DNA from: Candidatus Poribacteria bacterium | Lineage (GTDB): Bacteria; Poribacteria; WGA-4E; PCPOR2b | Length of the DNA stretch: 64,000 nucleotides | Direction of reading: 5' to 3' | Assembly (NCBI GenBank): GCA_965220385.1 | Contig: OZ244825.1 | Coordinates: forward strand, 323,143 to 387,142 | In this document: positions 1 through 64,000 of the stretch, piece after piece | Layout: each line of letters starts with the position of its first letter | Numbering within the stretch: the first letter of the stretch is position 1 | The notes under the pieces: model-generated | Databases searched by the model: none | What the model saw: the letters and a program-made list of their open reading frames with translations, nothing else | What the model was told of the DNA's origin: nothing | Position numbers and translations under genes: made by a program

Positions 1-234
1 TTTCTTAATCAAAAGTGGTAGGAATGCGCCGTATGCCGTAACTGCCGCATACCGCGACCTTTCCTAAGTGTTGGTTTTGAGCCTTCAACTGCATAAGTCG
101 TAGGTCATTAGCCGTCTGCAAGATGAAAGCGCGGGCTGTTTTTTCTGGATTCACCCTACATCTTATGACATAATATAAGCGATAGGGGCTGACGCGTCAT
201 CGGCGAAATCATAAAACCCACGCAAGCCCTATTG

Positions 235-257
235 TAGGTCGAGATTCATATCTCGAC
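235..257. repeat. REP-like hairpin element, family A (GTAGGTCGAGAT-TCAT-ATCTCGAC), copy 1 of 4
   Basis: Near-identical copies at 235-257, 10923-10946, 12657-12680 and 60996-61018. 8-bp perfect stem GTCGAGAT/ATCTCGAC with a 4-nt loop, headed by GTAG. Confidence 0.8.
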
Positions 258-1084
258 ACCTACTGCGTGTTGACATTTTGATGTTGCTAATTAGCAAACA
301 CTGTAGTCAGCGGGAAATCTGAAATGTAGCGCGAACTGTTAGTTTGCGTAGTGAGGGACCGCACTCTGATGGCCAGCACCGCCCCTCGCGCGGTTAGAAA
401 AGTTCCTTCCCGGTCACGCCTGCCCTCGGAACGGGGGAACGGACGATTCATCAGGCCTGTCCTGCCTGCTCTCGGCTTGTCGGAGTCCCGCTTGTCCCGA
501 TCCTATCGGGGGATTCATCGGGGGGATTTATCGGGGCGGCGACATGTGTGTCGTAGATCTGGTTATGTTTATAGTAAAAATTATAATTACTGATATATTT
601 GAATAATAACCACTGGTGCTAGTTTGCAGCTGTTGATAACGTCAAAGGTGATGCCCCGATAAATCGGGACAGGCTGTGAAACATCAAAACTATTGGCTTT
701 TGGGTGCCTTTAGCCCCGGAGGGGCGGCATGTTTATAGTACACGGATAAATAAATATCCCAAAGCCCCGGTTTCGAATCCCGATTTATCGGGGAGGGGCG
801 ACATGTGCAGCCGAAGGGTAGAACCAATGAGCTACCCTAATGCATCAATGAACGCTTCAACAATGTGGGAAAGATCCTCTCACTAACTAGCACTAAAGGT
901 CAATATGTATACCTGTTTGTATTGTTCACCATAATTGGGTATTGAGTATGAAAATTCGACCTGCGGGCTAACTACAACCTCCGTCGATATAGACGATAAA
1001 AGCTGATGGCCCGTCAAGCAATCCATAAAACCTGTATCAAACTGTTTGCGTGAACGAAATGTAGAGAATCATTGGGAGAACACT

Positions 1085-2701
1085 ATGAAACTGGCAGAAC
1101 TGATTATCACCGAAGCGAGAGGACGGGGACTAAAACACTTCTTCGGCCTTCCGGGAGGCGGATCTCCGCTGGATATGATGGAAGCCGGACGGCAGCTGGA
1201 CGTTAGCTTTGTCAGTGTTGCCCACGAATCGTCCGCCGCTATAATGGCAGCCTACTACGGCCTGATGCAAAACACCGCGGGATTGGCGCTGTCAGTGAAA
1301 GGGGTTGGCGCTGGTAATCTCGCCGGGGGTGCTGCCAATGCCTACTTTGAACGGATGCCGGTTGTCTGTCTCAGTGAGTCGTCGCCCACGGAGGTAGACC
1401 AAACAGAAATGGTACAGCATTGTGACCACACCCAACTGTTCGGGGCCGTGGTGAAGTATCAAGACACCTTAACCGCCGCCGAAGCAGCAGCCTCTGTACA
1501 AGAAGCCGTGTTTCAAGCGACGGACGGACGTCCCGGTCCCGCTCTCCTAAACCTGCCATCGGATATGGGACTGGTTGAATGCAGCGATCCCCTACCGGTC
1601 AAAACCTCATCGGACGCATCACTACCAGACAACGCTCAACTTGTCGCCGCTCGTAAATTCCTTCAAAACGCCTCCCAGCCGGTTGTCATCGCCGGCACAG
1701 ATGTCGTGCGGGCAGGCGCTATCAAAGAGCTGCAAGCCGTAGTCGAAAACATCGGCGCTGCGGTGTTGGTCAACATGGATGCACGCGGTGTCTTTCCCGA
1801 ATCCCATCTCCAGTGGGCGGGAGTCCTTACCGGCAACTACGGTTCCAACATCATCGAAACCGAGGTGATGGGCCAAGCGGATGCTGTCCTCCTGATCGGA
1901 GCGGACGGGATGATGACGCATACACCGTGGAACGTTGATCTGCCAACCTGTGAACTCGCTCTCCGACCGGAATACGAAGCACTGTCTCCCGATCCGAAGG
2001 TGCGGGTGGACGGGGACCTGAAGGAAACGCTCAAGGCGCTATCCGAGCACAGTCAACCGGGCTTTTCCGACGACCAGATCCAAAGGATACGCCACAAAGT
2101 TCTCCAAAATTTTAAGCGACCTGCGAACGCTCAATTCGCCGTCCAAGATATTATCGAAATCACCCGTGCCGTCCTGCCAGTGGATGGTGTCCTGTTTTCG
2201 GAGACCGGCGCTTACATTGCCATGCTTGAACATCTCTGGGGTGTGGATGACCCAAACACCTATTGGGGCACGGCGGGCGGACGAACCATGGGGCTGACAC
2301 TACCCGCAATTTTCGGTGCAAAGCTCGCGAAACCTGACATGCTCGCGGTAGGGATCGGCGGAGACGGAAGCTTGTTGATGCGCTTGGGTGAACTGGAAAC
2401 CTTTGCACGAACCGGTGTCGCAGCGCCGCTCATCATTATCAACGATCAAGCACTCGGAACCATGAAGTCCCGACAGAAATCGCGCGGCATGCCTGAGTAC
2501 GCTCTGGACTTCCACGCCGTCGATTTCGCCGGAATCGCCACGGCATGTGATCTAAAAGGAGTCACGGTGAACACACCTGAGCAGTTCGAAAGTGAGTTGA
2601 AAGTGGCGATGGACGCAGATCGAACGACGCTCATCGACGCACGGGTGGACGCACAGGCATATCAAGACAGCTTCGGACCAACGATCGGTGTGCTTGATTG
2701 A
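1085..2701 (+). CDS. Thiamine-pyrophosphate-dependent enzyme, acetolactate synthase large subunit / benzoylformate decarboxylase family. Start refined to the Met with a GGGAGA RBS; the ORF track starts at 1046.
   Basis: N-terminal TPP-enzyme pyrimidine-binding domain (GLPGGGSPLDMMEAG, HESSAAIMA). C-terminal TPP/Mg motif GIGGDGSLLMRLGELETF...IIINDQALG. About 550 aa, typical for the family. Confidence 0.8.
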   Translation: MKLAELIITEARGRGLKHFFGLPGGGSPLDMMEAGRQLDVSFVSVAHESSAAIMAAYYGLMQNTAGLALSVKGVGAGNLAGGAANAYFERMPVVCLSESSPTEVDQTEMVQHCDHTQLFGAVVKYQDTLTAAEAAASVQEAVFQATDGRPGPALLNLPSDMGLVECSDPLPVKTSSDASLPDNAQLVAARKFLQNASQPVVIAGTDVVRAGAIKELQAVVENIGAAVLVNMDARGVFPESHLQWAGVLTGNYGSNIIETEVMGQADAVLLIGADGMMTHTPWNVDLPTCELALRPEYEALSPDPKVRVDGDLKETLKALSEHSQPGFSDDQIQRIRHKVLQNFKRPANAQFAVQDIIEITRAVLPVDGVLFSETGAYIAMLEHLWGVDDPNTYWGTAGGRTMGLTLPAIFGAKLAKPDMLAVGIGGDGSLLMRLGELETFARTGVAAPLIIINDQALGTMKSRQKSRGMPEYALDFHAVDFAGIATACDLKGVTVNTPEQFESELKVAMDADRTTLIDARVDAQAYQDSFGPTIGVLD

Positions 2702-2752
2702 GTCACCCTCGTGCCTTCGCTAATCCGAAATGTTGTTAGGGAGAAAAACGCT

Positions 2753-3859
2753 ATGAAAATGAAAGCAGCCGTCCTCCACACAACCCCCGGGAAACTGTCC
2801 ATTGAAGAAGTTGACATCGCAGATCCCGGTCCAAGCGAAGTGCGCGTCAAGATTGCCGCGAGCGGTCTCTGTCACACGGACTGGGAAACAATGCACGGCT
2901 ACCAGCCTGTGAACCTGCCAGCCGTGATTGGCCATGAAGGTGCCGGTATTGTAGAGTCAGTCGGTCCAGGGGTCACCCGCGTCAAAGTTGGCGACCACGT
3001 CGCGTGCTCATGGAGCCCAAACTGCGGTCACTGCTTCTACTGCGACCACGGTCAGCCTATCCTCTGTGAGATTGCAAAAACTGCCAACGGACAAGGACTA
3101 CTGTTCGACGGCACGACGCGGATGCTCTTAGACGGGAAACCGGTCCATTACTACAGCCTCGTCTCCTCACACGCCGAGTATAATGTGATTCCCGAACAGG
3201 CGGCGGTGCCGCTGCGGGTAGATTTCCCGCTCGATCGGGCATCGCTACTCGGTTGTGCTGTCATGACCGGTTACGGCGGTGCTGTCCACGCAGGGCGCAT
3301 TAAGCCGGAGACCAGTGTTGTGGTAATCGGATGCGGGGCAGTTGGACTCAGCGCAATTCAAGGGGCTCGTATCTCTGGGGCGTCAATCATCGTGGGTGTC
3401 GATATCAATCCGCTGAAATTGCAGTGGGCGGAAAAGGTCGGCGCTACGCATGTTGTCGATAGCACGAAGGATGATCCGGTCGAATTTGTGCAGCATCTCA
3501 CGCAAGGACGAGGCGCCGATACCGCGATTGAAGCGGCGGGCCAAAATATCTCGATTCGACAAACGTTGGAAGCATCACGCCCCGGCGCACGTGTCGTCAT
3601 TCTCGGAAAAACCCCATACGGTGAAGAGGTCTCTTTTCCCTTCCATCTCATGATGGGCGAGCGCGAAATCGTCCGCACCTCCTACGGGATGAGTCGACCA
3701 CGCGTTGACTTCCCACGCTTGGCGAATCTGTATATGGAGGGGTGCCTGCTACTTGATGAAATGATTTCCAAGCGGCTATCCCTAGAGGAGATCAATGACG
3801 GCTTTGATGCCTTAGAAAAGGGAGATGTCGCACGGTCACTGGTTGTGTTTGATCTATAG
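2753..3859 (+). CDS. Zn-dependent alcohol dehydrogenase, MDR superfamily (class III ADH-like). Likely co-transcribed with the upstream TPP enzyme.
   Basis: GLCHTDWETMHG and VIGHEGAGIVESVG motifs. Structural-Zn Cys cluster CSWSPNCGHCFYCDHG. Rossmann motif VIGCGAVGLSAIQGA. GGGAGA RBS 7 nt before the ATG at 2753. Confidence 0.85.
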   Translation: MKMKAAVLHTTPGKLSIEEVDIADPGPSEVRVKIAASGLCHTDWETMHGYQPVNLPAVIGHEGAGIVESVGPGVTRVKVGDHVACSWSPNCGHCFYCDHGQPILCEIAKTANGQGLLFDGTTRMLLDGKPVHYYSLVSSHAEYNVIPEQAAVPLRVDFPLDRASLLGCAVMTGYGGAVHAGRIKPETSVVVIGCGAVGLSAIQGARISGASIIVGVDINPLKLQWAEKVGATHVVDSTKDDPVEFVQHLTQGRGADTAIEAAGQNISIRQTLEASRPGARVVILGKTPYGEEVSFPFHLMMGEREIVRTSYGMSRPRVDFPRLANLYMEGCLLLDEMISKRLSLEEINDGFDALEKGDVARSLVVFDL

Positions 3860-4092
3860 TCCGGCTTTGGATATGCCAATACACAAAATAAAACTTGATG
3901 GAATTGACTTTTGCGTGTATCATTTTCACTTGAGCTTTAGAAAGAATAGGCGATCTGCTGACTGGAAACGTAACGTACAGTCCATAGACAGGTTGATACT
4001 TTTGTTCTTGCCAATCCACAAGTCAGCCAAATGCCAAACATAATTCTGTGCCTTATCATTTATAACAAAGGGCAACCAAATCTAGGCGTAAA

Positions 4093-4713
4093 ATGAATCC
4101 TGCCCAAGCAATCCCCAAAATATCAGGCATCATCCTCGCCGCGGGACTGTCCTCCCGCATGGGTGAACCCAAGCAACTCCTTCCTTTCGGTGAAAGCACG
4201 ATTATTGAGACCGTGATAGATAGTCTGCTCGGATCCAAGCTGAACGAAGTTATCGTCGTTATTGGACACGAAGCGGAGAAGGTCCAAGCCCATATTCAGC
4301 ACAAACCGGTCAGAACTGTATTCAACCCTGACTATAAGGAAGGTATGCTGACCTCTGCACAGCGCGGAGTGGAATCAATCTCAGCGTCCGCCGATGCGTT
4401 TGCGATGACACTGGTAGATTTGCCGCTCATCACACCGGATTTAGTGGATATGGTCATTGACGAATACCTCCAAGCGGACGGCGGAATCGCGGTGCCAAGT
4501 TACAACTATCGCCGTGGGCACCCTGTTATTTTTGATCGACGCTATGCAGATGACATTCTCGGTCTGGATGAGGATAGCGGTGGGGTTCGGTCGCTTTTCA
4601 AGAAATATGCAGATGACATTCACTATGTAACTGTTGATACCGACCGAGTCTTGACGGACATCGACTATCGGAAAGATTACGAAGAAGCGCTACAGAAATC
4701 CTTGTCTGCGTGA
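4093..4713 (+). CDS. MobA-like NTP-transferase domain protein (molybdenum cofactor cytidylyltransferase MocA-like)
   Basis: N-terminal GIILAAGLSSRMGEPKQLLPF nucleotidyltransferase motif. About 200 aa. Sits upstream of coxD/coxE-like genes, as in xanthine/CO-dehydrogenase-family accessory clusters. Confidence 0.7.
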   Translation: MNPAQAIPKISGIILAAGLSSRMGEPKQLLPFGESTIIETVIDSLLGSKLNEVIVVIGHEAEKVQAHIQHKPVRTVFNPDYKEGMLTSAQRGVESISASADAFAMTLVDLPLITPDLVDMVIDEYLQADGGIAVPSYNYRRGHPVIFDRRYADDILGLDEDSGGVRSLFKKYADDIHYVTVDTDRVLTDIDYRKDYEEALQKSLSA

Positions 4714-4756
4714 AAACAGGGCAGCCAATTAAAATCTAACTGTAAAAGGATATTAA

Positions 4757-5692
4757 ATGATTGGTTCAATTGAAGAAGTACAAGAGACATTTGTGGAACA
4801 GAATTACATTGCCGATCGTGCGTTGGCAACAACAATCTACCTCGCCCATCACCTGAAAAAACCGATCTTCCTTGAAGGTGAGCCCGGCGTCGGTAAAACA
4901 GAGGTGGCAAAAGTCCTGGCGAGCGCGACCGGTGGAAATCTAATCCGTTTGCAATGTTATGAAGGACTGGATGTGAACAGTGCGTTGTACGAGTGGAACT
5001 ACACGAAACAACTCCTCCAACTGCGCATCGACGAAATGCGGGGGATGGACAAGGAACAGATCGGTGCTGATATCTTCAGCGAGGAGTTTCTGCTAAAACG
5101 TCCCCTCCTTGAAGCTATTCAGACTGACGGCGCTGCGGCACCTGTACTTCTCATCGATGAGGTAGACCGGAGTGATAGCGAATTTGAGGCGTTCCTTCTC
5201 GAAATCCTGTCAGATTTTCAGATTACCATTCCGGAGATTGGAACAATTCGTGCCAGACATATTCCTTATGTGGTGCTAACCTCAAACCGCACACGGGAGA
5301 TCCACGAAGCCCTGAAACGCCGCTGCCTCTATCAATGGATAGATTATCCGTCGGTGCAGAAGGAATTCGCAATCGTTAAAGCTAAGCTGCCGCATATCGA
5401 CGAAATGCTTGCCCAGCAACTTTGTAGCCTGATGCGGGTATTTAGGGAAGGTGATTACTACAAAAAGCCGGGAGTCGCAGAAACATTGGATTGGGGACTA
5501 GCCCTTATCGCATTGGGTAAAGACGGATTAGATCCCGACATCGTTGATGAAACACTCGGTTGTATTTTCAAATATCAGGATGATATTCAACGGGCACGAG
5601 ATGTGGGCTTGGACAAGATGGTAGATGGTGCCAAAAGTGATTCCGAGGTGACTAACGCCGAAAAGGTAGATTGGCGCTATATGCGTGGATAG
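4757..5692 (+). CDS. MoxR-family AAA+ ATPase (CoxD-like)
   Basis: Walker A GEPGVGKTEVAKVLA. Walker B LLIDEVDR. MoxR-like length (311 aa) and a downstream VWA partner. Confidence 0.8.
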   Translation: MIGSIEEVQETFVEQNYIADRALATTIYLAHHLKKPIFLEGEPGVGKTEVAKVLASATGGNLIRLQCYEGLDVNSALYEWNYTKQLLQLRIDEMRGMDKEQIGADIFSEEFLLKRPLLEAIQTDGAAAPVLLIDEVDRSDSEFEAFLLEILSDFQITIPEIGTIRARHIPYVVLTSNRTREIHEALKRRCLYQWIDYPSVQKEFAIVKAKLPHIDEMLAQQLCSLMRVFREGDYYKKPGVAETLDWGLALIALGKDGLDPDIVDETLGCIFKYQDDIQRARDVGLDKMVDGAKSDSEVTNAEKVDWRYMRG

Positions 5693-5731
5693 AATCAGGC
5701 TTACACAATTTTCCTGATTATCCTTAAAGAT

Positions 5732-5836
5732 TTATGGTGAATTTTAAAAATAAATAAACAGTTTCACCCGCCCGGTAGGTGCGGTTTGTAACCGCACCGG
5801 TTTGGAGTGTCTCATTAATTCTATAAACTACCATAG
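5732..5836. repeat. ~105 bp intergenic element, copy 1 of 2 (near-identical to 47289-47395). Contains a GGTGCGGTT-TGT-AACCGCACC hairpin.
   Basis: TTTATGGTGAATTTTAAAAATAAATAAACAGTTTCAcCCGCCCGGTAGGTGCGGTTTGTAACCGCACCGGTTTGGAGTGTCTCATTAATTCTATAAACTACCATAG. The two copies differ at a single position. Confidence 0.85.
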
Positions 5837-5859
5837 TAAATTCTATTCGGACTTAACCT

Positions 5860-7014
5860 ATGACAGATCAACAGCCTCTCCTTAAAGAAATCACCGCTTT
5901 CTGCCGGTTGCTCAAGCAGACAGGCGTGAATGTTACCACCACGAATCAAATTAGTTTCTGCCGAAGCGTTGAATTAATCGATATCGGACGACAACAAGAC
6001 TTCTACGACGCTGCCAAGATGAACCTGATCGCCAATGAATCGGATCGAGAGGCATTTGATACCCTTTTTGACTGGTTCTGGCGGTATCCCCGTCCCGACC
6101 CCCAGGAGATGGGGATTGACACGGAAGAAGAGCAGACGATGTCCCTTGAGGATCTAATGAACGCCGAAGAGACAACGGTGAACCTGGACCAGTGGACGGA
6201 GATGGAGGACGATAGTGAGGAAGGGGAGGAGGACACAGTTGCTTATAGTGCCGAGCAGGTTTTGACCCAGAAAGATTTCGGTCAATTCACGGCAGAGGAG
6301 ATGCAAAAGGCGCAGGAGGTTATCGCTAAACTTGTTCCACTGTTGGCAACCAAGCTGAGCCGCCGAAAAAAAACCAGCACCAAAGGGAAGACAATCGACT
6401 TTCGGCAGAGTTGGCGTAAAAACATCGCCTACGGCGGGGAACCACTGAAATTAATCCGGAAGCGCCGAAAGATCAAAAAGAACAAGATCTTACTGCTCTG
6501 TGATGTCAGCGGATCAATGGACTACTATTCCACCTTCCTGATTCAATTCATCTACGGGATGCAACAGGCGCTTGAAGAGGTCGAGGTAGCGGTTTTCAGT
6601 ACCGAACTCACGAACATCACCGGACTGCTCCGTCGCAAGGGACTTGAAGAAGGACTCCGTGAAGTCGCGCAGGTTGTCCCTGATTGGTCAGGGGGAACGA
6701 GGATCGGAGAAAGTATCGTTGCCTTTAACCGAGAGTTTGGTCGCTCTTTCTCTGCTTACAGGACCGTCGTTATTCTCATCAGCGACGGTTGGGATCGAGG
6801 CGAAGCCGATATCCTTCAGAAAGGGATGGAGGTGCTCCACCGCCAAGCGTATAAGTTAATTTGGTTGAATCCGCTACTCGGCAGCGAAGGGTATCAGCCA
6901 ATTTGTCGCGGTATCCGTACCGCGCTGCCGTATGTTGACTACTTCTTACCCGCTCACAATCTGGAAAGCCTTGTCCAGCTGACGAAAGTATTGACACCGA
7001 TCTGGACAGATTAA
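5860..7014 (+). CDS. VWA-domain protein (CoxE-like), partner of the MoxR ATPase
   Basis: MIDAS motif LLCDVSGSMDYY in the C-terminal half. Acidic low-complexity N-terminal region. Classic MoxR-VWA gene pair. Confidence 0.75.
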   Translation: MTDQQPLLKEITAFCRLLKQTGVNVTTTNQISFCRSVELIDIGRQQDFYDAAKMNLIANESDREAFDTLFDWFWRYPRPDPQEMGIDTEEEQTMSLEDLMNAEETTVNLDQWTEMEDDSEEGEEDTVAYSAEQVLTQKDFGQFTAEEMQKAQEVIAKLVPLLATKLSRRKKTSTKGKTIDFRQSWRKNIAYGGEPLKLIRKRRKIKKNKILLLCDVSGSMDYYSTFLIQFIYGMQQALEEVEVAVFSTELTNITGLLRRKGLEEGLREVAQVVPDWSGGTRIGESIVAFNREFGRSFSAYRTVVILISDGWDRGEADILQKGMEVLHRQAYKLIWLNPLLGSEGYQPICRGIRTALPYVDYFLPAHNLESLVQLTKVLTPIWTD

Positions 7015-7127
7015 ATAGATGTGTCAAAGAAGGAAAAGCAGGGGAGGCGAGCGAAATCCAATTTTGCAAGTGAGCAACGCTTGTCCATCGGATAGAATGA
7101 GAGGGGGCGAGACAAACAACTTTACGG

Positions 7128-7691
7128 ATGACGCATTACGTTTCACATTTCACGTTCCACGTTTCGCGCAGTTGGATCCTATGTGTCCCACTCGTTCTAC
7201 TGACCTGCGCCTCCTCACCGCTTATCGTTCCAGAGTACGGGATGATAGCCCCCGATTTTACCCTCAAGGACCAGAATGACATAGAAGTTCAGTTGAGCAA
7301 ATTCCGCGGGGAGAATGTGTTGCTATTCGGTTTTGATAAGGATAGCATCGACCGTGGAGGAGCTTGGCTCAATCTCCTTGTGGAACGATATAATGAGCGG
7401 CTGCGGATTCTTCCTGTCGCCAATGGAGCGAGTCTTCCTTTCTCTGCACGTCTGTTTCTGCGGGGCAAGATGAAAGCTGAATTCCAGGACGCTGCTGAAG
7501 AATTTAATCTGTCAAGTTTCCTCTTGGACTGGACAGGCGAAGTCTCTCGTCAGTATGGCATACCGCTTGAGACCCCGACAGTCGCGCTGATTGACCGCAC
7601 AGGTCGCATTCAATTGGTGCATCCGCTTCCACCACTAACGGCGGACGCGGCGCGTGCAACCTTTGATCGGATTGATAAACAGATCAAGTGA
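7128..7691 (+). CDS. Thioredoxin-fold (redoxin/AhpC-TSA-like) protein lacking the catalytic Cys. The start is uncertain: the annotated N-terminus overlaps a TTTCACG heptad repeat array.
   Basis: APDFTLKDQNDIEVQLSKFRGENVLLFGF resembles the peroxiredoxin/TlpA N-terminal strand-helix region, but no CxxC or peroxidatic Cys follows. The true start is probably downstream of 7128. Confidence 0.45.
   Translation: MTHYVSHFTFHVSRSWILCVPLVLLTCASSPLIVPEYGMIAPDFTLKDQNDIEVQLSKFRGENVLLFGFDKDSIDRGGAWLNLLVERYNERLRILPVANGASLPFSARLFLRGKMKAEFQDAAEEFNLSSFLLDWTGEVSRQYGIPLETPTVALIDRTGRIQLVHPLPPLTADAARATFDRIDKQIK
7131..7170 (+). repeat. TTTCACG heptad tandem repeat array with conserved lead-in CGCATTACGTTTCAC
   Basis: TTTCACA-TTTCACG-TTCCACG-TTTCGCG. 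Related arrays at 12721-12743, 14262-14300 and 42083-42125. Confidence 0.7.
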
Positions 7692-7719
7692 TAATGAAAA
7701 CGTAGTGGGCGTCATTCCT

Positions 7720-7745
7720 GTAGGAGTAACCCTTGTGGTTACCCT
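7720..7745. repeat. REP-like hairpin element, family C (GTAGGRGYAAYCCTTGTGGTYRCCC)
   Basis: GTAGGAGTAACCCTTGTGGTTACCC. Stem GTAACC/GGTTAC. Related copies at 36298-36322 and 47431-47455. Confidence 0.7.
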
Positions 7746-7853
7746 TCATAGCTAAGTCCCGATGCGCATTGCGTTGGAAATAATTGAGATTATTTGGAAC
7801 CCAAATCAAAAAAAGCAAATATACATCAAATACAAATATAAGGAGTTTTCAAA

Positions 7854-8981
7854 ATGCAAGTACAAGCTGCAGTAATGCCAGAACCAGGGCAAATTGAGAT
7901 TCGTGCATTTGAAAAACCGACCCCTGCCGATGATGCACTCCTTCTTCAAGTAGACCAAGTCGGAATTTGTGGTAGCGATAAGCACATGTATCTCGGTCAT
8001 ACAAATCTGAATTTCCCCGTAATTCCGGGGCACGAAGTCGTTGGCACTGTCGCTGAAATTGGCAAGAATGCGAATCAGGTCATGAATGTGATGGGCGGAC
8101 CAATTAAAGAAGGCGATCCGGTAACTGTGGTCCCCGGCTCAAAGAACTGTGGGAAATGCTACTACTGTCTGCGGTTTCCGCACCGTCCGACCCTGTGTAC
8201 GAGTCGAACCATCTACGGGTTCAGTAACTGTGAAACCCCACCCTATCTGACCGGCGAGTTTTCAGAGTACACCTACATCCACGGCAACTCTTGGGTGTTC
8301 AAAGTATCAGAGGGTGTCCCTAAAGAGCTGCGCGTCCTGACCGAGCCTGTCGCGGTTGCGACCCGTGCGGTAGAACGGGCACATGCACCGGGTGTACCAC
8401 AAGTTGGGGCAGGTTACGGCATCGGAGATAGTGTTGTCGTCCTCGGTTGCGGTCCCATTGGGCTTCTCGTGATTGCCGTACTCCGTAGCACCGGCGCGGG
8501 CACCATCATCGCTACCGATATTGTGGACAGTCGCTTAGATATGGCGCAACATATGGGAGCAGACGTTGCCATCAACGTTGGTGATACCTCTCCCGAAGGA
8601 CGTCTCGAGCAGGTCCAGGATCTCACAAGCGGAGCGGGCGCGGACATCGCAATCGAATGCGCCGGGATACCGGGTGTCTTCGCTGAAGCTATTGACCTTG
8701 TCCGTCGCGGCGGTAAAGTGATCGAGGTGGGGCACTACACCGACTCAGGTTCCGTCAATGTACGTCCACACCAGATCTGCAACAAAGACCTTGACATCTG
8801 TGGTGTGTGGGCATATCCACAGATCCAATTTCAGACCGCCCTCGATTTCTTAGAGCGAACCCAGGTGCCCCTGAAAGATCTCATTACGCATCATATTCCC
8901 TTAACCCGATTAGAGGAAGGTATCCAAATGCTTGGGGAGGAGGGTGTCTATAAGGTCGTTGTCGAACCGCACGCAAGTTAA
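7854..8981 (+). CDS. Zn-dependent alcohol/polyol dehydrogenase, MDR family (sorbitol/threonine dehydrogenase-like)
   Basis: GICGSDKHMYLGH, VIPGHEVVGTV and Rossmann VLGCGPIGLLVIA motifs. AAGGAG RBS upstream. Confidence 0.85.
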   Translation: MQVQAAVMPEPGQIEIRAFEKPTPADDALLLQVDQVGICGSDKHMYLGHTNLNFPVIPGHEVVGTVAEIGKNANQVMNVMGGPIKEGDPVTVVPGSKNCGKCYYCLRFPHRPTLCTSRTIYGFSNCETPPYLTGEFSEYTYIHGNSWVFKVSEGVPKELRVLTEPVAVATRAVERAHAPGVPQVGAGYGIGDSVVVLGCGPIGLLVIAVLRSTGAGTIIATDIVDSRLDMAQHMGADVAINVGDTSPEGRLEQVQDLTSGAGADIAIECAGIPGVFAEAIDLVRRGGKVIEVGHYTDSGSVNVRPHQICNKDLDICGVWAYPQIQFQTALDFLERTQVPLKDLITHHIPLTRLEEGIQMLGEEGVYKVVVEPHAS

Positions 8982-9045
8982 GCGAGGCGGTACTCGATAA
9001 ATTGCTCCGCAATCTACATCCGCTTCTCCCGAAAGGAGGCAGAAA

Positions 9046-10068
9046 TTGAGACCAAGAAGCATGGAAAGCAGAAAACTACATTCCTGCGCTCTCTCAGCCA
9101 ATTTCCCTTTTCCTATTGTCCAACGCCCCGCTTTTTCTAAGTTGTGGATCTTTCTATTTCTGGTTGCATTGAGTCTACAGACGACCGCGGGGATGGCAGC
9201 GAAATCACCCTATGACACCATCGAGCAAGCTGCGTCGTATATTCTCAAACATCAGAACGATGATGGCGGTTGGCCCCTCATACCGGGCGGAGAGAGTGAT
9301 ATTGAAGTTACGGCATTGGCAATGCAGGCACTGATGCTAAAAGACCAAGGCTCGGGGTCAGGTGTCATCCGTCGAGGAGTTAGCTATTTAGTAAAACATC
9401 AGAAATCCGACGGAAGTTGGAACGGAAATGTCGCTCATACTATTTTTGCCGCTATTGCACTAAAGCGAGCCGAAGCAGTAGAATATTGGGAAGCCCACTT
9501 TAACGCGCTCAAATGGCTCGAGGATGCCCAGAAGGAAGACGGAAGTTGGGGCCGTGAAATCCGTCAACCTGGCAATCCTCTCTATACAGGGGCTGTTTTA
9601 ACGGGGTTTGGACTGCTTGACTTTGACCGGGAGTCTGAACTTGTCACCAAAGCTGCCGATTGGCTTGCTGGTCGCATCAATTACGATGGCGGGTGGTCAA
9701 TGGAACCGGGGGCGCGGTCTAATGTTCTTGTAACGTCGTGGGTGTTGCAGGGATTATCGATTGCCTATAATATTGATGAGCAACTTGTGTGGCTAAAGCA
9801 GATGCAAAATGATGATGGTGGGTTTGGTATGTGGAAAGGTGCGCCTAGTGACCCGGAAATCACCGCCTATGCGGTTCTCGCGTTGGTGATCGGGGAGGAT
9901 CCATTGAACGCGGATCAGGTCGCGCTAGGATATTTGAGGGAGGTGCAAGGGGAAGATGGAAGTTTCGTCAGTGCGACGCCCATTGAACTAAAACAGCCAA
10001 CGGCGAATTTACAAACCACCTGCTTTGCGCTATGGGCGATATATGCAGAAAGAATCAAAGGCAAATAA
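9046..10068 (+). CDS. Secreted prenyltransferase/squalene-oxidase-repeat protein (terpene-cyclase-like alpha/alpha toroid repeats)
   Basis: Six repeats of the QxxxDGGW/DGSW type (DDGGWPLIPGG, SDGSWNGN, EDGSWGRE, YDGGWSMEPG, DDGGFGMWKG, EDGSFVSA). Hydrophobic signal-like N-terminus. Confidence 0.65.
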   Translation: MRPRSMESRKLHSCALSANFPFPIVQRPAFSKLWIFLFLVALSLQTTAGMAAKSPYDTIEQAASYILKHQNDDGGWPLIPGGESDIEVTALAMQALMLKDQGSGSGVIRRGVSYLVKHQKSDGSWNGNVAHTIFAAIALKRAEAVEYWEAHFNALKWLEDAQKEDGSWGREIRQPGNPLYTGAVLTGFGLLDFDRESELVTKAADWLAGRINYDGGWSMEPGARSNVLVTSWVLQGLSIAYNIDEQLVWLKQMQNDDGGFGMWKGAPSDPEITAYAVLALVIGEDPLNADQVALGYLREVQGEDGSFVSATPIELKQPTANLQTTCFALWAIYAERIKGK

Positions 10069-10118
10069 TACTGAATTAGGTTTACTGTTTTCAATAAATT
10101 AGAGAGAAGGAGAAGTAA

Positions 10119-10892
10119 ATGCCGCAAATCAACTTTATGAACGAACTGGGGATCGCGATGGTTGTTCTCGTGATAGCGATGCTGACTTCTGTGCGGATCC
10201 TCAAGGAATATGAACGGGCAGTTGTCTTCCGGTTGGGACGCTTGACCGGGGCAAGGGGACCCGGATTCGTGTTACTCATACCCTTCTGGATTGAACGGAT
10301 GCAGCGTGTGAGTCTTCGAACTGTCGTACAGGACGTGACGCCGCAGGATGTAATTACCAAGGACAACGTCTCGGTAAGTGTGAACGCTGTTTTAACCTTC
10401 CGAATCGTGGACGCATCAAAGGCAGTGGTCGAAGTCGAAGATTTTGGGTTCGCAATCAGTCAATTGGCGCAAACAACGCTCCGAAGTGTGCTTGGAAGCG
10501 CAGAACTTGATGATCTCTTGTCCGAGCGCGAAAAACTGAATGAAGAGTTGGAAGAAATTATCCAAAGGAACAGCGAAACGTGGGGCATCAGCGTCATCGC
10601 TATGGAAATTAAGCATGTAGATCTCCCGGCAGAAATGCAACGCGCGATGGCGAAACAAGCGGAAGCCGAGCGGGAACGTCGGGCTAAATTTACCCACGCT
10701 ACAGGAGAGTTGGAATCGTCCGAAGCCTTAACGGAAGCCGCAACCACTTTAAGCAGAAATCCGATCGGTATCCAACTGCGTTACCTACAAGCCCTGATTG
10801 AAGTTGCAGCCGAGAAAAACTCAACACTCGTTTTCCCGATACCGGTAGATCTGTTGAGTTCATTTATTAACCAAGGAAGCAAAACGGATTAA
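10119..10892 (+). CDS. SPFH/band-7 (stomatin-prohibitin-like) membrane protein
   Basis: N-terminal TM helix. Stomatin-like core ([17 protein letters not shown]...[30 protein letters not shown]). Coiled-coil EAERERRAK region. Strong GGAGAAG RBS. Confidence 0.85.
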
Positions 10893-10922
10893 CAGATGCT
10901 AAGGAGTAGTTGTTATCAGTTT

Positions 10923-10946
10923 GTAGGTCGAGATTCACATCTCGAC
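10923..10946. repeat. REP-like hairpin element family A, copy 2
   Basis: GTAGGTCGAGATTCACATCTCGAC, one mismatch to copy 1. Intergenic, after the SPFH gene. Confidence 0.8.
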
Positions 10947-11037
10947 CCTCCAATGCAGGAGCGGGGGCTGCACTCAATGATATCAGGATCTCGTTCGCGC
11001 CCAGAATGCGTGGGTTGTCAGAATCAACCTGCGACGG

Positions 11038-12390
11038 TTAATGCCCCAGCCCATTTCCTGTTAGAACATGAGTGCCAACTGTCCCATCAGTGATATTAAA
11101 AACTGATGGGAATTTATCCTTCCACGCCTCGTTTGCAATAGGACAGAACTGGCGAGCATTACCCTCAATGGCAGTAACTCGCGGCACCCGTGCAGCTAAT
11201 CCCGCGGAGTGCAGGAATGAAGCCCCCGGACAGGTCAGATCCTGTACCGCCAAGAACATATCATATTCAATCGCCGCAGCCCCCATCAGCAACGCTTGAG
11301 ATTGACCCTTACACGCCTTGAGCGCGACTCCAGAATAGCCCTGTTCCCGTGCGAGTTGAAAAGTTTCAAAGTCGGTCAGCGACTCATCAATGACGACCGG
11401 CTTAATCTCCGCTGCGCGGTGCATTCTGTTCTCAGGATGCGCCTTGAGATCTCGATCGGTCGGCTGCTCAATATACGCTAACCTTTCAAAGGCGTGTCCT
11501 TCACCCTCCTGAATCTTGTGCAGAAATGCCAACAGATACTCAACATCTTGGCACGTCTCGTTGAAGTCCGCGGAGTAGTACCACTCACTCACGCCCTGCT
11601 TTGACTGTGTTTCGGCGGTGACTTCCTCAATCGAGAGCAACCGTTGCACATCCCAATCCAGATCGTCGCCATTCAACTTAATTTTTAGATGCGTCAAGCC
11701 ATCTGCGACAATCCACTCCGGCAACGTCTCCGGCAGACCGTCATCAAGACGGTTCGGCAGATCTGCGTCGGTCAGTGGGTCCAGCGCACCAACCAAATGG
11801 TAGAGCGGCATCTGTGGTTTCGGTTTTCGTAGCGTATATTGGTCAAGATATTTACCAGCGAATTTTTCATTGAGGTAGTGTGAAAGGTCGTGACTCATGA
11901 ACTCTTCACTGAGCCCGTCGTAGCTGTTGATCCCGTTTGCTTTGCCAAACCCGTCGTGGATCGCTGCGTCAATAGGGCTTCCTGTAACCGCTGTACAAAG
12001 CTTCGGAATGGGTACGGTGAGCTGCATCTCCGCAGAGAGATCGGCCGCGATTCGCAGGAATTCTGTTTCAAGCGCCTCGGAGAGATCTACAGGGTGGGCG
12101 CACAGATTGCACCCGCGTGTGGCTTCAACCAGCAGTTCTGAGAGACGCTTCATCGCCTCAAGGCTCTGGTCATAGGGGACGTAACGCGGTGGAAACGCCC
12201 ACACATTGCTAAGCGTCATAGACCCCAAACCTGCTGCCTCTTTCCCGTCGCGTGTCTGCACCTGTACTTGCACATTCAATAGTCCGCAATTGTCTATTGG
12301 GACACCACCGAACTTGAGTGGAGTGCGGTATTGGTACTCCTCGAAATCATAGCTCACATCCAGAATCCGAATGTCCGTCTCTTTGGACAT
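11038..12390 (-). CDS. Enolase-superfamily enzyme (mandelate racemase / muconate lactonizing enzyme-like)
   Basis: Barrel-domain signature residues in order: KxK (LKIKLNG), metal ligands DFNE, IEQP and IDES. About 450 aa with an N-terminal capping domain. Confidence 0.65.
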   Translation of the reverse strand: MSKETDIRILDVSYDFEEYQYRTPLKFGGVPIDNCGLLNVQVQVQTRDGKEAAGLGSMTLSNVWAFPPRYVPYDQSLEAMKRLSELLVEATRGCNLCAHPVDLSEALETEFLRIAADLSAEMQLTVPIPKLCTAVTGSPIDAAIHDGFGKANGINSYDGLSEEFMSHDLSHYLNEKFAGKYLDQYTLRKPKPQMPLYHLVGALDPLTDADLPNRLDDGLPETLPEWIVADGLTHLKIKLNGDDLDWDVQRLLSIEEVTAETQSKQGVSEWYYSADFNETCQDVEYLLAFLHKIQEGEGHAFERLAYIEQPTDRDLKAHPENRMHRAAEIKPVVIDESLTDFETFQLAREQGYSGVALKACKGQSQALLMGAAAIEYDMFLAVQDLTCPGASFLHSAGLAARVPRVTAIEGNARQFCPIANEAWKDKFPSVFNITDGTVGTHVLTGNGLGH

Positions 12391-12458
12391 AAACCCTTCT
12401 CCTAAATAGAATTAAGATAGTTCAAATTGCTATATATTGAAAATCTATCAGTTTGCCC

Positions 12459-12483
12459 GTAGGGGCGAGGTTCTCTCGCCTAC
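12459..12483. repeat. REP-like hairpin element, family B (GTAGGGGCGAGGTTCYCTCGCC)
   Basis: Copies at 12459-12483 and 36234-36256. GGCGAGG/CCTCGCC stem. GTAG head. Confidence 0.7.
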
Positions 12484-12656
12484 CGAGCACTTTCTAATCC
12501 AGTTTTTCTGAACCTCTATATCTGTAGAGGATATCATTACGATGAACCCGTATAGCCCCGTCATTTCCCTACACGCCCAAGCCCCAGAGGGGCGACATGT
12601 GTTTTTGGTCCATTGTCTGATGCTTGCAGCGCTTCGTCAATTGGAAAGAGTAGCCT

Positions 12657-12680
12657 GTAGATCGAGATTCATATCTCGAC
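12657..12680. repeat. REP-like hairpin element family A, copy 3
   Basis: GTAGATCGAGATTCATATCTCGAC, intergenic. Confidence 0.8.
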
Positions 12681-12699
12681 AAAAAGCGGCAATTACTCC

Positions 12700-12790
12700 A
12701 ATGAACCAATGTACTTCTTACGCATTACGTTTCACGTTTTACTATTAATGAACCCATGGACTAATACACTAATGAACCAACATCTACCTC
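12700..12790 (+). repeat. Composite repeat: AATGAACC(A) modules plus a TTTCACG heptads unit. Related to 14236-14300.
   Basis: CCAATGAACCAATG...CGCATTACGTTTCACGTTTTACT...TAATGAACCCATGGACTAATACACTAATGAACCAA. Confidence 0.65.
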
Positions 12791-14016
12791 AAATCCAAAC
12801 AGACCATCTCCTTCTGGGTTCGGAGATAAAGTTTCCCACCAGCCAATGTTGGCACGGTCCAACACTTATCATCGAACAACTGAAAAAGAGCCTTTTCTCT
12901 ATATTCGTCAGGGGTCGCTTCAGCTAATGCCAACTTTCCGCCCTCGCCAAGGATGATCAAGCAGCCATCCGCAAGCAGCAGCGAACCTTTCCCAAAGCCA
13001 CGGTGTCGCCACTGTTCCTCGCCCGTGTTCACCTCAATGCACGTTAAGATGGCATTGTCGAATCCGTACAGATATTCGCCCTGAAGCACCGATGAGTTGA
13101 AATGGTTTTTCATCACACGGCTCTTCCATACCTCTTCAATCCCTATTCCATCTCCATCGGCTATCATTCTGAGGAGCACGGCTCCCTTATCATAGGAAGC
13201 GGAGATAAAGATTTTATCGCCAGGGATGAAAACCGGTGTGGCGATATTGATCCCCTCTGGCCAAGCGTATTTCCAGTAAACCTGCCCGTTCTCTGGCGCC
13301 ACGGAGACGAGCGTCTTCGACGTTAGGAAAATGATTTGCCGAACTCCACCAAAATCGATAGAAATGGGTGATGAATACCCCACCGCGTCTGTGTGGGTTG
13401 CCCATACAACATCGCCGCTCTCTTTATCGAACGCGACAATCGCTCGCTCATCTTTCCCGCCAGCTTCAGCTATAACTAGATTTCCTTCGATTATAGGCGA
13501 TGAAGAGAAGCCCCAAGTCGGTATGCTGCTGCCGAACTCCTCTACGAAATTGTGTGACCATATCTTCGTCCCGCTGCGAGCGTCTAAAGCATAGAGTTTC
13601 CCTTCCGCCCCCAGCGCAAACACCGAATCACCATCAACAGTCGGCATAGAGCGGGGACCATCACCGCGTTGCTCAGTAAATTTTCCACCCGACTGAAATC
13701 GCCAGATCTCCTTACCGTCGGACGCATCCAGACAAATTACAAACTCATCATTCCCTTCAGCAAACATCGTGTAAGCTTTTCCCTGAGCGATAGAGATACC
13801 AGAGTAGCCATCCCCAAGCGGGATGTGCCACAACACTTCAGGACCTGCTTCGGGCCAGTTTTTGATAAATCCGGTTTCAGATGAAATTCCATCGCGATTG
13901 GGTCCCCGCCATTGCGGCCAATCTGCGTCAGCGCCCAATACGCTGCCAACCAAAAACCAAGCCCCAAATAACGCGACAGCGCATCTTCTAAGCGAGACAT
14001 AAACTCTATTTTCCAT
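12784..14016 (-). CDS. PQQ-repeat beta-propeller protein with signal peptide (BamB-like fold), paralogue family member
   Basis: N-terminal signal. WPQWRGPNRDGISSETG motif. Repeated hydrophobic-W beta-propeller blades. Close paralogue of 14336..15613. Confidence 0.8.
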   Translation of the reverse strand: MENRVYVSLRRCAVALFGAWFLVGSVLGADADWPQWRGPNRDGISSETGFIKNWPEAGPEVLWHIPLGDGYSGISIAQGKAYTMFAEGNDEFVICLDASDGKEIWRFQSGGKFTEQRGDGPRSMPTVDGDSVFALGAEGKLYALDARSGTKIWSHNFVEEFGSSIPTWGFSSSPIIEGNLVIAEAGGKDERAIVAFDKESGDVVWATHTDAVGYSSPISIDFGGVRQIIFLTSKTLVSVAPENGQVYWKYAWPEGINIATPVFIPGDKIFISASYDKGAVLLRMIADGDGIGIEEVWKSRVMKNHFNSSVLQGEYLYGFDNAILTCIEVNTGEEQWRHRGFGKGSLLLADGCLIILGEGGKLALAEATPDEYREKALFQLFDDKCWTVPTLAGGKLYLRTQKEMVCLDLR

Positions 14017-14048
14017 TGTTATATAAATCTCCTTGACATAATATAAGG

Positions 14049-14189
14049 TTAGGACTTACGCAGTTAAACGGTCAAAGCCCTGTAGTTCGGCGATTCATCG
14101 CCGCAGAACACTGTTCCCCAAGCCCGTTTCTTAATCCCGATACATCGGGATTAAGAAACGGGCAACTATAATCGCAATGCGTAAGTCCT
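14049..14189. mobile_element. MITE-like element: 12-bp perfect terminal inverted repeats (AGGACTTACGCA ... TGCGTAAGTCCT) flanking ~117 bp that contain a 19-bp perfect palindrome
   Basis: Left TIR 14049-14060, right TIR 14178-14189. Internal palindrome CCCGTTTCTTAATCCCGAT-AC-ATCGGGATTAAGAAACGGG at 14123-14162. Second small hairpin CGGCGATTCATCGCCG. No ORF. Confidence 0.5.
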
Positions 14190-14235
14190 GAGGTATTTCT
14201 TAGGCTCATGTTAAGAAACCGGGCACAGGTTAGTT

Positions 14236-14300
14236 TCCAATGAACTAATGAACCCATGAACCAATCATTTTCACGTTTCACGCATCACGTTTCACGCACT
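14236..14300 (+). repeat. Composite repeat: AATGAAC modules plus TTTCACG heptads
   Basis: CCAATGAACTAATGAACCCATGAACCAATCATTTTCACGTTTCACGCATCACGTTTCACGCACT. Confidence 0.65.
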
Positions 14301-14335
14301 TGGCGTTTTACACTTTTTTCGAGATGAGCCATTTT

Positions 14336-15613
14336 TTAATGTCTTCCTGCCATGTCTAAACAGACAATCTCCTCTTCATTTCGTAGGTAAAGTCTGCCAT
14401 CCGCGAGGGTCGGCGCAGTCCAACACAGTCCACTCAGCACTTTCGCGCTTACCTTCTCTATGTATCCTGCGGGCGTCGCTTCAGCTAATCCTAACTTGCC
14501 GCGGTCGCTGAGAATAATCAAGTGACCGTCAGCAAGTAGCACCGTCCCCTTTCCGAATCCACGGGTCTTCCACTGTTCCTCACCGGTGTCTGCCTCAATA
14601 CACTTTAAGATAGAGTTGTCGAAGCCATACAAGTAATTTTCGTGAAGCACTGATGAAGAAAACTGGTTCTTCATCTTGCGATTTTTCCAAAGCTCTCTAA
14701 TCCTTACTTTGCCTTGGTTTTCCTTAATTTGCGCCACCGCAGCCCGATCATCATCGTGCGAAATAAAAACTCGCATCTGTAGCACAGCAGCACCCTTATC
14801 GTACCCGGAAGAGATAAAGACTTTATCCGGCGGGATAAAGACTGGCGTTGCAGCGTTGACATCGTAGCCGGTCTTCCAAGGATACTGCCAGTAAATTGTT
14901 CCATCGGTTGGAGAGACAGAAACCAGTTTAGTTCCTGTAAAACAGATGATTTGTCGAATCCCCTTGACCGTGATGGCGATAGGCGACGAGTATCCGAGTT
15001 TGTCTTTATGGGAACTCCATATCACATCGCCGCTGCTTTTATTAAAGGCAACGATAGATTTTTCACCTTTCCCACCAACTTCAACCAGAAGCAGCTCCCC
15101 ATCAACCAATGGCGATGTGCTGAACCCCCACCTCGGCATTTTGCTGCCGAATTTTCGCTGCAAATCATGTGACCAGACCTTTTCCCCGTTCCCTGCGTTC
15201 AAGGCATACAGCTTGCCGTGGGCGCTAATTGTGAACAGGAGATCCCCGTCAATCGTCGGCGTTGCACGAGGTCCATTACCACCCTGGCCTTCATGGTAGT
15301 TGTCATCCGATCGGAAACGCCAGATCTCCCCTCCATCCGTAGCATTGAGGCAGACAACAAACTCATCGTTCCCTTTGGAGAACATCGTATAGACGCGTCC
15401 CTGAGAAACAGAGATGCCCGAAAATCCCTCTCCAAGTGAGACCTTCCAGAGCATCTTGGGACCACCCGCAGCCCACTCCTTAAGTATCCCTATTTCACTG
15501 GACACCCCATCGCGATTGGGACCCCGCCATTGGGGCCATTCCGTCGCGCTAGCCGTTAAAATAGCGCCGCACAGCAACGCGGATACAACCAAAAAAACTA
15601 TAACCTTTCTCAT
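14336..15613 (-). CDS. PQQ-repeat beta-propeller protein with signal peptide, paralogue of 12784..14016
   Basis: EWPQWRGPNRDGVSSEIG motif. Overall collinear similarity to the neighbouring paralogue. Confidence 0.8.
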   Translation of the reverse strand: MRKVIVFLVVSALLCGAILTASATEWPQWRGPNRDGVSSEIGILKEWAAGGPKMLWKVSLGEGFSGISVSQGRVYTMFSKGNDEFVVCLNATDGGEIWRFRSDDNYHEGQGGNGPRATPTIDGDLLFTISAHGKLYALNAGNGEKVWSHDLQRKFGSKMPRWGFSTSPLVDGELLLVEVGGKGEKSIVAFNKSSGDVIWSSHKDKLGYSSPIAITVKGIRQIICFTGTKLVSVSPTDGTIYWQYPWKTGYDVNAATPVFIPPDKVFISSGYDKGAAVLQMRVFISHDDDRAAVAQIKENQGKVRIRELWKNRKMKNQFSSSVLHENYLYGFDNSILKCIEADTGEEQWKTRGFGKGTVLLADGHLIILSDRGKLGLAEATPAGYIEKVSAKVLSGLCWTAPTLADGRLYLRNEEEIVCLDMAGRH

Positions 15614-15641
15614 GATAACCTCACATTTTCAAAATTTATAT

Positions 15642-18137
15642 TTATTGTTTTTCATCTGCCACCCCGTGTTCTTGGCAATGGGCACGGATGATGGGCAAAA
15701 AGATATCAGCATATTTCTGAATTTTCGCAATACCGACACCGTGAATCCCCGTGAACGATTCTATCGATTGCGGGAGGCGGGCAGCCATTTCTTTCAACGT
15801 CCTGTCGTGAAAAACAACGTACGACGGCACCTGTTCCGCTTCCGATAACTCCTTGCGTGTAGCGCGGAGTTGCTCAAGAAGTTCAGGGCTGTATTCGTTC
15901 AATTCATCGGAGGTTACAGCGTAGCTGTTCGAATCTTCTGCTATCTGATTTGCCGAATGCACTGACATCCCTTGGAATTGTTCATTACTTCTGAGCACCG
16001 CCCAACCTTCCTGCGTCAAACGAATACTCCCATGTTCCGAATCCCTTTTAAGTAGCCCGTGTTGGAGGAACTGTAACGATAGACGTTTCCACTGTTCTTT
16101 GCTGTACTCCTTGCCAATGCCGTAGACAGAGAGTTGATCTGCACCGTTCTGAATAACTTTTTTCGCTTTCGATCCGCGCAAAACATCGATAATGTACGTT
16201 TCCCCAAAAATCTGCCGTGTCCTAACAACACATGATAGAAATTTTTGGGCGGGCACCGTCAGGTCGACCAGCTCCATCTCTGTTTGACAGCAATTGTCGC
16301 ACATCCCACAATTTGGCTTCTCATAACGATCTCCGAAATAAGCCAATAATCCTTTGCGGCGACACGCTGTAGAAGCTGCCCAATCAACAAGGGTCTCTAA
16401 TCGTTGCAATGCTCCCTCTCGCTCAGATAACGCACCTTGATCTATGAAATATTTGATAGTGTCTACATCGCCATAGCTAAAAAGTAACAGGCAATCCGCT
16501 TGAAGGCCATCCCGGCCGGCGCGCCCAATCTCTTGGTAGTAGGATTCAGGTTCCTTCGGCAAACCCGCATGGAGCACGAAGCGCACATCCTCTTTATCAA
16601 TTCCCATACCGAACGCAATTGTTGCGACTATCACCCGAGTGTCATCGTTGATGAAAGCTTCCTGATTTTGCTTGCGGGTTTCGCTATCCAAGTCTGCGTG
16701 ATAGGGGAGAGCCGAGATCCCATTTTCAACTAATTCATGACATAGCGACTCAACCTGTTTCTTCGTCTGACAGTAGATGATGCCGCAGTCATCACGGTGG
16801 GTATCAAGAAACTCCAATGTTTGCTTGGATAAATCAAGCTTCGGTTCAACGGTGATGAAAAGATTTTCTCTGTCAAAACTGGCAATGAATTCGTTGTCCG
16901 CCTGAATCTTAAGCGATTGTTTGATGTCCTGTTGGACCCGTGGTGTTGCTGTAGCCGTCAGCGCGACGCAAACGGCGTTCGCAAATCGCTCTCGAACAGA
17001 AACTAGTTGTCGATACTCCGGACGAAAATCGTGACCCCATTGTGAAATGCAGTGCGCTTCATCGATCGCAAGGCATGCCACATTCGATTCATCGAGCATC
17101 AACAGGATTTCAGGTCGCATGAGCGTCTCAGGGGCAACGTAAAGTAAGGTAATCTCACCCCGTCTGACACGTTGCATCGTGGCAACATATTCTGAGTTAC
17201 TGAGGGTGCTGTTGAGACAAACAGCACGAATACCCCGCCCCTGCAGCTGCATCACCTGGTCCTGCATCAGCGAAATCAGCGGAGATACAACGACGGTTAC
17301 GCGATCGAAAATAAGGGCGGGCAGTTGGTAACAGAGTGACTTCCCACCGCCCGTCGGCAGAACAATCAACGCATCGTAGCGGTTAAGGAGGTGATGGATG
17401 ATTTCTGCTTGCAACGGCCGGAACTGTTCATACCCGAAAACGTTCTTGAGCACCGCTAACGGTGTCTGAAGATATGTTTGAGGCGGGAGGGATTCTGTCT
17501 CAATGGCACGTTTGGATTCGTCTGGGAGAAGCCAGCCGGAAAGTTGTGCGTAACAGCATTCTTCTGCGTCCGGCGTATCTTTCGGTCGCCACCAATGCGC
17601 CAGTGAAACACGTAAGAGCGTGCCTGCCGGAATGACTTCAAGCGGCTCTTGGAAGCCGACGAAGGTGAGTGTGTGACCACCATTTTCGGTGGGATAGCGA
17701 TACCGCACACGCTTCCCTTCCGTATCACGAATAAGCGGCTGATCCGGTCGCCAGAACGTCGTGCTGTAGGGTGGAACACCGCTCTGCTTGGCGATATAGA
17801 GCGCGCCACTCTCTGTGGACTGCAGCAAACCTTCGTACAAAACGGTTGGATCTCCGACTTTCGGTGGTATCAACAGTTCGACAGCACCCTCCAGCTCCCC
17901 TGTGTTGAGAAGATGCCGTTTTTCATATACTACAATATTTTCGTTATGCGGCGGAATCAGAGACGCTGCCGGTTTAGAGGAAATCTCCCAAACATCTCCG
18001 ACCTCATATTCTCGATTTGCGCCGTCATGTGGATCTTCGTTGAACGGTATGAGCCGAACGCTTTCACCATTTTCTGTAATTGCGCCTATACACGCGCCGC
18101 CACCCATTCGAGTTTTAGCGACAATCAAGACTTTCAT
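15642..18137 (-). CDS. recQ: ATP-dependent DNA helicase RecQ with an unusual ~215 aa N-terminal extension of unknown function
   Basis: RecQ motifs: FGYEQFRPLQAEII, LPTGGGKSLCYQLPAL, DEAHCISQWGHDFRPEY. Zn-binding CxxC cluster (CRRKGLLAYFGD...CGMCDNC). C-terminal HRDC-like region. Residues 1-215 have no recognisable helicase motifs. The start overlaps the stop of the upstream DUF488 gene (ATGA). Confidence 0.9.
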   Translation of the reverse strand: MKVLIVAKTRMGGGACIGAITENGESVRLIPFNEDPHDGANREYEVGDVWEISSKPAASLIPPHNENIVVYEKRHLLNTGELEGAVELLIPPKVGDPTVLYEGLLQSTESGALYIAKQSGVPPYSTTFWRPDQPLIRDTEGKRVRYRYPTENGGHTLTFVGFQEPLEVIPAGTLLRVSLAHWWRPKDTPDAEECCYAQLSGWLLPDESKRAIETESLPPQTYLQTPLAVLKNVFGYEQFRPLQAEIIHHLLNRYDALIVLPTGGGKSLCYQLPALIFDRVTVVVSPLISLMQDQVMQLQGRGIRAVCLNSTLSNSEYVATMQRVRRGEITLLYVAPETLMRPEILLMLDESNVACLAIDEAHCISQWGHDFRPEYRQLVSVRERFANAVCVALTATATPRVQQDIKQSLKIQADNEFIASFDRENLFITVEPKLDLSKQTLEFLDTHRDDCGIIYCQTKKQVESLCHELVENGISALPYHADLDSETRKQNQEAFINDDTRVIVATIAFGMGIDKEDVRFVLHAGLPKEPESYYQEIGRAGRDGLQADCLLLFSYGDVDTIKYFIDQGALSEREGALQRLETLVDWAASTACRRKGLLAYFGDRYEKPNCGMCDNCCQTEMELVDLTVPAQKFLSCVVRTRQIFGETYIIDVLRGSKAKKVIQNGADQLSVYGIGKEYSKEQWKRLSLQFLQHGLLKRDSEHGSIRLTQEGWAVLRSNEQFQGMSVHSANQIAEDSNSYAVTSDELNEYSPELLEQLRATRKELSEAEQVPSYVVFHDRTLKEMAARLPQSIESFTGIHGVGIAKIQKYADIFLPIIRAHCQEHGVADEKQ

Positions 18138-18622
18138 GGTAGGATGTTCTCAACTTCCAATTTGAGTTCTTTTGCCAGTGTCTCTGCTACCAATGAGCGA
18201 TGGCATGCTTCAGGAGCTTTTTCAACACAAAAGAGAGCCACAACCTGTGCGTCCTCTTCAAGATCCTCCAGCAGGCTGTGTGAATCAAACGCTGCGAGGC
18301 ATTCAGTTCGATACGCTGTAATGAATTCCTCCCCCAATACAGTGCGTTTGCGTTTGGCAGTTTTTGTCGCTTTATCTGCTGCCGCTTGCCTGTCGCGAAC
18401 CCCTTGCGTTGGCGCAAGGTCCTTGCGATAGAGGTAGCGGATCCCGAGTTCCGCCAGCCGTTCCTGCAACCGCAGGCTGTTCGCGAACGCGTAAGTCGAA
18501 CCTCGCACCCCTCGTCGACTGCGAATATCACAGAAGGTATCCACCTTTGCCTTGCACAAAGCCTGAAAAAAGCTGTCTTCATCAAACCCGTATACACCGA
18601 TGGTGACAATTTTAGGTTTCAT
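18134..18622 (-). CDS. DUF488-family protein (paralogue 2)
   Basis: IVTIGVYGFDEDSFFQAL...DIRSRRGV pattern typical of DUF488 (IxTIGYG...F...L....I..LxDVR). Translationally coupled to recQ. Confidence 0.6.
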   Translation of the reverse strand: MKPKIVTIGVYGFDEDSFFQALCKAKVDTFCDIRSRRGVRGSTYAFANSLRLQERLAELGIRYLYRKDLAPTQGVRDRQAAADKATKTAKRKRTVLGEEFITAYRTECLAAFDSHSLLEDLEEDAQVVALFCVEKAPEACHRSLVAETLAKELKLEVENILP

Positions 18623-18628
18623 CGTGAA

Positions 18629-19186
18629 TTACCGGTACTGCTTGCGCGAGTGGAATGTGTCTTCACCAAACAGTCGCATCTGTCCCCCTGTCAACCTGTC
18701 AATGACTTTTTCTTGGGTCTGCTGTTCATCATTTTCGTCAATGTGAGTCACGAGGATGTCTTGTGCATCAAGCGATGCTCCGATGAGTTTACTTCGGTGG
18801 CACTGCTCCGGCTTTCCCTCGCTACACATGAGCGCAACGCATTGCTGTTGAGCGAAGGCAGTTTGAAGGCGTGCAACCCCGTTCTGGTAGATTTTGGTGT
18901 CTTTTACCTTTTCGTAGTCCACCTGTCCTTCTTCATCGTAACAGGTTTCGTCATCGGGGTGTCCACCCAACGTATCGCCCATGAACACATACCGAATTCC
19001 GTACCTTTCCAATTCCGCTGCCAACGCTTCTTTGGAAAATTCAGGTTTATAGCGAGAATAAGGGGCTGAGCGCACGTCGATGAGATAGGCAATCTCATGT
19101 TGTTGAAGGGTTTCGATGAATTCCTCAATTGAACGGCTACCGTAACCGATAGTATAGATGGGGATGGGATCTTGCAAGTTTTCCAT
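18629..19186 (-). CDS. DUF488-family protein (paralogue 1)
   Basis: IYTIGYGSRSIEEFIETLQQHEIAYLIDVRSAPYSRYKPEFSKEAL matches the DUF488 core. Lies 6 nt upstream of the second paralogue. Confidence 0.6.
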   Translation of the reverse strand: MENLQDPIPIYTIGYGSRSIEEFIETLQQHEIAYLIDVRSAPYSRYKPEFSKEALAAELERYGIRYVFMGDTLGGHPDDETCYDEEGQVDYEKVKDTKIYQNGVARLQTAFAQQQCVALMCSEGKPEQCHRSKLIGASLDAQDILVTHIDENDEQQTQEKVIDRLTGGQMRLFGEDTFHSRKQYR

Positions 19187-19582
19187 GATAAGTTGATATT
19201 ATGGTACGGAATACAAAAAAAGACAACAGAATCTTATGGGATGCCTCAGAGGCATAGCTGTGTTATCCAGAGTTATTCAGTTTTTGGCAAAACGGTGCCG
19301 TGTGTAGAAGCGCGGTTCCCGCGCCCTACTTCAACAGACGGACGAGGAGACCTCGCTTTACAATCTCTTTACCAAGCTATCAGAAAATTCTTGCCTTCTG
19401 TTGCAGGATTTGTTACGCTAATCCAAGTTACTAAGGCGCATTGACATTTTGCTGTTACCAACCTGGTTTTTGGTAGATCTCTCAAAGTAGTACCCCCACT
19501 CTATTGTACCGTCGTATGCCTCATAGTTACGGCATACAGCGTATACCTACCACTCTGTGACAACTTGCACTAAAGGATAGCT

Positions 19583-20587
19583 ATGCAACTTCCCGAAATC
19601 GCACAGTATCATATCCAGGAACGCTGCACAGAGCAGAGCTACATGCGCGGCTTAGACTACTTCTACGACGGAGCAATTAGCACCCCGACCCTCCACAACT
19701 ATACCCTGTCGGGAACGTGCGAGGGAACAGACATCGAACCGTATCGCGTCACGGTCGAATTGACCCCGACTGGGATTGCCACTGCCGACTGTTCGTGCCT
19801 ATACGACTGGGGCGGAGATTGTAAACACATTGTTGCACTCCTGTTGACCTACGTCAACGCGCCGGACACCATTCTTTCCCTTGAACCCTTGTATGCCACA
19901 CTTGAGGCACAACCTAAGTCAAGCCTGCTACAGATTATTTCTGAGCTTCTCAAATATGCACCGGAACTGGTTCCCATTGTACAGGCATATTCAGACACTC
20001 CCGGTCCCCTACAGGAGTCCGGATCGCTTCCGCTCGTCGCAGTTTACCAGGAACAGATTAATAGCATCTTTAGGGACAGTTTTACTGAACAACATCAATT
20101 TGATAGTGGATTCACTCAACTTGAAGTACTGCAACAGAAGGCGGAGTTACTTGGACAGCAGGGCAAAGCGGAGCACGCACTTTCAGTCCTTCACGCGCTA
20201 ATACATCAATCTGTCGTACACTACTCCGACACCTCCCAGAAAAGCGGATTGATCGAATTCGTCGAGGAATGCCTAATCTCGTTCTCAGAAATCGCTGTAG
20301 ACGCGCCCGAGTCCGTTACCCTCCTTGAACATTGCCGAATGCTATTGCGACTGAGTTTTGATGCAGAACAGGTCTTTACACCACTACTGACATCTTCCCT
20401 AGCAGAGCTCTGTTGGCGACAAGAGATAGCGGACCTACCAGTAGCTATTGAACAGGATCTTATGGAACAAGGTCTTGATAAGAGTCCAGATCGACAGGCG
20501 CATGTTCAGCTCCTGCTCACGCTATATTTTCAATCAGGTCGTACTGAAGATTACCGCCAGCTCGCCCAATCCGAAGAGGAAGAATAG
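19583..20587 (+). CDS. SWIM zinc-finger domain protein
   Basis: CxCx8CxH SWIM signature DCSCLYDWGGDCKHIVALL near the N-terminus. The rest is alpha-helical with no other recognised domain. Divergent from the DUF488-RecQ operon. Confidence 0.55.
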   Translation: MQLPEIAQYHIQERCTEQSYMRGLDYFYDGAISTPTLHNYTLSGTCEGTDIEPYRVTVELTPTGIATADCSCLYDWGGDCKHIVALLLTYVNAPDTILSLEPLYATLEAQPKSSLLQIISELLKYAPELVPIVQAYSDTPGPLQESGSLPLVAVYQEQINSIFRDSFTEQHQFDSGFTQLEVLQQKAELLGQQGKAEHALSVLHALIHQSVVHYSDTSQKSGLIEFVEECLISFSEIAVDAPESVTLLEHCRMLLRLSFDAEQVFTPLLTSSLAELCWRQEIADLPVAIEQDLMEQGLDKSPDRQAHVQLLLTLYFQSGRTEDYRQLAQSEEEE

Positions 20588-20869
20588 CGGTTGATACACG
20601 CTTCTTGCATTCCGGTAAATAGATGTGGTGTGGCAGACACTTAAAGCATTTCTACAAAGGAATTTTTCAAGCCGGTCTGCCACTACTTCGGACGAGTGAA
20701 CCTCGTCCCTATGATCTGATGGTCGCTTGCCACGCTATCAGAAAATCCGTAACTTCTATTGCAGAATCTGTTATCATATCCGAAATCGTGTGGCGTTTCT
20801 TGTAGGAGTATTCTATAGCGATTTCCGAGCGACATGCGCGGAAACCCAAACCGAATAAAGGGGAAAATT

Positions 20870-21544
20870 ATGAAAGCCAGTTTGCAGAATATCGTTGACA
20901 TCCTCGCTGAACCGAGCGCTGCGTTTGCACGCCTCAAATCCGAGCCGAAGTGGGGATTGGCGATGGTCATCTTCTGTCTGTTTTCTGCTGGAATTGCGTG
21001 GGCTATGTTGCCTTTTACCGAGCAGATTATGCGCCAAGCAATGACGGAAGCAGGAGTGCCTGCTGAACAAATTGAAATCTCCACAAAAATTGGCCAAATA
21101 TCTGGTCTTATTGGTTCGCTTGTTGCACCGATTATTTGGTTACTTGCTGTAAGCGCGATACTGACCTTAGCAGGGCGACTTCTCGGATTAAACGATGCGA
21201 TAAGATTTAAACATATCTACGCAGCCGTTGTGCATACCTCATTGATTAGTTTTCTGATAGCTCTAGCCAATACAGCATTGCTGGTTGTTTTTAGGGATGC
21301 TGCAGATATCAAGAGCGTAGCCGATATGAAAATAATTCCGGGGTTGCATCTGCTATTGGGCGCAAGCGAGAACGTCAAGTTGCTGACATTTCTGAGTCAC
21401 TTCAATCCCTTGAGCCTGTGGTATCTCGCCGTGTTAGCGATAGGCGTTCGCATTTTCGCTGATACAGATAAAACCAAGGCATGTTTTTGGGCAATAATTA
21501 TCTGGCTCTTGGGCATTGTTCCAGAGGTTGTATTCGTGTCTTAA
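20870..21544 (+). CDS. Polytopic membrane protein (Yip1/DUF1282-like). Start refined to MKASLQ.
   Basis: Five predicted TM helices. N-terminal cytosolic segment with an amphipathic helix. A-rich RBS before 20870. Confidence 0.45.
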   Translation: MKASLQNIVDILAEPSAAFARLKSEPKWGLAMVIFCLFSAGIAWAMLPFTEQIMRQAMTEAGVPAEQIEISTKIGQISGLIGSLVAPIIWLLAVSAILTLAGRLLGLNDAIRFKHIYAAVVHTSLISFLIALANTALLVVFRDAADIKSVADMKIIPGLHLLLGASENVKLLTFLSHFNPLSLWYLAVLAIGVRIFADTDKTKACFWAIIIWLLGIVPEVVFVS

Positions 21545-21576
21545 TCCAAAAACGTGGGCGGGTTAGAAACTCATCC

Positions 21577-22923
21577 CTATGTATACCGCGCATTCCGGTA
21601 TTTGGGAGCGTAGAACTCCGGCAACAATCCATCCGCCCGGAGCAAGCCCTTCTGCGTCAATGTCACAGCATCTTCGTCGAAGGTCAGCATCCCCTCATCT
21701 TGCAGCTTTTGGTAGGTTGAGCCGAATACTTCAAAGATATCGGCATTAAACTTCTCGCGGAAATAGCCCGTCTCTATTCTTCCCAGCTTTAACTGCAATA
21801 TCATCTCTCGGGTCAGACGTTCCTCCGGTGTGGTGGGGAACGCACGATCCAACGGCAACTTGTCCGCGTGGAGCGAATCGACGTAGTCGTCCCAACTTGC
21901 CGCGTTTTGGAAGTGGACGCCGCTCATGTGGGAGAACGAAGCAACACCCGTACCCAACATGTCGCTGCCACGCCAGACCGCATCCCGATAAACGAACTTA
22001 CCCGGCTTATCCTGTTTCACCATGGTATATGCGCTCGACATCTTATATCCGGCGGCTGCCATCTGATCAAACGCATAGTGATGCCATTCCCGTTTCGTCT
22101 TCCAGTCCGCGACATATAGATCTTTTCCGCCAAAAATATCTTTTGAGTAAACGGTGTTGAACGGCAGTTCCATCTGGTACACGGTAATACTGTCAGGGTC
22201 CAGATCGATGGTCCGTTGGACAGTATCCCGCCAGCTATCCCACGTTTCACCCACCATTCCCGAAATCAGATCTATATTCACCTGATCAAAATCAAGATCG
22301 GCGATCCACGGCATTACCCGATACACCTCTTTGGAAAGGTGTGCCCGTCCGTTTTCCGACAAGATTGTGTCATTGAGATTTTCAACACCGAGGCTCAACC
22401 GTGTGACACCAATCTCTTTGATTGCTTCCAACTTTCCTTGGGTCAACGTCCCCGGTTCACATTCAAATGCTACCTCCTCCGCACTATCCCAAGGCATTAT
22501 CGCTTTAATCCGTTTGACAAGTGTTTTCAGGTGGTTGCTGCTAATATAAGACGGTGTACCACCGCCGAAGTAAACAAAATGCAGCGGTCGATCTGTCACG
22601 GATGGGAGTTCGCTGTAAAGCTCTACCTCTCGCCCCAATGCATCAAGGTAGATTTGAATATCAGAGCTGTTTTTATCTGTATAAACCCGAAAATAACAGA
22701 ACTTACACCGTTTGCGACAGAACGGGATATGCAGATACAACCCCAAAGTGGCTTTCGGCATTGGAGGGGCATTCAGTGCGTCTGTCGCTTCCGACACATC
22801 CCCTTTTCCCCAAAATGAATAGGGTGGATAGTTTGAAACAAAAACGCTTCCAACCTCTGTTTCCTTTCCATCGGTCCGTGTCGTTGCCGGTTCAGGAGTC
22901 GCTGTTTCTAATTGTTCACTCAT
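21577..22923 (-). CDS. Radical SAM enzyme, HemN/HemW (oxygen-independent coproporphyrinogen-III oxidase-like) family
   Basis: CRKRCKFCYF radical-SAM CxxxCxxC cluster after a ~60 aa N-terminal extension. FGGGTPS motif. HemN-like C-terminal domain. Confidence 0.75.
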   Translation of the reverse strand: MSEQLETATPEPATTRTDGKETEVGSVFVSNYPPYSFWGKGDVSEATDALNAPPMPKATLGLYLHIPFCRKRCKFCYFRVYTDKNSSDIQIYLDALGREVELYSELPSVTDRPLHFVYFGGGTPSYISSNHLKTLVKRIKAIMPWDSAEEVAFECEPGTLTQGKLEAIKEIGVTRLSLGVENLNDTILSENGRAHLSKEVYRVMPWIADLDFDQVNIDLISGMVGETWDSWRDTVQRTIDLDPDSITVYQMELPFNTVYSKDIFGGKDLYVADWKTKREWHHYAFDQMAAAGYKMSSAYTMVKQDKPGKFVYRDAVWRGSDMLGTGVASFSHMSGVHFQNAASWDDYVDSLHADKLPLDRAFPTTPEERLTREMILQLKLGRIETGYFREKFNADIFEVFGSTYQKLQDEGMLTFDEDAVTLTQKGLLRADGLLPEFYAPKYRNARYT

Positions 22924-22926
22924 GTG

Positions 22927-24090
22927 TTATTCCCCCTTGCCAAAACAGTATATTCTACCATCGTCCACGCCAATCACCAGTCTTCCTTCCGCAACGCTTG
23001 GAGAAGCGATAATGGATGCCCCAATTACAAATTCCCAGACCTTTTCGCCCGTATCAAGACTTAGTGCAACCAGTTCCCCGCCCATCGTCCCAACGAAAAC
23101 GCGTTCGCCAACAATCACCGGCGAGGAGTCCACTCGCGATGTTGCGGGATATATCCATAACGGTTCGCCTGTCCCCGGCTGCAGCGCATGGACCATCTTG
23201 TCTCGTCCACCGATAATAACTATATCCGCCGTCACAGCCGCCGAAGCGTAGAATGGGAAATGCCGTTCCGGGTGCTGATACCACCATAAAATTTCTGAAC
23301 TGTCCAGGCCCGCACACAACACCTGATTCCCAAACGTTCCTGCATACACCCGGTTGTTCAAAATAGCAGGGCTAGCAGCCACATAGTCACCCAATGCAAT
23401 TTTCTGATGCTCCGCACCATCAGCAATATTAATGACACGCAGATAACCATCGCACCCTGAAACAATGACCGTGCCATTAACAATCGCCGGCGTCCCATGG
23501 ACGTATCCTTCCGTCTCGAACTTCCAAACTAGCGAACCATCTTCGACAGAAAGACAGTAAAGATACTGGTCATAAGAACCGAACAACAACCGATCTTGTG
23601 CAACGTTGGCGGACGAAATGATTTCGGCCTCGGCTTCGAAGGTCCATCTCCCTTTACCCGTCTGAGCGTCCACAGCATGAAATACACCCATGCTGTCGCC
23701 AAAGTGTACCACATTTTTATAGACGGTGGCAGAGGATTTAATTTCACCGGACGCTTGATATTGCCACTTTAATGCCCCGTTACTAAGATCGATAGCGTAA
23801 AGATAGCCGTCTAAGGTTCCAATATAAACCGTTCCCGCTGCAATAGCGGCGGTTGACTCAATCCCATCTGGTGTCTCAAATGCCCAGAGCAGTTCAAGGT
23901 TTTCGGACAATTCACCCGTAGCGACACCGGTGAGTTGGGGGTTCCCACGAAAGCTGAGCCAACCGTCAGTGGAGGCATCGCTCTGTCCGATAGGATGAAT
24001 CAGAATATAACTCAGAAAAATGTAAAATCTGAAACGCCAAATATGAAGCGTAATCTGCTGTGGAGCTTGTGTATTAATAGGTTGCTTCAT
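22927..24090 (-). CDS. PQQ-repeat beta-propeller protein (secreted)
   Basis: Repeated blades (VYIGTLDGYLYAIDLSNGALKWQY, LLFGSYDQYLYCLSVEDGSLVWKF, etc.). N-terminal hydrophobic signal. Overlaps the upstream Fe-ADH gene by 17 nt. Confidence 0.8.
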   Translation of the reverse strand: MKQPINTQAPQQITLHIWRFRFYIFLSYILIHPIGQSDASTDGWLSFRGNPQLTGVATGELSENLELLWAFETPDGIESTAAIAAGTVYIGTLDGYLYAIDLSNGALKWQYQASGEIKSSATVYKNVVHFGDSMGVFHAVDAQTGKGRWTFEAEAEIISSANVAQDRLLFGSYDQYLYCLSVEDGSLVWKFETEGYVHGTPAIVNGTVIVSGCDGYLRVINIADGAEHQKIALGDYVAASPAILNNRVYAGTFGNQVLCAGLDSSEILWWYQHPERHFPFYASAAVTADIVIIGGRDKMVHALQPGTGEPLWIYPATSRVDSSPVIVGERVFVGTMGGELVALSLDTGEKVWEFVIGASIIASPSVAEGRLVIGVDDGRIYCFGKGE

Positions 24091-25237
24091 AAAGTTCCAA
24101 TAATTCGGTCTTGCTGACCTGCCGTGGGTTGAATATTCCTGTCCACTCCTCCGCTGCTTCTTCAGCCAATTGCGGTAGATCTTCAGACCGAATCCCGAAA
24201 TCCCTTAGCTGCTCCGGCAGCCCTGCTACCGCTCTTAGTTCAGAAACACGCTCATGCAACGCCGAGGGATGTAACTCCTGATAAAGCGTCTCCACCGCTT
24301 GGCTGTTAAAACGGACCACACTGGGCAGCATTAATCCAACTGCGACACCGTGTGTGATGTTATGTCTGGCGGTCAAGGGATTGGCGCAGGCGTGTACAGC
24401 ACCGAGCATGGAGTTTTCTATAGCAGCACCCGCCAAATGTGCCCCCAAAAGGGTTCGGCTTCGGGCTTCTATATCTTCTGGATCACTGACAACAATTTCA
24501 AAACTCTTTTCCAACAACTGCCATGCCTCTTTGGCGAACATCTGGGAGATAGGGTTCCGCCGCGTGGACACATAGCTTTCCACCGCATGGGAAATGGCAT
24601 CAATCCCCGTAGCCGCTGTTACCCCCTTCGGAGTGCTCGTCGTCAAAACTGGATCAAGTATAACCGTTCGGAATCGGGCTTTTTTGTCACCGCACGCCAT
24701 CTTCTGGTGCGTGTTCTCTTGAGAGATTAAAGCAAACGACTGTGCCTCGCTGCCGGTGCCAGCAGTCGTCGGGATACCAATGGAAGGTAGCATCGGTTTA
24801 GTGGCTTTGTCCACACCCCAATAGTCCTCCATCCGTCCGCCGTTTGTCAGGATGAAGTTAATCCCTTTGGCGCAGTCCATTGCGCTGCCACCGCCAAGCC
24901 CGATGAGCAGATTAACCCCTCCCCGATCTTTGGCAAACAATACACCCTCTGCGACATGGCGGCTGGTCGGGTTTTCCTCGACACCATCAAAAACGAATGC
25001 CTCCAGACGTGCCGCTTTTAGGGAATCAATTGCCCCTTCTACTATGCCTGCCCTGATGATACCGGGATCGGTGACGAGCAGCACCCGTATGCCCCCTAGT
25101 TCTTTTGTCAGATCGCCCAACTGGCCTAAACTGTTTTCACCGAAAATGACGCGGGTACTGGATTGGAAATCGAATGATTGCATTACCTCTGGTGAATATC
25201 CCTCCGCTTCTAGGCTATGAACGATTTCTTGTTCCAT
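24074..25237 (-). CDS. Iron-containing alcohol dehydrogenase (Fe-ADH family)
   Basis: Fe-ADH signatures GGGSAMDCAKG and the His cluster (HAVESY...H...H). 387 aa. Confidence 0.85.
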   Translation of the reverse strand: MEQEIVHSLEAEGYSPEVMQSFDFQSSTRVIFGENSLGQLGDLTKELGGIRVLLVTDPGIIRAGIVEGAIDSLKAARLEAFVFDGVEENPTSRHVAEGVLFAKDRGGVNLLIGLGGGSAMDCAKGINFILTNGGRMEDYWGVDKATKPMLPSIGIPTTAGTGSEAQSFALISQENTHQKMACGDKKARFRTVILDPVLTTSTPKGVTAATGIDAISHAVESYVSTRRNPISQMFAKEAWQLLEKSFEIVVSDPEDIEARSRTLLGAHLAGAAIENSMLGAVHACANPLTARHNITHGVAVGLMLPSVVRFNSQAVETLYQELHPSALHERVSELRAVAGLPEQLRDFGIRSEDLPQLAEEAAEEWTGIFNPRQVSKTELLELYEATY

Positions 25238-25319
25238 ATATGCGACTTCGGTAAGAACTCACACCGACTTGCATCAAAACTGCATGCAGCGACATATCTA
25301 GGTTTCAGATCAGGGGTCC

Positions 25320-26024
25320 TTAACCCTTTGTCCATTCCAGAAAAAGAAACATCGGCACCTTGGCTAATCGTGGAATTCGAGAAGATGCCTGCATCTGTTC
25401 TTGGGTCGGCATCGGTTCATAAAATCCTTGCATCTTAAAACCTAATTCTAAAAACGGATTGATAAAGTCTTGTAAGGGCATGTGACGGAAGAGCACTTTT
25501 TGTTTGAAGGTCTTAGCGACAAATTCCTTCCAGGGGGTTTTGTCGAAATAGTTATCTGTTGCTCGTTCACTAAAACAAGGATGAAGAATCGACATTAAGA
25601 ATTTTCCACCTTTCTTTAATACCCGTCGGCTCTCAACCAATGCTCCCCTATAATCCTCGACATCCATTAAACTCATTGAAGCTAATACAATGTCAAAGGA
25701 TTGTGCTTTTATGCCATCTAAGGCATTGGCATTTCTAACCAAGTGAGTAATCGATAAACCTTCCTGCCCAGCTTTTTCTTGAGCAATCTCAATTAACTTT
25801 TCGCTTCCATCTATGGCTGTTACCGCTGCGCCCTTCTTTGAGAGTATTCTAGCATATCCGCCTTCACCACAACCCAGATCCAAGATGGATTTTCCATCGA
25901 CGGGTCCAAGAAGGCTCAACGTATGAGGAATCAGGAAATGAGTTCTGTAATCGTTTGTTTCAGCAAAATTCGCCCAATCTGCTGCGATAAGATTCCATGA
26001 TGTCGTTGAACTATCCGTATTCAT
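25320..26024 (-). CDS. Class I SAM-dependent methyltransferase. Start refined to the internal Met MNTDSS; the ORF track extends to 26102.
   Basis: Motif I ILDLGCGEGGYARIL. Post-I acidic residue AIDGSEKLIE. Using the internal start removes the overlap with the upstream gene. Confidence 0.75.
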   Translation of the reverse strand: MNTDSSTTSWNLIAADWANFAETNDYRTHFLIPHTLSLLGPVDGKSILDLGCGEGGYARILSKKGAAVTAIDGSEKLIEIAQEKAGQEGLSITHLVRNANALDGIKAQSFDIVLASMSLMDVEDYRGALVESRRVLKKGGKFLMSILHPCFSERATDNYFDKTPWKEFVAKTFKQKVLFRHMPLQDFINPFLELGFKMQGFYEPMPTQEQMQASSRIPRLAKVPMFLFLEWTKG

Positions 26025-26049
26025 AACCGTTCCTCGCCGGATTCCAAGA

Positions 26050-26790
26050 TTAATCAAATGGTCGCAACGCCCGGATCTGCTTGACTTGTTCAGCAATCTC
26101 ATCGGCGGAAGCGTCTAGCATCCGCTCTCCCTTTTCAGCGGTTGCGGGGCGTGGATCGCCGACGCCACCGTGCTGAGTCCGTTGATCGAAACGGTGGTAA
26201 GAGGACATTCCCGGCACCCGCATCCCGTCGCGCTCCCCGTCGGGGTCTAACCGATCTGTGCGAACAAGGCTCGGATCGATTGCCATAATCATACAGGTCT
26301 CGGTTTCACCGGCATGACCCGATCCTGCGCTACCCAACTCACGAATCTCATCAAGTGCTCCACCCCACGCCCAACGGGAATAAAATTCCGCACCGCTATC
26401 GCCGTAACGTTCCATCAAACGCTGGAGAAGGACTGAGATATTTGAGCCGTTGCCGCCGTGGCTATTCTGGATGAAAATCTTCTTGAAGCCGTGTCCTACC
26501 ATCGAAGCGACGATGTCCATCATCAGCAGTAGATGGGTTTCGGATATAGCACTGATGGTGCCGGGATATCGTATGTGATGCTGAGAATATCCGAGCCACT
26601 GCATCGGCAAAACCAGAACATCGTCCGGGCAGCGTTCATGAACACGACGCGCTACCTCTTGTCCAATCAGGCTGTCCGTGAATACCGGCAGGTGCAGGCT
26701 ATGTTGTTCGCAAGATGCAACCGGCATCAGCACGACAATATCGCGTGGTAGTGCATCAACTTCGGGTGAGGTCATTTCTGCTAAGATCAT
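26050..26790 (-). CDS. Creatininase-family amidohydrolase (creatinine amidohydrolase / MftE-like). Start probably MILAEMTSPE.
   Basis: LAEMTSPE N-terminus. Metal ligands in HLPV...D and NSHGGN context. About 250 aa. Confidence 0.7.
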   Translation of the reverse strand: MILAEMTSPEVDALPRDIVVLMPVASCEQHSLHLPVFTDSLIGQEVARRVHERCPDDVLVLPMQWLGYSQHHIRYPGTISAISETHLLLMMDIVASMVGHGFKKIFIQNSHGGNGSNISVLLQRLMERYGDSGAEFYSRWAWGGALDEIRELGSAGSGHAGETETCMIMAIDPSLVRTDRLDPDGERDGMRVPGMSSYHRFDQRTQHGGVGDPRPATAEKGERMLDASADEIAEQVKQIRALRPFD

Positions 26791-26803
26791 AGATTTTCTC
26801 CTG

Positions 26804-27376
26804 TTATTGTGGAAGTTGTAGTTCCTCTGCATGATTCAAAAGGGTTTCAAGAAGATTCGCCACACTCAATTCTTGCGCCCACTTCCGTAAATACGCTTTG
26901 TCTAGTCTTTGCCATTGAACAACAGCAACTCCGAGGGCATCACTAAATTGACGCTCTGGCTGACTTTCTTTTGACCATTCTAACTTACTCAAGATAGCAT
27001 CCTCTGGAGAAATAGCGGAAACCTGAACCCCCAGCATATTCGCGGATATCCGTCTCCTAAATTCTTCAAAACTAAAAGCACGGTCTTTACGAATAATGAA
27101 ATCCGCCTTCCCACCGGTTTGATAGTCAATCACATTGAACATAGACCGATTTTCAAGTGCTTCTTGCGCCGCTTCGGGACTGACATAATAACCTTCACTC
27201 AGCGACTGGATAAAGGTTGTCAATTGCGCTACGGTAGGGACGATTACCAAATCTATGTCATTGGTTGCTCGCGGTTCTCCATGTAGACTGCTTCCCAACG
27301 ATCCTGAAATCATATAGGGAATTCCGGCATCTTCCAGTTTTGCCACGAGTCGCTCTAAGAAATCTTCTTGGTTCAT
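26804..27376 (-). CDS. Pol-beta-superfamily nucleotidyltransferase (minimal NTase, ~190 aa)
   Basis: hG[GS]x9-13Dh[DE]h motif SGSLGSSLHGEPRATNDIDLVIV. Helical C-terminal half. Confidence 0.55.
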   Translation of the reverse strand: MNQEDFLERLVAKLEDAGIPYMISGSLGSSLHGEPRATNDIDLVIVPTVAQLTTFIQSLSEGYYVSPEAAQEALENRSMFNVIDYQTGGKADFIIRKDRAFSFEEFRRRISANMLGVQVSAISPEDAILSKLEWSKESQPERQFSDALGVAVVQWQRLDKAYLRKWAQELSVANLLETLLNHAEELQLPQ

Positions 27377-27693
27377 TAACTTGTGATCTCAATGTCAGGA
27401 TAGGCCTGACGGAATAACTCTTCTCCTATCGCTATGCGGATGGCAGCCAATCGCACCATATTCTCATCGTAGTCAGGATGACGTTGGCGGACACCGGATT
27501 CTATAATTGAGCGGAGTCCATCACTTAACTCAATAGTCATACGGGCCCGACCCTCCATACCCATTTTACGGAAAATTGAAAACTGCACACGTGCAGCCTC
27601 CAAGGTTGTATCTTTTGGTACAACTTCTATGTGCATTTTATCCTCATGTCTATGCGGATCGCTTTCACTATCCACGGTTTGGGGTGAGCGCAT
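27376..27693 (-). CDS. Small hypothetical protein overlapping the NTase start by 1 nt. Possible cognate partner (antitoxin or regulator-like).
   Basis: 105 aa ORF in the same orientation, with stop/start overlap with the downstream NTase gene. No recognised motif. Confidence 0.35.
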   Translation of the reverse strand: MRSPQTVDSESDPHRHEDKMHIEVVPKDTTLEAARVQFSIFRKMGMEGRARMTIELSDGLRSIIESGVRQRHPDYDENMVRLAAIRIAIGEELFRQAYPDIEITS

Positions 27694-29133
27694 CTAAACT
27701 TGTTTAGCTAGCGAACCCCTCACTTGCAATGCTCGTTGCTGATAGAGAAAATCAAACAGATTCCCTTCGTGCGGTTGATCCCATGAAATCTGATTCGTCG
27801 AAATAGGACCTATATTCAGACGTTCCACATCCGGAGAGGCGAGCAAATCGTGAATAAATGCTTCCTCGTCCGTGACAGCAGTCACTACGAGGCTTGGACC
27901 GATACGATCTAATATCTCTCCTTGCGGAACCTCTACCACACTGACAAAAGGAAATAAAAACTCCGTGTTTGCCAGCGGATGTTCCGGATCTTCGCACCAG
28001 ATAACGGTCGGACTGAGGAAGGTGCAGCCAGCTTCTTTAATCACCCGTCCTCCATTCCGATACTTGGCAGTCAAGTCCGTTGCACCGGGAACTTTCAATT
28101 GATTGTCTATGAGGTTAGAAATTCCTTCAGCAACTTTTGGATTGGTGAAAGCGGCAATTCCGGCTTCCGGATCGTCCAACGCTTTCGGCGTAATATCCGC
28201 CAGACGTTGCGCCAACGCCTCTGCGATTTCACGACCATGCGATGAAACCCAGACGCCGGAGGCGTTGATGCAAGACCGCCCGCCGTTTTCTGCCACCGAG
28301 CTGACCATGAGATCGAGGTGTTCTTCCCATCGTGAGCCCCTATCATTGGCGATGATAATTTTACTCCGTCCCGGACCGTGAATCTGCACGTTGGGATTCT
28401 CCTGCCACGGTGCTACCGTCGAGCCACCACCAAACAGCAAAGATTTGCCGGACTGAAGCAGGATTTCCGCAGCCCCCGAATAGTCCGTAGGATAGAAGCC
28501 AAACGCTGCCGGTGGACAACCTGCTTCAATAAAGGCTTGTGCAATGCGGAAAGGTGTCCACGGTTCCTCACTGCCGGGCTTGAGAACGAGCGGGGTTTTC
28601 AACGGAATCGCGGGCACCCAAAGAGAATGCACGCCGGGCGAATTACTCGGAAGGACCGCCCCCAATGTGTCGGTTTGGGACAGGTAACTCAGCGGACGTT
28701 CATTTTGGATTCCCCAGCCAGAGTCAAGAATAGACAGATCCAATCCGCGTGTCAAGCCACCCAAGACCGCCTCCATTTCGTTCAGAACCAACTGGATTTT
28801 CTGCATATTCTTGCGGCACAGACTTTGAGGCAGACCCGTTGTTCCAGAAACCTGTTGAATATAATCGTCGGGCGATTGTAGCGTGTCGTCCAAAGGCAAT
28901 TCCGATTTCATGAAAAGGTTGGCAGCCTTTTTACAAATCGCCAAGAGTTCTGAGACAGACAGATCCTCAAGGGCACGCTTGTTCTCTTTTGCTTCCATCA
29001 AATCTTTGGCAATCAGTCCACGGTTCGCTTGGCTCACAATCGCGAGCGGTTCGCCTGTTTGGATATGTGATACACGGGCAAGATTCAAACTCTTATAAGC
29101 AAGTCCAGCCCGCAAAATCGGAATATGTATCAT
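27694..29133 (-). CDS. Aldehyde dehydrogenase-superfamily protein (divergent)
   Basis: ALDH-like VLKPGSEEPWTP (cf. LKPSExTP). Catalytic-Cys region ENGGRSCINASGV (cf. GQxCxAxxR). Length 479 aa. Confidence 0.55.
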   Translation of the reverse strand: MIHIPILRAGLAYKSLNLARVSHIQTGEPLAIVSQANRGLIAKDLMEAKENKRALEDLSVSELLAICKKAANLFMKSELPLDDTLQSPDDYIQQVSGTTGLPQSLCRKNMQKIQLVLNEMEAVLGGLTRGLDLSILDSGWGIQNERPLSYLSQTDTLGAVLPSNSPGVHSLWVPAIPLKTPLVLKPGSEEPWTPFRIAQAFIEAGCPPAAFGFYPTDYSGAAEILLQSGKSLLFGGGSTVAPWQENPNVQIHGPGRSKIIIANDRGSRWEEHLDLMVSSVAENGGRSCINASGVWVSSHGREIAEALAQRLADITPKALDDPEAGIAAFTNPKVAEGISNLIDNQLKVPGATDLTAKYRNGGRVIKEAGCTFLSPTVIWCEDPEHPLANTEFLFPFVSVVEVPQGEILDRIGPSLVVTAVTDEEAFIHDLLASPDVERLNIGPISTNQISWDQPHEGNLFDFLYQQRALQVRGSLAKQV

Positions 29134-29349
29134 GATTTATGAATCCTGTCATATAGATTCAGATTGGTTTTTGTCCATCAACCCCGCTCGGCTTGGATAG
29201 GCATATCCAAGCCATTTCTGTGGGAGTGCAGTAGATTTGTCAATCCACTGCGAGCGGTGATTGGTTCCCTGCCCGGTTTGCAACATTTCTTATGACTGGC
29301 AACTTGCGTTAATATAGATTCAGATTGGTTTTTGCCCACTGGCTGGTTA

Positions 29350-31101
29350 CTAAGCCGCGCGAGCCTGAGCCGCTGCCACAGCCTCCACAAGTCGAAATTG
29401 CTTCGCAGCGCGTCCTCCTTCTGGCACCCCTAACGGCAAGCGAACATTCAGGAGAAATGGACGGTTTTCCCCTTCAACCACGTTTAGTCCATGATCAATC
29501 GCCGCAGCAAGCCGAGACTCATCTTGGACGTGCATACCGTCCACACCGAATCCGTCTGCGAGTTTCACCGGATCGATACCGTCCAGAACGACGCCAGCAT
29601 ATTCTCCAGTCTCCTTCATCACCCCATTTGCGCGTCCAAAGGATGAGGCGACAACACCATAGGATTGGTTGTTGGAAATAACATAGAGCACCGGTACGCC
29701 GTGATGTGCTGCGGTCCAAAGCCCCGAATCCGCGTAGAACATTGAGCCGTCACCGACCAACCCGACAACCGGCTTGTCGGGTGCAGCGAGTTTCAAACCG
29801 ACCGCTCCACCAATACCGTAGCCCTCAGAACCACCAGCAGCCCGAATATACGTGTTTTTACCACCGCCATCTGATCCGCCTATGGTGTCCAACGGAACCA
29901 CATATTGCTCAATCATAACTAACCCACCGCCACGGCGTTCCAAGGCTTTGTCAAGGACATCCGCAACCAGCCAAGGTCGGACCTGGTTTGGCTGGGCTTC
30001 AGCCCGCTGTGCGTCCTTTAATCGCTGTGTGCGAAGGGCCGCCGCCCGTTCCTGTGCCAAAGCGCGTCGCTCGGCAAACTGTTTCGGACTGGAATGGCTC
30101 GAAGCCAATTCTGCGAGCCGCTCAAACGTTCTACATTCATCCGCAAGAATCGCTGTGTCTAAGTTCGGGATATTTTTTACATGCTCGATATCCGGCCCAA
30201 TAGCTATAATCTGCGGCGCTTTGGAAAATGTGCCGAAATCCCCCGGCTTCCCGCCGCCGCCGTGCCGCATACCGATACAGACAATCAGGTCAGGCTGAAG
30301 CGTGCTTGCTGCTTGATCCATCCGTCCACAATTGAGTTTATGTGTTGTTGAGATGCCCCGTCCCCAACTCCCGACAAAAGGAACGCCAAAATGTTCAGCA
30401 ATAGCGGTAACCTGTGCTTCTGCGCCGCTCTTCCAAGCACCGTCCCCAATATAAAACAGAGGAGATTTCGCATCCCGTAACGCAGATTCGATCTTCTCGA
30501 CATCGCTGTCTGATGGATAACCCGCATGGAGGTCCGGCAGTTCACCATCGATTATGGTGGTGGATATCTCTTCAGGACCAAGTACGCGATCATAAACAGC
30601 GAGATGGACCGGCCCCACCGGTGGCGTTTTAGCGACCAGTAACGCGCGGTGAATCGCTTGCGGAAGTCCTTCCGGCTCAATCACAGTCCAGTTCTGTTTT
30701 GTGAACGGCGCAGCGATTGAAGTAGGCCCGAAGTCATGACTCAGATCAAGCCCGATCCGATCAGCGTAGCTGCCGGTGTCACCCGCAAACGTGATAACCA
30801 CGACGGGCAGACTACCCGCCCAAACGTTGATGAGCTGCCCCAAGCACTGGGCAAGCCCCGCACCGAGATGGACCAGCATGACCCCCGGATCGAGGTTTGC
30901 CTGCGTATAACCGCCCGCTTGTGCCGCAACGCTACCCTCATGGAGTGCCAAGATGCCGTGTATATCTGGGTGCACATGCAGCGCATCAAAAAAACGCGCC
31001 TCGCGTGAGCCTGAGTTATTGAACACATATTTCACACCCGACGCCGCAAGTTGCTCAACCATAACCTGAGACGGATTCGCCGTAATCGGCCTCATCTGCA
31101 T
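29350..31101 (-). CDS. Thiamine-pyrophosphate-dependent enzyme (acetolactate synthase-like), second paralogue
   Basis: N-terminal TPP domain (VFNNSGSREARFFDAL...ALHEGSVAAQAGGY). C-terminal GLVGDGSMFYADSGLWTAAHHGVPVLYVISNNQSYG TPP/Mg motif. Confidence 0.85.
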   Translation of the reverse strand: MQMRPITANPSQVMVEQLAASGVKYVFNNSGSREARFFDALHVHPDIHGILALHEGSVAAQAGGYTQANLDPGVMLVHLGAGLAQCLGQLINVWAGSLPVVVITFAGDTGSYADRIGLDLSHDFGPTSIAAPFTKQNWTVIEPEGLPQAIHRALLVAKTPPVGPVHLAVYDRVLGPEEISTTIIDGELPDLHAGYPSDSDVEKIESALRDAKSPLFYIGDGAWKSGAEAQVTAIAEHFGVPFVGSWGRGISTTHKLNCGRMDQAASTLQPDLIVCIGMRHGGGGKPGDFGTFSKAPQIIAIGPDIEHVKNIPNLDTAILADECRTFERLAELASSHSSPKQFAERRALAQERAAALRTQRLKDAQRAEAQPNQVRPWLVADVLDKALERRGGGLVMIEQYVVPLDTIGGSDGGGKNTYIRAAGGSEGYGIGGAVGLKLAAPDKPVVGLVGDGSMFYADSGLWTAAHHGVPVLYVISNNQSYGVVASSFGRANGVMKETGEYAGVVLDGIDPVKLADGFGVDGMHVQDESRLAAAIDHGLNVVEGENRPFLLNVRLPLGVPEGGRAAKQFRLVEAVAAAQARAA

Positions 31102-31230
31102 AAAATATTACCTCGCTTTCTTTGTCTATTTGAAACATGAAACATGATGCGTAAAAGTAGTCCAGAAATTCATATTTTGATTAACCAATCACACAACGAA
31201 ACAACCTGAGTTTCATTGGTTAAGTTGGCA

Positions 31231-32682
31231 CTATTTATCCTTTTTCCATACATAGACACACTTTCTCAACGCTTCCCGTCCGTGCCTACCCATCTGTTGG
31301 GAGCTATTCCCTTTACCTTGAGGCAGGACAAGGATTGTTTCTATCTGAAATCCAATGTCTTCAGCTATTTTTGAGAGGATTGTATCTACAGATATTGCAG
31401 CACCCGCATACCTAACATTGTCATTAACCATGAACATCATACCGTCTTTATCCAATACCCGGTAACATTCTTGGATAACACAAGCCATCTCATAAAAATA
31501 ACCCCTTACCATACGAGCAATTCCACTGTTATTGAGTTCTTTTTTATTCTTTTTGTAATCCAAGTAGTTCAATATCCCTTGCAGTAGAGGTAAGTCATCA
31601 CAAATGCCTATAGCCGTTTGCCATGCGGGGTTTAAGTCAATGAGCGCTTTTGCTCTGTTTTCTACCGTGCAACTTAACATCGCTTGCCGCAAGTTAGCTA
31701 ATCCAATTTCACTGACGCCAAGCAGCGCGTGTTCTAAAGCATAAGTGCGTGTATAATCATAACGATTGCAGTAGGGCGGTGACGTAATTATTCCAGAATA
31801 AGTCCGGCGTCCCAATTTCGGTAACACCTCTAAACATGAGCCTTTTAATAAATTCACATCGCCTGTCCGTATATCCTCCTGCATAGATGAAAATAGATCG
31901 CCTTCACCATCCCCAAGGTTCATATCATCTTTTATCTCGTTTAGTTTTTCTACAATGGCTTCATCAAATGACAAAATCTGCCCTTTGTCGAAAGGGTTCT
32001 TACCATTTCTACGTCCAGATCGGTAATCCCATCGGAGATACTGCCCATCTTTCCTTGTATAGCTTATCGATTCCAGAACACACAGCAGGGCAAACAGTAA
32101 TACCTCTTTTGTTTCTGGAGGTTCCCCTTCTAACTCGTTTAGGTATCTTCCGATTTTGTGGTGCGTTTTTTCAGGATACGCCCCATCGGTTATACGAAGC
32201 ACCTCAAAACCTTTGATTTCACCGTCGGCGTTCCAAGGTTTTTGAAGTAACCAGCTGTCCAATCCAGAAACAATGCTTTGTTTATTCGCACCCCTAGCGA
32301 GCATATTTGCCTGTATGATTTTTTGCCCAATTGGTAAGAGTTCAATTCCTTCAGTATGATACCCTAAAGAAGAACAGACAAATAAAGCAGTTCCCGCACC
32401 CGCAAACGGATCGAGTATTTTCCCCTTCATTACCTTGTACTTATGGAAAAGATACTCCACCAAATCCGCAGAGAAAGCCTCTTTGTATTTGTACCATCTA
32501 TAGTATGTACGGGTTTTATTCGCTTGGAAACTGACCAGTTTTCTGGTTAAAGCGTTATCAACGACAAGTGTATTGGGAAAATACTCGATTAAGGATTTAT
32601 CGAGTTCCTCTATTTGTTCCAAAAGCATATCGCCTTGGGTATGTTCGGATCCCTTAATCTCTTGGGCGGCATCAGCAGGCAT
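31231..32682 (-). CDS. DNA N6-adenine/N4-cytosine methyltransferase (motif I before motif IV, alpha-like order). Solitary: no adjacent endonuclease.
   Basis: Motif I ILDPFAGAGTALFV. Motif IV GIITSPPYCNRYDY about 200 aa downstream. Confidence 0.7.
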   Translation of the reverse strand: MPADAAQEIKGSEHTQGDMLLEQIEELDKSLIEYFPNTLVVDNALTRKLVSFQANKTRTYYRWYKYKEAFSADLVEYLFHKYKVMKGKILDPFAGAGTALFVCSSLGYHTEGIELLPIGQKIIQANMLARGANKQSIVSGLDSWLLQKPWNADGEIKGFEVLRITDGAYPEKTHHKIGRYLNELEGEPPETKEVLLFALLCVLESISYTRKDGQYLRWDYRSGRRNGKNPFDKGQILSFDEAIVEKLNEIKDDMNLGDGEGDLFSSMQEDIRTGDVNLLKGSCLEVLPKLGRRTYSGIITSPPYCNRYDYTRTYALEHALLGVSEIGLANLRQAMLSCTVENRAKALIDLNPAWQTAIGICDDLPLLQGILNYLDYKKNKKELNNSGIARMVRGYFYEMACVIQECYRVLDKDGMMFMVNDNVRYAGAAISVDTILSKIAEDIGFQIETILVLPQGKGNSSQQMGRHGREALRKCVYVWKKDK

Positions 32683-32699
32683 TCTTCAAATATTTCCTC

Positions 32700-33788
32700 T
32701 TAATATACTCCCACCACCACGGACTCCTGAAGTTCCGAGAGCAGCCGCAGATTCTCAACGCCGTCCCACGGATATTGCTCAATAGGTTGCGCCCGTTCCG
32801 CTTCATCTCTTTCGAGAAAACGTGGCATGAAAAACTCATGTGTCAATGTCGTCAGCATCACGCGCCCCGTTTCACCGTAGCCTACAGTTTCTTCTGGATT
32901 GTCGGGATTGACCAATTCAATGACAGCGCGGGGTTGCGGCGGATAGTAGATTATCGCGTAATCATCCGCGGGGTCAAAAGGCTTGCAGCACGCCAAACCC
33001 ATAAGCGTGTTTCCATACGTCGGCATAAACTCAACGCCCGGCACCAACTCCTCGCGGGCAAAGCGGTGGAATTGGGCATCCATCTCCGTTCCACCGCAAA
33101 AGATGCCCTTTATGCCAGCCTTTGGCAGGGAGATCTTTTCGGACAATGCTTCAAGCAGCTTCGGTGTTGTGAATAGACACTGGATATTGTCGTGGGCACG
33201 CAGAATATTCAACGCTTGATCAATAACGTGATTTTTATAGAGATCCAACTCCTGATGTTTTCCGTACTGAATCAGCTTGTTCACCCACCGTGGATCAAGG
33301 TCAACGAGGAAACAGATGCCGCCGCGATGTTGGGCGAGATATTCAACAGCGAGACGGAGCCGTCGTGGACCTGTGGGACCGAGCATCAACCAATCGCTAC
33401 CGGGCGGGAAGCTCTCATCGGGCAAAGTTTGGCTGAACATCTCATAATCGATCTGGAAATCGCGAATGCTGATGCGGGTCTTTGGAACACCGGTGGAACC
33501 ACCTGTCTCGAACACATACACAGGTTGGTCTGCGTAACCTTTGGGCACCCACCGCCGCACCGGTCCGCCGCGCAACCATTCATCCTGAAAATGTCCAATA
33601 AGTTTTAAGTCGTCGTAGCTTCCTATCTTCTCGCGGGGATCAAAATCGAGCGTCTCTGCGAATTCCAACCAAAACGGGGCCCCGGTCTCTGGACTGAAAT
33701 GCCACTGAACAATTTCACGCACGTGGGCATCAAGCCGATCCCGTGCTTCTTCCGCCTTTTTAGATAATGATTGATTCAAAATCTCCAT
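32700..33788 (-). CDS. Adenylate-forming enzyme, phenylacetate-CoA ligase-like (COG1541/CapK-like)
   Basis: P-loop-like FETGGSTGVPK (cf. TSGTTGKPK) early in the protein. About 360 aa, similar to PaaK/F390-synthetase-type ligases. Confidence 0.45.
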   Translation of the reverse strand: MEILNQSLSKKAEEARDRLDAHVREIVQWHFSPETGAPFWLEFAETLDFDPREKIGSYDDLKLIGHFQDEWLRGGPVRRWVPKGYADQPVYVFETGGSTGVPKTRISIRDFQIDYEMFSQTLPDESFPPGSDWLMLGPTGPRRLRLAVEYLAQHRGGICFLVDLDPRWVNKLIQYGKHQELDLYKNHVIDQALNILRAHDNIQCLFTTPKLLEALSEKISLPKAGIKGIFCGGTEMDAQFHRFAREELVPGVEFMPTYGNTLMGLACCKPFDPADDYAIIYYPPQPRAVIELVNPDNPEETVGYGETGRVMLTTLTHEFFMPRFLERDEAERAQPIEQYPWDGVENLRLLSELQESVVVGVY

Positions 33789-33813
33789 AAATGTGTCCTA
33801 TATGATGGGAGGT

Positions 33814-34689
33814 TTAATCCGCTAACTTCCAGCCGATATCGATACTTGGGTAATCCTCAACGTAACGCTGTAACTTCGGAGGGAGTCCTTCCATGAACCG
33901 GTGCGCGGATTCAGGTAATTCCCACGGAATTGAGAGCTTTTCTTGAGTCGGACGGAAAATAAAGCCGCATGAGAGACGGGGTTCATCGCCGCCGTGTGGA
34001 AAAGCACCGTGATACGTCCGCGCCGCAAAGATGATGAGATCGCCCGGCTCTGTGAAAAGTGGAACTGTGCCCGGCATATCCATCCGATCATACGGTTTCG
34101 GTTCTTCGCCCGTTCGGTGAAATGAGCGTTGGTCCGGCGTGAATTCAAACCCTTCAGGCGGTTGCCAGTCTGCCCGATGAGAGTCCTCGATCACTGCAAG
34201 GCCCGCTCGGCTCGGATGGGTGCCGTTGAGATAGAACCACATACCGTTGGGCCAATCGCCGCGATTCAGCACGTCGCCGGAGTGTTTTGGCGGCGGTTCA
34301 GAAAAGCCACACCAGTCGGTATGCCACAGCACCGGACCCGATTCAACATTCTTCAGGATTGCAGCGGATCGATGGACGGTGAGCGCGTCTGTCCCAAAAA
34401 CAGATCGATTGATATTCAGATAATCTTCATTCTCAAGCAGTTTCCAAAGGGGCTTTGAGTATTCAATGAAAGCGTGTTTGACACGCGTTTCCCCAAGTCC
34501 CAAGTCACCCTCCGGATCGAGAACTTGGCTGACCGATTCCTTCAATTCCTCCACATAATCCAGCGACAATACCCCCTTTACAACGGCAAAACCGTGTGCA
34601 TCATGACACGCCTTAATCGCTGAGAGTTCGTCTGCCGTAAATTCATATCGATACGGTAAGTCGACAGGTTGAAAGTTATCTTTGGACAT
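33814..34689 (-). CDS. Phytanoyl-CoA dioxygenase (PhyH)-family Fe(II)/2OG oxygenase
   Basis: HTDW (HxD) facial-triad context. Distal His in YHGAFPHGG. About 290 aa. Confidence 0.5.
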   Translation of the reverse strand: MSKDNFQPVDLPYRYEFTADELSAIKACHDAHGFAVVKGVLSLDYVEELKESVSQVLDPEGDLGLGETRVKHAFIEYSKPLWKLLENEDYLNINRSVFGTDALTVHRSAAILKNVESGPVLWHTDWCGFSEPPPKHSGDVLNRGDWPNGMWFYLNGTHPSRAGLAVIEDSHRADWQPPEGFEFTPDQRSFHRTGEEPKPYDRMDMPGTVPLFTEPGDLIIFAARTYHGAFPHGGDEPRLSCGFIFRPTQEKLSIPWELPESAHRFMEGLPPKLQRYVEDYPSIDIGWKLAD

Positions 34690-34703
34690 TGGTTACTCCT
34701 CCA

Positions 34704-36146
34704 TTACTCCATAGCAATCGCAAAGAGCGTATTCCGACTCACGATATACAGCACACCGTCTTTTGCTACCGGGGTGGTATAAACGGCGCTCCCCATGTTG
34801 GTCTCAAAAATAAGCTCTTTCTCTTTGCCCGCTTTTAAGATGGCGAGATCTCCGTCCTCGTCTCCGATGTATACTTTCCCATCCGCCACGAATGTCGATC
34901 CCCAAATCGCAGCAAATGTGTCATACGTCCAATGATGTTCACCCGTATTCGCATCAAGGCAGTAGACGAAACCGCTCAGGTCTGCTATGTAGAGCAAGTC
35001 ATCCTCGATTGCTGCGGTAGACATTGTGCGATGGAAATTCTCGTCGCCCCGATGCCAGACCGCACCCGTCTCAGTGATGTCCCCTTCACCCGTTGCATCG
35101 ATCACCCAGAGGTGTCCAACGCCCTCACCGTGTTCTGGATCCTGTCCCACGCTGATATAAACCTTATCCTCCCAGATGACAGGGGTCGAAATGATGTTAT
35201 TGCGTGTCCCTCTCCCACCCAATTCCCACACTGAATCTTTGGGATTGCAGTCGAACTTCCAGATCAATTTCCCGGTCTCAGGCTCGAGGGAATAGATCCA
35301 ACCGTCGCCACCGGGAAAGATAGCTTGGGGTATGCCGTTGATTACCCCGTAGGCGGGGTTAGACCATTGACCGTGTAAGATGTTTTCGGCAGGAGAGGCA
35401 TCTTCCCAAACCAGTTCGCCGGTCGTCTTATTGAGCGCGATAAAGCTCGGCGCAAAAGGGGAAGGAATGTGCACATGTCCTTCATCAACGCCATTGCTCG
35501 TTTCTACAAAGAGCAAATCGCCTACACCAATCGGGGAACAGGTGGCGAGATTGTGCGGAAAAACCTCCAACTCCTCGATCATATCGTACTTCCAGATAAT
35601 GTCCCCATCAATTTCGCTGGTATCAGTTTCCTCCGTGAAAGGACCATCATTTTCACCGTCCATGAAGCCTTCGGTATCAACGCAGACAACTTCAGCGCGA
35701 TTGGAAACATAGTAGAGTCGATCGTCTTCGATGAAAGGTGTCGAACAGATACCCTGTTGGGGCCAATCGTTGACGCGTCCGGCAGGGAGTTTGGTGTGTG
35801 TGGATTGCCAGAGAAATTCTCCATCCGATTCACGGAATGCCATGATGACGCCACGATCGCCGGTAAGTTTCGGATTTCGTCTGCCTTGGTTGTTTGTCCC
35901 GACAAACACCTTGCCACCGATGAGGATAGGACCCGCATAAGTCTGAGAGCCTAAGGTCGCCGTCCATTTGATGTTTAGTCCAGTTTTCGCGTCCCATTTT
36001 ACCGGCAGATTCTTCTCATCGGAAACAAGGTTACGCGATGGTGTAAAGCCCCACATCGCCGTCTCAGCGAAGGCGGGTGTTCCCGATACTATTAGCACTG
36101 TTAAGAGAATGATAGCACCCGTTCCTATAATCTGTTGATATTTCAT
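34704..36146 (-). CDS. PQQ-repeat beta-propeller protein with signal peptide
   Basis: Signal peptide MKYQQIIGTGAIILLTVLIVSGTPAFA. Multiple W-containing propeller blades (DGEFLWQSTH, GDIIWKYDM, GELVWEDAS, GKLIWKFD, GEHHWTYD). Confidence 0.7.
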   Translation of the reverse strand: MKYQQIIGTGAIILLTVLIVSGTPAFAETAMWGFTPSRNLVSDEKNLPVKWDAKTGLNIKWTATLGSQTYAGPILIGGKVFVGTNNQGRRNPKLTGDRGVIMAFRESDGEFLWQSTHTKLPAGRVNDWPQQGICSTPFIEDDRLYYVSNRAEVVCVDTEGFMDGENDGPFTEETDTSEIDGDIIWKYDMIEELEVFPHNLATCSPIGVGDLLFVETSNGVDEGHVHIPSPFAPSFIALNKTTGELVWEDASPAENILHGQWSNPAYGVINGIPQAIFPGGDGWIYSLEPETGKLIWKFDCNPKDSVWELGGRGTRNNIISTPVIWEDKVYISVGQDPEHGEGVGHLWVIDATGEGDITETGAVWHRGDENFHRTMSTAAIEDDLLYIADLSGFVYCLDANTGEHHWTYDTFAAIWGSTFVADGKVYIGDEDGDLAILKAGKEKELIFETNMGSAVYTTPVAKDGVLYIVSRNTLFAIAME

Positions 36147-36233
36147 TTCGCTCCTCTATAGTTGTGAGTAATTGCTAGGGCATGTTGACATTTATGTGAG
36201 ATGTGTCCTCCATTTGCCGATAAGTCCCGAATC

Positions 36234-36322
36234 GTAGGGGCGAGGTTCCCTCGCCCAACGGGTTGGACAACCCCGCCCCTACAGGAATTAACCCAATGTA
36301 GGGGCAACCCTTGTGGTTGCCC
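36234..36322. repeat. Cluster of REP-like elements: a family B copy, a GTAGGGGCG...CGCCCCTAC hairpin and a family C copy (GTAGGGGCAACCCTTGTGGTTGCCC), downstream of the DUF4276/ATPase pair
   Basis: Three consecutive GTAG-headed palindromes within 90 bp. Family C copies also occur at 7720-7745 and 47431-47455. Confidence 0.7.
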
Positions 36323-36408
36323 AAAGTCATGTTGCTTTGAATCCCGATCTTATTGGGGGTATCAATATTGACTCAATTTTCAAACGTCAACAGAACCCTA
36401 ACCGTAAA

Positions 36409-37182
36409 TTAAAAATTGTCTAACTGCGTTCGTGTGATTTCACTCAGTTTTCCGTCGTGAAGTCTGTATTTGTCATAGAGATCTGTACAATCGTGATCAG
36501 AATATGTTTCCAACACCTTTACACACCAAGCAAACAGGGTTCTGAGCGAAGCGCATGTATCGGGGCGAGATAGAACATGCTCAATGCCGATTTTATCCAA
36601 AATTGCTCCACCGTGTTCAATAGTATCAAAGTTGGAATACAGTCCTTCAAGTTTATCTTTGGGATGGCGGATTTCTTCTACATCACCTTCATAATCTGAT
36701 AAACAGGTGCCCAAGACCTCGTTAATTACTTGTGCGTCGGCGAAGTAGTACGCCTCAAGCATATTCACCAGAAAATGCACGGAGGCGCGATGCTTCAAAT
36801 CGTTTAATATCGTATCAAGTGCCGTTCGATAGCGTTCAAAGACCTCTGGCGCCTCATCTTTGCGGTCATACTCCAAATCATCGATTAAGAGAACAAAGTA
36901 GTAAGGATCATTTTTCAGATACCTTCTTGCCTTGAACCCAATTACCTCGTCTCTGTCCGGCATTTTCTTGCCGTTGCGAAGTGCTTTAAGTCTTTCCTCT
37001 GAAGTAATTGGGTCGCGTTGACCGACGCGCTGAATCACTTTAAAGTTGCAAGTCCCGGTTGCCCTTAGAGATCCGAATAATTCTGGCAGATACTGTCGTT
37101 CAGTTTTGCCGGTAACGATTAAGACGAAATGGAAATAAGCGTATCGCGGGTAGTCGGCAGGCTGTGTATCCTGTTCGGTCAT
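36409..37182 (-). CDS. DUF4276-like protein. Downstream partner of the AAA ATPase; candidate abortive-infection/defence effector.
   Basis: N-terminal FHFVLIVTGKTERQYLPELF resembles the hhVEGxTExxFV signature of DUF4276. Start overlaps the ATPase stop by 4 nt. Confidence 0.5.
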   Translation of the reverse strand: MTEQDTQPADYPRYAYFHFVLIVTGKTERQYLPELFGSLRATGTCNFKVIQRVGQRDPITSEERLKALRNGKKMPDRDEVIGFKARRYLKNDPYYFVLLIDDLEYDRKDEAPEVFERYRTALDTILNDLKHRASVHFLVNMLEAYYFADAQVINEVLGTCLSDYEGDVEEIRHPKDKLEGLYSNFDTIEHGGAILDKIGIEHVLSRPDTCASLRTLFAWCVKVLETYSDHDCTDLYDKYRLHDGKLSEITRTQLDNF

Positions 37183-38375
37183 TCGCCCTCCTCTTGAATT
37201 TCAGGTTTACTTTGGGGGGCAATGGCTTCAGCCATGTAGAGGGACCCTGTATCGTAGCTTTCCAACAAATCTTTAATATCTTCCATCTCACTGACTCGTG
37301 TCAAAACAGTCTGACCGGATTCATCCAGTCCTGTTGCCAAAATATCTTCTGGCTCAAACTGCCCAATCAAAACCGGGGAGTGTGTCGCGATGAAAACCTG
37401 TTTATTCCATTCCTTTGTGGCTAGCTTGACCGCTTCCGCAAACACAGAGATAGCGTAAGGGTGAAGCGAAGTCTCCGGCTCATCGAACAAGATGAGCAGG
37501 CCGCTTCCTTTTTCCTTAGCAAACAGTGCAGTTAGCAGAATAAGCATTTGTAATTGCCCTTCGGATTCACTTAATACTGGAATTGGATATTGCAGATTTT
37601 TTTGCACGAAGTTGGCGTAGACTGTGTTTGGCCCAGAGCGATCAAACACCAAATCTTTGAAATTGGGGAAACTCTTTCGCATGAAATTAATGATAGTTTC
37701 ATAACGCTGATCGATTGCAATTTTACCATGAATATTCTGCAAAACTGACCATAGATTCTCACCTTTCTCGTACAACGAGATATTCGTACCTGATTCTGAG
37801 CCGCGTTGTTTGAGCCCGGATAGGTCTATATAATGAGAATGGTAAAAATGGACAGAGTTGAGCAGATCTCGTAAGTTGAAAACGTCCGGCGGAATAAGTT
37901 CCGTTCCTTGCATATACTGAATCAAAGCAAGTTTTTCTGGAAAGGTCAACCGCGTCCGCACCGGAGGATTTTCTTCATGATAACAGAAATCAGCCGTATC
38001 ACTACTTATTCTTCGAAATATTGAGGGGACTTTTCTTTCTTTAGAATACAGAACTTCCCCTGCATAGGGTTGAATTTGTCCAACTGAAAATTCTAATAGG
38101 AGTACATATAGGGAAAGGGTTGTCTCCAATGTAATTGATATGTATTCCGGGCCATCAACGTCCTGTTGCAACATACCAAAACCGTTATTTCGCGTCCTAC
38201 CAGCTTCAGCAACGTCTCGGGAAACACAATCCCTAACGAACCGCATTGCTTCCAACAAAGTTGATTTCCCTGACCCATTCGGTCCAAACAGAACATTAAT
38301 TGGGCGCAGTTCAACTGAGACATCTGCCAATGATCTGAAATTTTTGACTTGTAAACGGGTTAATAGATTTGCCAT
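37179..38375 (-). CDS. ABC-type AAA ATPase (AAA_21/AAA_15-like, OLD/AbiLi/AriA-like N-terminus)
   Basis: LQVKNFRSLADVSVELRPINVLFGPNGSGKSTLLEAM Walker A. C-terminal Walker B/D-loop LILFDEPETSLHP...IATHSP. Confidence 0.75.
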   Translation of the reverse strand: MANLLTRLQVKNFRSLADVSVELRPINVLFGPNGSGKSTLLEAMRFVRDCVSRDVAEAGRTRNNGFGMLQQDVDGPEYISITLETTLSLYVLLLEFSVGQIQPYAGEVLYSKERKVPSIFRRISSDTADFCYHEENPPVRTRLTFPEKLALIQYMQGTELIPPDVFNLRDLLNSVHFYHSHYIDLSGLKQRGSESGTNISLYEKGENLWSVLQNIHGKIAIDQRYETIINFMRKSFPNFKDLVFDRSGPNTVYANFVQKNLQYPIPVLSESEGQLQMLILLTALFAKEKGSGLLILFDEPETSLHPYAISVFAEAVKLATKEWNKQVFIATHSPVLIGQFEPEDILATGLDESGQTVLTRVSEMEDIKDLLESYDTGSLYMAEAIAPQSKPEIQEEGE

Positions 38376-38384
38376 GACATCTCC

Positions 38385-40604
38385 TCAATTCCGCCAAACC
38401 TTCAGGTTATCGTAGTAGACCTCAGCAGGCGAATAGCCGTAGATCCCCGGACTCCCCTCCCGATTCGGCAGCGGATCTTCGACAGTAATCGTCCATGCCT
38501 CCGGCTCCGGCTCACCCCTTGCCCAAACCTTTCCCTTGACATGCGCCGTATCATCGACGATATCCACCGTCATTTTCATCCTATACCAGACGTTCGGCTC
38601 CCACTTGAAGTCAATCCACTCTGCCATTCGGAGATCGGATCGCCATGAAAGCACCTGAAGCCGTTGGTGATTGCCCTGCATCTCAAGCGTGTAGCGATGG
38701 GCGATGAGTCCCATGTCTGGCATATTCCGCTTCGGCTTGGTTCCCAGCAAATCGACCTGAACGGTGTAATCCTTCATGTTCGGGGGACCGATATAGACAT
38801 TAGAGCGGTGTAACCCACGGCGGGCAGGCGGTTTGACGAGAATTTTGTTCCCATCCACCTCACGGACGACGAATCGGTTTGTTGCACGGACCCAGTGCGG
38901 TGGACTCTTCCCTTCCTCTATCGACTCAAAATCTTCCTGCCACGGTAACGGCGGAATCACGCGAACCCGTGCGGAGTTGCTTATATCCCCAATCTTTGCC
39001 AACACCGTTCCGGCTTGACCGACTGGACTCGATTCAAGAGTCAACTTGCCGCTGTCATCAATTACCCCTGACAACCCATTGAGCGACCATTCGACATCCT
39101 TTTTACCGACGCTCCCTCTGCCTTCATCGGTAAATGCCTGTACACTAAATTGGATACTGTCTCCCGGTTCGGCTAAGACTTCAGTAGGGGTAATCTGTAT
39201 CGATGCGGGCGCATCGGTAGACATCATCATACCAGCACGGTCTGGTACAGAGACAGATTGGCTTGAGGCAGAAGATCCCTGAACCCCTAAGCAGTAAAGC
39301 CCTTCCTCGGTGGTAAAGTAAACTCGACCGTCAGCGATGGCGGGTGAACCGTAAATTTCCGCGTAGTGGCCGGGTTCCCTTTCAATCTGTGTTGTGCTGA
39401 GCGTTTTGCATTCGCGCTCGCTCGGTTGCAGGATGTGGAAGTGTCCGTTGACTTCGGTGACATAGATTTTACCGTCCGCGACAACAGGCGATCCCTTGCC
39501 CACTGTGCCGAGGCTATGTGTCCAATGCACCTCCCCGGTTTCGCCATCAAGACAGTGTAAATTCGCCGAGCTATCCACAACATAAAGCCGACCGTCAGCT
39601 ATTGCTGGAGAGCTATAACCCGCCTCTATGCCGTTAACCCGCCAGAGTTCGTGCGTCTTGGTAATATCCCCCGTACCCGATCCATCGATGCAGACAACCC
39701 GCCCCATCACCGTCGTGTCGGTGTTCTCCCGATTGTGGCTTGCGTAGACCCGTGTGCCATCTACAACCACCGACGCATTGAGCGGGCCCTGACTGACTTG
39801 GAATCCCCAAACTTTCTCACCCGTTTGCATGTCCATAGCATACACATGACCGTCCGAGTTGCCGTCGATTAACAACCGACGCCCATTTATCTCTGCGACG
39901 ACAGAGACAGGATAGGTCGTGTCCTTCGGAGGACCACCGGGCTTCGCTGTCCACACCACCTCGCCGGTCTTTTTGTCGAAGGCAAAATAACGATGGCGCA
40001 TCGCGGCGTGGTCTCCCCAACTAGTGTTGAGGAAACTAAGAATCACAAGGTCCCCATCCACAACCGGTGTAACGGTGCGCCCACCATAGCCCGTGAATCG
40101 ACCATATTCCTCCGTCAAAGAGTGTGACCAGACAACCTTTCCGTCCTTGTCGAAACAGGCAAACACGCCGCTGATAGTGTGGGCATAAATGTATCCCGTT
40201 TCCCTATCGCCAGCTAAACTGGTCCAGCCCAATCGGTTAAAAGGGATGGTGCTGTGAAAGACGTTAAATCGATGTTCCCAGAGCATATCTCCCGACTCTG
40301 CATCAAAACACGCAACCCGTTCCTGTTCAGTGATGTCCATTCCAACGCGCCCGATGACATAAACCCGACTGTTCAGAACGATTGGCGTCGAACGCCCCAT
40401 AAAATCGGCTTTCCAAAGTAAGTTTTCACCCTCCAGCGACCAGTTTGAAATTAACCCAGTTTCTGAGGACGAACCGGTCTGATTTGGACCCCGCCAACTT
40501 GCCCAATCTGAGGCAAATGCGCCGTTAAAGCCTATCAAGCAAACACACAGATTTGCTCCTATCAACAGATACAGAATTGTTTTAAGCGTAACCCGATTTC
40601 GCAT
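38385..40604 (-). CDS. PQQ-repeat beta-propeller fused to a C-terminal DUF1080 (LamG-like jelly-roll, 3-keto-disaccharide hydrolase-like) domain. Secreted.
   Basis: N-terminal signal and DWASWRGPNQTGSSSETG motif. Multiple propeller blades. C-terminal ~200 aa ending YYDNLKVWRN, matching the DUF1080 C-terminal FDNhkV pattern. Confidence 0.7.
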   Translation of the reverse strand: MRNRVTLKTILYLLIGANLCVCLIGFNGAFASDWASWRGPNQTGSSSETGLISNWSLEGENLLWKADFMGRSTPIVLNSRVYVIGRVGMDITEQERVACFDAESGDMLWEHRFNVFHSTIPFNRLGWTSLAGDRETGYIYAHTISGVFACFDKDGKVVWSHSLTEEYGRFTGYGGRTVTPVVDGDLVILSFLNTSWGDHAAMRHRYFAFDKKTGEVVWTAKPGGPPKDTTYPVSVVAEINGRRLLIDGNSDGHVYAMDMQTGEKVWGFQVSQGPLNASVVVDGTRVYASHNRENTDTTVMGRVVCIDGSGTGDITKTHELWRVNGIEAGYSSPAIADGRLYVVDSSANLHCLDGETGEVHWTHSLGTVGKGSPVVADGKIYVTEVNGHFHILQPSERECKTLSTTQIEREPGHYAEIYGSPAIADGRVYFTTEEGLYCLGVQGSSASSQSVSVPDRAGMMMSTDAPASIQITPTEVLAEPGDSIQFSVQAFTDEGRGSVGKKDVEWSLNGLSGVIDDSGKLTLESSPVGQAGTVLAKIGDISNSARVRVIPPLPWQEDFESIEEGKSPPHWVRATNRFVVREVDGNKILVKPPARRGLHRSNVYIGPPNMKDYTVQVDLLGTKPKRNMPDMGLIAHRYTLEMQGNHQRLQVLSWRSDLRMAEWIDFKWEPNVWYRMKMTVDIVDDTAHVKGKVWARGEPEPEAWTITVEDPLPNREGSPGIYGYSPAEVYYDNLKVWRN

Positions 40605-41007
40605 CCAGATCTCCTATATTGTCCTGTAATGTGCCCATGACCCCAAAGTATATTAGTTATAGGGTTAGACTATCTACCGCTTAGAATGATTATGTAACAC
40701 CTAAAATTATATCTCCGCTGTGATAATACGCCGAGAACATTTTATGTTAAGGTGGCCTGCGAAGTCAATCAAAAACTTACCCACCTCCCGTTTACAAAGA
40801 GCTGATCTGACTTCGACAGTTCTGGAGCAGAATTATGCCCTGAATTCTAATAAAATAATGGAGACATAATTTGAATTGTATTGTAAAATATGATGCTATA
40901 GACATATGCTCATGGTCGTAGGTCGGGTTGAATGAGCCTTGAGTCTTCATAAATCCGTAACGGGTTCCGCTACCACACATGTTTGATGCCTCACGAAGGA
41001 GTATGCC

Positions 41008-41973
41008 ATGATTCGCGTGATTAAGCCAGAAGGGTTCGGTAATATCCAGTTGGAAGATATACCAATCCCTGAGATAAACAGTCGTCAAGTTTTGGTGAAG
41101 ACCCACACTACACTGATTAGCCGTGGTTCTGAACTGTTTCGTCGTTATATTATGGAGGAAGCAATCCCTCCATCGATGATGGGATATTCCCTCACGGGTG
41201 TCGTTGAGCAGGTTGGATCTGCGGTCACAGAGTATCAGGTCGGACAACGGGTCATGGTGGTAGCGCCGCACGCCGAATACGCCGTCGGAGAGGTCGATGC
41301 CAGCGTAGATGGCCGGGTCGTGCCGCTCGCAGATGACATCTCCTTTGAAGAGGGGACATTCCTGCCACTCTCAATAAGCTCGATCGCTTGGGCGGACTCG
41401 TCAGGTGTCCAAGAAGGAGATACAGTTGTCATTCTTGGACAAGGTATCGTGGGAAGTCTAATGATGCAGGTCCTTCGCGGATATGGTCCCGACCGCATCA
41501 TCACAGTCGATGCAGTGTCGCTCCGTTGTCAACTCTCCTCCGAATTGGGGGCGGACGCCGTCATCAACGCTGCCGAAGAAGACCCTGTCGAAGCGGTGCA
41601 ACGCTTAACCGATGGGAACGGTGCAGACCTTGTGATCGACTGCGTCGGCGGTCACGCCGGCGTCAAGTCGTTCGAGCAGGCACAAGACATGGTGCGTACG
41701 AAAGGGACCATCCAGTTGATCGCGTTATACCAAGGCGCGCCCCTGCCGCTATATTCATCAAAGATCATGAGCAAACGACTTGTGGCGGGCGTCCTTACCG
41801 ATGAGCCGCGCGGAGACATTGCCCTGCGTGCGATGGAGAAAATCCGTGCGGAGGAAATCCAAGCAGCCCAAATGATTAGCCGCAGTTTCCCCTATGAGAG
41901 TGCAAAAGAAGCTTTCGACTTCTTGTGGGAACATCCAGACGAAGCGCTCGCCGTTCAACTAATCTGGCAGTAA
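41008..41973 (+). CDS. MDR-family Zn-dependent dehydrogenase/oxidoreductase
   Basis: GroES-like N-terminus (LVKTHTTLISRGSEL). Rossmann VILGQGIVGSLMMQV. 321 aa. Confidence 0.7.
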   Translation: MIRVIKPEGFGNIQLEDIPIPEINSRQVLVKTHTTLISRGSELFRRYIMEEAIPPSMMGYSLTGVVEQVGSAVTEYQVGQRVMVVAPHAEYAVGEVDASVDGRVVPLADDISFEEGTFLPLSISSIAWADSSGVQEGDTVVILGQGIVGSLMMQVLRGYGPDRIITVDAVSLRCQLSSELGADAVINAAEEDPVEAVQRLTDGNGADLVIDCVGGHAGVKSFEQAQDMVRTKGTIQLIALYQGAPLPLYSSKIMSKRLVAGVLTDEPRGDIALRAMEKIRAEEIQAAQMISRSFPYESAKEAFDFLWEHPDEALAVQLIWQ

Positions 41974-42082
41974 GACCCCACTTACGCCTCAACCCCAGCA
42001 AACTTCGTCATCGATTCATATCAAGAAATCCTAAACCGTGGGGGCGGGGTTACCCCGCCCATGCTTGCTAATGAACAGATTG

Positions 42083-42125
42083 TTTTCACGTTTTACGCTT
42101 CACGTTTCACGGCCCGTTTCACGAG
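42083..42125 (+). repeat. TTTCACG heptad array upstream of the DppB-like permease
   Basis: TTTTCACG-TTTTACG-CTTCACG-TTTCACG-gcccg-TTTCACG. Confidence 0.65.
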
Positions 42126-42135
42126 AGAATCACAG

Positions 42136-43116
42136 ATGCTTAATTACATCATACGCCGCACGCTTTACGCTCTCCCGATCCTCATCGGCGTCAACCTAAT
42201 TACCTTTGTGCTCTTTTTTATCGTCAATTCGCCCGACGACATGGCACGAAAGATTCTTGGGGAAAGGAACATTACCCAAGACGATGTAGATCGATGGAAG
42301 CGGGATCGTGGCTATCACCTGCCGCTGTTTTTCAACACCGAAGAATCCGGGGCGTCAGTGTTCATGCAAACAATCTTTGCCCAGAAAGCCATGCGGCTAT
42401 TCCTCTTCGATTTCGGCAAGTCAGACCGAAACAACATCGATATCGGTTACCAGATTTCGCACAGGATGTGGGCAAGCCTTGCTATCGCTATACCGACATT
42501 TATGATAGGCTTGCTCGTTAACATTACTATCTCAATGATTATCGCATACTACCGCGCAACCTATGTCGATTTCTGGGGGACCATTGTCGCTGTCATTCTC
42601 ATGTCAATCTCCACACTCTTTTATATTATCGCTGGGCAGTGGCTATTCGGCAAAATGCTCCGTCTGTTTCCGATCTCCGGTTATGATACCGGCGTGAATA
42701 TGCTGAAGTTTGTTTTTCTGCCCGCAGTCATCGGTGTCATCAGCGGCATCGGCACCGGCGTCCGTTTCTACCGCACCATTTTCCTCGAAGAAGTAAATCG
42801 AGACTATGTGCGGACCGCACGTGCGAAAGGTCTCGGCGAGAGTGCCGTACTGTTCAAGCACGCCTTAAAGAATGCAATGATCCCCATCTTAACAAACGTT
42901 GTGCTAGCAATCCCATTTCTCTTCATGGGCAGCCTCGTCATGGAAAACTTTTTCTCAATCCCCGGGCTGGGCAGTTTTACGATTGATGCCATCAACGCAC
43001 AAGATTTCGCTATTGTCCGCAGCATGGTCTATCTGGGGTCAGTGCTCTATATCGTAGGCTTACTGCTGACGGACATCAGTTATACGCTCGTTGATCCCCG
43101 GATCCGATTGCAGTGA
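42136..43116 (+). CDS. ABC transporter permease, DppB/OppB family (start refined to MLNYII)
   Basis: Six TM helices. EAA-like loop RTARAKGLGESAVLFKHALKNAMIPILT. No DppC/ATPase partner adjacent. Confidence 0.85.
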   Translation: MLNYIIRRTLYALPILIGVNLITFVLFFIVNSPDDMARKILGERNITQDDVDRWKRDRGYHLPLFFNTEESGASVFMQTIFAQKAMRLFLFDFGKSDRNNIDIGYQISHRMWASLAIAIPTFMIGLLVNITISMIIAYYRATYVDFWGTIVAVILMSISTLFYIIAGQWLFGKMLRLFPISGYDTGVNMLKFVFLPAVIGVISGIGTGVRFYRTIFLEEVNRDYVRTARAKGLGESAVLFKHALKNAMIPILTNVVLAIPFLFMGSLVMENFFSIPGLGSFTIDAINAQDFAIVRSMVYLGSVLYIVGLLLTDISYTLVDPRIRLQ

Positions 43117-43251
43117 CTAATGGTGAATTGGAGAAATAAGTAGGCCAATATCTCGACCTTCGCGCAGGCTCCCAAGTCTCCCTGATAAGGGGGGGTGGGG
43201 GATTTAGGGGGGTGACTGTGGATCGGGAGTCTACCAGTAATCCTGAAATCT

Positions 43252-45036
43252 ATGAACAAAAAGTGGAAAGGTCACAAAAAGTTGAAAGTGAGTATTAACC
43301 GTCATTTGCAGCGGATAGCTGTAGGTTGGATCTGTACAATTCTGTCCATTCAAGGGTTGTGCATTCCCACACTTATCTTCGCTCAATCCTCAAATTCTCC
43401 GGTTACCTTCAAAGATGTAACAGAAGCCGCAGGGATCGGTTTTGTCCACTCAGCAGGGAAACGTTCCTCTCTGCTACCCGAAGATGTCGGTTCCGGCGCA
43501 GCCTTCGCGGACTACGATAACGATGGCCATATTGATCTTTACGTGGTCAATAACCCCGGTCCGATCAACGCAGAAGTAACGGACGCATCGCCGGGCAATG
43601 TACTCTATCGTAACAATGGTGACGACACATTTACGGATGTCACCGCAGAGGCGGGTGTCGGTGACCGTGGGTATGGCATGGGCTGTGTTTTCGGTGATTA
43701 TGACAACGACGGCGATATCGACCTTTATGTCACGAACTATGGACCGAATGTGCTGTATCGCAACAACGGAGATGGCACATTCACCGATATAACCGAGAAA
43801 GCGGGTGTCGGCGAGACACGATGGGGAACGGGCGCAGCATTTGCCGATTACGACAACGATGGCGATCTCGACCTCTATGTTCCCAACTATATCGACCACG
43901 ATCTCGAAAAATTAGCAGAAGCCCAAAAAGTATCGCAGCAATATGGACAGTCCGTGCCACGCATCTTGAACCCTCACTCCTTCGATCCGCAGGACAATGT
44001 GATGTATCGGAACAATGGGGACGGCACCTTCACCGATGTCACCGTAGAGCTGGGGGTCGAATCCCGCGGCGGACGCAGCTTGCAGGCTATCTTTACAGAT
44101 TTCGATCTGGATGGCGATCTTGAACTCTACGTTGCCAACGACCTCTCTCCTAACTTTCTCTACCGGAACAACGGCGATGGCACATTCACGGATGTGAGCG
44201 ATGCGTCGTGGGCGGCGGATTTTCGGGGATCCATGGGGCTTGCAACGGGCGATTACGATGGCGACGGCGATCTCGACCTTTTTATGAGCCATTGGATCGA
44301 GCAGGAAAATGCACTATACAGCAACATGTGGAAAGAAGAGGGAACAATTGCGGGAACCCCCTCAAGAGCGGAAGGAATGCAGCCGATTCATCTGGTTGAT
44401 GACTCCTACGGTGCCTCGCTCGGCGAAGAAAGCCTCAAATATGTGGGATGGGGGACGGATCTATTCGACTACGATAACGATGGCGACCTTGATATTTTTG
44501 TCGCCAACGGGCACACGTTCCAATATCTTGATAATTATGACCTGCTTATTCCGCAGAAGGATCAGTTTTTTCGTTACGACGGCGATGGTATTTTCACCGA
44601 TGTGTCCGCAGCGACTGGCATTGCTGCACTGCCCTACCGAGTGGGACGTGGTGTGGCTTTTGGGGATTACGATAACGATGGCGATGTCGATATGTTTATC
44701 GTCAACAACCACGGTCCCGCAGTTTTGCTCCGAAATGAAGGGGGCAATCGCAACAACTGGCTGCACGTCAAGCTAATTGGCACGACGGGCAACCGCGATG
44801 CTGTTGGGGCAAAGATTCGAATCAAAGTGGGAGATCGGATACAACTACGCGAAATCAACGCCGGTGCAAGCTATCTGTCCTTCAATAGCCTAACCGCTGA
44901 GTTTGGCCTCGCCCAAGAAACGGCGGTCGATTGGATCGAGGTAATCTGGCCCAGCGGTGATACCGAGCGATTTTCTACTATCACCGTAAATCAACGGCTG
45001 ACGCTGACAGAGGGGAGTGGCATCCGACAGCAATAA
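43252..45036 (+). CDS. CRTAC1-family protein: FG-GAP/VCBS-like repeats plus a C-terminal ASPIC/UnbV domain. Secreted.
   Basis: Repeated FADYDNDGxxDLYVxN and VLYRNNGDGTFTDVT blades (at least seven). C-terminal NWLHVKLIGTTGNRDAVGAKIRIKVGDRIQLREI...GASYLS UnbV_ASPIC signature. Confidence 0.85.
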   Translation: MNKKWKGHKKLKVSINRHLQRIAVGWICTILSIQGLCIPTLIFAQSSNSPVTFKDVTEAAGIGFVHSAGKRSSLLPEDVGSGAAFADYDNDGHIDLYVVNNPGPINAEVTDASPGNVLYRNNGDDTFTDVTAEAGVGDRGYGMGCVFGDYDNDGDIDLYVTNYGPNVLYRNNGDGTFTDITEKAGVGETRWGTGAAFADYDNDGDLDLYVPNYIDHDLEKLAEAQKVSQQYGQSVPRILNPHSFDPQDNVMYRNNGDGTFTDVTVELGVESRGGRSLQAIFTDFDLDGDLELYVANDLSPNFLYRNNGDGTFTDVSDASWAADFRGSMGLATGDYDGDGDLDLFMSHWIEQENALYSNMWKEEGTIAGTPSRAEGMQPIHLVDDSYGASLGEESLKYVGWGTDLFDYDNDGDLDIFVANGHTFQYLDNYDLLIPQKDQFFRYDGDGIFTDVSAATGIAALPYRVGRGVAFGDYDNDGDVDMFIVNNHGPAVLLRNEGGNRNNWLHVKLIGTTGNRDAVGAKIRIKVGDRIQLREINAGASYLSFNSLTAEFGLAQETAVDWIEVIWPSGDTERFSTITVNQRLTLTEGSGIRQQ

Positions 45037-45054
45037 TAGCAGCAATCCTTCTCT

Positions 45055-47271
45055 CTACCTACCGCGCTCCCTCCGCCAGATCGTCACTACCGCCGGAATC
45101 GTTCCAACAATCAGAAACCCGATCGCACCCCAGATGGGCCAAAGCACCGGTTCATTCCATTCATTCTGCCGTCGAGCGCGCAATGTGCTGTCAATGCGTT
45201 TATATTTAAGAGTATTGTACCCGGTAGTATTCGGTTTGCCGTTTTTCAACCATTCGTGATAAAGTCCAAAGTTGACACGGTGATAGGCAAATATCCAAGG
45301 CGCATCGCGCTGGAGGATTAACTTCATCTGACGGACAATCTGGAGTCGTTCTGGCGAGTTGTCCATGTTTTGCATCTGATCGAATAGTCGGTTGTATTCC
45401 GGATTATCGTAATTGGCGACATTCTCACCATCAAATTTGGCTTTGCTATTCGGCCCGTAGAGCAGAAAGAGGAAATTCTCTGGATCCGGGTAGTCTGCGT
45501 GCCAACCCCACATCAGGATTTGTGAACTCCCATTTCTCGCCTTCTCTCTAAAACGGTTATAGTCCGTTGTTCGGACCTCCAACGTAATACCGATCAGTTC
45601 AAACCGCTTGCGCACCCAATTCAGAAAAGCGGTCGCTTGCGGGCCAGTCCGATAGTTGTCAAAATAAAGGATGAGCGGATTGCCATTCTTGTCTTGACCG
45701 CCGGGGTATCCCGCTTCAGCGAGTAGTTGACGCGCGTCTTCCAGCGGTTTGCGAATCGCGCCCTGCTTTGCGTCCCAGCTATAGACATACGGATTAATAC
45801 CAACCTCGCCCTCCTCATATCCGAAGATACCGGGCGGGATCGGATTGTGTGAAGGGATACCGCGTCCGTTGAGGAATATTTCGATGTATTCTTCATAGTC
45901 CAGCACTATCGAAATTGCCTGACGGAGTTTCTGCCGATCTTCGGTGTAGCCACCAACCACATCGTCTATCATATTGAACGCGAAATATATGGTGGTCACA
46001 TCTACGTTTGTTTCCAGCACAATATCTCGGGACCGCAACAGTTCGCTCGTCCGTGGATCACCCGTATCAGAAAACGTAATCGCTTGATCAAAGGTATCTG
46101 AGGAGATTCCAGAGGCATCGTAATAGCCTTGCAGAAATTTAGCCCAGCGGGGGATATATTCCTTTTCCAGTTTATAGACCGCTTTAGGAATCAGCGGCAA
46201 TCTTGCGCCCGCATCAGCGAGCAATCCCGCTTCCCTATCCCCAACTTCCCCTTCTGTGGGATACAGTTCCGTGTGAAAATTCTCGTTCTGGACGAGGATA
46301 ATCTCCTTGTGCGGCTTGAAGGTTTCAAGGCGGTATGGACCCGTCCCGACCGGAAACCGATCGATTGTAATGTTCCGGTTCTTCAGAGCGCTCTGCCCAT
46401 AGAAGTCAATAGCTTCCGCCGGCATCGGTGCGAAAAAAGGCATCGCAAGCCAGTAGATGAATTGCGGATATTTGGTTTTGAGAGTGATCTGGTAGGTGTA
46501 ACGATCAATAACCTCGACACCCGGAAATGGGAAGGCATCTATATCCAACGAGATCGGATTCTCCCGTTCATCGGTAGCTTGGTTATATGTGATTCCCCCT
46601 GCATCTCGCCGTTTCTTGCGCTCTGCCTCCAGTGCCTCGCGTAGTGCTGTTGCGTACTCATCCATACCCAGGATATAATTGTCTAACAGACTCAAGATAG
46701 GGCAGCCGACCCTCGGATCTGCCATCCGCTTTATCTGATAAACATAATCAGCGGCGATCAATTCTCGCGAGCCCGTTTCAGCGAAGTCGCTTACTTCGTA
46801 GACCCCTTTTACATCATCGGTTGTCAGCGTGTGATACCGAAACCTCCCCTCTTCGTCCTTCGCAAAGCACGGGTGGCGTTGGTATTGGATTCCGGGACGG
46901 AGGCGAATTTCATACACCGTCTTTGCAACATGATCCGGAGAAACATCATCCGGCAGCGAGTTGCCTTCAGAGTCGAAATAATGCGGCTTCGGCACAGATT
47001 CAGCCGTCAGTGGGATCAGTTCGTATGGACGCTTGAGGTAGTGATACTGGAGCGGGGATTCGTAAATCTGTTGGATGAAGCGATACTCACCTGAACTATA
47101 TGAAATTGCTGGGTCCAGATGTTTCGGTTCCTCCAAAAAGGTGCTGTAGTAGATTTCCTCCGTCTGCTCTGAAGGCGGATAGGGATTATTGGGAATACAC
47201 CCTGCTCCCCAAAGGACAAGGAGGATGAGCCAAAATCGGTTCCAGATATGCTGCAATCCGTGTCGTGTCAT
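45055..47271 (-). CDS. Family-5 ABC substrate-binding protein (oligopeptide-type), oversized (738 aa), with an N-terminal lipoprotein-like signal and a C-terminal TM helix
   Basis: SBP_bac_5-like core. N-terminal LVLWGAGC (lipobox-like). C-terminal hydrophobic stretch VLWPIWGAIGFLIVGTIPAVVTIW followed by RRERGR. Confidence 0.65.
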   Translation of the reverse strand: MTRHGLQHIWNRFWLILLVLWGAGCIPNNPYPPSEQTEEIYYSTFLEEPKHLDPAISYSSGEYRFIQQIYESPLQYHYLKRPYELIPLTAESVPKPHYFDSEGNSLPDDVSPDHVAKTVYEIRLRPGIQYQRHPCFAKDEEGRFRYHTLTTDDVKGVYEVSDFAETGSRELIAADYVYQIKRMADPRVGCPILSLLDNYILGMDEYATALREALEAERKKRRDAGGITYNQATDERENPISLDIDAFPFPGVEVIDRYTYQITLKTKYPQFIYWLAMPFFAPMPAEAIDFYGQSALKNRNITIDRFPVGTGPYRLETFKPHKEIILVQNENFHTELYPTEGEVGDREAGLLADAGARLPLIPKAVYKLEKEYIPRWAKFLQGYYDASGISSDTFDQAITFSDTGDPRTSELLRSRDIVLETNVDVTTIYFAFNMIDDVVGGYTEDRQKLRQAISIVLDYEEYIEIFLNGRGIPSHNPIPPGIFGYEEGEVGINPYVYSWDAKQGAIRKPLEDARQLLAEAGYPGGQDKNGNPLILYFDNYRTGPQATAFLNWVRKRFELIGITLEVRTTDYNRFREKARNGSSQILMWGWHADYPDPENFLFLLYGPNSKAKFDGENVANYDNPEYNRLFDQMQNMDNSPERLQIVRQMKLILQRDAPWIFAYHRVNFGLYHEWLKNGKPNTTGYNTLKYKRIDSTLRARRQNEWNEPVLWPIWGAIGFLIVGTIPAVVTIWRRERGR

Positions 47272-47288
47272 ACAGTTGCTCTCGCGCA

Positions 47289-47395
47289 GTTTATGGTGAA
47301 TTTTAAAAATAAATAAACAGTTTCATCCGCCCGGTAGGTGCGGTTTGTAACCGCACCGGTTTGGAGTGTCTCATTAATTCTATAAACTACCATAG
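47289..47395. repeat. ~105 bp intergenic element, copy 2 of 2
   Basis: One mismatch (C/T) to copy 1. Lies between the SBP gene start and the BMC-H gene. Confidence 0.85.
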
Positions 47396-47430
47396 CTTCC
47401 AAAGTCCCTTAGGGGGTTCCCTTGATCACC

Positions 47431-47455
47431 GTAGGGGCAATCCTTGTGGTCGCCC
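47431..47455. repeat. REP-like hairpin element family C copy
   Basis: GTAGGGGCAATCCTTGTGGTCGCCC. Confidence 0.65.
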
Positions 47456-47779
47456 TTCTGTGGGAGTCCCCTCCTGGACTTGCCTGTCCCGTCTGCTCCC
47501 TTGGTCTTGGTACGGACGATTCATCGGGTAGCAAGGCATTGGAAGTGTCTAAGTGATTCCAAAATCTAACACAATTAAGTTGACAGAATATCTGTGCTTC
47601 GGCGATTATGTCAATAAAAAAGTAGGATCAGATGAAATTCATGATCCCTAAGATGAGTCCTGAAAATGCTTGAATCAATCAGGTGATTGTGATATACTGC
47701 TATAACAAGTTCAAAATTATCTGTGATATTAAGGTGAGGCGCAAGCGATAACTGTCAATCAGGAGGATACATATCGATT

Positions 47780-48112
47780 ATGGCTGGCGAGGCTTTAGGT
47801 TTAGTCGAAACGAGAGGGCTTGTTGGAAGTATCGAAGCCGCTGACGCGATGGTCAAAGCCGCAAATGTTCAACTTATCGGTTATGAAAAGATTGGTGGCG
47901 GATATGTCACAGTCATGGTTCGTGGTGATGTCGGGGCTGTCAAAGCTGCCACAGATGCCGGGGCAGAAGCGGCCGCACGAGTCGGAGAGGTCGTTTCCGT
48001 CCACGTTATCCCACGGCCACACGCAGATGTTGAATCGGTTTTACCCGTACAAGAACAGGCCGAAGATAGTACGCTGACAATTGATATCGCTAACGCCGAC
48101 GCAGCGAATTGA
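47780..48112 (+). CDS. Bacterial microcompartment shell protein, BMC-H (PduA/EutM-like hexamer)
   Basis: Near-canonical Pfam00936 sequence: [77 protein letters not shown]. Confidence 0.92.
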
Positions 48113-48133
48113 TGGAGTTAGGAAAGATAGCGG

Positions 48134-48871
48134 ATGAATGACAAGGCACTCATTGAACTGGTCACTCATAAAGTGCTTGAACAATTGGAGCAGGTTGCTT
48201 TGAATCCCGATGCAATCGGGAGCGAAGAACCCTGCGGTGGCTGCGCCCTGCGAACCTGTGAGGCTGGAAATCGTGCCTGTGACGTTGTCGTTCAACAGCA
48301 GAAAATTCCCGTTGGTGTCTCAGCACGACATGCACACGTAACCCAAGAACACTTGGAGATTCTGTACGGCGAAGGACATCAATTGACTGTCCACGCCCCC
48401 CTATACCAGCCCGAAGCATTCGCGGCGAAGGAGACATTAACCGTTGTTGGGCGACGGATGCAAGCAATCGAAGGGCTCCGGATTCTCGGTCCCGTCAGAG
48501 ATTATTCTCAAGTCGAGCTTGCCCAGACCGATGCCATTCGCTTGGGACTGAATCCACCCATTCGCGATTCGGGAGATCTCGCCGGTTCAGAGTCGATTGT
48601 ATTGGTCGGTCCCAAAGGATCTGTTCACCTACAAGAAGGTGCAATCTGTGCGACGCGGCATATTCACATGACCCCTCAAGATGCGGAAAACTGGAGGATA
48701 CGTGAAGGGGATCTGTTAACAGTGCGTATTCCCGGCGAGCGAGCACTGACCTTTGAAAACATCCATCCGAAAATATCATCAAGTTATGTGCCGCAGATGC
48801 ACCTTGACACGGATGACGCTAACGCTGCCGGTTTACAGGGAGGAGAAGGCGTCGAGCTGCTGAGAGGTTAG
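48134..48871 (+). CDS. pduL: PduL-type phosphotransacylase (phosphate propanoyl/acetyltransferase) with an N-terminal encapsulation-peptide-like amphipathic helix
   Basis: Two PduL repeats with IPVGVSARHAHVT and ICATRHIHMTPQDA motifs. C-terminal MHLDTDDANAAGL. Residues 4-20 (ALIELVTHKVLEQLEQV) form an amphipathic helix, then a Gly/Pro-rich linker. Confidence 0.85.
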   Translation: MNDKALIELVTHKVLEQLEQVALNPDAIGSEEPCGGCALRTCEAGNRACDVVVQQQKIPVGVSARHAHVTQEHLEILYGEGHQLTVHAPLYQPEAFAAKETLTVVGRRMQAIEGLRILGPVRDYSQVELAQTDAIRLGLNPPIRDSGDLAGSESIVLVGPKGSVHLQEGAICATRHIHMTPQDAENWRIREGDLLTVRIPGERALTFENIHPKISSSYVPQMHLDTDDANAAGLQGGEGVELLRG

Positions 48872-48881
48872 GGGTATCTAA

Positions 48882-49643
48882 GTGAGGTTCAGTCCAGAAA
48901 TCATTCGGCGGATTGAAGCAGAAGTTGCGAAAGTGCTTGAACAACAAGGAACCACCTTGACTGCTCCCCAATCCGATAAACGGGTTCTGGCGATATTCGA
49001 TGCCGCTCAAATTGATCTCACGGTTCCGCTGGCACAACTCGATAAATGCATCCAAGGTGGTTATGCTGTTACAGCGATTGTGTCAGATATAGCGGCTAAG
49101 CTCTTGGACATCTCCCGTATCCGGTCCGCGTGCGGCAATGAACAAGTTTTCATAGCGAGTGAAATTACGAACCTTCAACCCTTTACAGAAGGGTTCTCCG
49201 CAATCGTTGTTCCCACGCTATCTTATGCGATAGCAGCGAAGTTAAGTTTGGGCTTGGCAGATACGCCGTGCGCTTATCTTGTGTTCCAAGCGTTGGTTCG
49301 CGGAAATAGGGTGCTCGCAACAGTTGATGGCTTTGGGGGCTCAGACCAATCTGAAATCCCATCCGAGATCTCAAAGTTGGGGCAAGATTACATCGCAACG
49401 TTGTCGGACTTCGGTGTTCAATTTGTTGCCATGGATCGACTTGCTGAAGCGATTTTAAGCGACGGTATACATCGTTTTAATCAGGCTAACCCAAGGGGTG
49501 GGCGAAACATTATCACCGCTTCGGTAATCGCCGAACTTCCACCAGATGCGCGCGAATTTCGTTACGCGAATCCGGCGATTATCACGCCGCTTGCACGAGA
49601 TTTGGCAGCTCGAAAGGGAATTCGGCTCGTGGCGATGGACTAA
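48882..49643 (+). CDS. Hypothetical protein co-transcribed with BMC-H/PduL (GTG start inferred from the ORF track)
   Basis: 253 aa ORF directly after pduL. alpha/beta-like composition (VLATVDGFGG, GIRLVAMD). No recognised motif. Confidence 0.4.
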   Translation: MRFSPEIIRRIEAEVAKVLEQQGTTLTAPQSDKRVLAIFDAAQIDLTVPLAQLDKCIQGGYAVTAIVSDIAAKLLDISRIRSACGNEQVFIASEITNLQPFTEGFSAIVVPTLSYAIAAKLSLGLADTPCAYLVFQALVRGNRVLATVDGFGGSDQSEIPSEISKLGQDYIATLSDFGVQFVAMDRLAEAILSDGIHRFNQANPRGGRNIITASVIAELPPDAREFRYANPAIITPLARDLAARKGIRLVAMD

Positions 49644-49917
49644 AAAATCAATATCTGGTATCGCTTTTACCACAGCTGCGTATCGCTATTGCTACGGTTT
49701 TCGCTCTACAGATGCCGTGTCCTTTGCTATTATAGACAACTCAGCGGTTAAATCAACGATGGCATCTAACTTGCTACTGATACACATTACGAAATCTATT
49801 GGTGGATAACGTCAAGTTCGCTCATGTCGGCTGATTGGCATGAGCGAACTCCTTAGTATCATGTGATCGAGTCAAGAAAATCCGCTTTGTTAAATGCACC
49901 CAAAAGGAGGGGTTGCA

Positions 49918-51573
49918 ATGAAATTCCAGGTTCCGTTCTCCATATGCCTACTGCTGACAATTCTGCTACTGATGCTCACGCCCCATACTGTTCCAGCACA
50001 GTATGATTACGACTACTTCTCAGATCGACTCAGTCGCGAACACCGGGACGCAGGCGATGTTGAGGACTGGATCGAGCGCGGCAATGCGACCGTCACCGCC
50101 AGCCCTCGTTTTGAAAGTGGGGTCCGCCTGGCAGCGTGGGCAAGTGACTCTAAGAACGCGGAGAGCTACGAATTTGCAATAGCCAGTGCAATCTATCTCT
50201 TCGAAATTCCGCGACGGGCTCAGTACGTTGAGATTTTGGTGCGCTACCGAGGCGAACCACACCAAGCTGATTTTGATCACGAGGACATCGCAGGGCGTGT
50301 TTGGATTCGTAATACCAAACGTGAATATTCTCGCAGGCAGTATGATAATAACGACGAAGAAGAAACCCTGTACGGCGATACCTTCTTTTTGCGTGCAAAA
50401 CGTCGCTCAGAGACCATAAAAGTGGCGACAGCAGGACGTGTCGAGAATGGCATCCTTGAAATGCACATTGTTGCCGAAAATGGTGAGCAGCTTGATATCG
50501 AATATGTTGATGTTGCAACCTATCAAAGACAGCCGGATGTTCGTGTTATACACCGCTATGCTCGGGATTACCACTGGAAGCCTTGGAATCGATATACCTA
50601 TCTCTATTTTTATGATGGTCCCTTCTACTACTGTACAGACTTAGGTTACTATATTCGATGGAGCTATCCAGTTTATGACCATCACTACGTCACGATTCGT
50701 CGTACCTATGGCACCTATCTCCACGACTACTATCGTCGTTACCCGCGTCGGTACCACCGAAATTCCTACTATCACGCAGGTGTCCATGTTGTTCATAAAT
50801 CTCCTAAGACGCAACGGTTGAATCGCTGGACGAATGCGCATGAAACTACCCGCCGCGAATATTCGCGGAGCCGATTGTCGGTGACTACATCCAAAACGAA
50901 CAGAGCTAATGTGCGTACCCGGGTGCGCTCCCTTATCACAGAACACCGTCAGACACCGGTTCGTACAGATAGAGTTATCCAGCAGTCGGCGGTTTCTCGA
51001 AAACGAGGCCTTCGTGACACAAGACGTGAACCAAACACAGCCATAGAGCAGCAGCGCAATAACCAGCGATCTTCGCGTGATGTATCCTCGCGACCTTACC
51101 GTGCAACCCAGCAGATCCAAAAACGTAAACGCTTAAGTACTGTCGAGAGGGACCCCCGTTCTAATGTACAATCTCGTAATGTCCCGCCTCAAACCCGCCA
51201 GTATGATCGCTATCGGTTTGCGCCAAAGAATCAGCGTTCATCGGACAATGACAATGAGGTGTCGACCCGGTCAAACGCAGAACGACGAACGCGCCTTTAT
51301 AACCGAACCCAGTCTTCGAGAAGTAGACTGAGTACACCACCTTCACGCAGCCGATCCTCAACCGTCAAACAGAAGACAGAAACACGCAGCCGGGTTAAGC
51401 AATCCAGGTCTCGTTCATCTACGTCTCGTTCATCTACCGCGACTACTCCACGTACGCAAAGACCGACAACTAAGCAAACGACGTCGAGTTCAAGCAGCAA
51501 AGATGATGATGATGAAAAACGGGAACGTAGTCGCACTACCACAAGAACCCAAACACGTAGTCGAAGAAAATAG
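49918..51573 (+). CDS. Secreted protein with a Tyr/Arg-rich core and a ~250 aa Arg/Ser/Thr-rich low-complexity basic tail. Start refined to MKFQVPF.
   Basis: Strong RBS AAAAGGAGGGG before the ATG at 49918. Signal peptide MKFQVPFSICLLLTILLLMLTPHTVPAQ. Residues ~330-550 are >50% R/S/T/Q/K, ending in poly-Ser and DDDDEK. Rho-independent terminator downstream. Confidence 0.6.
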   Translation: MKFQVPFSICLLLTILLLMLTPHTVPAQYDYDYFSDRLSREHRDAGDVEDWIERGNATVTASPRFESGVRLAAWASDSKNAESYEFAIASAIYLFEIPRRAQYVEILVRYRGEPHQADFDHEDIAGRVWIRNTKREYSRRQYDNNDEEETLYGDTFFLRAKRRSETIKVATAGRVENGILEMHIVAENGEQLDIEYVDVATYQRQPDVRVIHRYARDYHWKPWNRYTYLYFYDGPFYYCTDLGYYIRWSYPVYDHHYVTIRRTYGTYLHDYYRRYPRRYHRNSYYHAGVHVVHKSPKTQRLNRWTNAHETTRREYSRSRLSVTTSKTNRANVRTRVRSLITEHRQTPVRTDRVIQQSAVSRKRGLRDTRREPNTAIEQQRNNQRSSRDVSSRPYRATQQIQKRKRLSTVERDPRSNVQSRNVPPQTRQYDRYRFAPKNQRSSDNDNEVSTRSNAERRTRLYNRTQSSRSRLSTPPSRSRSSTVKQKTETRSRVKQSRSRSSTSRSSTATTPRTQRPTTKQTTSSSSSKDDDDEKRERSRTTTRTQTRSRRK

Positions 51574-51592
51574 TGCTAACCTGCAACAAAAA

Positions 51593-51636
51593 TAAACAGT
51601 TAGGGAGGAGTGCGTTCCTTAACTGTTTTTTTTGTT
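51593..51636 (+). terminator. Rho-independent terminator after the RS-rich secreted protein gene
   Basis: AACAGTTAGGGAGG...CCTTAACTGTT stem followed by TTTTTTTT. Confidence 0.7.
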
Positions 51637-51644
51637 GACAAGAC

Positions 51645-52241
51645 TTGCGCGTTTTGCTATCATACGCCTTGGAAAAGAGGTGTAGGAATTTGACCGGATC
51701 TCTAGTGAAGTTATTGGGGTTTGCGCTGGTCGCCCTCGCTCTATTTTTATTTTCGCGAGGACAACTCAGTGCTGCGCAGCCAGATGAGAATCTGCGCCTT
51801 GTGTCGCCAGTAGGTGCCATAGCCCGTTCTGCAGTTGTGCCCGGTTGGGGGCAGTTTCACGCCCGTAACCGTTTGCTGGGTGCTACATCCTTCGTAGGAA
51901 CAAGCGGATTCCTTGTTGGTGCGTTGATTACTCACCAATCCTTCCGAGATGTCTACGACAATCAGTATGTGCCCGTTGCTTCACAAGACCCTAACTCTCC
52001 GGAAGCGCTTTTTCAATACAATCGAGCGAATCAACGCTACAAGTTGCGACAGTTCTTTCTCTTCGCTGCAGCGGGGGTATGGGCCTATAGCTTGATTGAT
52101 TCCTATGTTGGAGCAAATCTGTACAATGCAGAGGCAAAGGCGAACCAAATTATTGATGAGATGAAGCAGATTGAAGAGTTGAACTTACAGCTTGACGTAA
52201 CTCCAACACAACTTCAACTGGATATCGTCAAATTCTTTTGA
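51645..52241 (+). CDS. Membrane protein with a PGWGQ motif (DUF5683-like); start uncertain
   Basis: Hydrophobic segment LLGFALVALALFLF. VVPGWGQFHARN motif. Second TM segment TSFVGTSGFLVGALI. Confidence 0.4.
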   Translation: MRVLLSYALEKRCRNLTGSLVKLLGFALVALALFLFSRGQLSAAQPDENLRLVSPVGAIARSAVVPGWGQFHARNRLLGATSFVGTSGFLVGALITHQSFRDVYDNQYVPVASQDPNSPEALFQYNRANQRYKLRQFFLFAAAGVWAYSLIDSYVGANLYNAEAKANQIIDEMKQIEELNLQLDVTPTQLQLDIVKFF

Positions 52242-52284
52242 AAGTCTAGCAAACACAGCAATTCCTTATGGAGGAAGTTCAGCC

Positions 52285-52866
52285 ATGCTAAAAGTATTTA
52301 CCAAAATTACTGGGCTATTGCTCGTTTTTAGTTTGCTTATAAGTTGTGGGGATGTAAGTAGTGTTACCAAAGTTCAGTCAAAGGAACTTGTCCTAATTAA
52401 CCAAGTTCTGAAAAACTGGCGTGAAGGATATCAGAGCGAAGACCTTGATAGGTATATGAGTGCGTTTTGGGAAGATGGGTTTCTTTACGTTTCAGATATG
52501 GGAACTGATGCTGATAAGACGGATGACGTTATATTTGACGATATCCGGGACGAAAGGGATTCAGCGCAGCGCGTTTTTGCCAGATTCCAGGATATTGAGA
52601 TCGAGTTGTCCGAACCGCCCGAGATACAACTGAATGCAGACAGGACACGAGCGGAAGTCAGAAATCATTATCGGATCCAAGGGTTTGTCGCGGACGGCGA
52701 TTCACTCGAAGGGGGATTTACCGGCTGGTTCGCAGAAGGGAATAATATCTTTACCTTTGAATTGAGAACCAATACGGGTTCCGATACACAAGAGTGGCGT
52801 ATCACTGAATGGAGGGATGAAGCGTATAGCGAAGAGCAGATTAGAGCCGCTAACAACTTGCAGTAA
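52285..52866 (+). CDS. Lipoprotein, NTF2-like/DUF4440-like fold
   Basis: Signal plus lipobox LLISCGD. NWREGYQSEDLDRYMSAFWEDGFLY resembles SnoaL/DUF4440-like proteins. Confidence 0.45.
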   Translation: MLKVFTKITGLLLVFSLLISCGDVSSVTKVQSKELVLINQVLKNWREGYQSEDLDRYMSAFWEDGFLYVSDMGTDADKTDDVIFDDIRDERDSAQRVFARFQDIEIELSEPPEIQLNADRTRAEVRNHYRIQGFVADGDSLEGGFTGWFAEGNNIFTFELRTNTGSDTQEWRITEWRDEAYSEEQIRAANNLQ

Positions 52867-53333
52867 TCTCTCAATGCGGTCAAACAACCTCTCTTCTTGA
52901 TGATCCTTTTTCACCATTTGATGCAGATTTTATTCTCGAAATGGGGACCACGGTCTCATTGACTCGCGCCACAGGCTTTTCGGCACGACCTTTTAACGGC
53001 CTGAGCCTTTACCAAATCTTGGGCTCTGCAATTTTACAGTTGTCGACATTGACGTGGCTGCAACCGTAGTACTGATCCAACCGGTATTTAACCTGCCTCT
53101 ATTTTTCACCAGCCTTTTTCGATGTTTTTTTGTCCGGCAATGTTAGTCATAACCAAAAGTAACAGCGATCAACACTTCTGCTCAAAATCTCGGAATGACT
53201 GATCTTCTAACTGAACTCTCGCTGCACTTCGTAAAACACTTTCTAAGACTGGGGAAAAGTCGCTTCCGTGTGACGGATTCGACCCATTTTTGCGCTAACT
53301 CTGGTACATCACAATTATTTTAAGAAAAAAGTC

Positions 53334-53362
53334 TTGACAGAAAATTGCAGAAGTGTTATCTT
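53334..53362 (+). promoter_or_regulatory. Candidate sigma70 promoter (TTGACA-17 nt-TATCTT) driving a ~530 nt leader ahead of the large lipoprotein/OMP gene
   Basis: TTGACA at 53334-53339. 17-nt spacer. TATCTT at 53357-53362. No sizeable ORF between it and 53893. Confidence 0.35.
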
Positions 53363-53892
53363 AGAGATTACTTTTTTTCAGAAGCAGAACTTCATTGAGA
53401 AAAAAAGTATCAACTGAATGGCGGCAGCAACACAGATGGGAAACGTGAATACCGTCCAAGTCAAGCATGTGGATCATCCCGCTTACCGAATGAGCAATGG
53501 CTTAATCTGAATCAGTACTTAATTGAATGTTAGTTGTTACATGCCAACTGCTTTCAGATGCTTGTATCCCCCGAAATTGGGCTACAAGCCTTAACCTGAT
53601 GCCGCTGGAACCTAACGCCAGCAGAGAAAACGTAAAGACCGGTTTTGCACCGAATCTGGGTAATTAAATAGTTGCGTATTGCTAATGAATCCTTGCAAAA
53701 GGAGGTTGCGATATGTTCCACCACTGACGCAAGTTAAAATAGGAGATGGATTGGTAGACGGTCACAAACTCCGAAGCCGTGATTGATTCGACTCTCCTAT
53801 TTCGACTTGATGCACGGATGAACGTTATTATGGACGTTTTATATCCTCACTTTTATGTCAAATGTAATTTATGATTTCCTCAAGGAGGCAAA

Positions 53893-56800
53893 TGAAAGTA
53901 ATGAAGTTTTTCAAACGATCACCTGATTTTCTGTTGATTATGGCGGGGCTGATCGGTTGTTTCGTGCTCTACGGGTGCGGCGCAACAAGCCTTGGTCCAC
54001 AGGAACCGCTCCTACCGACGGTTGAAGGACAAGCTAACTTCTCCGACCGGTTCCAATTGGAAGAAGAACCCCAGTTCTTCTATGACCTGTTTGGTAGGGA
54101 ACTTCTCGAAGGTAACGAAGTCTACAATTATCGCGAGGAGAAACAATTCGACCAAAACGGAGAACTGATTGTCGGTTGGACCGGTCAGCTTGATAGCGAA
54201 AGATTTTCCGCCCAGTTGGACCGTCAGATTCTAACCGAAGATAATTTCCGTGGCAGATTTACGCAGTTCGTCATTGGGGACGATATGCGTATTAAGCCTC
54301 AAACCTTATTCCCTAACCGATATGTCATCTACAAAACCGAATTTGATGGCTTCCGATGGGACATCTCCTTCTCGCAAGAACGTCACCTCTTCACACTACT
54401 GAACTCTCGTATTTCTAACCCGGTGAAGCTGTCTGACGCGGCGGCAAACCTCGCACCAACACTCGGGCGACGTAACGGTCTGAGCGATGATGTTGGGCTA
54501 CGCCATATTGAGAACGCACGTTTAATCGGATTTCGTGCACAAGGGTTGCTCGGTGACGTGTTCCGTGTAGGTCTCACCTATGTCAATCTTCACAAAGAAC
54601 ACCCGGAACGAGTTGAAAACCCAATCTTCGGCGGATCTGTTGCCAATACACCCCCAGAGCGTATCGTTGTTGTCTTCCGTGATGATTCTCCAGAAGATAA
54701 CAATTATGGTGGCTTAGCACATGACCTCGAAAGAGATTTCCAAGCATCGAAGATTCAAGGTGGTGTCGGTGCCGCTGTCAAGGGCATGAAAGTCCACGTT
54801 ACCACGCAAGCGCTTTCCGGCTCCTCGGCTGATGGTCCAGACCGTCCGGCTGGTCCCGAGAGGACGCAGACTATCTCAGTCTTTATCGACGACATCGTCG
54901 CGGTCGAGGGCAGTGCTGACCCGATTGAATCCAGAGACGGACAATGGAAAATTGTCGAAGGGTTCAATAAGATGCAGTACGTCTTGGACCTCACCTCTGA
55001 GGAACTACCCAATGGGCCCATTGATCCACGAACAGTGAAGTCAGTTGAGTTCGAAATGACGGTCGCTGGGGACTATAACATCGTCGTCATCGGATTTAGT
55101 GAGGCAAACAAATCGGACGATCCACTTGCAGCTGAATGGATCAAAACCGAAGACGGTCATATCGAGTCGCCGTATCGTGATGTGCTTCAAGCGCCCGGCA
55201 ACTATGGCCGATCAGATCATTACACCGAGAACAGAAGCAGCTTGCTGCATAACCCAAGCGACTGGGAAAATGAAGGCGCATCGCGTACGATTCGATATCG
55301 CTACGGTGCGGCGCGGGCTGGTGTGCTGTATGGTGTTGACCTGGAAGGAACCCTGTTTAATACCTTTATCCGAGCACACTACTCGATTAATGGAAAATTT
55401 AAACAGTATCCAACCATTCCCAGAGACCAAATCGGCTTCAGTCGACTGAATCCTGAAATCGAAGGTTCGAACGTCACTATCGACGAAACAGAGACGACAG
55501 AGGACGGATTGCCGAACCCCACCTTTGGAGTTCCGCTTGATGCCAACGGCATCCCCACATACTCTGAAACGGAAGGGGAACGGTTTGAAGCCAAGTTGAA
55601 TGGTGATCCGAATGATGACGGAGAGATGGGACGCGAAACTGCGTGGTTTGTCAACCTGAGACAACGTTACGGCAAACTCTTCCTTGAAGGAACCCTCTAC
55701 CATATCGATCCGGGTTATACCACTACATACTATAACTTCGGTGCAAACGACGCAAGAGATGCAACCTACTCTCTTGACCGAACACCTGAATCCGGTGCTG
55801 AAGTGCTTCCCTTCGATGAGATTAACTACGCACTCATTGAAGATGATGATGATGACGACGACTGGCCAGACAGCATCGACTTTGACGGCGTTCTGCCGCA
55901 AGCCGATGACCGTGACCAAAACGGTATCCTCGACTTCCAAGAAGACTTCCTCATCTTTGAGGCGGATCCTCCGGTTTTTGAAGATCTCGTTGACCTCAAC
56001 AACAACGGCGTTGTCGACTCATTGGAAGATGACTTCGAGCCACAGTATGAATACGGTATTAACCGTGAAGGATATCATATCACTGCCAGCTACGACCTAC
56101 TCGATAACATGACCCTCAAACTGGGTTGGTTAAAAGAGGGTGAAGTCTCCAGTCAGCGGCAGAATAATTCAAAATATGCGCATCTCACCTTCCAACGTGA
56201 CGTGCCAGATTTCGGAACGGTTCTATTCCAGAATCGGTTTGTCCGTGTTGACGATGATATTCCAGATTATTCGATTACCCTGCGGCCAGGCGAGTTAGAT
56301 GCCACACAGGAATCTGATTTTCTCGATTTCTTCAAAACACGCGTCAATGTGACAAGTCTTCAGTTCCTCTACAGTGCAATTCCAAACCTAACGCTTGAAA
56401 CCAAGTTCTTGGTCGACTGGCGGAAACAGTTGGGACTTGATGAAGAGGATGCTATTGCGCTCGATTTCCCACAGGATGATCCGAGCCAAGAGAAGGACGA
56501 TCACGTTGATTTCATGGTGCCCGACGAACAGGTCCGAGCCGACGGCGACCGGAAGTCATACCCCTTCTATCCAGATCACGGGCTTAACCCGCTGGATCCA
56601 GAAGACCTCGGTTTGATCTATGATCCAGAAAACTGGATTCCACGTCGGTTCCAAGAAAAGACCGTCCGAAATCAGATCACAATTCTCAGAGCCAAATATG
56701 AAATCCCGTTGGGTGACCTGCCCGGCGTGGACAGAATTGGGGAAGACTTAACGTTGACGCCAATGGCAAAATATATTTGGACTCGCGCATTTGATCATAC

Positions 56801-57227
56801 GGCGGCTAATATCGAAGAGGGTAGCTATCTCAATCCGTTGGATCCAACAAAATTTGTGCCTGACGATCCAGAGGTTATTGAGTATCTCCGATTTAACAAA
56901 CGTAGCCGTGAAGATGTCCTCGGTGTGCGTTTGGATTATCAGTTTACTCAGAGAATGAATATCCTCGGCGGTTTTCAGTATCGCAAATTCACCAACCGTG
57001 ATCAAACTATCAAAGACTATCTAGCGACTCCAGCGTTTGAGGAAGCCGATATTCCAATCCTCTTCCGTCCAGACCTCCGTACGCGGATCTTTGAAGTTCA
57101 GTCAATCAGCCGAGGTGAATGGCAAGGTTTCAATATCGTCATTCTCGCCGGTTTCAGAAGAACTACCATCTTGCTTGACCACACGACAAGTAACACGACC
57201 TTCGTCCGAGCGATGATGGGCTTCTAA
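53893..57227 (+). CDS. Large (about 1110 aa) lipoprotein or outer-membrane protein with acidic Ca-binding-like Dx[DN]xDG motifs and a C-terminal Phe
   Basis: AAGGAGG RBS before the ATG at 53893. Signal with lipobox VLYGCG. Poly-Asp run EDDDDDDDWPD. TSP3-like motifs DRDQNGILD and DLNNNGVVD. C-terminal ...TFVRAMMGF-COOH resembles an OMP beta-barrel terminal signature. Confidence 0.6.
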
Positions 57228-57237
57228 CAATCTCCGA

Positions 57238-57277
57238 AAGTGCCAAGCATGTCTGTTCTGCTTGGCACTTTTTCGGT
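57238..57277 (+). terminator. Rho-independent terminator after the large lipoprotein/OMP gene
   Basis: AAGTGCCAAGCA-tgtctgttc-TGCTTGGCACTT stem followed by TTTT. Confidence 0.7.
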
Positions 57278-57444
57278 TCTACCGAAACTTTCAAAAAACA
57301 GAAGTGTTTATAAAACCAAGCATTCGTTTGGATAAAAGTTTAGTCGTCCGAAACGAGGTGGTTGAGGCGACTTGAAATTGAGGGAAATATCGTTTTGCAC
57401 CCTCTAAATTTTATTACACCTTCAAACTCCAATAGGAGGAATAC

Positions 57445-58440
57445 ATGAAACACCTGAGTTTTACCTTAATGATAGCTACCATGCTAATCGTTTTCAGTTC
57501 GGTTGCGCTCGCTCAAGATGCGTCAACCGGCACGGTTCGTGGTAATGTTGTAGATACCACAACGGCGCAAACGCCAATTAGTGATGTGAGAGTTGTTGTC
57601 GTCGGTACCGATGGCACGGAGCATGAAACGACAACCGATGATGTCGGTGAATATAGCAAATCCGGCTTGCCACCGGGTCGTTACCTCCTTAGTATTTACA
57701 AAGACGGATACGGCGACCGAACCGGTAAACCTGTCACCGTCGTCGCTGGTGGTGACCACTATGTGCCACTGAAAATGACCAAAAAAGATACCATCGTCAC
57801 CTTCTTCGCTAAGTTTGGTATCGTTTTCTGGCCACTTCTTCTCTGTTCTGTGGCGGCATTGACCTTCATTATTGAACGTCTCTTTACCTTCCTAAGAAGC
57901 CGTTCCAAACTCGGTACAGAGCAGTTCATGGCAAGCATTACCGATTCTCTGCGTAACGACAATATTATGGAAGCCGTCTCAACCTGTGAAGAAGCTGGTG
58001 GTCCACTTGCAAACGTGTTGAAAGCAGGTCTACTGAGGTACAGCCAAGCACAGATTGAAGAGCAGGAGATTACAAAAGAAGAGATTCAGGAATCTATTCA
58101 AGAAGCAGGGCTTCTCGAGATTCCAGAACTTGAACGGAACATTCCTGTTATTAGTACCGTTGCAGTGATCTCGCCGTTGTTTGGTCTCCTCGGTACGGTT
58201 ATGGGTATGATTAATGCGTTTACCACGATTGCACTTGAAGGTACTGGTGACCCGCAAGCACTTGCAGGTGGTATCTCTCAGGCGTTGCTGACCACCGCCG
58301 GTGGTTTGACAATCGCTATTCCGTGTCTCATCTTCTCACAGGTCTTTGAGAGTTGGGTCAACAAATTCGTGCTTGAGATTGAACAGGTTTCGACAGAAAT
58401 TGTCAACCAACTGATTCTTGGTCAAGCTGGCAACGCGTAA
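57445..58440 (+). CDS. exbB: MotA/TolQ/ExbB-family proton channel with an N-terminal periplasmic carboxypeptidase-regulatory-like (transthyretin/Ig-like) domain
   Basis: Signal peptide, then GTVRGNVVD...DVRVVVVGTDGTE...GRYLLSIYKDGY (CarbopepD_reg-like). Three TM helices. ExbB signature ISPLFGLLGTVMGMINAF. Confidence 0.75.
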   Translation: MKHLSFTLMIATMLIVFSSVALAQDASTGTVRGNVVDTTTAQTPISDVRVVVVGTDGTEHETTTDDVGEYSKSGLPPGRYLLSIYKDGYGDRTGKPVTVVAGGDHYVPLKMTKKDTIVTFFAKFGIVFWPLLLCSVAALTFIIERLFTFLRSRSKLGTEQFMASITDSLRNDNIMEAVSTCEEAGGPLANVLKAGLLRYSQAQIEEQEITKEEIQESIQEAGLLEIPELERNIPVISTVAVISPLFGLLGTVMGMINAFTTIALEGTGDPQALAGGISQALLTTAGGLTIAIPCLIFSQVFESWVNKFVLEIEQVSTEIVNQLILGQAGNA

Positions 58441-58523
58441 ATTTAACGTTCTCCTGTCACCCTATCGGCATACCCTTTAGGGTGACAGGAAGACTTACCT
58501 TTTAGAACAGGAGGTAGTCGGAG

Positions 58524-58970
58524 ATGGCAAGTACGCAAGCACCTAGTGGTATGACCCGAATGGCAGGGAGAGAAAGAAAATCGCCTAAGCTCGACATGGC
58601 CCCGATGATTGATTGTGTGTTCCTGCTTCTGATTTTCTTTATGGTTTCGACCAGTTTTGCTCCAATGCCTGGCATTCGCGTTCAATTACCTCCTCCGGGT
58701 AAACCCAATCCTAATAAACCCAAAGGGCTCATCGTCAGGATCGCGAACCCTGAAGGTGTTCAGAAGTATGGCACTATGATCTTGAATGACGAGATTGTTA
58801 ACATCAATCAGATGTTCACTGAGTTTATTCATGCTCCCGAAGAAATCAAGAATATGGTAATTATTCAGTCAGAACGGGATGTCATACATGAGCAGATTAT
58901 TAACGTGATGGATATTGCCAAGCAAGCAGGTATAGACAAAATCGGCTTTGCAGTAGTGGCAAGGGAATAA
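58524..58970 (+). CDS. exbD: ExbD/TolR-family biopolymer transport protein (paralogue 1)
   Basis: Single N-terminal TM with LDMAPMIDCVFLLLIFFMVS ExbD signature. Periplasmic C-terminal domain. Confidence 0.8.
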   Translation: MASTQAPSGMTRMAGRERKSPKLDMAPMIDCVFLLLIFFMVSTSFAPMPGIRVQLPPPGKPNPNKPKGLIVRIANPEGVQKYGTMILNDEIVNINQMFTEFIHAPEEIKNMVIIQSERDVIHEQIINVMDIAKQAGIDKIGFAVVARE

Positions 58971-58984
58971 CAAAGGAGGATACT

Positions 58985-59416
58985 ATGGCTATACAAATGA
59001 GGACAGGAAAGGCAAAGGAACGCGGTCAAGCCTTGATGATGGAACCGATGATTGATTGCGTTTTTCTATTGCTGATCTTCTTTATGGTTTCAGCAATTAT
59101 GCGTGTGCCTCCGCCTTTCACTGTAACGCTGCCGGAGTCAGCTACGAAGCACGACTTTCCGCGTAAGAAATTCAATCTCTTTATCAGTGCAGATGGCAGA
59201 ATCTCATTTGATGATCTAGAGATGCTCACGCTAGATCACATGGAGATGTATCTGTCTTCAAAAGAGTCTCAAATTACTACACTCATTATCAAAGCCGACA
59301 GACTTGCCAAACATGGCAGAGTGATCGATGTCATGGAACGTGCGAAACGTCGATTTAGTAAGACGGAGGGGCAGGAAATCGCTTTGATGGTCGCAGAGGA
59401 AAGTTACGGGAATTAA
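58985..59416 (+). CDS. exbD: ExbD/TolR-family biopolymer transport protein (paralogue 2)
   Basis: MEPMIDCVFLLLIFFMVS signature. GGAGGA RBS. Followed by rho-independent terminators. Confidence 0.8.
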   Translation: MAIQMRTGKAKERGQALMMEPMIDCVFLLLIFFMVSAIMRVPPPFTVTLPESATKHDFPRKKFNLFISADGRISFDDLEMLTLDHMEMYLSSKESQITTLIIKADRLAKHGRVIDVMERAKRRFSKTEGQEIALMVAEESYGN

Positions 59417-59479
59417 CTGCACATTACACCTGAAGGCAGTTTGCTGCCTTTACTACAATTGATTTAAGAAGTTTTGATG

Positions 59480-59512
59480 TTCACTGAAAAGGCAGCCGAC
59501 GCGCTGCCTTTT
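59480..59512 (+). terminator. Rho-independent terminator after the second exbD
   Basis: AAAAGGCAGCCGACGCGCTGCCTTTTTTTTAT. A second hairpin AAGGCAGTTTGCTGCCTT lies at 59433-59450. Confidence 0.75.
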
Positions 59513-59570
59513 TTTTATATATATACACACCGATTCGTGAGGAACTTAGGCTGAAATACTACTACCTCCT

Positions 59571-60944
59571 GTGAAAGCGGCATCTCAGATGAACGAGCGA
59601 GAGAAAATCCTTATCGTTGATGATGAACCTGACACCATCCTGATCTTACAAGATCGGCTCGAAATGGAGGGCTACGAAGTTGTAACTGCTACTGATGGGT
59701 ACAATGCCCTTGAGCTAATAGATCAGGACCTGCCGGATCTAGTGCTGCTCGACATCCAGATGCCGCAACTAGATGGAATAGCAACCCTGACACACCTGCA
59801 CGAAAAATATCCCGGTATGCTTGTCCTCATGTTGACAGCGCACGGCACAATCCAGCGTGCAGTCGAGGCGACAAAGCGCGGGGCATACGATTTCTTGGAA
59901 AAACCTTTTCAACCAGAACATATTACGCAGAAGGTTGACCGCGCATTAGAGCACCAACGCACCGTTGAGAGCAGCACTAGGGATGAGCTCATCAACAACT
60001 ATAAAGAAATTGTAGGCGAGAGTCCTCCCATCCTTGAGGTCCTAAAAGTTATCGAAAAGATTGCGGACACAGACTCTACAGCGCTCGTCCAAGGGGAGAG
60101 TGGTACAGGAAAGGAGTTAGTCGCGCGTGCGCTTCATCAAAATAGCTCGCGCAGAGAAAAGGAGATGGTAGTCGTCAATTGTGCTGCCATTCCAGATCAT
60201 CTTCTGGAGAGCGAACTGTTTGGGCATGAGCGCGGTGCGTTTACTGGAGCAACTCACCAACAGATTGGGAAATTTGAACGCGCGCACGGCAGCACCCTGT
60301 TCTTGGATGAAATTGGAGATATGTCCATCGAACTACAGTCCAAGCTGTTGCGGGCAATACAGGAAGGAGAAATTGAACGCCTGGGTGGGACGAAAGTAAT
60401 TCGTGTCGATGTGCGAATCATCGCAGCGACCAATCAGGACTTGCGCCAGGCGATTGAAGCAGGGACATTTCGTCAGGACCTCTACTATCGCTTGAATATG
60501 ATTCCAATCCATCTGCCACCATTACGAGCCCGTCAGACGGATATTCTGATATTAGCGGAATATTTCCTGAAAAAACACGGTAGAGCCCATGATCAACCTG
60601 TGCGATTGATTAGCCATAAGGCGAGAGAACTTCTCACGCAATACGATTGGCCCGGTAACGTGCGAGAACTCGAATACTCTATTCTACGAGCAGTCCTCTT
60701 CGCGGAAGGCGATGTAATTCTCGCAAAACATCTCCCTGAAGAGATCCAATCCGCTGACCAACGCCAGGTCGAGAGCGTCCCTGTCGGTCTGACAATGAAG
60801 GAGATGGAAAAAGAGTTAATCCTCAAAACCCTCGAAAGAATGGAGGGCAATCGTACCCGAACCGCAGAAATTTTGGGGATTAGCCTGCGGTCCTTGCAAT
60901 ATAAATTGAAGGATTACGAAAAGACCCCTGAGCTTGACGCGTGA
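59571..60944 (+). CDS. Sigma-54-dependent Fis-family response regulator (NtrC-like: REC + AAA+ sigma54 activator + HTH)
   Basis: REC domain ILIVDDEPD...LVLLDIQMP. Sigma54 activator GESGTGKELVARALH and GAFTGA motif. ESELFGHERGAFTGA. C-terminal Fis-type HTH (TRTAEILGISLRSLQYKLK). Confidence 0.9.
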   Translation: MKAASQMNEREKILIVDDEPDTILILQDRLEMEGYEVVTATDGYNALELIDQDLPDLVLLDIQMPQLDGIATLTHLHEKYPGMLVLMLTAHGTIQRAVEATKRGAYDFLEKPFQPEHITQKVDRALEHQRTVESSTRDELINNYKEIVGESPPILEVLKVIEKIADTDSTALVQGESGTGKELVARALHQNSSRREKEMVVVNCAAIPDHLLESELFGHERGAFTGATHQQIGKFERAHGSTLFLDEIGDMSIELQSKLLRAIQEGEIERLGGTKVIRVDVRIIAATNQDLRQAIEAGTFRQDLYYRLNMIPIHLPPLRARQTDILILAEYFLKKHGRAHDQPVRLISHKARELLTQYDWPGNVRELEYSILRAVLFAEGDVILAKHLPEEIQSADQRQVESVPVGLTMKEMEKELILKTLERMEGNRTRTAEILGISLRSLQYKLKDYEKTPELDA

Positions 60945-60995
60945 AACGTCCTGCTTTTCTTTAACATCTACAACTTTCCGCTTTCAAGGAGCCTG

Positions 60996-61018
60996 TAGGT
61001 CGAGATTCATATCTCGCC
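60996..61018. repeat. REP-like hairpin element family A, copy 4
   Basis: GTAGGTCGAGATTCATATCTCGCC, between the NtrC-like gene and the rhomboid gene. Confidence 0.8.
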
Positions 61019-61025
61019 AACCAAA

Positions 61026-62882
61026 CTAACCTTCATTCGCACCTTGCTGGAAGATACTGAAAATAGCATCGAGTCTTGCCTTATTTCTTCTATCCTCCGA
61101 AAAGAGGCGAGAGAGTCGTTCATAAAATTTCAAGAACGCTGGACTGAAATTTCGCAATGCTTGGGAAGATTTCTCCGCTTGAACCAGCTCCCTTATGCCT
61201 TTCCACCCACTATCCTGCGCCCTCAATTCGTCCTCGGTTTCGGTAGGACTTGCGACAACCTGCTCAAATGCGCGAAGTGATTTGAGATATTGCCGATTCC
61301 GGAAATATGCCCAGCCAAGGGTATCCAGAAAGTTCTTCTCCTGCGGTGCTTGTCTCACCGCGTTCAGGGCGAGCTCCACCGTCTTTTGGGGGTTGGTCCG
61401 CTGCTCAACATAAAGCCACGCCAAGTTATTGCTCCACGTTCCATTGTCAGGGTCGTCTTTAACAGCCTCCCGATAAAACTTTTCTAACTTCCTATCCCAA
61501 AATCTACCCTCTTGAGGCGCAAGCCCCTTGCCACGTATGTAGAAATATTCCAAGTTTAGATAAAGTGTCCGATTGTAGCCCCGTTTATCTGCGACCCTTT
61601 CGTACAGTTCAATGTAATCTGTAAGTTCCGTTTTCTCGTCCGGACGCTCGAAAGCTGTTGCTTGATAAACCCAAAACAGATTATTGTTCCAAACAGGATT
61701 GTCTGGATCTGCTTGGAGTGCCTTTTCGTAGAACTGCTTGAGTTTGCGCGTCCAAGATGCATCATCCGGAAAAGTCTTTAATGCTTCGATATAAAGGGTT
61801 TCGAGAATTGCATAAGCTTCGGGATCGTAAGGACTTTTTAGGATTCTGGCCTCGTGCCTTCTGATATAATCGGTTAGGTCATTAGGGGATGCCGCATCAG
61901 GCAGCTGTTTCACCGTTTCCCGCGAATTCGTAAGGCCCCGTAAAACCGGTATGGTACCACTTGCAATTGCCAATCCTACAAGTACTACTGTCAACCCTGT
62001 TACAATCTGTCTCTCACGTCTATGATAGCTAAAAACTTCCGGCGCAAGGACCAGACCGCCAACAAACCCTGTGAAAAGTCCGCCGAGGTGAGCCGCGTTG
62101 TTGACATTGTAATTAAAATGCGGAAAAACGAAAAACCCAAGAAAAATGTCAATTGCAATAAATGGGAGCAGTCGCAAGCCGAGGATCCGACCCAACCTTC
62201 GAGGTAGACGATCCTTATAACGGATGCCTAAAGCGACTGCAACACCAATTAACCCAAATACGGCGCCCGATGCACCGACACCCAACGCATTTTGGACAAA
62301 AGGTAAGCTGGCGATGCTGCTGACGATAGCGGAAATCAGATAGAGGAACAGGAACCGACTCCTACCATACAATCCTTCCAGCAAGCTGCCGAGAAGAAAC
62401 AGTATGCCCATATTCAGGAGAAGGTGCAACGCATGAGCGTGCAAAAAGGTGCTTGTGAGTAGGCGCCAATATTCCCCGGCTTCTACGATCAAGTGATAAG
62501 AATAAGCCCCAAATTGGATCAAAGGACTCAAGTCTTGGGAAGAAGCAATCAGCCGAAGTTCGAGCGGATGAAAAATTGCAACGTTCAATACAATTAAAAC
62601 CAGCGTCACTACCGGTAACCTTTTGGGGTACCTGAGAAACCCTTGTCCTGTTCTGAACTCGCTTTTGAGAATCGTTGGCTTATCGCTATCTATTCCCTCC
62701 GAATCGTTATCAAGTTCCCACAGTTTCCGAACCGCTGGAAGCTCGGTAATTGGCTTCCATTGCCCGTCAGTAAGCGTTTCAGACCATACAAAGGCATCCC
62801 GCGGTACACGTCCTAACTTTATCCAGTCGTATAGCGTTGGTTCATCAATATCAAGGATACGGTTTGCGATCTGAATCTTCAT
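61026..62882 (-). CDS. Rhomboid-family intramembrane serine protease fused to C-terminal TPR-like repeats
   Basis: Rhomboid core with GASGAVFGLIGV (catalytic Ser) and a downstream His in a TM helix (AAHLGG). C-terminal repeats WNNNLFWVYQA, WSNNLAWLYVEQ and LDTLGWAYF typical of TPR. Confidence 0.8.
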   Translation of the reverse strand: MKIQIANRILDIDEPTLYDWIKLGRVPRDAFVWSETLTDGQWKPITELPAVRKLWELDNDSEGIDSDKPTILKSEFRTGQGFLRYPKRLPVVTLVLIVLNVAIFHPLELRLIASSQDLSPLIQFGAYSYHLIVEAGEYWRLLTSTFLHAHALHLLLNMGILFLLGSLLEGLYGRSRFLFLYLISAIVSSIASLPFVQNALGVGASGAVFGLIGVAVALGIRYKDRLPRRLGRILGLRLLPFIAIDIFLGFFVFPHFNYNVNNAAHLGGLFTGFVGGLVLAPEVFSYHRRERQIVTGLTVVLVGLAIASGTIPVLRGLTNSRETVKQLPDAASPNDLTDYIRRHEARILKSPYDPEAYAILETLYIEALKTFPDDASWTRKLKQFYEKALQADPDNPVWNNNLFWVYQATAFERPDEKTELTDYIELYERVADKRGYNRTLYLNLEYFYIRGKGLAPQEGRFWDRKLEKFYREAVKDDPDNGTWSNNLAWLYVEQRTNPQKTVELALNAVRQAPQEKNFLDTLGWAYFRNRQYLKSLRAFEQVVASPTETEDELRAQDSGWKGIRELVQAEKSSQALRNFSPAFLKFYERLSRLFSEDRRNKARLDAIFSIFQQGANEG

Positions 62883-62913
62883 TCTCTGAAAACCCCGTTG
62901 TGATTGAGCGAGA

Positions 62914-63999
62914 TCATCCGTTACTCCTCAACCGCCCGCCCATCATCTCTTTTAGTGCTGGAAGCGAGTAGGTGTTAAGAACCGAAGCGCTCTCCAGCCA
63001 ACCGCGCCGGGCAACATTGATCCCAAATAAAGCACGTGCTAAGTCAGGGGCTGAGTGTGCATCGGTATTGACTGATAATAAGGCACCCCGATCGCGTGCT
63101 TTCCGCACCGGACCCGGTTCGAGATCCAATCGGCTGGGGGCAGCGTTAATCTCTAATGCCACACCATTCGCTGCCGCTGCATCAATCACCACGTCAAGGT
63201 TGATTGCGAACCCCGGACGCCGTCCCAGCAGACGTCCTGTCGGATGTCCGATGATAGTAACATATGGATTTTCGATTGCGCGGATGACGCGGTCGGTCAT
63301 CTCCGCTTCGCCCATGGATAGACCCGCGTGGACACTTGCCACAACGATGTCCAGTTCTGCCAAGAGATCATCGGGAAAGTCGAGGCTGCCGTCCTTCAGG
63401 ATATCGACCTCTGAACCCGCAAGCACCTCCATCCCATTGATTTCTGCGTTGAGTTCACGAACCTGTTGAATCTGCGCCCGCAACCGTTCCGGCGTTAAGC
63501 CGTTGGCAACCCGTGAGGCTTCGGAGTGATCGGTAATGGCGATGTATTCATGTCCAAGTGATGCTGCAGTCTCTACCATTTCCCGGAGTGTTGCCCGCCC
63601 ATCGCTCCAGTTGGTGTGCATATGCAGATCACACCGTAAATCCTTCTGCTCGATAAGGGTTGGCAAATTATCCGCCAATGCTGCCTCAATCGAATCAGCG
63701 TCGCCTCGCAATTCAGGGGCGATGAACGACAAACCAAGTTGGGCATAAATATCAGATTCCGTCTTATCTTTCGACCAATCTGGCATCCGTTTACCCACTG
63801 CCTCAATATTTTGAGATGCTGCAACCTGATTAAGTCGTGTTACGTGCGCTTCAGCGCCCGTTGTTGTAAATAGAGTTGCTTTATATTCCGCCGTATTCGT
63901 GCAATAAACCCTTAACGGAAATCCTCTATCCACCGAGGCGACGACGCTGAGGTCATCCTGTATCCCCGGAGATGCTACACCTTTTACCTCGGACAACAC
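62914..63999 (-). CDS. DNA polymerase/3'-5' exonuclease PolX family, C-terminal portion (thumb + PHP domain). N-terminal part lies beyond the window end.
   Basis: PolX thumb end LGLSFIAPELRGD. PHP motif CDLHMHTNWSDGRATL...ITDHSEA and further His/Asp metal ligands (SVHAG, GHPTGR, VNTDAHS). The ORF runs open to the window edge. Confidence 0.8.
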   Translation of the reverse strand: MLSEVKGVASPGIQDDLSVVASVDRGFPLRVYCTNTAEYKATLFTTTGAEAHVTRLNQVAASQNIEAVGKRMPDWSKDKTESDIYAQLGLSFIAPELRGDADSIEAALADNLPTLIEQKDLRCDLHMHTNWSDGRATLREMVETAASLGHEYIAITDHSEASRVANGLTPERLRAQIQQVRELNAEINGMEVLAGSEVDILKDGSLDFPDDLLAELDIVVASVHAGLSMGEAEMTDRVIRAIENPYVTIIGHPTGRLLGRRPGFAINLDVVIDAAAANGVALEINAAPSRLDLEPGPVRKARDRGALLSVNTDAHSAPDLARALFGINVARRGWLESASVLNTYSLPALKEMMGGRLRSNG

Positions 64000-64000
64000 A

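What the first reader, a model, noticed from the sequence alone, without database searches (positions are those of the whole stretch)
5732..5836. Near-identical ~105 bp structured intergenic element present twice (also 47289-47395)
The two copies are 41.5 kb apart and differ at one base. Each contains a strong hairpin (GGTGCGGTT-TGT-AACCGCACC, nested inside CCGGT...ACCGG) and A/T-rich flanks. Each sits just upstream of a + strand gene: the VWA gene, and the BMC-H gene after a 380 bp gap. One-mismatch identity over about 105 bp implies recent copying (a MITE-like mobile unit) or strong purifying selection on an sRNA or regulatory element.
Basis: seen in the sequence. Interest (0 to 1): 0.5.

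Follow-up and report, generated by a model that had tools for sequence, protein, structure and literature searches.

The report
Small mobile DNA repeat (MITE)
The repeated ~105-base element is a miniature, non-coding "jumping" DNA element (a MITE) that has recently inserted at TA sites in genomes of the uncultivated phylum Poribacteria; it is a new family of a well-known kind of element, not a conserved regulatory RNA.

Summary
Window 5731-5836 and 47290-47395 share 106 nt with one mismatch, which never occurs in shuffles.

The unit is a 99-nt non-coding body (5735-5833; 47294-47392). It has A/T-rich imperfect terminal inverted repeats (17/27) and a G/C-rich 9-bp central hairpin, and TA flanks it on both sides.

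Both insertions have orthologous empty sites carrying a single TA:
- Copy 1: a contig 99.5% identical in its flanks reads exactly "window minus body minus one TA".
- Copy 2: the element is absent from a 92-94% identical lineage and present in 98-99% identical ones.

Copies 99-100% identical lie in different intergenic contexts in at least three Candidatus Poribacteria MAGs. Sister subfamilies with the same termini but different cores occur in those MAGs and in JGI metagenomes.

It is therefore a MITE with a TA target-site duplication and a YTAR-like target. It is most likely moved in trans by an IS630/Tc1-mariner-type DDE transposase, with IS5/IS427-type as the alternative. No matching autonomous element was found.

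The sRNA/regulatory-element reading is rejected. There is no Rfam hit, the element is present/absent between near-identical strains, and a natural 16-nt deletion removes the hairpin.

This is a new member of a known kind, of modest interest. The REP-like, covarying, sometimes tandemly multiplied core hairpin is the only unusual feature.

The parts
5733..5734 (+). Copy 1, left TA of the target-site duplication
   Evidence: The empty allele in L008 has a single TA here. The reconstructed empty site is found exactly in L008.
5735..5833 (+). Copy 1, 99-nt MITE body (TGGTGAATT...AACTACCA)
   Evidence: It lies between the AAA_5 (CoxD/MoxR-like) gene 4757-5692 and the VWA_CoxE gene 5860-7014.
5735..5761 (+). 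Copy 1, 5' terminal inverted repeat (TGGTGAATTTTAAAAATAAATAAACAG)
   Evidence: 17/27 identical to the reverse complement of the 3' end. This end type is conserved across subfamilies.
5774..5798 (+). Copy 1, REP-like core module: GGTAGG head plus a 9-bp stem with a 3-nt loop (stem-loop at 5778-5798)
   Evidence: The same module type occurs outside the TIRs in L004 5576-5630.
5807..5833 (+). Copy 1, 3' terminal inverted repeat (GTGTCTCATTAATTCTATAAACTACCA)
5834..5835 (+). Copy 1, right TA of the target-site duplication
47292..47293 (+). Copy 2, left TA of the target-site duplication
   Evidence: The L011 orthologue reads gcagttTAgtttcc, with a single TA.
47294..47392 (+). Copy 2, 99-nt MITE body with one private SNP (T at 47326)
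   Evidence: It lies between the start of the SBP_bac_5 gene (47271, - strand) and the BMC gene 47780.
47333..47357 (+). Copy 2, REP-like core module (stem-loop at 47337-47357)
   Evidence: L013 and L014 carry a 16-nt deletion here.
47393..47394 (+). Copy 2, right TA of the target-site duplication
570..933 (+). Probable larger relative of the same superfamily: a 360-nt body between TA flanks, with TIR-like ends scoring 18.6 and 23.8 bits
   Evidence: PWM scan and direct reading. No empty site was obtained, because both look-ups failed.
47545..47573 (-). Degenerate solo TIR of the same superfamily (25 bits), probably a relic of an older insertion next to copy 2

Best explanation
The repeat is a miniature inverted-repeat transposable element (MITE). 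It is a 99-nt DNA transposon with no coding capacity. It keeps only the two roughly 27-bp A/T-rich terminal inverted repeats that a transposase recognises, around a G/C-rich hairpin core.

A DDE transposase encoded elsewhere binds both ends, excises or copies the unit, and integrates it at a TA dinucleotide in a YTAR-like context. The TA ends up duplicated on both sides.

Shown here: the inverted repeats, the TA duplication, empty versus filled alleles, dispersed near-identical copies in several Poribacteria genomes, and a family of subfamilies that share termini but differ in core.

Inferred: the mobilising enzyme is of the IS630/Tc1-mariner type. That is the family whose hallmark is TA duplication and whose known bacterial MITEs (RUP, Correia) have the same size and layout. 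About 0.5 of the probability goes to this family, about 0.3 to an IS5/IS427-group (PIF/Harbinger-like) enzyme, and the rest to others.

Also inferred: when transcribed as part of the coxD-like/coxE-like message (copy 1) or the SBP_bac_5 5' leader (copy 2), the unit forms a long hairpin that could affect mRNA processing or stability. Nothing here shows that it has such an effect.
For: (1) Copies: 106 nt are shared with one mismatch, and no shuffle matched.

(2) Termini: every v1 copy reads [TA]TGGTGAATT...AACTACCA[TA] in unrelated flanks. L003 has AA on both sides, as expected of a duplication at a non-canonical target.

(3) Empty sites:
- L008 has flanks 99.5% identical over 2.2 + 3.0 kb, and it contains exactly the window sequence with the body and one TA removed.
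- L011 is 92-94% identical and has a single TA at the copy 2 site, while the 98-99% identical L012-L014 are filled.

(4) TIRs: 17/27 identical. The - strand folds end to end at -32.2 kcal/mol, z -3.8.

(5) Distribution:
- The exact 43-mer core occurs in 6 loci of 3 Candidatus Poribacteria MAGs, four of them in one MAG, and 5 of the 6 are 99-100% identical over the 103-105 nt aligned; the sixth (L005, OZ220744.1) is the v2 variant, identical only over 54 nt.
- Short-read contigs break inside or at the edge of the element (L007, L009, L010, L016-L018), as expected of a multi-copy repeat.

(6) Family: subfamilies with the same two end types but different cores occur at L005 7026-7158, L004 7254-7441, L002 3155-3291, L031 2731-2833 and in L019, L026 and L037. 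Most are TA-flanked.

(7) Targets: flanks give YTAR (TTAG, CTAA, and so on) in nearly all cases.

(8) All 11 insertions that could be scored are intergenic, against 11.6% non-coding sequence.

(9) Literature: bacterial MITEs are defined by size under 200 bp, TIRs, a terminal TA, A+T richness, target-site duplication and long stem-loop transcripts. RUP is linked to IS630-Spn1 by TIR similarity and TA targets (PMC2229807). Correia and RUP are called IS630-derived in PMC2817692.
Against: - No autonomous element with matching TIRs was found. The 365 kb of held sequence has no IS630/mariner-like ORF, though that tblastn used remembered query sequences and is a weak test.
- The only transposase seen near a copy is an IS5/IS427-like one with quite different TIRs (TAGGnnnTGTTGACATTT).
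- TA duplication cannot be told apart by sequence alone from insertion of a unit ending in TA next to a fixed YTA target. Only L003 (AA/AA) and the long TIRs argue for the duplication.
- No expression data are available.
Confidence: 0.93

Rival explanations
1. A conserved small RNA or cis-regulatory element (hairpin attenuator, terminator or protein-binding site), kept nearly identical by purifying selection upstream of the VWA and BMC genes.
For: - There is a strong central hairpin, and the whole unit folds better than shuffles (z -2.6 on +, -3.8 on -).
- The hairpin stem shows two compensatory pair changes between subfamilies (T-A to C-G, and C-G to A-T).
- Several copies lie 20-45 nt from a start codon.
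Against: - No Rfam family matches at gathering score, and none better than E = 2.4 in a permissive scan.
- No sigma-70 promoter or intrinsic terminator consensus lies within the element.
- Presence or absence varies between strains with 99.5% identical flanks.
- Neighbouring genes are unrelated and in varied orientations.
- A 16-nt deletion removing most of the hairpin persists in two assemblies.
- The TA duplication and the TIRs are not explained by this reading.
Confidence: 0.04
2. A REP/REPIN-type element, or an IS200/IS605-derived palindrome-associated element, moved by a Y1 (HUH) transposase such as a RAYT. It would insert next to a fixed YTA target without duplication.
For: - The core module GGTAGG + 9-bp palindrome has the architecture of RAYT-associated REPs (a GT[AG]G head followed by a palindrome; table 1 of PMC2817692).
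- The same module occurs outside the TIRs as an inverted pair in L004 5576-5630.
- GTAG is the joint top (with TAGG) head tetramer of perfect hairpins in the window, at 6 of 16.
- By sequence alone, 'YTA + unit ending in TA' equals 'TA duplication'.
Against: - The unit that moves includes roughly 27-bp A/T-rich terminal inverted repeats of two conserved types, which REP/REPIN and IS200/IS605 derivatives lack.
- One subfamily (L002 3155-3291) and the window 570-933 relative have the TIRs but no such REP-like core.
- L003 has AA at both junctions. That is one event under duplication but two coincident changes under the Y1 model.
- No RAYT gene was seen in the held sequence, although it was not specifically searched for.
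Confidence: 0.03
3. An assembly artefact, namely a collapsed or mis-joined repeat placed twice on this contig.
For: Short-read assemblies do break at the element (L007 has an N gap; L009, L010 and L016-L018 have contig ends there).
Against: - Both junctions of both copies are reproduced with unique flanks in independent assemblies (ENA L009 and L012-L014, plus the NCBI MAGs).
- The two window copies differ by a SNP.
- The empty site is exact to the base.
Confidence: 0.01

Closest known systems
RUP (repeat unit of pneumococcus), the IS630-Spn1-associated MITE of Streptococcus pneumoniae
   Same: About 100 nt (RUP is 107 bp). It is non-coding, intergenic and multi-copy, has terminal inverted repeats and TA target/termini, and is proposed to be mobilised in trans by a DDE transposase (PMC2229807).
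   Different: There is no sequence similarity and the phylum is different. RUP's link to IS630-Spn1 rests on TIR similarity, and no such partner was found here. RUP TIRs are short (9 bp in the review's table) against about 27 bp here. RUP has no REP-like G/C hairpin core.
Correia / NEMIS elements of Neisseria
   Same: Size classes of about 107 and about 155 bp that differ by an internal segment. TIRs of 24-26 bp beginning TATAG..., TA duplication, long-hairpin transcripts, frequent location close to gene starts, and filled/empty site polymorphism (PMC2229807; TIR sequences from PMC5039591).
   Different: TIR resemblance is weak. Anchored identity is 10-14 of 20, reached by 0.3-34% of shuffles, and the comparison was chosen post hoc. 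The cores are unrelated. The IHF site, promoters and RNase III processing known for Correia were not tested here. It is not a member.
Stowaway-type (Tc1/mariner-derived) and Tourist-type (PIF/Harbinger, IS5-related) MITEs of eukaryotes
   Same: Short non-autonomous units with TIRs, a TA (Stowaway) or TWA (Tourist) target, high copy identity and a preference for positions near genes.
   Different: This is a bacterial host. Which of the two transposase superfamilies applies is unresolved. The TSD here is TA (2 bp), which fits Stowaway/IS630 better than the 3-bp Tourist TSD.
REP / REPIN elements mobilised by RAYT transposases
   Same: The core module (a GTAGG head plus a G/C-rich palindrome of about 25 nt) matches the REP architecture listed in PMC2817692. 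The genome also carries many solo GTAGG hairpins.
   Different: The mobile unit as a whole has long A/T-rich TIRs and a TA duplication, which REPs and REPINs lack. No RAYT was identified.

Membership tests
Bacterial MITE (non-autonomous DDE transposon) | Small (under about 300 bp) with no coding capacity | tested here: met
   The body is 99 nt. Its only ATG-initiated frame is 7 codons (read directly). No ORF of 60 aa or more lies within it.
Bacterial MITE (non-autonomous DDE transposon) | Terminal inverted repeats | tested here: met
   17/27 identical. The unit folds end to end, z -3.8. Both end types are conserved in 7+ subfamily members.
Bacterial MITE (non-autonomous DDE transposon) | Target-site duplication, shown by filled versus empty sites | tested here: met
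   TA is duplicated. L008 contains the reconstructed empty site exactly, and L011 is empty at the copy 2 site.
Bacterial MITE (non-autonomous DDE transposon) | Multiple dispersed, highly similar copies | tested here: met
   There are 2 copies in the window plus 6 loci in 3 MAGs; 5 of those 6 are 99-100% identical and L005 is the v2 variant, and all have different flanks. The total per genome was not countable.
Bacterial MITE (non-autonomous DDE transposon) | A cognate autonomous IS with matching TIRs | tested here: inconclusive
   No inverted TIR pair at IS spacing was found in 365 kb of held sequence. No IS630/mariner-like ORF was found. Whole genomes could not be scanned.
IS630/Tc1-mariner-derived MITE | 2-bp TA duplication at an NTAN/CTAG-like target | tested here: met
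   TA appears at both ends in nearly all members. The flanks give YTAR. That IS630 itself targets CTAG is from my own knowledge.
IS630/Tc1-mariner-derived MITE | TIRs similar to those of an IS630-family element, and a DDE_3-type transposase in the host | not testable with these tools
Held sequence gave none.
IS5 (IS427 group)-derived MITE | TIRs matching an IS5-family element present in the host | tested here: not met
   The IS5-like element L006 269-1080 (DUF4096 + DDE_Tnp_1, TA-flanked) has TIRs TAGGTTCTGTTGACATTT / TAGGGCGTGTTGACATTT, unlike TGGTGAATTTTAAAAA. Other IS5 relatives are not excluded.
Correia/NEMIS | The 26-bp Correia inverted repeat (tatagtggattaa...) | tested here: not met
   Only 10-14 of the first 20 nt are identical, and 0.3-34% of shuffles do as well.
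REP/REPIN (RAYT-mobilised) | GT[AG]G head plus an imperfect palindrome of 20-40 nt | tested here: met
   This holds for the core module only, GGTAGGTGCGGTTTGTAACCGCACC (compare PMC2817692).
REP/REPIN (RAYT-mobilised) | No long A/T-rich TIRs and no target-site duplication, with an associated RAYT gene | tested here: not met
   The whole unit has roughly 27-bp TIRs and a TA duplication. The RAYT association is not testable.
Described structured RNA (Rfam) | Match to a covariance model at the gathering score | tested here: not met
   There were 0 hits in the window at gathering score. The best permissive hit had E = 2.4.

The most novel reading that the evidence does not exclude
The MITE family may act as a vehicle for a REP-like hairpin. 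The TIR pair is constant. The core is a GTAGG-headed palindrome drawn from the same pool as the genome's solo REP-like hairpins. It is present in 1 to 3 tandem copies, is swapped between subfamilies, and keeps its stem through compensatory changes.

That would mean one of two things. Either two normally separate repeat systems (DDE-type MITEs and REP/RAYT-type palindromes) are physically coupled in Poribacteria, or the hairpin is a selected payload (an mRNA-stabilising or processing signal, or a protein-binding site) that the MITE spreads to gene boundaries.
Probability: 0.15. Interest if true: 0.5.

Novelty: new member of a known kind. Interest (0 to 1): 0.25.

Why it matters
It shows that a DNA transposon family is currently or very recently active in natural populations of Candidatus Poribacteria, an uncultivated phylum. 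Insertions are polymorphic between strains that are 99.5% identical.

Practical consequences:
- The element breaks short-read assemblies of these genomes, so contigs end in or at it.
- It provides strain-level presence/absence markers.
- It sits inside an operon (AAA/CoxD-like to VWA_CoxE) and in the leader of a solute-binding-protein gene next to a microcompartment operon, so annotators should not mistake it for a regulatory RNA.

Conceptually it adds little. MITEs with TA duplications are well known in bacteria.

Tried and rejected
- Rfam at gathering score on the whole window, and a permissive scan on the element: nothing. tRNA/tmRNA scan: none.
- Sigma-70 promoter and intrinsic terminator scans around both copies: none inside the element. 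A manual look for an outward -10/-35 on the - strand found TAAAAT, but with a 15-nt spacer to a 4/6 -35, so it was rejected.
- JGI metagenome scan with a degenerate 5' TIR: 0 hits. A second scan with a degenerate 3' TIR gave 27 loci, about 9 of them true members and the rest chance hits, for example L043 inside a coding ORF.
- IMG/VR scan: 0 hits. Plasmid and phage collections: no match.
- Search for the autonomous partner:
  - A PWM of the TIRs over all held loci found only MITE-sized pairs.
  - The L040/L042 solo 3' TIR has no ORF upstream.
  - tblastn with remembered IS630 and Mos1 transposase sequences found nothing relevant.
  - Pfam on ORFs near copies found only an IS5-like transposase with unrelated TIRs.
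- Empty-site test for the 570-933 relative: the TPP-enzyme protein is not on record with either start.
- Literature: no paper links Poribacteria with MITEs, and none mentions the sample or assembly accessions.
- A formal covariation count on alignment A1 was not run. MAFFT mis-registers the 5' arm when loop length differs, so pairs were tabulated by hand.

Full report
**1. Observation**

The 106-nt string at 5731-5836 recurs at 47290-47395 on the same strand with one mismatch (C5767 versus T47326). No dinucleotide-preserving shuffle gave any match. The 9-bp/3-nt-loop hairpin is present at 5778-5798 and 47337-47357.

Some details need correction:
- The outer 'CCGGT...ACCGG' overlaps the inner 3' arm and cannot nest around it.
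- The A/T-rich flanks are terminal inverted repeats. The - strand folds into one long imperfect hairpin from end to end (-32.2 kcal/mol, z -3.8; the + strand gives -27.2, z -2.6).

**2. What moves, and its exact ends**

An exact 43-nt core search of one-genome-per-species GTDB contigs found six loci, all in Candidatus Poribacteria MAGs:
- four in jk18x1bzbins.78;
- one in jk18x7bins.5;
- one variant in the 6.47-Mb chromosome OZ220744.1.

Five of these copies are 99-100% identical to the window copies over 103-105 nt and sit in entirely different flanks; the sixth (L005) is the v2 variant treated in section 4. Lined up, they read [TA]TGGTGAATT...AACTACCA[TA]. In L003 both junction dinucleotides are AA.

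Looking up the exact flanking proteins in public assemblies gave orthologous loci.

For copy 1:
- Contig L008 (Logan SRR13587057) is 99.5% identical to the window over 2.2 kb on the left and 3.0 kb on the right.
- It reads ...ccttaaagattTAgtaaattc.... The window sequence with 5735-5833 and one TA removed is found in it exactly.
- The intergenic spacer is 66 nt there against 167 nt in the window. The difference of 101 nt is the 99-nt body plus 2 nt of duplication.

For copy 2:
- The more distant orthologue L011 (92-94% identity) reads gcagttTAgtttccaaag, a single TA.
- L012-L014 (98-99% identity) carry the element.

So both window copies are insertions with a TA target-site duplication. Copy 1 still segregates among near-identical strains.

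Short-read contigs end inside or at the edge of the element, or bridge it with Ns (L007, L009, L010, L016-L018). That is the expected behaviour of a multi-copy repeat.

**3. Anatomy**

- Body: 99 nt.
- 5' TIR: TGGTGAATTTTAAAAATAAATAAACAG.
- 3' TIR (reverse complement): TGGTAGTTTATAGAATTAATGAGACAC.
- The two TIRs are 17/27 identical, with 19% and 30% GC. The core is 60% GC and the window 49%.
- The core carries GGTAGG followed by the 9-bp palindrome.
- There is no ORF, no Rfam match, no promoter or terminator consensus, and no match in the plasmid, phage or IMG/VR collections.

**4. A family, not a single repeat**

Elements with the same two end types but different interiors occur close to the first hits and in JGI metagenomes:
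- L005 7026-7158: 133 nt. The 3' half is 100% identical to the window element, with an extra 5' hairpin.
- L004 7254-7441: three tandem ~40-nt copies of a GGTAGGCGCTGTTTCYAACTGCGCC module.
- L002 3155-3291: a different G-rich core.
- L031 2731-2833: 103 nt, with the same layout as the window element.
- L019/L035, L026 and L037.
- Solo ends in L006, L039 and L040/L042.

Most are TA-flanked. The bases next to the TA are mostly Y on the left and R on the right, so the target looks like YTAR.

A PWM built from 13 ends also picks out further matches in the window itself:
- a TA-flanked pair at 570-933, which is a 360-nt relative;
- a degenerate solo end at 47545-47573.

All 11 insertions that could be scored are intergenic, although only 11.6% of the window is non-coding.

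**5. Mechanism**

The combination below is the definition of a bacterial MITE (PMC2229807):
- small size and no ORF;
- two conserved, non-identical inverted ends;
- TA duplication;
- precise empty sites;
- near-identical dispersed copies;
- subfamilies that share only their termini.

Such units are moved in trans by a DDE transposase that recognises the TIRs.

TA duplication at an NTAN-type target is the hallmark of the IS630/Tc1-mariner group. The classical bacterial MITEs of this size, RUP and Correia, are attributed to that group (PMC2229807; PMC2817692). I therefore take an IS630-type enzyme as most likely. This step is inference.

I could not find the autonomous partner:
- There are no TIR pairs at IS spacing.
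- There is no IS630/mariner-like ORF in 365 kb of held sequence. This is a weak test, made with remembered query sequences.
- The only transposase seen near a copy is an IS5/IS427-like element, L006 269-1080 (DUF4096 + DDE_Tnp_1), which also appears to be TA-flanked. Its TIRs (TAGGnnnTGTTGACATTT) are unrelated. This shows that a second TA-duplicating family may be present, which keeps an IS5-type enzyme as a live alternative.

**6. Rivals**

A conserved sRNA or regulatory element is excluded as the primary explanation for three reasons:
- the presence/absence polymorphism;
- the unrelated genomic contexts;
- a 16-nt deletion between CGGTTTG direct repeats that removes most of the hairpin in two independent assemblies (L013, L014).

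A REP/REPIN or IS200/IS605-type (Y1) mechanism is suggested by the GTAGG-plus-palindrome core. It does not account for the long A/T-rich TIRs, for TIR-bearing subfamilies without that core, or for the AA/AA junctions of L003.

An assembly artefact is excluded by independent assemblies with unique flanks.

**7. The one unusual feature**

The core hairpin has the architecture of RAYT-associated REPs (table 1 of PMC2817692). Supporting observations:
- The same module occurs outside any TIR pair as an inverted couple in L004 5576-5630.
- The window holds many other intergenic GTAGG hairpins. Of 16 perfect hairpins with stems of 8 bp or more, 6 have a GTAG head, the joint commonest head tetramer with TAGG.
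- Between subfamilies the stem changes at two pairs on both sides (T-A to C-G, and C-G to A-T). Two members carry single mismatches, and the apical GTT...AAC is constant.

This could mean that the hairpin is a selected payload, or that the MITE repeatedly captured REP-like units. The evidence is thin: five distinct stems, aligned by hand.

**8. Comparison with known elements, and novelty**

The element works like RUP, Correia or Stowaway-type MITEs. It is not a member of any named family:
- Its TIRs resemble the Correia repeat only weakly. Anchored identity is 10-14 of 20, reached by 0.3-34% of shuffles, and the comparison was chosen post hoc.
- No paper in the library links Poribacteria and MITEs.

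It is a new family of a well-known kind.

**9. Possible effects (inferred only)**

- Copy 1 lengthens the spacer inside an AAA(CoxD/MoxR-like)-VWA_CoxE pair from 66 to 167 nt and ends 24 nt before the VWA start codon.
- Copy 2 lies about 20 nt upstream of the start of the SBP_bac_5 gene. That gene's leader or promoter must therefore traverse or start in the element, which in that orientation forms the -31 kcal/mol hairpin.
- Whether this changes expression is untested.

**10. Verdict**

Confidence that this is a MITE with TA duplication is about 0.93. Confidence that the mobilising enzyme is specifically IS630-like is about 0.5. Interest is low to moderate.

Noticed in passing
window 570-933: A TA-flanked, 360-nt non-coding unit with ends like the MITE superfamily's (TATAGTAAAAATTATAATTAC... 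/ ...TTGTATTGTTCACCATA). It lies upstream of the TPP-enzyme gene. The interior is packed with short G-rich motifs (GATTTATCGGGG, GGGGCGGCGACATGTG).
   Followed up: partly
window 47396-47573 (relic TIR at 47545-47573, - strand); L011 2540-2610: The spacer next to copy 2 ends in a degenerate TIR of the same superfamily and contains REP-like and 'GGACGATTCATCGGG' motifs. The L011 orthologue carries an extra ~63-nt insert here. This divergent promoter region looks like a repeat insertion hotspot.
   Followed up: partly
window 234-258, 7720-7744, 10923-10948, 12459-12480, 12649-12682, 14082-14105, 19304-19325, 36234-36257, 36298-36322, 47429-47455, 60995-61018: Many intergenic GTAGG-headed G/C-rich palindromes (REP-like) of several stem types, for example four copies of TGTAGGTCGAGATTCAYATCTCGAC. 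GTAG is the joint commonest head tetramer (with TAGG) of perfect hairpins in the window. No RAYT gene was looked for.
   Followed up: partly
L006 269-1080; L004 3608-3896; window 262-285: An 812-bp IS5/IS427-like insertion sequence (DUF4096 + DDE_Tnp_1, 262 aa) with 18-bp TIRs TAGGnnnTGTTGACATTT and apparent TA flanks. A fragment 89% identical lies 160 nt from the MITE copy in L004. A solo TIR-like GCGTGTTGACATTT sits next to a REP-like hairpin in the window.
   Followed up: partly
L013 2560-2575 and L014 (orthologues of window 47341-47356): A 16-nt deletion between CGGTTTG direct repeats removes most of the core hairpin of copy 2 in two independent sample assemblies. This looks like a slippage variant across the palindrome.
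   Followed up: no
L004 7254-7441: A subfamily member with three tandem ~40-nt copies of the REP-like module between normal TIRs, showing that the core can be amplified in place.
   Followed up: partly
window 7107-7168, 12704-12742, 14243-14296, 42071-42111: Repeated CACGTTT(C/T)AC-type short tandem motifs (families D6 and D8), located just upstream of or at the 5' ends of ORFs on both strands. Their meaning is unknown.
   Followed up: no
window 14122-14163: A perfect 19-bp stem with a 4-nt loop (GCCCGTTTCTTAATCCCGATACATCGGGATTAAGAAACGGGC) in the spacer between two - strand genes.
   Followed up: no
L004 1139-3262: The MITE copy in MAG jk18x7bins.5 lies just upstream of a WYL/WCX-domain regulator gene and a Cas6 gene. 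A CRISPR-Cas locus is therefore probably adjacent.
   Followed up: no
window 47780-52866: A bacterial microcompartment cluster downstream of copy 2: BMC-H, PTAC (PduL-type phosphotransacylase), then several ORFs with no Pfam match (48882-49643, 49894-51573, 52285-52866).
   Followed up: no

What the first reader, a model, noticed from the sequence alone, without database searches (positions are those of the whole stretch)
15642..20587. DUF488-DUF488-RecQ operon in which RecQ carries a ~215 aa uncharacterised N-terminal domain, divergent from a SWIM zinc-finger gene
Three minus-strand genes are tightly packed: a 6 nt gap, then an ATGA stop/start overlap. Two DUF488 paralogues are translationally coupled to a full-length RecQ (helicase core, Zn-binding and HRDC-like regions). 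RecQ has an extra ~215 aa N-terminal domain (MKVLIVAKTRMGGGACIGAITENGESVRLIPF ... AEECCYAQLSGW) with no helicase motifs and no domain I can name. A SWIM Zn-finger protein (CxCx8CxH) is transcribed divergently from the shared 400 bp intergenic region. SWIM domains bind nucleic acid and often accompany helicase/translocase modules. A housekeeping recQ is normally a lone gene without such an extension. This arrangement suggests a dedicated DNA-repair or defence-like module built around DUF488.
Basis: partly seen in the sequence, partly recalled or inferred. Interest (0 to 1): 0.7.

Follow-up and report, generated by a model that had tools for sequence, protein, structure and literature searches.

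The report
DUF488 pair plus OB-domain RecQ operon
A sponge-symbiont (Poribacteria) genome carries a real, strongly conserved three-gene operon: two phosphatase-like DUF488 proteins and a RecQ DNA helicase whose extra N-terminal part is the already catalogued "DuOB" double OB-fold domain. It most likely processes single-stranded DNA or DNA ends, but nobody has tested it.

Summary
The genes, the 6-nt gap, the ATGA overlap and the 396-bp divergent spacer are as described. The 215-aa N-terminal extension of RecQ is real. It is not unnameable: it is a full-length match to Pfam PF22557, DuOB ("Dual OB-containing domain"). An AlphaFold model (pLDDT 93) shows two OB folds.

The second DUF488 gene belongs to Pfam DUF488-N3a. 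Its model has the fold of cysteine phosphatases, and the conserved Cys/His/Arg residues sit where the phosphate-binding loop lies.

The order DUF488a, DUF488b, DuOB-RecQ recurs in all 80 related genomes examined, mostly Poribacteria plus Chloroflexota. The ATGA overlap is kept in 69 of them. More distant metagenomic relatives show that the true core is DUF488a–DUF488b–DuOB, usually without RecQ. RecQ is a lineage-specific fusion partner. A split version and a DuOB–HRDC fusion also exist.

The SWIM gene is not part of the module. It is present in only 3 of the 80 loci.

The neighbours are housekeeping genes and no phage copies were found, so the evidence for a defence role is weak.

Best reading: an ssDNA/DNA-end processing module attached to RecQ. 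This is a new member of a computationally catalogued but experimentally untouched system.

The parts
19198..19226 (-). Sigma-70-like promoter (TTGTCT, 17 nt, CATAAT). It ends 11 nt before the DUF488a ATG, so the mRNA is probably near-leaderless.
   Evidence: Consensus scan. The same -35/-10 pair is conserved at this position in Poribacteria orthologous loci. Function not tested.
18629..19186 (-). DUF488a: first DUF488 paralogue, 185 aa. It keeps the C-x-E...C-H-R-S motif and has a conserved C-terminal tail with GQxxLFG.
   Evidence: PF04343, 92 bits. PADLOC PDC-M45B, 174 bits. Motif kept in 76/76 genome orthologues and 62/64 metagenome/other-locus copies of at least 150 aa.
18134..18622 (-). 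DUF488b: second DUF488 paralogue, 162 aa, of the Pfam DUF488-N3a subclade. Its stop overlaps the RecQ start (ATGA).
17532..18137 (-). DuOB domain (residues 1-202 of the 831-aa protein): two OB folds, presumed ssDNA/DNA binding.
16506..17420 (-). RecQ SF2 helicase core (residues 240-544), with the PTGGGKS and DEAH motifs intact.
   Evidence: PF00270 and PF00271. TIGR01389 recQ, 716.9 bits, above the cut-off. Motifs read in the translation.
15975..16475 (-). RecQ zinc-binding and RQC (winged-helix) domains (residues 555-721).
   Evidence: PF16124, 62 bits; PF09382, 109 bits.
15687..15884 (-). Single HRDC domain (residues 752-817).
   Evidence: PF00570, 66 bits. Orthologues in other Poribacteria have 2-4 tandem copies.
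19583..20587 (+). SWIM zinc-finger gene. It is adjacent and divergent, but I judge it NOT to be part of the module.
   Evidence: PF04434, 28.6 bits. A homologue is present at this position in only 3 of 80 related loci, and the Yip1-like or HemN gene abuts the operon in the others.

Best explanation
The locus is a Poribacteria copy of a conserved cassette, DUF488a - DUF488b(N3a) - DuOB, whose DuOB gene is fused in frame to a complete RecQ helicase. Shown here: one promoter-like site; tight coupling of the three genes; two DUF488 paralogues that both keep a Cys...Cys-His-Arg site on a cysteine-phosphatase-type Rossmannoid fold; an N-terminal double OB-fold domain; and an intact RecQ core with Zn, RQC and HRDC domains. 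Inferred mechanism: the three products act as one complex. DuOB binds single-stranded DNA, or a DNA end or gap, and carries the DUF488 pair with it. RecQ unwinds from that site in the 3'-5' direction. The DUF488 pair removes or transfers a terminal phosphate or phospho-sugar group at the exposed DNA end (end 'healing'). The likely purpose is chromosomal DNA repair or recombination rather than phage defence. In Poribacteria the locus looks vertically inherited and may be the lineage's working RecQ.
For: The gene order is conserved in 80/80 genome loci from 63 Poribacteria-labelled, 13 Chloroflexota and 4 other MAGs. DuOB is in frame with RecQ in 76/80. The ATGA overlap between DUF488b and DuOB is kept in 69/80. 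The core triad without RecQ occurs in 58/86 distant loci in the same order. A split version has separate, abutting DuOB and RecQ genes (L085). A DuOB-HRDC fusion exists (P0250), as do DUF488b-DuOB fusions (P0118, P0079). DuOB is made of OB folds. DUF488b has the fold of PTP/DSP phosphatases, including the baculovirus RNA 5'-phosphatase and PIR1. The C-x-E...C-H-R motif is kept in 155/155 and 130/132 copies. RecQ passes the equivalog cut-off. The flanks are housekeeping genes in stable synteny (HemN, Yip1-like, PQQ propellers, miaA, mnmA). Identity to relatives is similar for operon genes and neighbours. No phage copies were found. Other partners seen next to the triad also handle DNA ends: Cas4-Cas1 on the Rhodothermus marinus plasmid pRMAR01 and a ParE-UvrD helicase.
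Confidence: 0.45

Rival explanations
1. The cassette is an anti-phage or anti-plasmid conflict system. DuOB senses invader ssDNA or ends, the DUF488 pair modifies or blocks nucleic-acid termini, and RecQ acts as motor or effector.
For: DUF488a matches the PADLOC candidate PDC-M45B at 174 bits, and DUF488b matches PDC-M45C and PDC-M19A. Some standalone triads sit beside Type III R-M plus SWI2/SNF2 (L081), DUF499/ASCH, SNF2/DrmD-like, WYL and MTase genes, or a CRISPR locus on a plasmid. The family is sparse and patchy: 886 clusters among 1.84 billion representatives. A preprint states that DUF488 occurs in prophage and defence-island neighbourhoods. From memory, Burroughs & Aravind 2023 place DUF488-clade enzymes in virus-host conflict systems; I could not open that paper.
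Against: In Poribacteria the flanks are housekeeping genes in conserved synteny. Among 133 neighbours of standalone triads, no family recurs in more than 4, and defence-like hits number 2-3 each. The genes do not evolve fast compared with their neighbours. No nuclease or other toxic effector is present. PDC-M45 is only a candidate, its A component was not found here, and DuOB has no PADLOC model.
Confidence: 0.22
2. The protein is simply the housekeeping RecQ of these phyla with a built-in SSB-like OB module. The two DUF488 enzymes act on a non-DNA substrate (nucleotide, ADP-ribose-derived sugar phosphate, or RNA end) and are linked for regulatory reasons only.
For: The RecQ core is canonical. 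OB folds are common helicase accessories. DUF488 relatives are fused to varied domains such as ParB-CTPase and HTH. My fold matches include sugar and glucan phosphatases (SEX4, laforin).
Against: The DUF488b-DuOB coupling is the most conserved feature and persists where RecQ is absent. DUF488b-DuOB fusion proteins exist. This argues that the DUF488 pair works with DuOB itself.
Confidence: 0.2
3. It is a four-gene module that includes the divergent SWIM protein.
For: Divergent arrangement with a shared 396-bp spacer. The SWIM domain is confirmed. The arrangement is kept in the three closest genomes, L002-L004.
Against: The SWIM gene is absent from that position in 77 of 80 loci. These include close relatives that keep the same flanking Yip1-like and HemN genes. 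It is absent from all distant triads.
Confidence: 0.03
4. The N-terminal extension is an annotation artefact, and the true RecQ start is near residue 200.
For: None beyond the unusual length.
Against: There is no Met between residues 12 and 260. The region is a full-length Pfam domain with a confident fold. It is conserved and in frame in 76/80 loci.
Confidence: 0.01

Closest known systems
DUF488-N3a / DuOB gene neighbourhoods catalogued in Pfam (PF22751, PF22557). [quoted passage not shown] The paper's existence is confirmed from a reference list, but I could not read its content.
   Same: Both Pfam models match above their cut-offs. The fold of DUF488b agrees with a rhodanese-phosphatase-type assignment. 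DuOB is two OB folds.
   Different: Nothing shows a difference. I cannot verify whether the RecQ fusion, the obligatory a+b pair or the Poribacteria distribution were described there. No experimental work is known to me.
Bacterial RecQ (E. coli RecQ; Deinococcus radiodurans RecQ with three HRDC domains, the latter from my own knowledge)
   Same: Complete helicase core, Zn-binding, RQC and HRDC domains. The score is above the TIGR01389 cut-off. Poribacteria orthologues with 2-4 HRDC repeats resemble the Deinococcus architecture.
   Different: It carries a 202-aa DuOB domain at the N-terminus and is translationally coupled to two DUF488 genes. It scores below the enterobacterial-type PRK11057 cut-off (603 against 1015 bits).
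PADLOC phage-defence candidate PDC-M45 (components B and C are DUF488 proteins)
   Same: DUF488a matches PDC-M45B nearly full length at 174 bits. DUF488b matches PDC-M45C at 45 bits. A pair of unlike DUF488 genes is the shared theme.
   Different: The A component was not identified here. DuOB and RecQ are not PDC-M45 models. PDC systems are untested candidates, and I found no paper mentioning PDC-M45.
Eukaryotic RecQ-OB partnerships (BLM with RMI1/RMI2, RecQ helicases with RPA; from general knowledge) and HIN-200 tandem-OB DNA sensors
   Different: This is analogy only. Sequence identity is 6-14%, TM-scores are 0.31-0.42, and there is no evidence of common descent. Here the OB unit is fused in cis.
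Cysteine-dependent polynucleotide and sugar phosphatases (baculovirus RNA 5'-phosphatase, PIR1, SEX4/laforin)
   Different: The motif is C-x-E-x5-C-H-R rather than H-C-x5-R. Methylase half-domains score equally well. No activity has been shown.

Membership tests
RecQ helicase (NCBIfam TIGR01389; Pfam architecture) | SF2 core with Walker A and DEAH motifs, scoring above the curated family cut-off | tested here: met
   PF00270 87 bits and PF00271 88 bits. TIGR01389 716.9 against 640.2 bits. PTGGGKS and DEAHCISQWGHDFR read in the translation.
RecQ helicase (NCBIfam TIGR01389; Pfam architecture) | RecQ-specific Zn-binding, RQC winged-helix and HRDC domains | tested here: met
   PF16124 62 bits, PF09382 109 bits, PF00570 66 bits.
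RecQ helicase (NCBIfam TIGR01389; Pfam architecture) | ATP-dependent 3'-5' DNA unwinding | not testable with these tools
   Needs a biochemical assay.
DuOB (Pfam PF22557) | Full-length match above the gathering score | tested here: met
   88.4 bits against 27, profile 1-210/210, residues 1-202. All 120 listed homologues but one (P0073) carry PF22557.
DuOB (Pfam PF22557) | Two OB-fold barrels | tested here: met
DuOB (Pfam PF22557) | Nucleic-acid binding | not testable with these tools
   Inferred from the fold and from conserved aromatics (W50, F128, W129, Y148, F162).
DUF488 (PF04343) and subclade DUF488-N3a (PF22751) | Match above the gathering score | tested here: met
   DUF488a: PF04343 92.1 bits, but PF22751 only 19.2 against 27, so it is not N3a. 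DUF488b: PF04343 49.7 bits and PF22751 30.9 against 27, so it is N3a. Precomputed N3a hits on the homologues.
DUF488 (PF04343) and subclade DUF488-N3a (PF22751) | Retention of the conserved Cys/His/Arg ('active') site | tested here: met
   C-x-E...C-H-R found in 155/155 genome and 130/132 metagenome copies of both paralogues.
Rhodanese-phosphatase-type cysteine phosphatases | Rossmannoid fold with a nucleophilic Cys and an Arg in a strand-loop-helix phosphate-binding loop (CX5R) | tested here: inconclusive
PADLOC candidate system PDC-M45 | Presence of components A, B and C together | tested here: not met
   B is strong (174 bits) and C weak (45 bits). No gene here matches an A model. DuOB has no PADLOC hit.
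Dpd (7-deazaguanine DNA modification) system, DpdF | DpdF equivalog score and neighbouring dpd genes | tested here: not met
   The PADLOC DpdF models hit strongly (698 bits), but these models are RecQ-like. NCBIfam DpdF scores 198 bits against a 550-bit cut-off. No other dpd genes occur among the neighbours.
   SWIM domain present (28.6 bits), but a homologue is adjacent in only 3/80 loci.

The most novel reading that the evidence does not exclude
DUF488a/DUF488b/DuOB is a self-contained, previously untested DNA-end-handling machine. It would be a heteromeric Cys-phosphatase-like enzyme pair carried on a tandem-OB DNA-end or ssDNA reader, and it plugs into different end-processing partners: RecQ by fusion in Poribacteria and Chloroflexota, Cas4-Cas1 on a Rhodothermus plasmid, and UvrD-type helicases. 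In Poribacteria it would define a new RecQ pathway in which the lineage's main RecQ is obligatorily coupled to chemical end-healing. It would also give the first function for the widespread DUF488 family, which includes E. coli YeaO.
Probability: 0.3. Interest if true: 0.65.

Novelty: new member of a known kind. Interest (0 to 1): 0.4.

Why it matters
DUF488 is a widespread family with no established function; a 2024 preprint states that there is no literature on its E. coli member YeaO. This operon gives a clear, testable context. Two always-paired, always "active" DUF488 enzymes are translationally coupled to a tandem-OB domain, which in two phyla is welded to a canonical RecQ. That points experiments at DNA ends and ssDNA.

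The work also identifies a cultured, genetically accessible carrier of the core triad: Rhodothermus marinus DSM 4252 plasmid pRMAR01, where the triad sits next to Cas4-Cas1.

For Poribacteria, which are uncultured sponge symbionts, it suggests a lineage-wide peculiarity of recombinational repair.

For annotation, it shows that the PADLOC "DpdF" hits on this protein are ordinary RecQ similarity, and that the SWIM neighbour is incidental.

Tried and rejected
- **Literature:** searches for DUF488+RecQ, DuOB, PDC-M45 and the RapZ-C-DUF488-DUF4326 clade found no paper describing this system. One search was a poorly chosen query and gave only noise. The likely source paper (PMC10034599) and PMC7685563 are not held.
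- **ARPP domain:** I considered that the ARPP domain of Iyer et al. 2022, a beta-rich partner of rhodanese-phosphatase enzymes with a conserved Cys and Gln, might be DuOB. Its described topology and contexts differ, so I treat it only as an analogy.
- **Solved structures:** sequence search of the PDB with both DUF488 proteins found nothing meaningful.
- **Other libraries:** PHROGs and PADLOC have no model for DuOB.
- **Mobile elements:** the viral contig scan and the phage tblastn found no DuOB. The plasmid search found a single record.
- **afdb50 fold library:** unavailable.
- **LexA-type operator:** I looked for a conserved operator upstream of the operon. Only the -35/-10 pair is conserved.
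- **Fourth conserved gene:** I looked around both the RecQ-fused operons and the standalone triads. None was found.
- **Second recQ:** none in the 64-kb window.
- **Census artefact:** in high-GC metagenome loci my ORF picker sometimes chose antisense ORFs over the DUF488 genes (for example L085). The "no DUF488 upstream" counts are therefore overestimates.


Full report
**Observation**

- RecQ-like protein: 15642..18137(-), 831 aa.
- Second DUF488 protein: 18134..18622(-), 162 aa.
- First DUF488 protein: 18629..19186(-), 185 aa.
- Divergent SWIM protein: 19583..20587(+), 334 aa.

The sequence shows the 6-nt gap between the two DUF488 genes directly. It also shows the ATGA overlap, in which the DUF488b stop (TGA) shares bases with the RecQ ATG, and the 396-bp divergent spacer.

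Pfam confirms DUF488 twice, SWIM, and the full RecQ set of DEAD, Helicase_C, RecQ_Zn_bind, RQC and HRDC. The helicase part passes the NCBIfam recQ equivalog cut-off, 716.9 against 640.2 bits.

**The N-terminal extension**

The extension is real, and it has a name. Residues 1-202 match Pfam PF22557, DuOB ("Dual OB-containing domain"), over the whole profile (1-210/210, 88 bits against a 27-bit cut-off, E 8.9e-25).

There is no internal Met between residues 12 and 260. A search of 5.8 billion proteins found 252 relatives, and all but one of the 120 listed carry PF22557.

An alignment of 28 of them shows an invariant core: R28, G47, W50, P63, H64, S125, F128, W129, D132, Y148 and G161-F162-Q163. 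C16, E66, C195 and Q198 are nearly invariant.

So the domain is a double OB fold with no close solved relative.

**The DUF488 genes**

Both match PF04343. The second one (DUF488b) also passes the cut-off of PF22751, "Active DUF488-N3 subclade" (30.9 against 27 bits). All but two of its 120 best relatives carry that precomputed annotation, and all carry PF04343.

PADLOC places DUF488a in the candidate PDC-M45B at 174 bits. It places DUF488b, weakly, in PDC-M45C and PDC-M19A.

Neither protein has a sequence relative in the PDB.

In the model the conserved C132 ends the strand at residues 127-132. C140-H141-R142-S143 opens the helix at residues 141-153. That is the position of the phosphate-binding loop in PTP-type enzymes. 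This positional equivalence is my inference, and the spacing is longer than CX5R.

Both paralogues keep C-x-E...C-H-R in 155/155 genome copies and 130/132 metagenome copies. The pair therefore consists of two apparently competent sites, not one active and one degenerate.

**Conservation of the arrangement**

A scan of one genome per GTDB species found 125 genomes with a DuOB relative. The 80 best loci are labelled as follows:
- 63 Poribacteria, with the best at 88-89% identity, so the window is from a Poribacteria genome;
- 13 Chloroflexota;
- 2 unlabelled;
- 1 "Opitutales";
- 1 "Latescibacterota".

tblastn with the window proteins shows DUF488a, then DUF488b, then DuOB, then the RecQ core, on one strand, in every locus that has the upstream DNA. 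DuOB is in the same reading frame as the helicase in 76 of 80. The other four are split by a frame change. The 4-nt DUF488b/DuOB overlap is kept in 69 of 80.

**The SWIM gene**

A SWIM homologue is found in only three loci, L002-L004. In other close relatives the same flanking genes abut the operon without it. The Yip1-like gene ends about 180 bp from DUF488a in L008-L010 and L013. HemN is directly upstream in L011, L012, L040, L045 and L054. The SWIM gene is a lineage-specific insertion, not a partner.

**What the core module is**

A DuOB profile search of 1.84 billion representatives finds 886 clusters (391 at E of 1e-30 or better). Most are standalone proteins of 200-215 aa. RecQ-length proteins are a minority clade nearest the query.

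Single look-ups show several variants:
- a two-gene DUF488+DuOB unit beside a Type III R-M system (L081);
- DUF488+DUF488-N3a+DuOB without RecQ (L083);
- a split version with a separate 211-aa DuOB gene abutting an 829-aa RecQ gene (L085);
- a lone DuOB (L084).

A metagenome scan seeded with diverse standalone DuOBs found more than 536 loci. The census pooled its best 80 with the six loci fetched earlier (five look-ups and the plasmid hit). In 58 of these 86 loci, two DUF488 genes (a-type then b-type) precede a standalone DuOB in the same order. Most of the remainder are truncated contigs or ORF-calling artefacts.

Fusions seen are DuOB-RecQ, DuOB-HRDC without a helicase core (P0250) and DUF488b-DuOB (P0079, P0118).

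The conserved unit is therefore DUF488a-DUF488b-DuOB. RecQ is a partner recruited by fusion in Poribacteria and Chloroflexota.

**Repair or defence?**

*In Poribacteria.* The flanks are housekeeping genes in stable synteny (HemN, a Yip1-like membrane protein, PQQ-type propellers, miaA, mnmA). No further gene is conserved in the operon's orientation. Identities to relatives are similar for operon genes and neighbours. Against L008, for example, HemN is 90% and PQQ 87%, while DUF488a is 85%, DUF488b 90%, DuOB 77% and RecQ 75%.

*Around standalone triads.* The 133 neighbouring proteins fall into 143 Pfam families, and none occurs in more than four proteins. Defence-like hits (SNF2/DrmD, ResIII, WYL, MTase) number two or three each.

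*On mobile elements.* No DuOB was found in IMG/VR contigs or GenBank phages. The one plasmid hit is Rhodothermus marinus DSM 4252 pRMAR01. There the triad (WP_012845321, WP_012845320, WP_012845319) lies directly upstream of a Cas4-Cas1 fusion, Cas2 and type III CRISPR genes.

*Experimental trace.* The only one I found for any DUF488 protein is a preprint. It reports that an E. coli yeaO deletion redirected CRISPR spacer acquisition to the insG locus, and it notes that there is no literature on yeaO.

*Assessment.* The evidence favours a chromosomal DNA-transaction role. It does not exclude a conflict role for the mobile, standalone versions.

**Proposed mechanism**

Shown here:
- A promoter-like TTGTCT-17-CATAAT ends 11 nt before the first ATG and is conserved across orthologues.
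- The three genes are tightly coupled.
- The RecQ is intact.
- The N-terminal domain is a tandem OB.
- Both DUF488 enzymes are phosphatase-fold proteins that keep their site.

Inferred:
- The products form one complex.
- DuOB binds ssDNA or an end and carries the DUF488 pair.
- RecQ unwinds.
- The DUF488 pair removes or transfers a terminal phosphate or phospho-sugar group.

I put about 0.45 on this reading, about 0.2 on a defence system, and about 0.2 on a housekeeping RecQ whose DUF488 neighbours act on a non-DNA substrate.

**Comparison with what is known**

The Pfam families DuOB and DUF488-N3a show that this neighbourhood has already been catalogued. From memory they come from Burroughs & Aravind 2023, which defined a RapZ-C-DUF488-DUF4326 clade and predicted DNA-end processing in conflict systems. 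I confirmed that the paper exists but could not read it.

The strong PADLOC "DpdF" hits reflect RecQ-like models. NCBIfam DpdF scores 198 bits, far below its 550-bit cut-off, and no dpd genes are nearby. This is not a Dpd system.

I file the locus as a new member of a known, computationally described but experimentally uncharacterised kind.

Noticed in passing
L034:8001-11381, L023, L024, L026, L036, L042, L052, L064 (RecQ C-termini): Many Poribacteria DuOB-RecQ orthologues (up to 1126 aa) carry 2-4 tandem repeats of the HRDC region. This resembles the three-HRDC RecQ of Deinococcus. The window protein has a single HRDC.
   Followed up: partly
L086 (NC_013502.1, Rhodothermus marinus DSM 4252 plasmid pRMAR01) 5911-9684: The DUF488 / DUF488-N3a / DuOB triad sits directly upstream of a Cas4-Cas1 fusion (525 aa), Cas2 and type III CRISPR genes, on a plasmid of a cultured organism. 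This gives a possible experimental handle and a second link to DNA-end processing.
   Followed up: partly
window 19198-19226 (-) and the equivalent position in L002-L067: A conserved -35 (TTGnnn) and -10 ((C/G)ATAAT) pair ends about 11 nt before the DUF488a start codon, with no room for a normal leader or Shine-Dalgarno sequence. The operon mRNA may be leaderless or nearly so.
   Followed up: partly
L007:5984-7221; L077:7206-7829: An IS3-like transposase pair is inserted inside DUF488a in L007. A DJ-1/PfpI-like gene lies between DUF488b and DuOB in L077 (Caldilineales). L066 has an unexplained 1-kb spacer at the same junction.
   Followed up: partly
L005 (CBDBFA010000003.1, 'Opitutales') and L007 (OZ253501.1, 'Latescibacterota'): Two MAGs labelled as other phyla carry operons about 80% identical in protein sequence to the Poribacteria ones. 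This suggests a mislabelled or mis-binned genome, or a recent transfer.
   Followed up: no
P0250 (464 aa); P0309 (434 aa); P0318 (490 aa): P0250 is a DuOB fused to an HRDC domain without any helicase core. P0309 and P0318 have C-terminal extensions of 230-290 aa with no Pfam match.
   Followed up: partly
window 18629-18706 (-), DUF488a residues about 160-185: The a-type DUF488 has a conserved C-terminal tail with a GQxxLFG motif. The motif is also present in the Rhodothermus copy and lies outside the DUF488 Pfam domain. It could be a docking peptide. Unexplained.
   Followed up: no
window 12784-14016 (-), 14336-15613 (-), 22927-24090 (-): Three paralogous secreted PQQ-like beta-propeller proteins flank the operon. 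The one at 14336-15613 starts only 28 nt after the RecQ stop on the same strand and could be co-transcribed. That adjacency is kept in about 15 related loci.
   Followed up: partly
window 15642-18137 (-) against PADLOC: The PADLOC DpdF models PDLC02861 and PDLC02864 score about 700 bits on what is a canonical RecQ. Automated defence annotation would mislabel this gene as DpdF.
   Followed up: yes
L120-L122 (metagenome) 680-4692: One group of standalone triads lies downstream of a DUF499 ATPase and an ASCH-DUF7680 protein. Another (L087) lies upstream of a ParE-toxin-UvrD helicase fusion. These are possible accessory partners in some lineages.
   Followed up: partly

What the first reader, a model, noticed from the sequence alone, without database searches (positions are those of the whole stretch)
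36409..38375. Translationally coupled AAA_21-like ATPase plus DUF4276-like gene pair: candidate abortive-infection/defence system flanked by REP-like repeats
The 398 aa ABC-like ATPase has an N-terminal Walker A (VLFGPNGSGKST) and a C-terminal Walker B/D-loop. It overlaps by 4 nt a 257 aa protein whose N-terminus (FHFVLIVTGKTERQYLPELF) resembles the DUF4276 signature. ATPase plus small-effector pairs of this type (AbiL, PARIS AriAB, Septu, Gabija-like) are characteristic anti-phage modules. The pair is inserted between unrelated PQQ-propeller genes. A cluster of three GTAG-headed hairpins lies immediately downstream (36234-36322), consistent with an accessory insertion. A solitary DNA methyltransferase lies about 4 kb away.
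Basis: partly seen in the sequence, partly recalled or inferred. Interest (0 to 1): 0.65.

Follow-up and report, generated by a model that had tools for sequence, protein, structure and literature searches.

The report
ATPase–nuclease pair fixed in Poribacteria operon
This is a two-gene ATPase plus Toprim-like nuclease module of a known candidate anti-phage type (PADLOC "HEC-01"); it is not a recent insertion but an old one that every sampled sponge-symbiont Poribacteria genome carrying the pair keeps at the same spot inside a conserved operon, where it evolves much faster than its neighbours.

Summary
A 398-aa ABC-type ATPase (37179-38375, minus strand) overlaps a 257-aa DUF4276-like protein (36409-37182, minus strand) by 4 nt.

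The ATPase matches PADLOC HEC-01A over its full length (4e-50). The small protein only just passes Pfam DUF4276 (31.5 vs 30.2 bits) and matches HEC-01B weakly. All 73 relatives tested hit DUF4276. A confident AF2 model (pLDDT 92) has Toprim-like topology, with invariant E28 and D101-D102.

The window is from a Candidatus Poribacteria genome. In 22 of 22 Poribacteria loci found through the small protein, the pair sits between the same two PQQ-propeller genes. In 64 of 68 more distant relatives those two genes are adjacent (median gap 14 nt) and no pair is present. So this is one ancient insertion into an operon that was then retained.

The pair stays low-GC (0.43-0.47 vs 0.50-0.56). Its dN/dS is 0.15-0.35 against 0.02-0.12 for flanking genes. 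ATPase and small-protein identities are uncorrelated between genomes (r = 0.06).

The REP-like hairpins are secondary. The methyltransferase is an unrelated remnant of a BsoBI-type restriction-modification system.

Verdict: a new, divergent member of a known candidate defence type with an unusual fixed-slot evolutionary pattern. Its function is inferred, not shown.

The parts
37179..38375 (-). ABC-type (AAA_21/AAA_15) ATPase, 398 aa, subunit A. It has conserved Walker A, signature, Walker B, D-loop and H-loop motifs. A fast-evolving insert covers residues ~54-181.
   Evidence: ORF. Pfam AAA_21 2e-29 and AAA_15 1e-25. PADLOC HEC-01A 4.4e-50 over residues 3-386. PDB sequence hits to an OLD-family nuclease, AriA and GajA. 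Motif invariance in A5. Sliding dN/dS.
36409..37182 (-). DUF4276-like predicted Toprim-fold protein, 257 aa, subunit B and putative nuclease effector. Invariant residues include E28, D102, E104, H136, E143 and D167-V-E169; D101 is nearly invariant. There is a C-terminal helical extension.
37179..37182 (-). ATGA overlap: the B start codon overlaps the A stop codon (translational coupling).
   Evidence: Sequence. The same 4-nt overlap occurs in 10 of 15 Poribacteria loci, and the others lie within -1 to +21 nt apart from one over-extended ORF call.
38376..38386 (-). Junction with the upstream PQQ-propeller gene. There is a 9-nt spacer, and a GAGGAG Shine-Dalgarno-like motif overlaps the upstream stop codon. 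This implies co-transcription with the PQQ operon (inferred).
   Evidence: Sequence. A 9-nt spacing is also seen in L001, L163 and L165 gene calls. The count of promoter-like sites in the scanned region was not above chance.
36234..36322 (.). Three REP-like GTAGGGGC-headed hairpin units (36234-36256 +, 36260-36282 -, 36298-36322 +) in the 262-nt spacer after gene B. They are secondary colonisers of the spacer, not part of the cassette.
   Evidence: A comparable cluster at this position is present only in L011 among 18 Poribacteria loci.
38385..40604 (-). Upstream insertion-site flank: PQQ_2 beta-propeller protein, 739 aa.
   Evidence: Pfam PQQ_2 3.8e-34. Its ortholog lies directly next to the 480-aa PQQ gene in 64 of 68 loci that lack the pair.
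34704..36146 (-). Downstream insertion-site flank: PQQ_2 beta-propeller protein, 480 aa.
   Evidence: Pfam PQQ_2 4.7e-27. Synteny.

Best explanation
The pair is a self-contained two-gene ABC-ATPase/Toprim-like nuclease module of the HEC-01 type. That type belongs to the OLD/PARIS/Gabija class, in which an ATPase controls a Toprim nuclease.

**Shown**
- The two genes are translationally coupled.
- They occur together in every locus where the upstream region is present, across at least nine phyla.
- Both keep their predicted catalytic residues.
- Both are under purifying selection.
- The cassette was inserted once into the short spacer between two adjacent PQQ-propeller genes, in an ancestor of the sponge-associated Poribacteria, and has stayed there.
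- It retains a low-GC signature, evolves several-fold faster at the protein level than its neighbours, and its A and B alleles have been reshuffled between lineages.

**Inferred**
- The ATPase forms a complex with the DUF4276 protein and keeps it inactive.
- The fast-evolving ATPase insert (residues ~54-181) senses an invader-derived cue.
- ATP binding or hydrolysis then frees or activates the Toprim-like nuclease, which cuts nucleic acid (tRNA as in PARIS, or DNA as in OLD and Gabija) and halts infection or growth.
- Expression is inferred to ride on the PQQ operon transcript, given the 9-nt spacing.

The confidence figure is for the functional reading (a conflict or defence module). The family assignment and the insertion history are much firmer, at about 0.9.
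For: **Family**
- ATPase: HEC-01A 4.4e-50, full length.
- Small protein: DUF4276 hit in 73/73 relatives and HEC-01B in 57/73.
- The literature places DUF4276 in the Toprim superfamily (PMC12065111) and describes HEC-01B as TOPRIM-like with a metal site shared with BpOLD (bioRxiv 10.1101/2024.01.29.577857).

**Structure**
- The AF2 model has pLDDT 91.9. E28 follows strand 1 and D101-D102 end strand 3.

**Module integrity**
- A lies immediately upstream of B in essentially all 80 loci; the exceptions are cut by contig ends.
- Both genes are intact and the ATGA overlap is conserved.
- dN/dS is 0.15-0.35, so the genes are functional.

**Insertion and retention**
- Same slot in 22/22 Poribacteria loci.
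- Empty sites in 64/68 distant relatives.
- Poribacteria A and B are each monophyletic.

**Conflict-like evolution**
- Mean identity is 72.6% (A) and 70.4% (B), against 88.8-95.1% for flanks.
- The A-B identity correlation is 0.06. Examples: L008-L020 A 95% / B 70%; L009-L011 A 63% / B 83%.
- Divergence concentrates in the ATPase insert and in B residues 53-94.

**Experiment**
- One HEC-01 representative protected E. coli B against at least one of T4, T5 and T7 (PMC12881386).
Against: - No function was tested here.
- The HEC-01 representative tested by Payne et al. gave no protection against their phage panel.
- No window of either gene has dN/dS above 1, so faster evolution could reflect relaxed constraint.
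- Outside Poribacteria the neighbours are mostly housekeeping genes rather than defence islands.
- The subfamily was not found on phages, plasmids or viral contigs.
- Stable retention at a single slot is atypical for defence cargo.
- The ATPase AF2 model was poor (pLDDT 62.7), so the idea that its insert acts as a sensor rests on analogy.
Confidence: 0.6

Rival explanations
1. The pair is a selfish addiction (toxin-antitoxin-like) module. B would be a toxic nuclease neutralised by A, and the pair would persist in its slot because losing it is lethal, with no benefit against phages.
For: - It is retained in 22/22 loci at one position.
- It is not associated with defence islands in other phyla.
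- Pfam itself labels AAA_21 'putative AbiEii toxin, Type IV TA system'.
- The HEC-01 phage test in Payne et al. was negative.
Against: - Chromosomal TA pairs usually decay or vary in presence. Here both genes stay intact under purifying selection over dS of 0.6 to above 3.
- Independent reshuffling of A and B alleles (r = 0.06) would be hazardous for a tightly matched toxin-antidote pair.
- One HEC-01 system did protect against phage.
- Addiction and abortive-infection defence are not mutually exclusive.
Confidence: 0.2
2. The pair has been domesticated into a housekeeping role linked to the PQQ-propeller operon, for example nucleic-acid repair or RNA processing co-regulated with that pathway. 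On this view it is no longer a conflict system in Poribacteria.
For: - It is packed like an operon member: 9 nt after the upstream PQQ gene and, in relatives, about 22-45 nt before the next one.
- This arrangement is conserved across all sampled Poribacteria.
- The count of promoter-like sites in the scanned region was not above chance.
Against: - In about 60 loci from other phyla the same cassette has no PQQ neighbours and varied contexts.
- Its dN/dS is 3-8 times that of the operon genes, and its alleles are shuffled independently of the flanks. A co-adapted pathway component would not be expected to behave this way.
- The low-GC composition has never ameliorated.
Confidence: 0.08
3. The pair works together with the nearby DNA methyltransferase as a methylation-associated (MADS/Hma-like) or restriction-type system.
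For: - The ATPase hits Mad3 models (PADLOC 8.8e-30; NCBIfam 124.7 bits).
- DUF4276 is the Mad4 domain.
- A methyltransferase lies 3.7 kb away.
Against: - The NCBIfam MAD3 score is far below its cutoff of 420.
- No family member hits a Mad4 model.
- The methyltransferase is present in only 7 of 22 loci that carry the pair and is separated from it by three conserved metabolic genes.
- In L009 and L013 the methyltransferase is followed by its own BsoBI-family endonuclease (Pfam 1e-138).
- Only 2 of 108 neighbour ORFs in other phyla are methyltransferases.
Confidence: 0.03

Closest known systems
HEC-01 (Hma-embedded candidate 01; PADLOC-DB; Payne et al. bioRxiv 10.1101/2024.01.29.577857)
   Same: It has the same two-gene architecture: an ABC ATPase followed by a TOPRIM-like DUF4276 protein. 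The ATPase matches HEC-01A models over its full length (4e-50). The small-protein family matches only HEC-01B models among effector families.
   Different: - The small protein belongs to a compact, divergent subfamily: 370 representatives in 1.84 billion proteins.
- Its HEC-01B hits are weak (1e-4 to 2e-8) and it has a C-terminal helical extension.
- It is not embedded in an Hma system (at most 2 of 108 neighbouring ORFs hit mad6 or methyltransferase models).
- In Poribacteria it occupies a fixed slot in a metabolic operon rather than a variable locus.
PARIS (AriA ABC ATPase + AriB DUF4435 Toprim; PMC11464382)
   Same: It shares the AAA_15/21 ABC ATPase paired with a separate Toprim-superfamily nuclease. 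The ATPase hits AriA models (1.5e-32) and AriA structures by sequence (1e-7). PARIS provides the mechanistic template of sensor scaffold and released nuclease.
   Different: - The effector is DUF4276-like, not DUF4435, and has no AriB or DUF4435 hit.
- Foldseek to AriB is not significant.
- The cassette was not found on phages, satellites or plasmids.
MADS Mad3/Mad4 (methylation-associated defence system)
   Same: Mad3 is an AAA_21-type ATPase and Mad4 is a DUF4276 protein. The window ATPase hits Mad3 models.
   Different: - The NCBIfam MAD3 score is 124.7 against a cutoff of 420.
- There is no Mad4 model hit.
- The other mad genes are absent from the locus.
- The nearby methyltransferase belongs to a BsoBI-type R-M system.
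OLD-family nucleases and Gabija GajA
   Different: In OLD and GajA the ATPase and Toprim are fused in one polypeptide, whereas here they are separate genes. There is no GajB-like helicase partner.
AbiL (AbiLi/AbiLii)
   Same: The ATPase has a partial AbiLi hit (5.8e-28), and the organisation is a two-gene ATPase plus small partner.
   Different: No member of the small-protein family hit any AbiL or RloB model at the thresholds used. From my own knowledge, not checked here, AbiLii is usually described as RloB-like.

Membership tests
HEC-01 (PADLOC) | ABC ATPase matching a HEC-01A profile | tested here: met
   PDLC04175 at 4.4e-50, residues 3-386 against profile positions 4-359 of 363. Two further HEC-01A models score below 1e-45.
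HEC-01 (PADLOC) | Adjacent TOPRIM/DUF4276 protein matching a HEC-01B profile | tested here: inconclusive
   The window protein hits PDLC04210 only at E 1.1e-4, 20 bits. Across the family, 57/73 members hit HEC-01B models, best 2e-8. The match is consistent but weak, and PADLOC's own calling thresholds were not run.
HEC-01 (PADLOC) | Confers phage resistance | not testable with these tools
   The literature is mixed for other HEC-01 members: negative, positive.
Pfam DUF4276 (PF14103) | Whole-protein score at or above the gathering threshold (30.2 bits) | tested here: met
   31.5 bits, E 2.6e-7, residues 81-206. This is borderline, but 73/73 relatives hit the family, best 1.1e-11.
Toprim superfamily | Three-layer alpha/beta fold with a conserved Glu after strand 1 and a DxD-type acidic motif after strand 3 | tested here: met
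PARIS (AriA/AriB) | Partner protein is a DUF4435-type Toprim (AriB) | tested here: not met
   None of the 73 family members hit DUF4435 or AriB in Pfam (E up to 1) or PADLOC.
MADS | Mad3 equivalog score and presence of the other mad genes, including the methyltransferase Mad2 | tested here: not met
   NCBIfam MAD3 scores 124.7 bits against a cutoff of 420. Flanking genes are PQQ propellers. The nearby methyltransferase is a type II MTase (1e-160), with mad2 only at 7e-5.
OLD family (class 1/2) / Gabija GajA | ATPase and Toprim domains fused in one protein (plus a GajB helicase for Gabija) | tested here: not met
   There are two separate ORFs with a 4-nt overlap, and no helicase gene is adjacent.
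AbiL | AbiLii partner next to AbiLi | tested here: not met
   There is only a partial AbiLi hit, 5.8e-28. No member of the small-protein family hit any AbiL or RloB model at the thresholds used.
REP elements | Dispersed intergenic short palindromic units with a conserved GTAG head | tested here: met
   GTAGGGGC followed by a stem-loop occurs 5 times in the window against 0.8 expected. Unit sequences were read. A cognate RAYT transposase was not looked for.

The most novel reading that the evidence does not exclude
The locus would be a fixed-position, hypervariable immune locus. An HEC-01-like cassette was captured once into a core operon of sponge-symbiont Poribacteria and has been kept for a very long time. 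Its ATPase (sensor) and nuclease (effector) alleles are exchanged independently between lineages by homologous recombination, under balancing or diversifying selection from sponge-associated phages. This would be closer to a polymorphic core immune gene than to the usual gain-and-loss dynamics of defence islands.
Probability: 0.3. Interest if true: 0.6.

Novelty: new member of a known kind. Interest (0 to 1): 0.4.

Why it matters
The ATPase-plus-DUF4276 architecture is already catalogued as a candidate defence system, so the gene pair itself is not a discovery.

What the locus adds is a natural experiment. There is one dated insertion event, with empty sites preserved in outgroups. It was followed by long vertical retention in an uncultivated sponge-symbiont lineage, with elevated protein divergence and shuffling of partner alleles at a constant genomic address.

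If the pair is a defence system, it would be a case where immune diversity is generated by allelic turnover in place rather than by island gain and loss. It also supplies dozens of natural A/B allele combinations for testing specificity and subunit compatibility in this poorly characterised family.

Tried and rejected
- **ATPase structure:** the AF2 model from a 35-sequence MSA was poor (pLDDT 62.7), so it was not used for fold searches.
- **Fold searches:** Foldseek of the small-protein model against the PDB gave no significant match. The AFDB50 library was unavailable.
- **PDB by sequence:** a profile of the small protein found nothing even at E 10.
- **Mobile-element carriage:** no homolog of the small protein was found in IMG/VR viral contigs, PLSDB plasmids or GenBank phages.
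- **RNA genes:** Rfam (permissive over the locus, gathering threshold over the window) and tRNA scans found nothing.
- **Promoters and terminators:** counts were not above shuffled expectation, so they carry no weight.
- **Exact-sequence look-up:** the window's own small protein was not on record.
- **REPs as cassette boundaries:** rejected, because they are absent from this spacer in all but one relative.
- **Link to the methyltransferase:** rejected on its presence/absence pattern and on its own cognate endonuclease in relatives.
- **Positive selection:** no 30-codon window has dN/dS above 1, so diversifying selection is not demonstrated.
- **Other inserts at the same junction:** the L090 and L095 ORFs have no Pfam hits; one L090 ORF has only a weak HEPN hit at 5.5e-5.
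- **Empty slots within the sponge clade:** The frequency of empty slots within the sponge clade is therefore unknown.
Full report
**1. What is in the sequence**

A 398-aa protein is encoded at 37179-38375 and a 257-aa protein at 36409-37182, both on the minus strand. They overlap in ATGA.

The ATPase carries a complete set of ABC-type motifs: Walker A G31PNGSGKST, a signature-like SEGQ at 271-274, Walker B D298-E299, D-loop SLHP and H-loop H332. All are invariant among 35 homologs.

The upstream PQQ-propeller gene (38385-40604) ends only 9 nt before the ATPase start codon, and a GAGGAG motif overlaps its stop codon. Downstream there is a 262-nt spacer holding three GTAGGGGC-headed hairpin units at 36234-36322. 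That octamer occurs 5 times in the window against 0.8 expected, with similar units at 12459 and 47431.

The pair is one of the three lowest-GC stretches of the 64-kb window: 0.448, against about 0.50-0.52 around it.

**2. Family assignment**

- **ATPase.** Pfam gives AAA_21 (2e-29) and AAA_15 (1e-25). The best PADLOC match is HEC-01A, full length, at 4.4e-50. This is ahead of AriA (1.5e-32), mad3 (8.8e-30) and AbiLi (5.8e-28). The NCBIfam MAD3 score is 124.7 bits, far below its cutoff of 420.
- **Small protein, sequence evidence.** It only just passes Pfam DUF4276 (31.5 vs 30.2 bits) and hits one HEC-01B model at 1e-4. The assignment is consistent at the family level. All 73 relatives hit DUF4276 (best 1e-11), and 57 of 73 hit HEC-01B models (best 2e-8). 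None hits DUF4435/AriB, RloB, Mad4 or OLD-Toprim models.
- **Subfamily size.** An exhaustive profile search of 1.84 billion cluster representatives returns only 370 hits at E ≤ 1e-3. This is a compact, discrete subfamily rather than mainstream DUF4276.
- **Small protein, structure.** An AF2 model from a 73-sequence alignment is confident (pLDDT 91.9, pTM 0.90). Strand 1 (17-23) is followed by invariant E28. Strand 3 (95-103) ends in D101, D102 and E104. Strand 4 (133-139) is followed by invariant E143. This is the Toprim pattern described for DUF4276 in PMC12065111.
- **ATPase structure.** The AF2 model was poor (pLDDT 62.7) and was not used.

**3. Literature**

- ABC ATPase plus TOPRIM (DUF4276) is the candidate system HEC-01 of Payne et al. 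(bioRxiv 10.1101/2024.01.29.577857). Their representative gave no protection in E. coli against the phages tested.
- A later study reports that a randomly chosen HEC-01 cluster protected E. coli B against at least one of T4, T5 and T7 (PMC12881386).
- PARIS (PMC11464382) is the best-studied relative in the AAA_15/21 plus Toprim class.

**4. Where it comes from and how it got there**

A scan of species-representative genomes identifies the source as Candidatus Poribacteria, a sponge-symbiont lineage with genomes of about 6 Mb.

*Filled sites.* Every Poribacteria locus recovered through the small protein has the order PQQ739, ATPase, DUF4276, PQQ480, with the same outer flanks. This holds for 18 loci from that scan and an ENA look-up, plus four further ENA contigs, so 22 of 22.

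*Empty sites.* A metagenome scan anchored on PQQ480 returned 80 more distant orthologs at 60-82% identity.
- 68 of these loci carry both PQQ genes.
- In 64 of them the two genes are at most 146 nt apart (median 14 nt).
- Four carry unrelated inserts of 0.55-1.25 kb.
- None has any trace of the pair at E ≤ 1e-3.
- The single locus at 82% identity (L083) does have the small gene upstream.

*Single origin.* NJ trees place the Poribacteria ATPases and the Poribacteria small proteins each in one clade.

Together these results show one insertion into the short spacer of an ancestrally contiguous operon, at the base of the clade whose PQQ480 is at least 82% identical to the window's, followed by retention. 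That criterion is met within the clade. The idea of an insertion is right, but the event is old.

**5. The cassette as a unit**

Outside Poribacteria the ATPase is always immediately upstream of the small gene, at 38-57% and 46-60% identity to the window's proteins. This holds in Cyanobacteria, Chloroflexota, Planctomycetota, Gammaproteobacteria, Myxococcota, Acidobacteriota, Actinomycetota, Latescibacterota and others, and never with PQQ neighbours.

Among 108 immediate-neighbour ORFs, the commonest families are ParA-like ATPases, BipA, sensor kinases, MalK and RimM. Only 2 are methyltransferases and 2 are mad6-like. So the cassette is self-contained. It is rarely embedded in Hma/MADS systems and is not typically found in dense defence islands. 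It was not found on viral contigs, plasmids or phages.

**6. How it evolves in place**

- **Selection.** Against the window, the pair has dN/dS of 0.15-0.35 and the flanking genes 0.02-0.12. dS is mostly similar, at 0.6-0.9. Both genes are therefore maintained by selection but are less constrained than their neighbours.
- **Integrity.** The ATPase is intact in all 16 complete loci, and the small gene is intact in nearly all of them. The ATGA overlap is kept in 10 of 15.
- **Composition.** The GC of the pair is 0.43-0.48 in every locus, against 0.50-0.56 for most flanking genes.
- **Divergence.** Over 153 genome pairs, mean identity is 72.6% (A) and 70.4% (B), against 88.8-95.1% for eight flanking proteins.
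- **Allele shuffling.** A and B identities are uncorrelated (r = 0.06), and neither tracks the flanks (r = -0.03 and 0.16). Examples are L008-L020 at A 95% / B 70% and L009-L011 at A 63% / B 83%. dS anomalies agree with this. B has dS of 0.24-0.27 against L001 and L003 where flanks show 0.6-0.8. A has dS of 1.2-1.6 against L009 and L015. These patterns indicate recombinational shuffling of alleles within the slot.
- **Where the divergence lies.** It is concentrated in ATPase residues ~54-181 (dN/dS 0.27-0.48, against 0.06-0.14 in the catalytic core) and in B residues 53-94 (0.43-0.45). No window exceeds 1, so positive selection is not shown.

**7. Things attached to the finding that are not part of it**

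- **REP-like hairpins.** They follow the small gene only in the window and in L011. Most relatives have a spacer of only about 20-45 nt there. They are later colonisers.
- **Methyltransferase.** The gene at 31231-32682 is present in 7 of 22 loci. In L009 and L013 it is followed immediately by a 319-aa BsoBI-family endonuclease (Pfam 1e-138; PADLOC REase_II 3e-119). In L006 a TnpB-like gene sits beside it. In the window only 130 nt separate it from the next conserved gene. It is therefore an orphan remnant of a type II R-M system in a separate variable spot.

**8. Mechanism and verdict**

The best-supported reading is an HEC-01-type module in which the ATPase controls a Toprim-like nuclease, and which acts in genetic conflict. 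The sensing, release and cleavage steps are inferred by analogy with PARIS and OLD. What is shown here is the architecture, the conserved active-site residues, the co-inheritance, the selection regime and the insertion history.

The rivals are an addiction module, domestication into the PQQ operon's function, and a methyltransferase-linked system. The first two are less likely. The third is effectively excluded.

As a system type this is a new, divergent member of a known candidate kind. The fixed-slot, allele-shuffling pattern in an uncultivated symbiont lineage is the part worth following up.

Noticed in passing
window 31231-32682 (-); L009 14371-16830; L013 15459-17870: The 'solitary' N6_N4 methyltransferase is an orphan. 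In relatives L009 and L013 the orthologous gene is followed immediately by a 319-aa BsoBI-family restriction endonuclease (Pfam 1e-138). In the window only 130 nt separate the methyltransferase from the next conserved gene. The methyltransferase is present in 7 of 22 Poribacteria loci, so this is a separate variable R-M spot.
   Followed up: yes
L006 14322-15473 (-): A TnpB/Cas12f-like (OrfB_IS605 plus TNB domain) gene sits next to the methyltransferase in one relative. This suggests IS200/605-type activity at that variable spot.
   Followed up: partly
window 12459-12483, 36234-36322, 47431-47455: There is a dispersed REP-like family: a GTAGGGGC head followed by a 6-8 bp stem-loop. It occurs 5 times in the window against 0.8 expected. 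The same octamer occurs sporadically in other Poribacteria loci. No RAYT transposase was looked for.
   Followed up: partly
window 33814-34689 (-): The PhyH-family dioxygenase gene between PQQ480 and the AMP-binding-like gene also looks like a clade-specific addition. It is absent from the most divergent cassette-bearing Poribacteria locus (L017). It was also not detected in any of the 80 distant metagenome loci, where the AMP-binding-like gene usually follows PQQ480 directly.
   Followed up: partly
L090 1549-2454; L095 and L096 4734-5627; L143 4849-5407: Four distant relatives carry other inserts at the same PQQ739|PQQ480 junction. L090 has two small ORFs, one with a weak HEPN hit (PADLOC HEPN_IX, 5.5e-5). 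L095 and L096 have a 297-aa reverse-strand ORF with an internal duplication and no Pfam hit. The junction may be prone to insertions.
   Followed up: partly
window 52867-53870: A 1-kb stretch with no ORF of 100 aa or more has the lowest GC in the window (0.43). There is no Rfam family or tRNA, and its function is unknown. It lies upstream of a 1118-aa ORF that has no Pfam hit.
   Followed up: partly
L002 2267-3525: In one low-coverage ENA contig (5.5x) the ATPase is broken. Only the C-terminal ~150 aa remain in one ORF, and the N-terminal part gives fragmentary 34-37% matches. This is either real decay or long-read assembly error.
   Followed up: no
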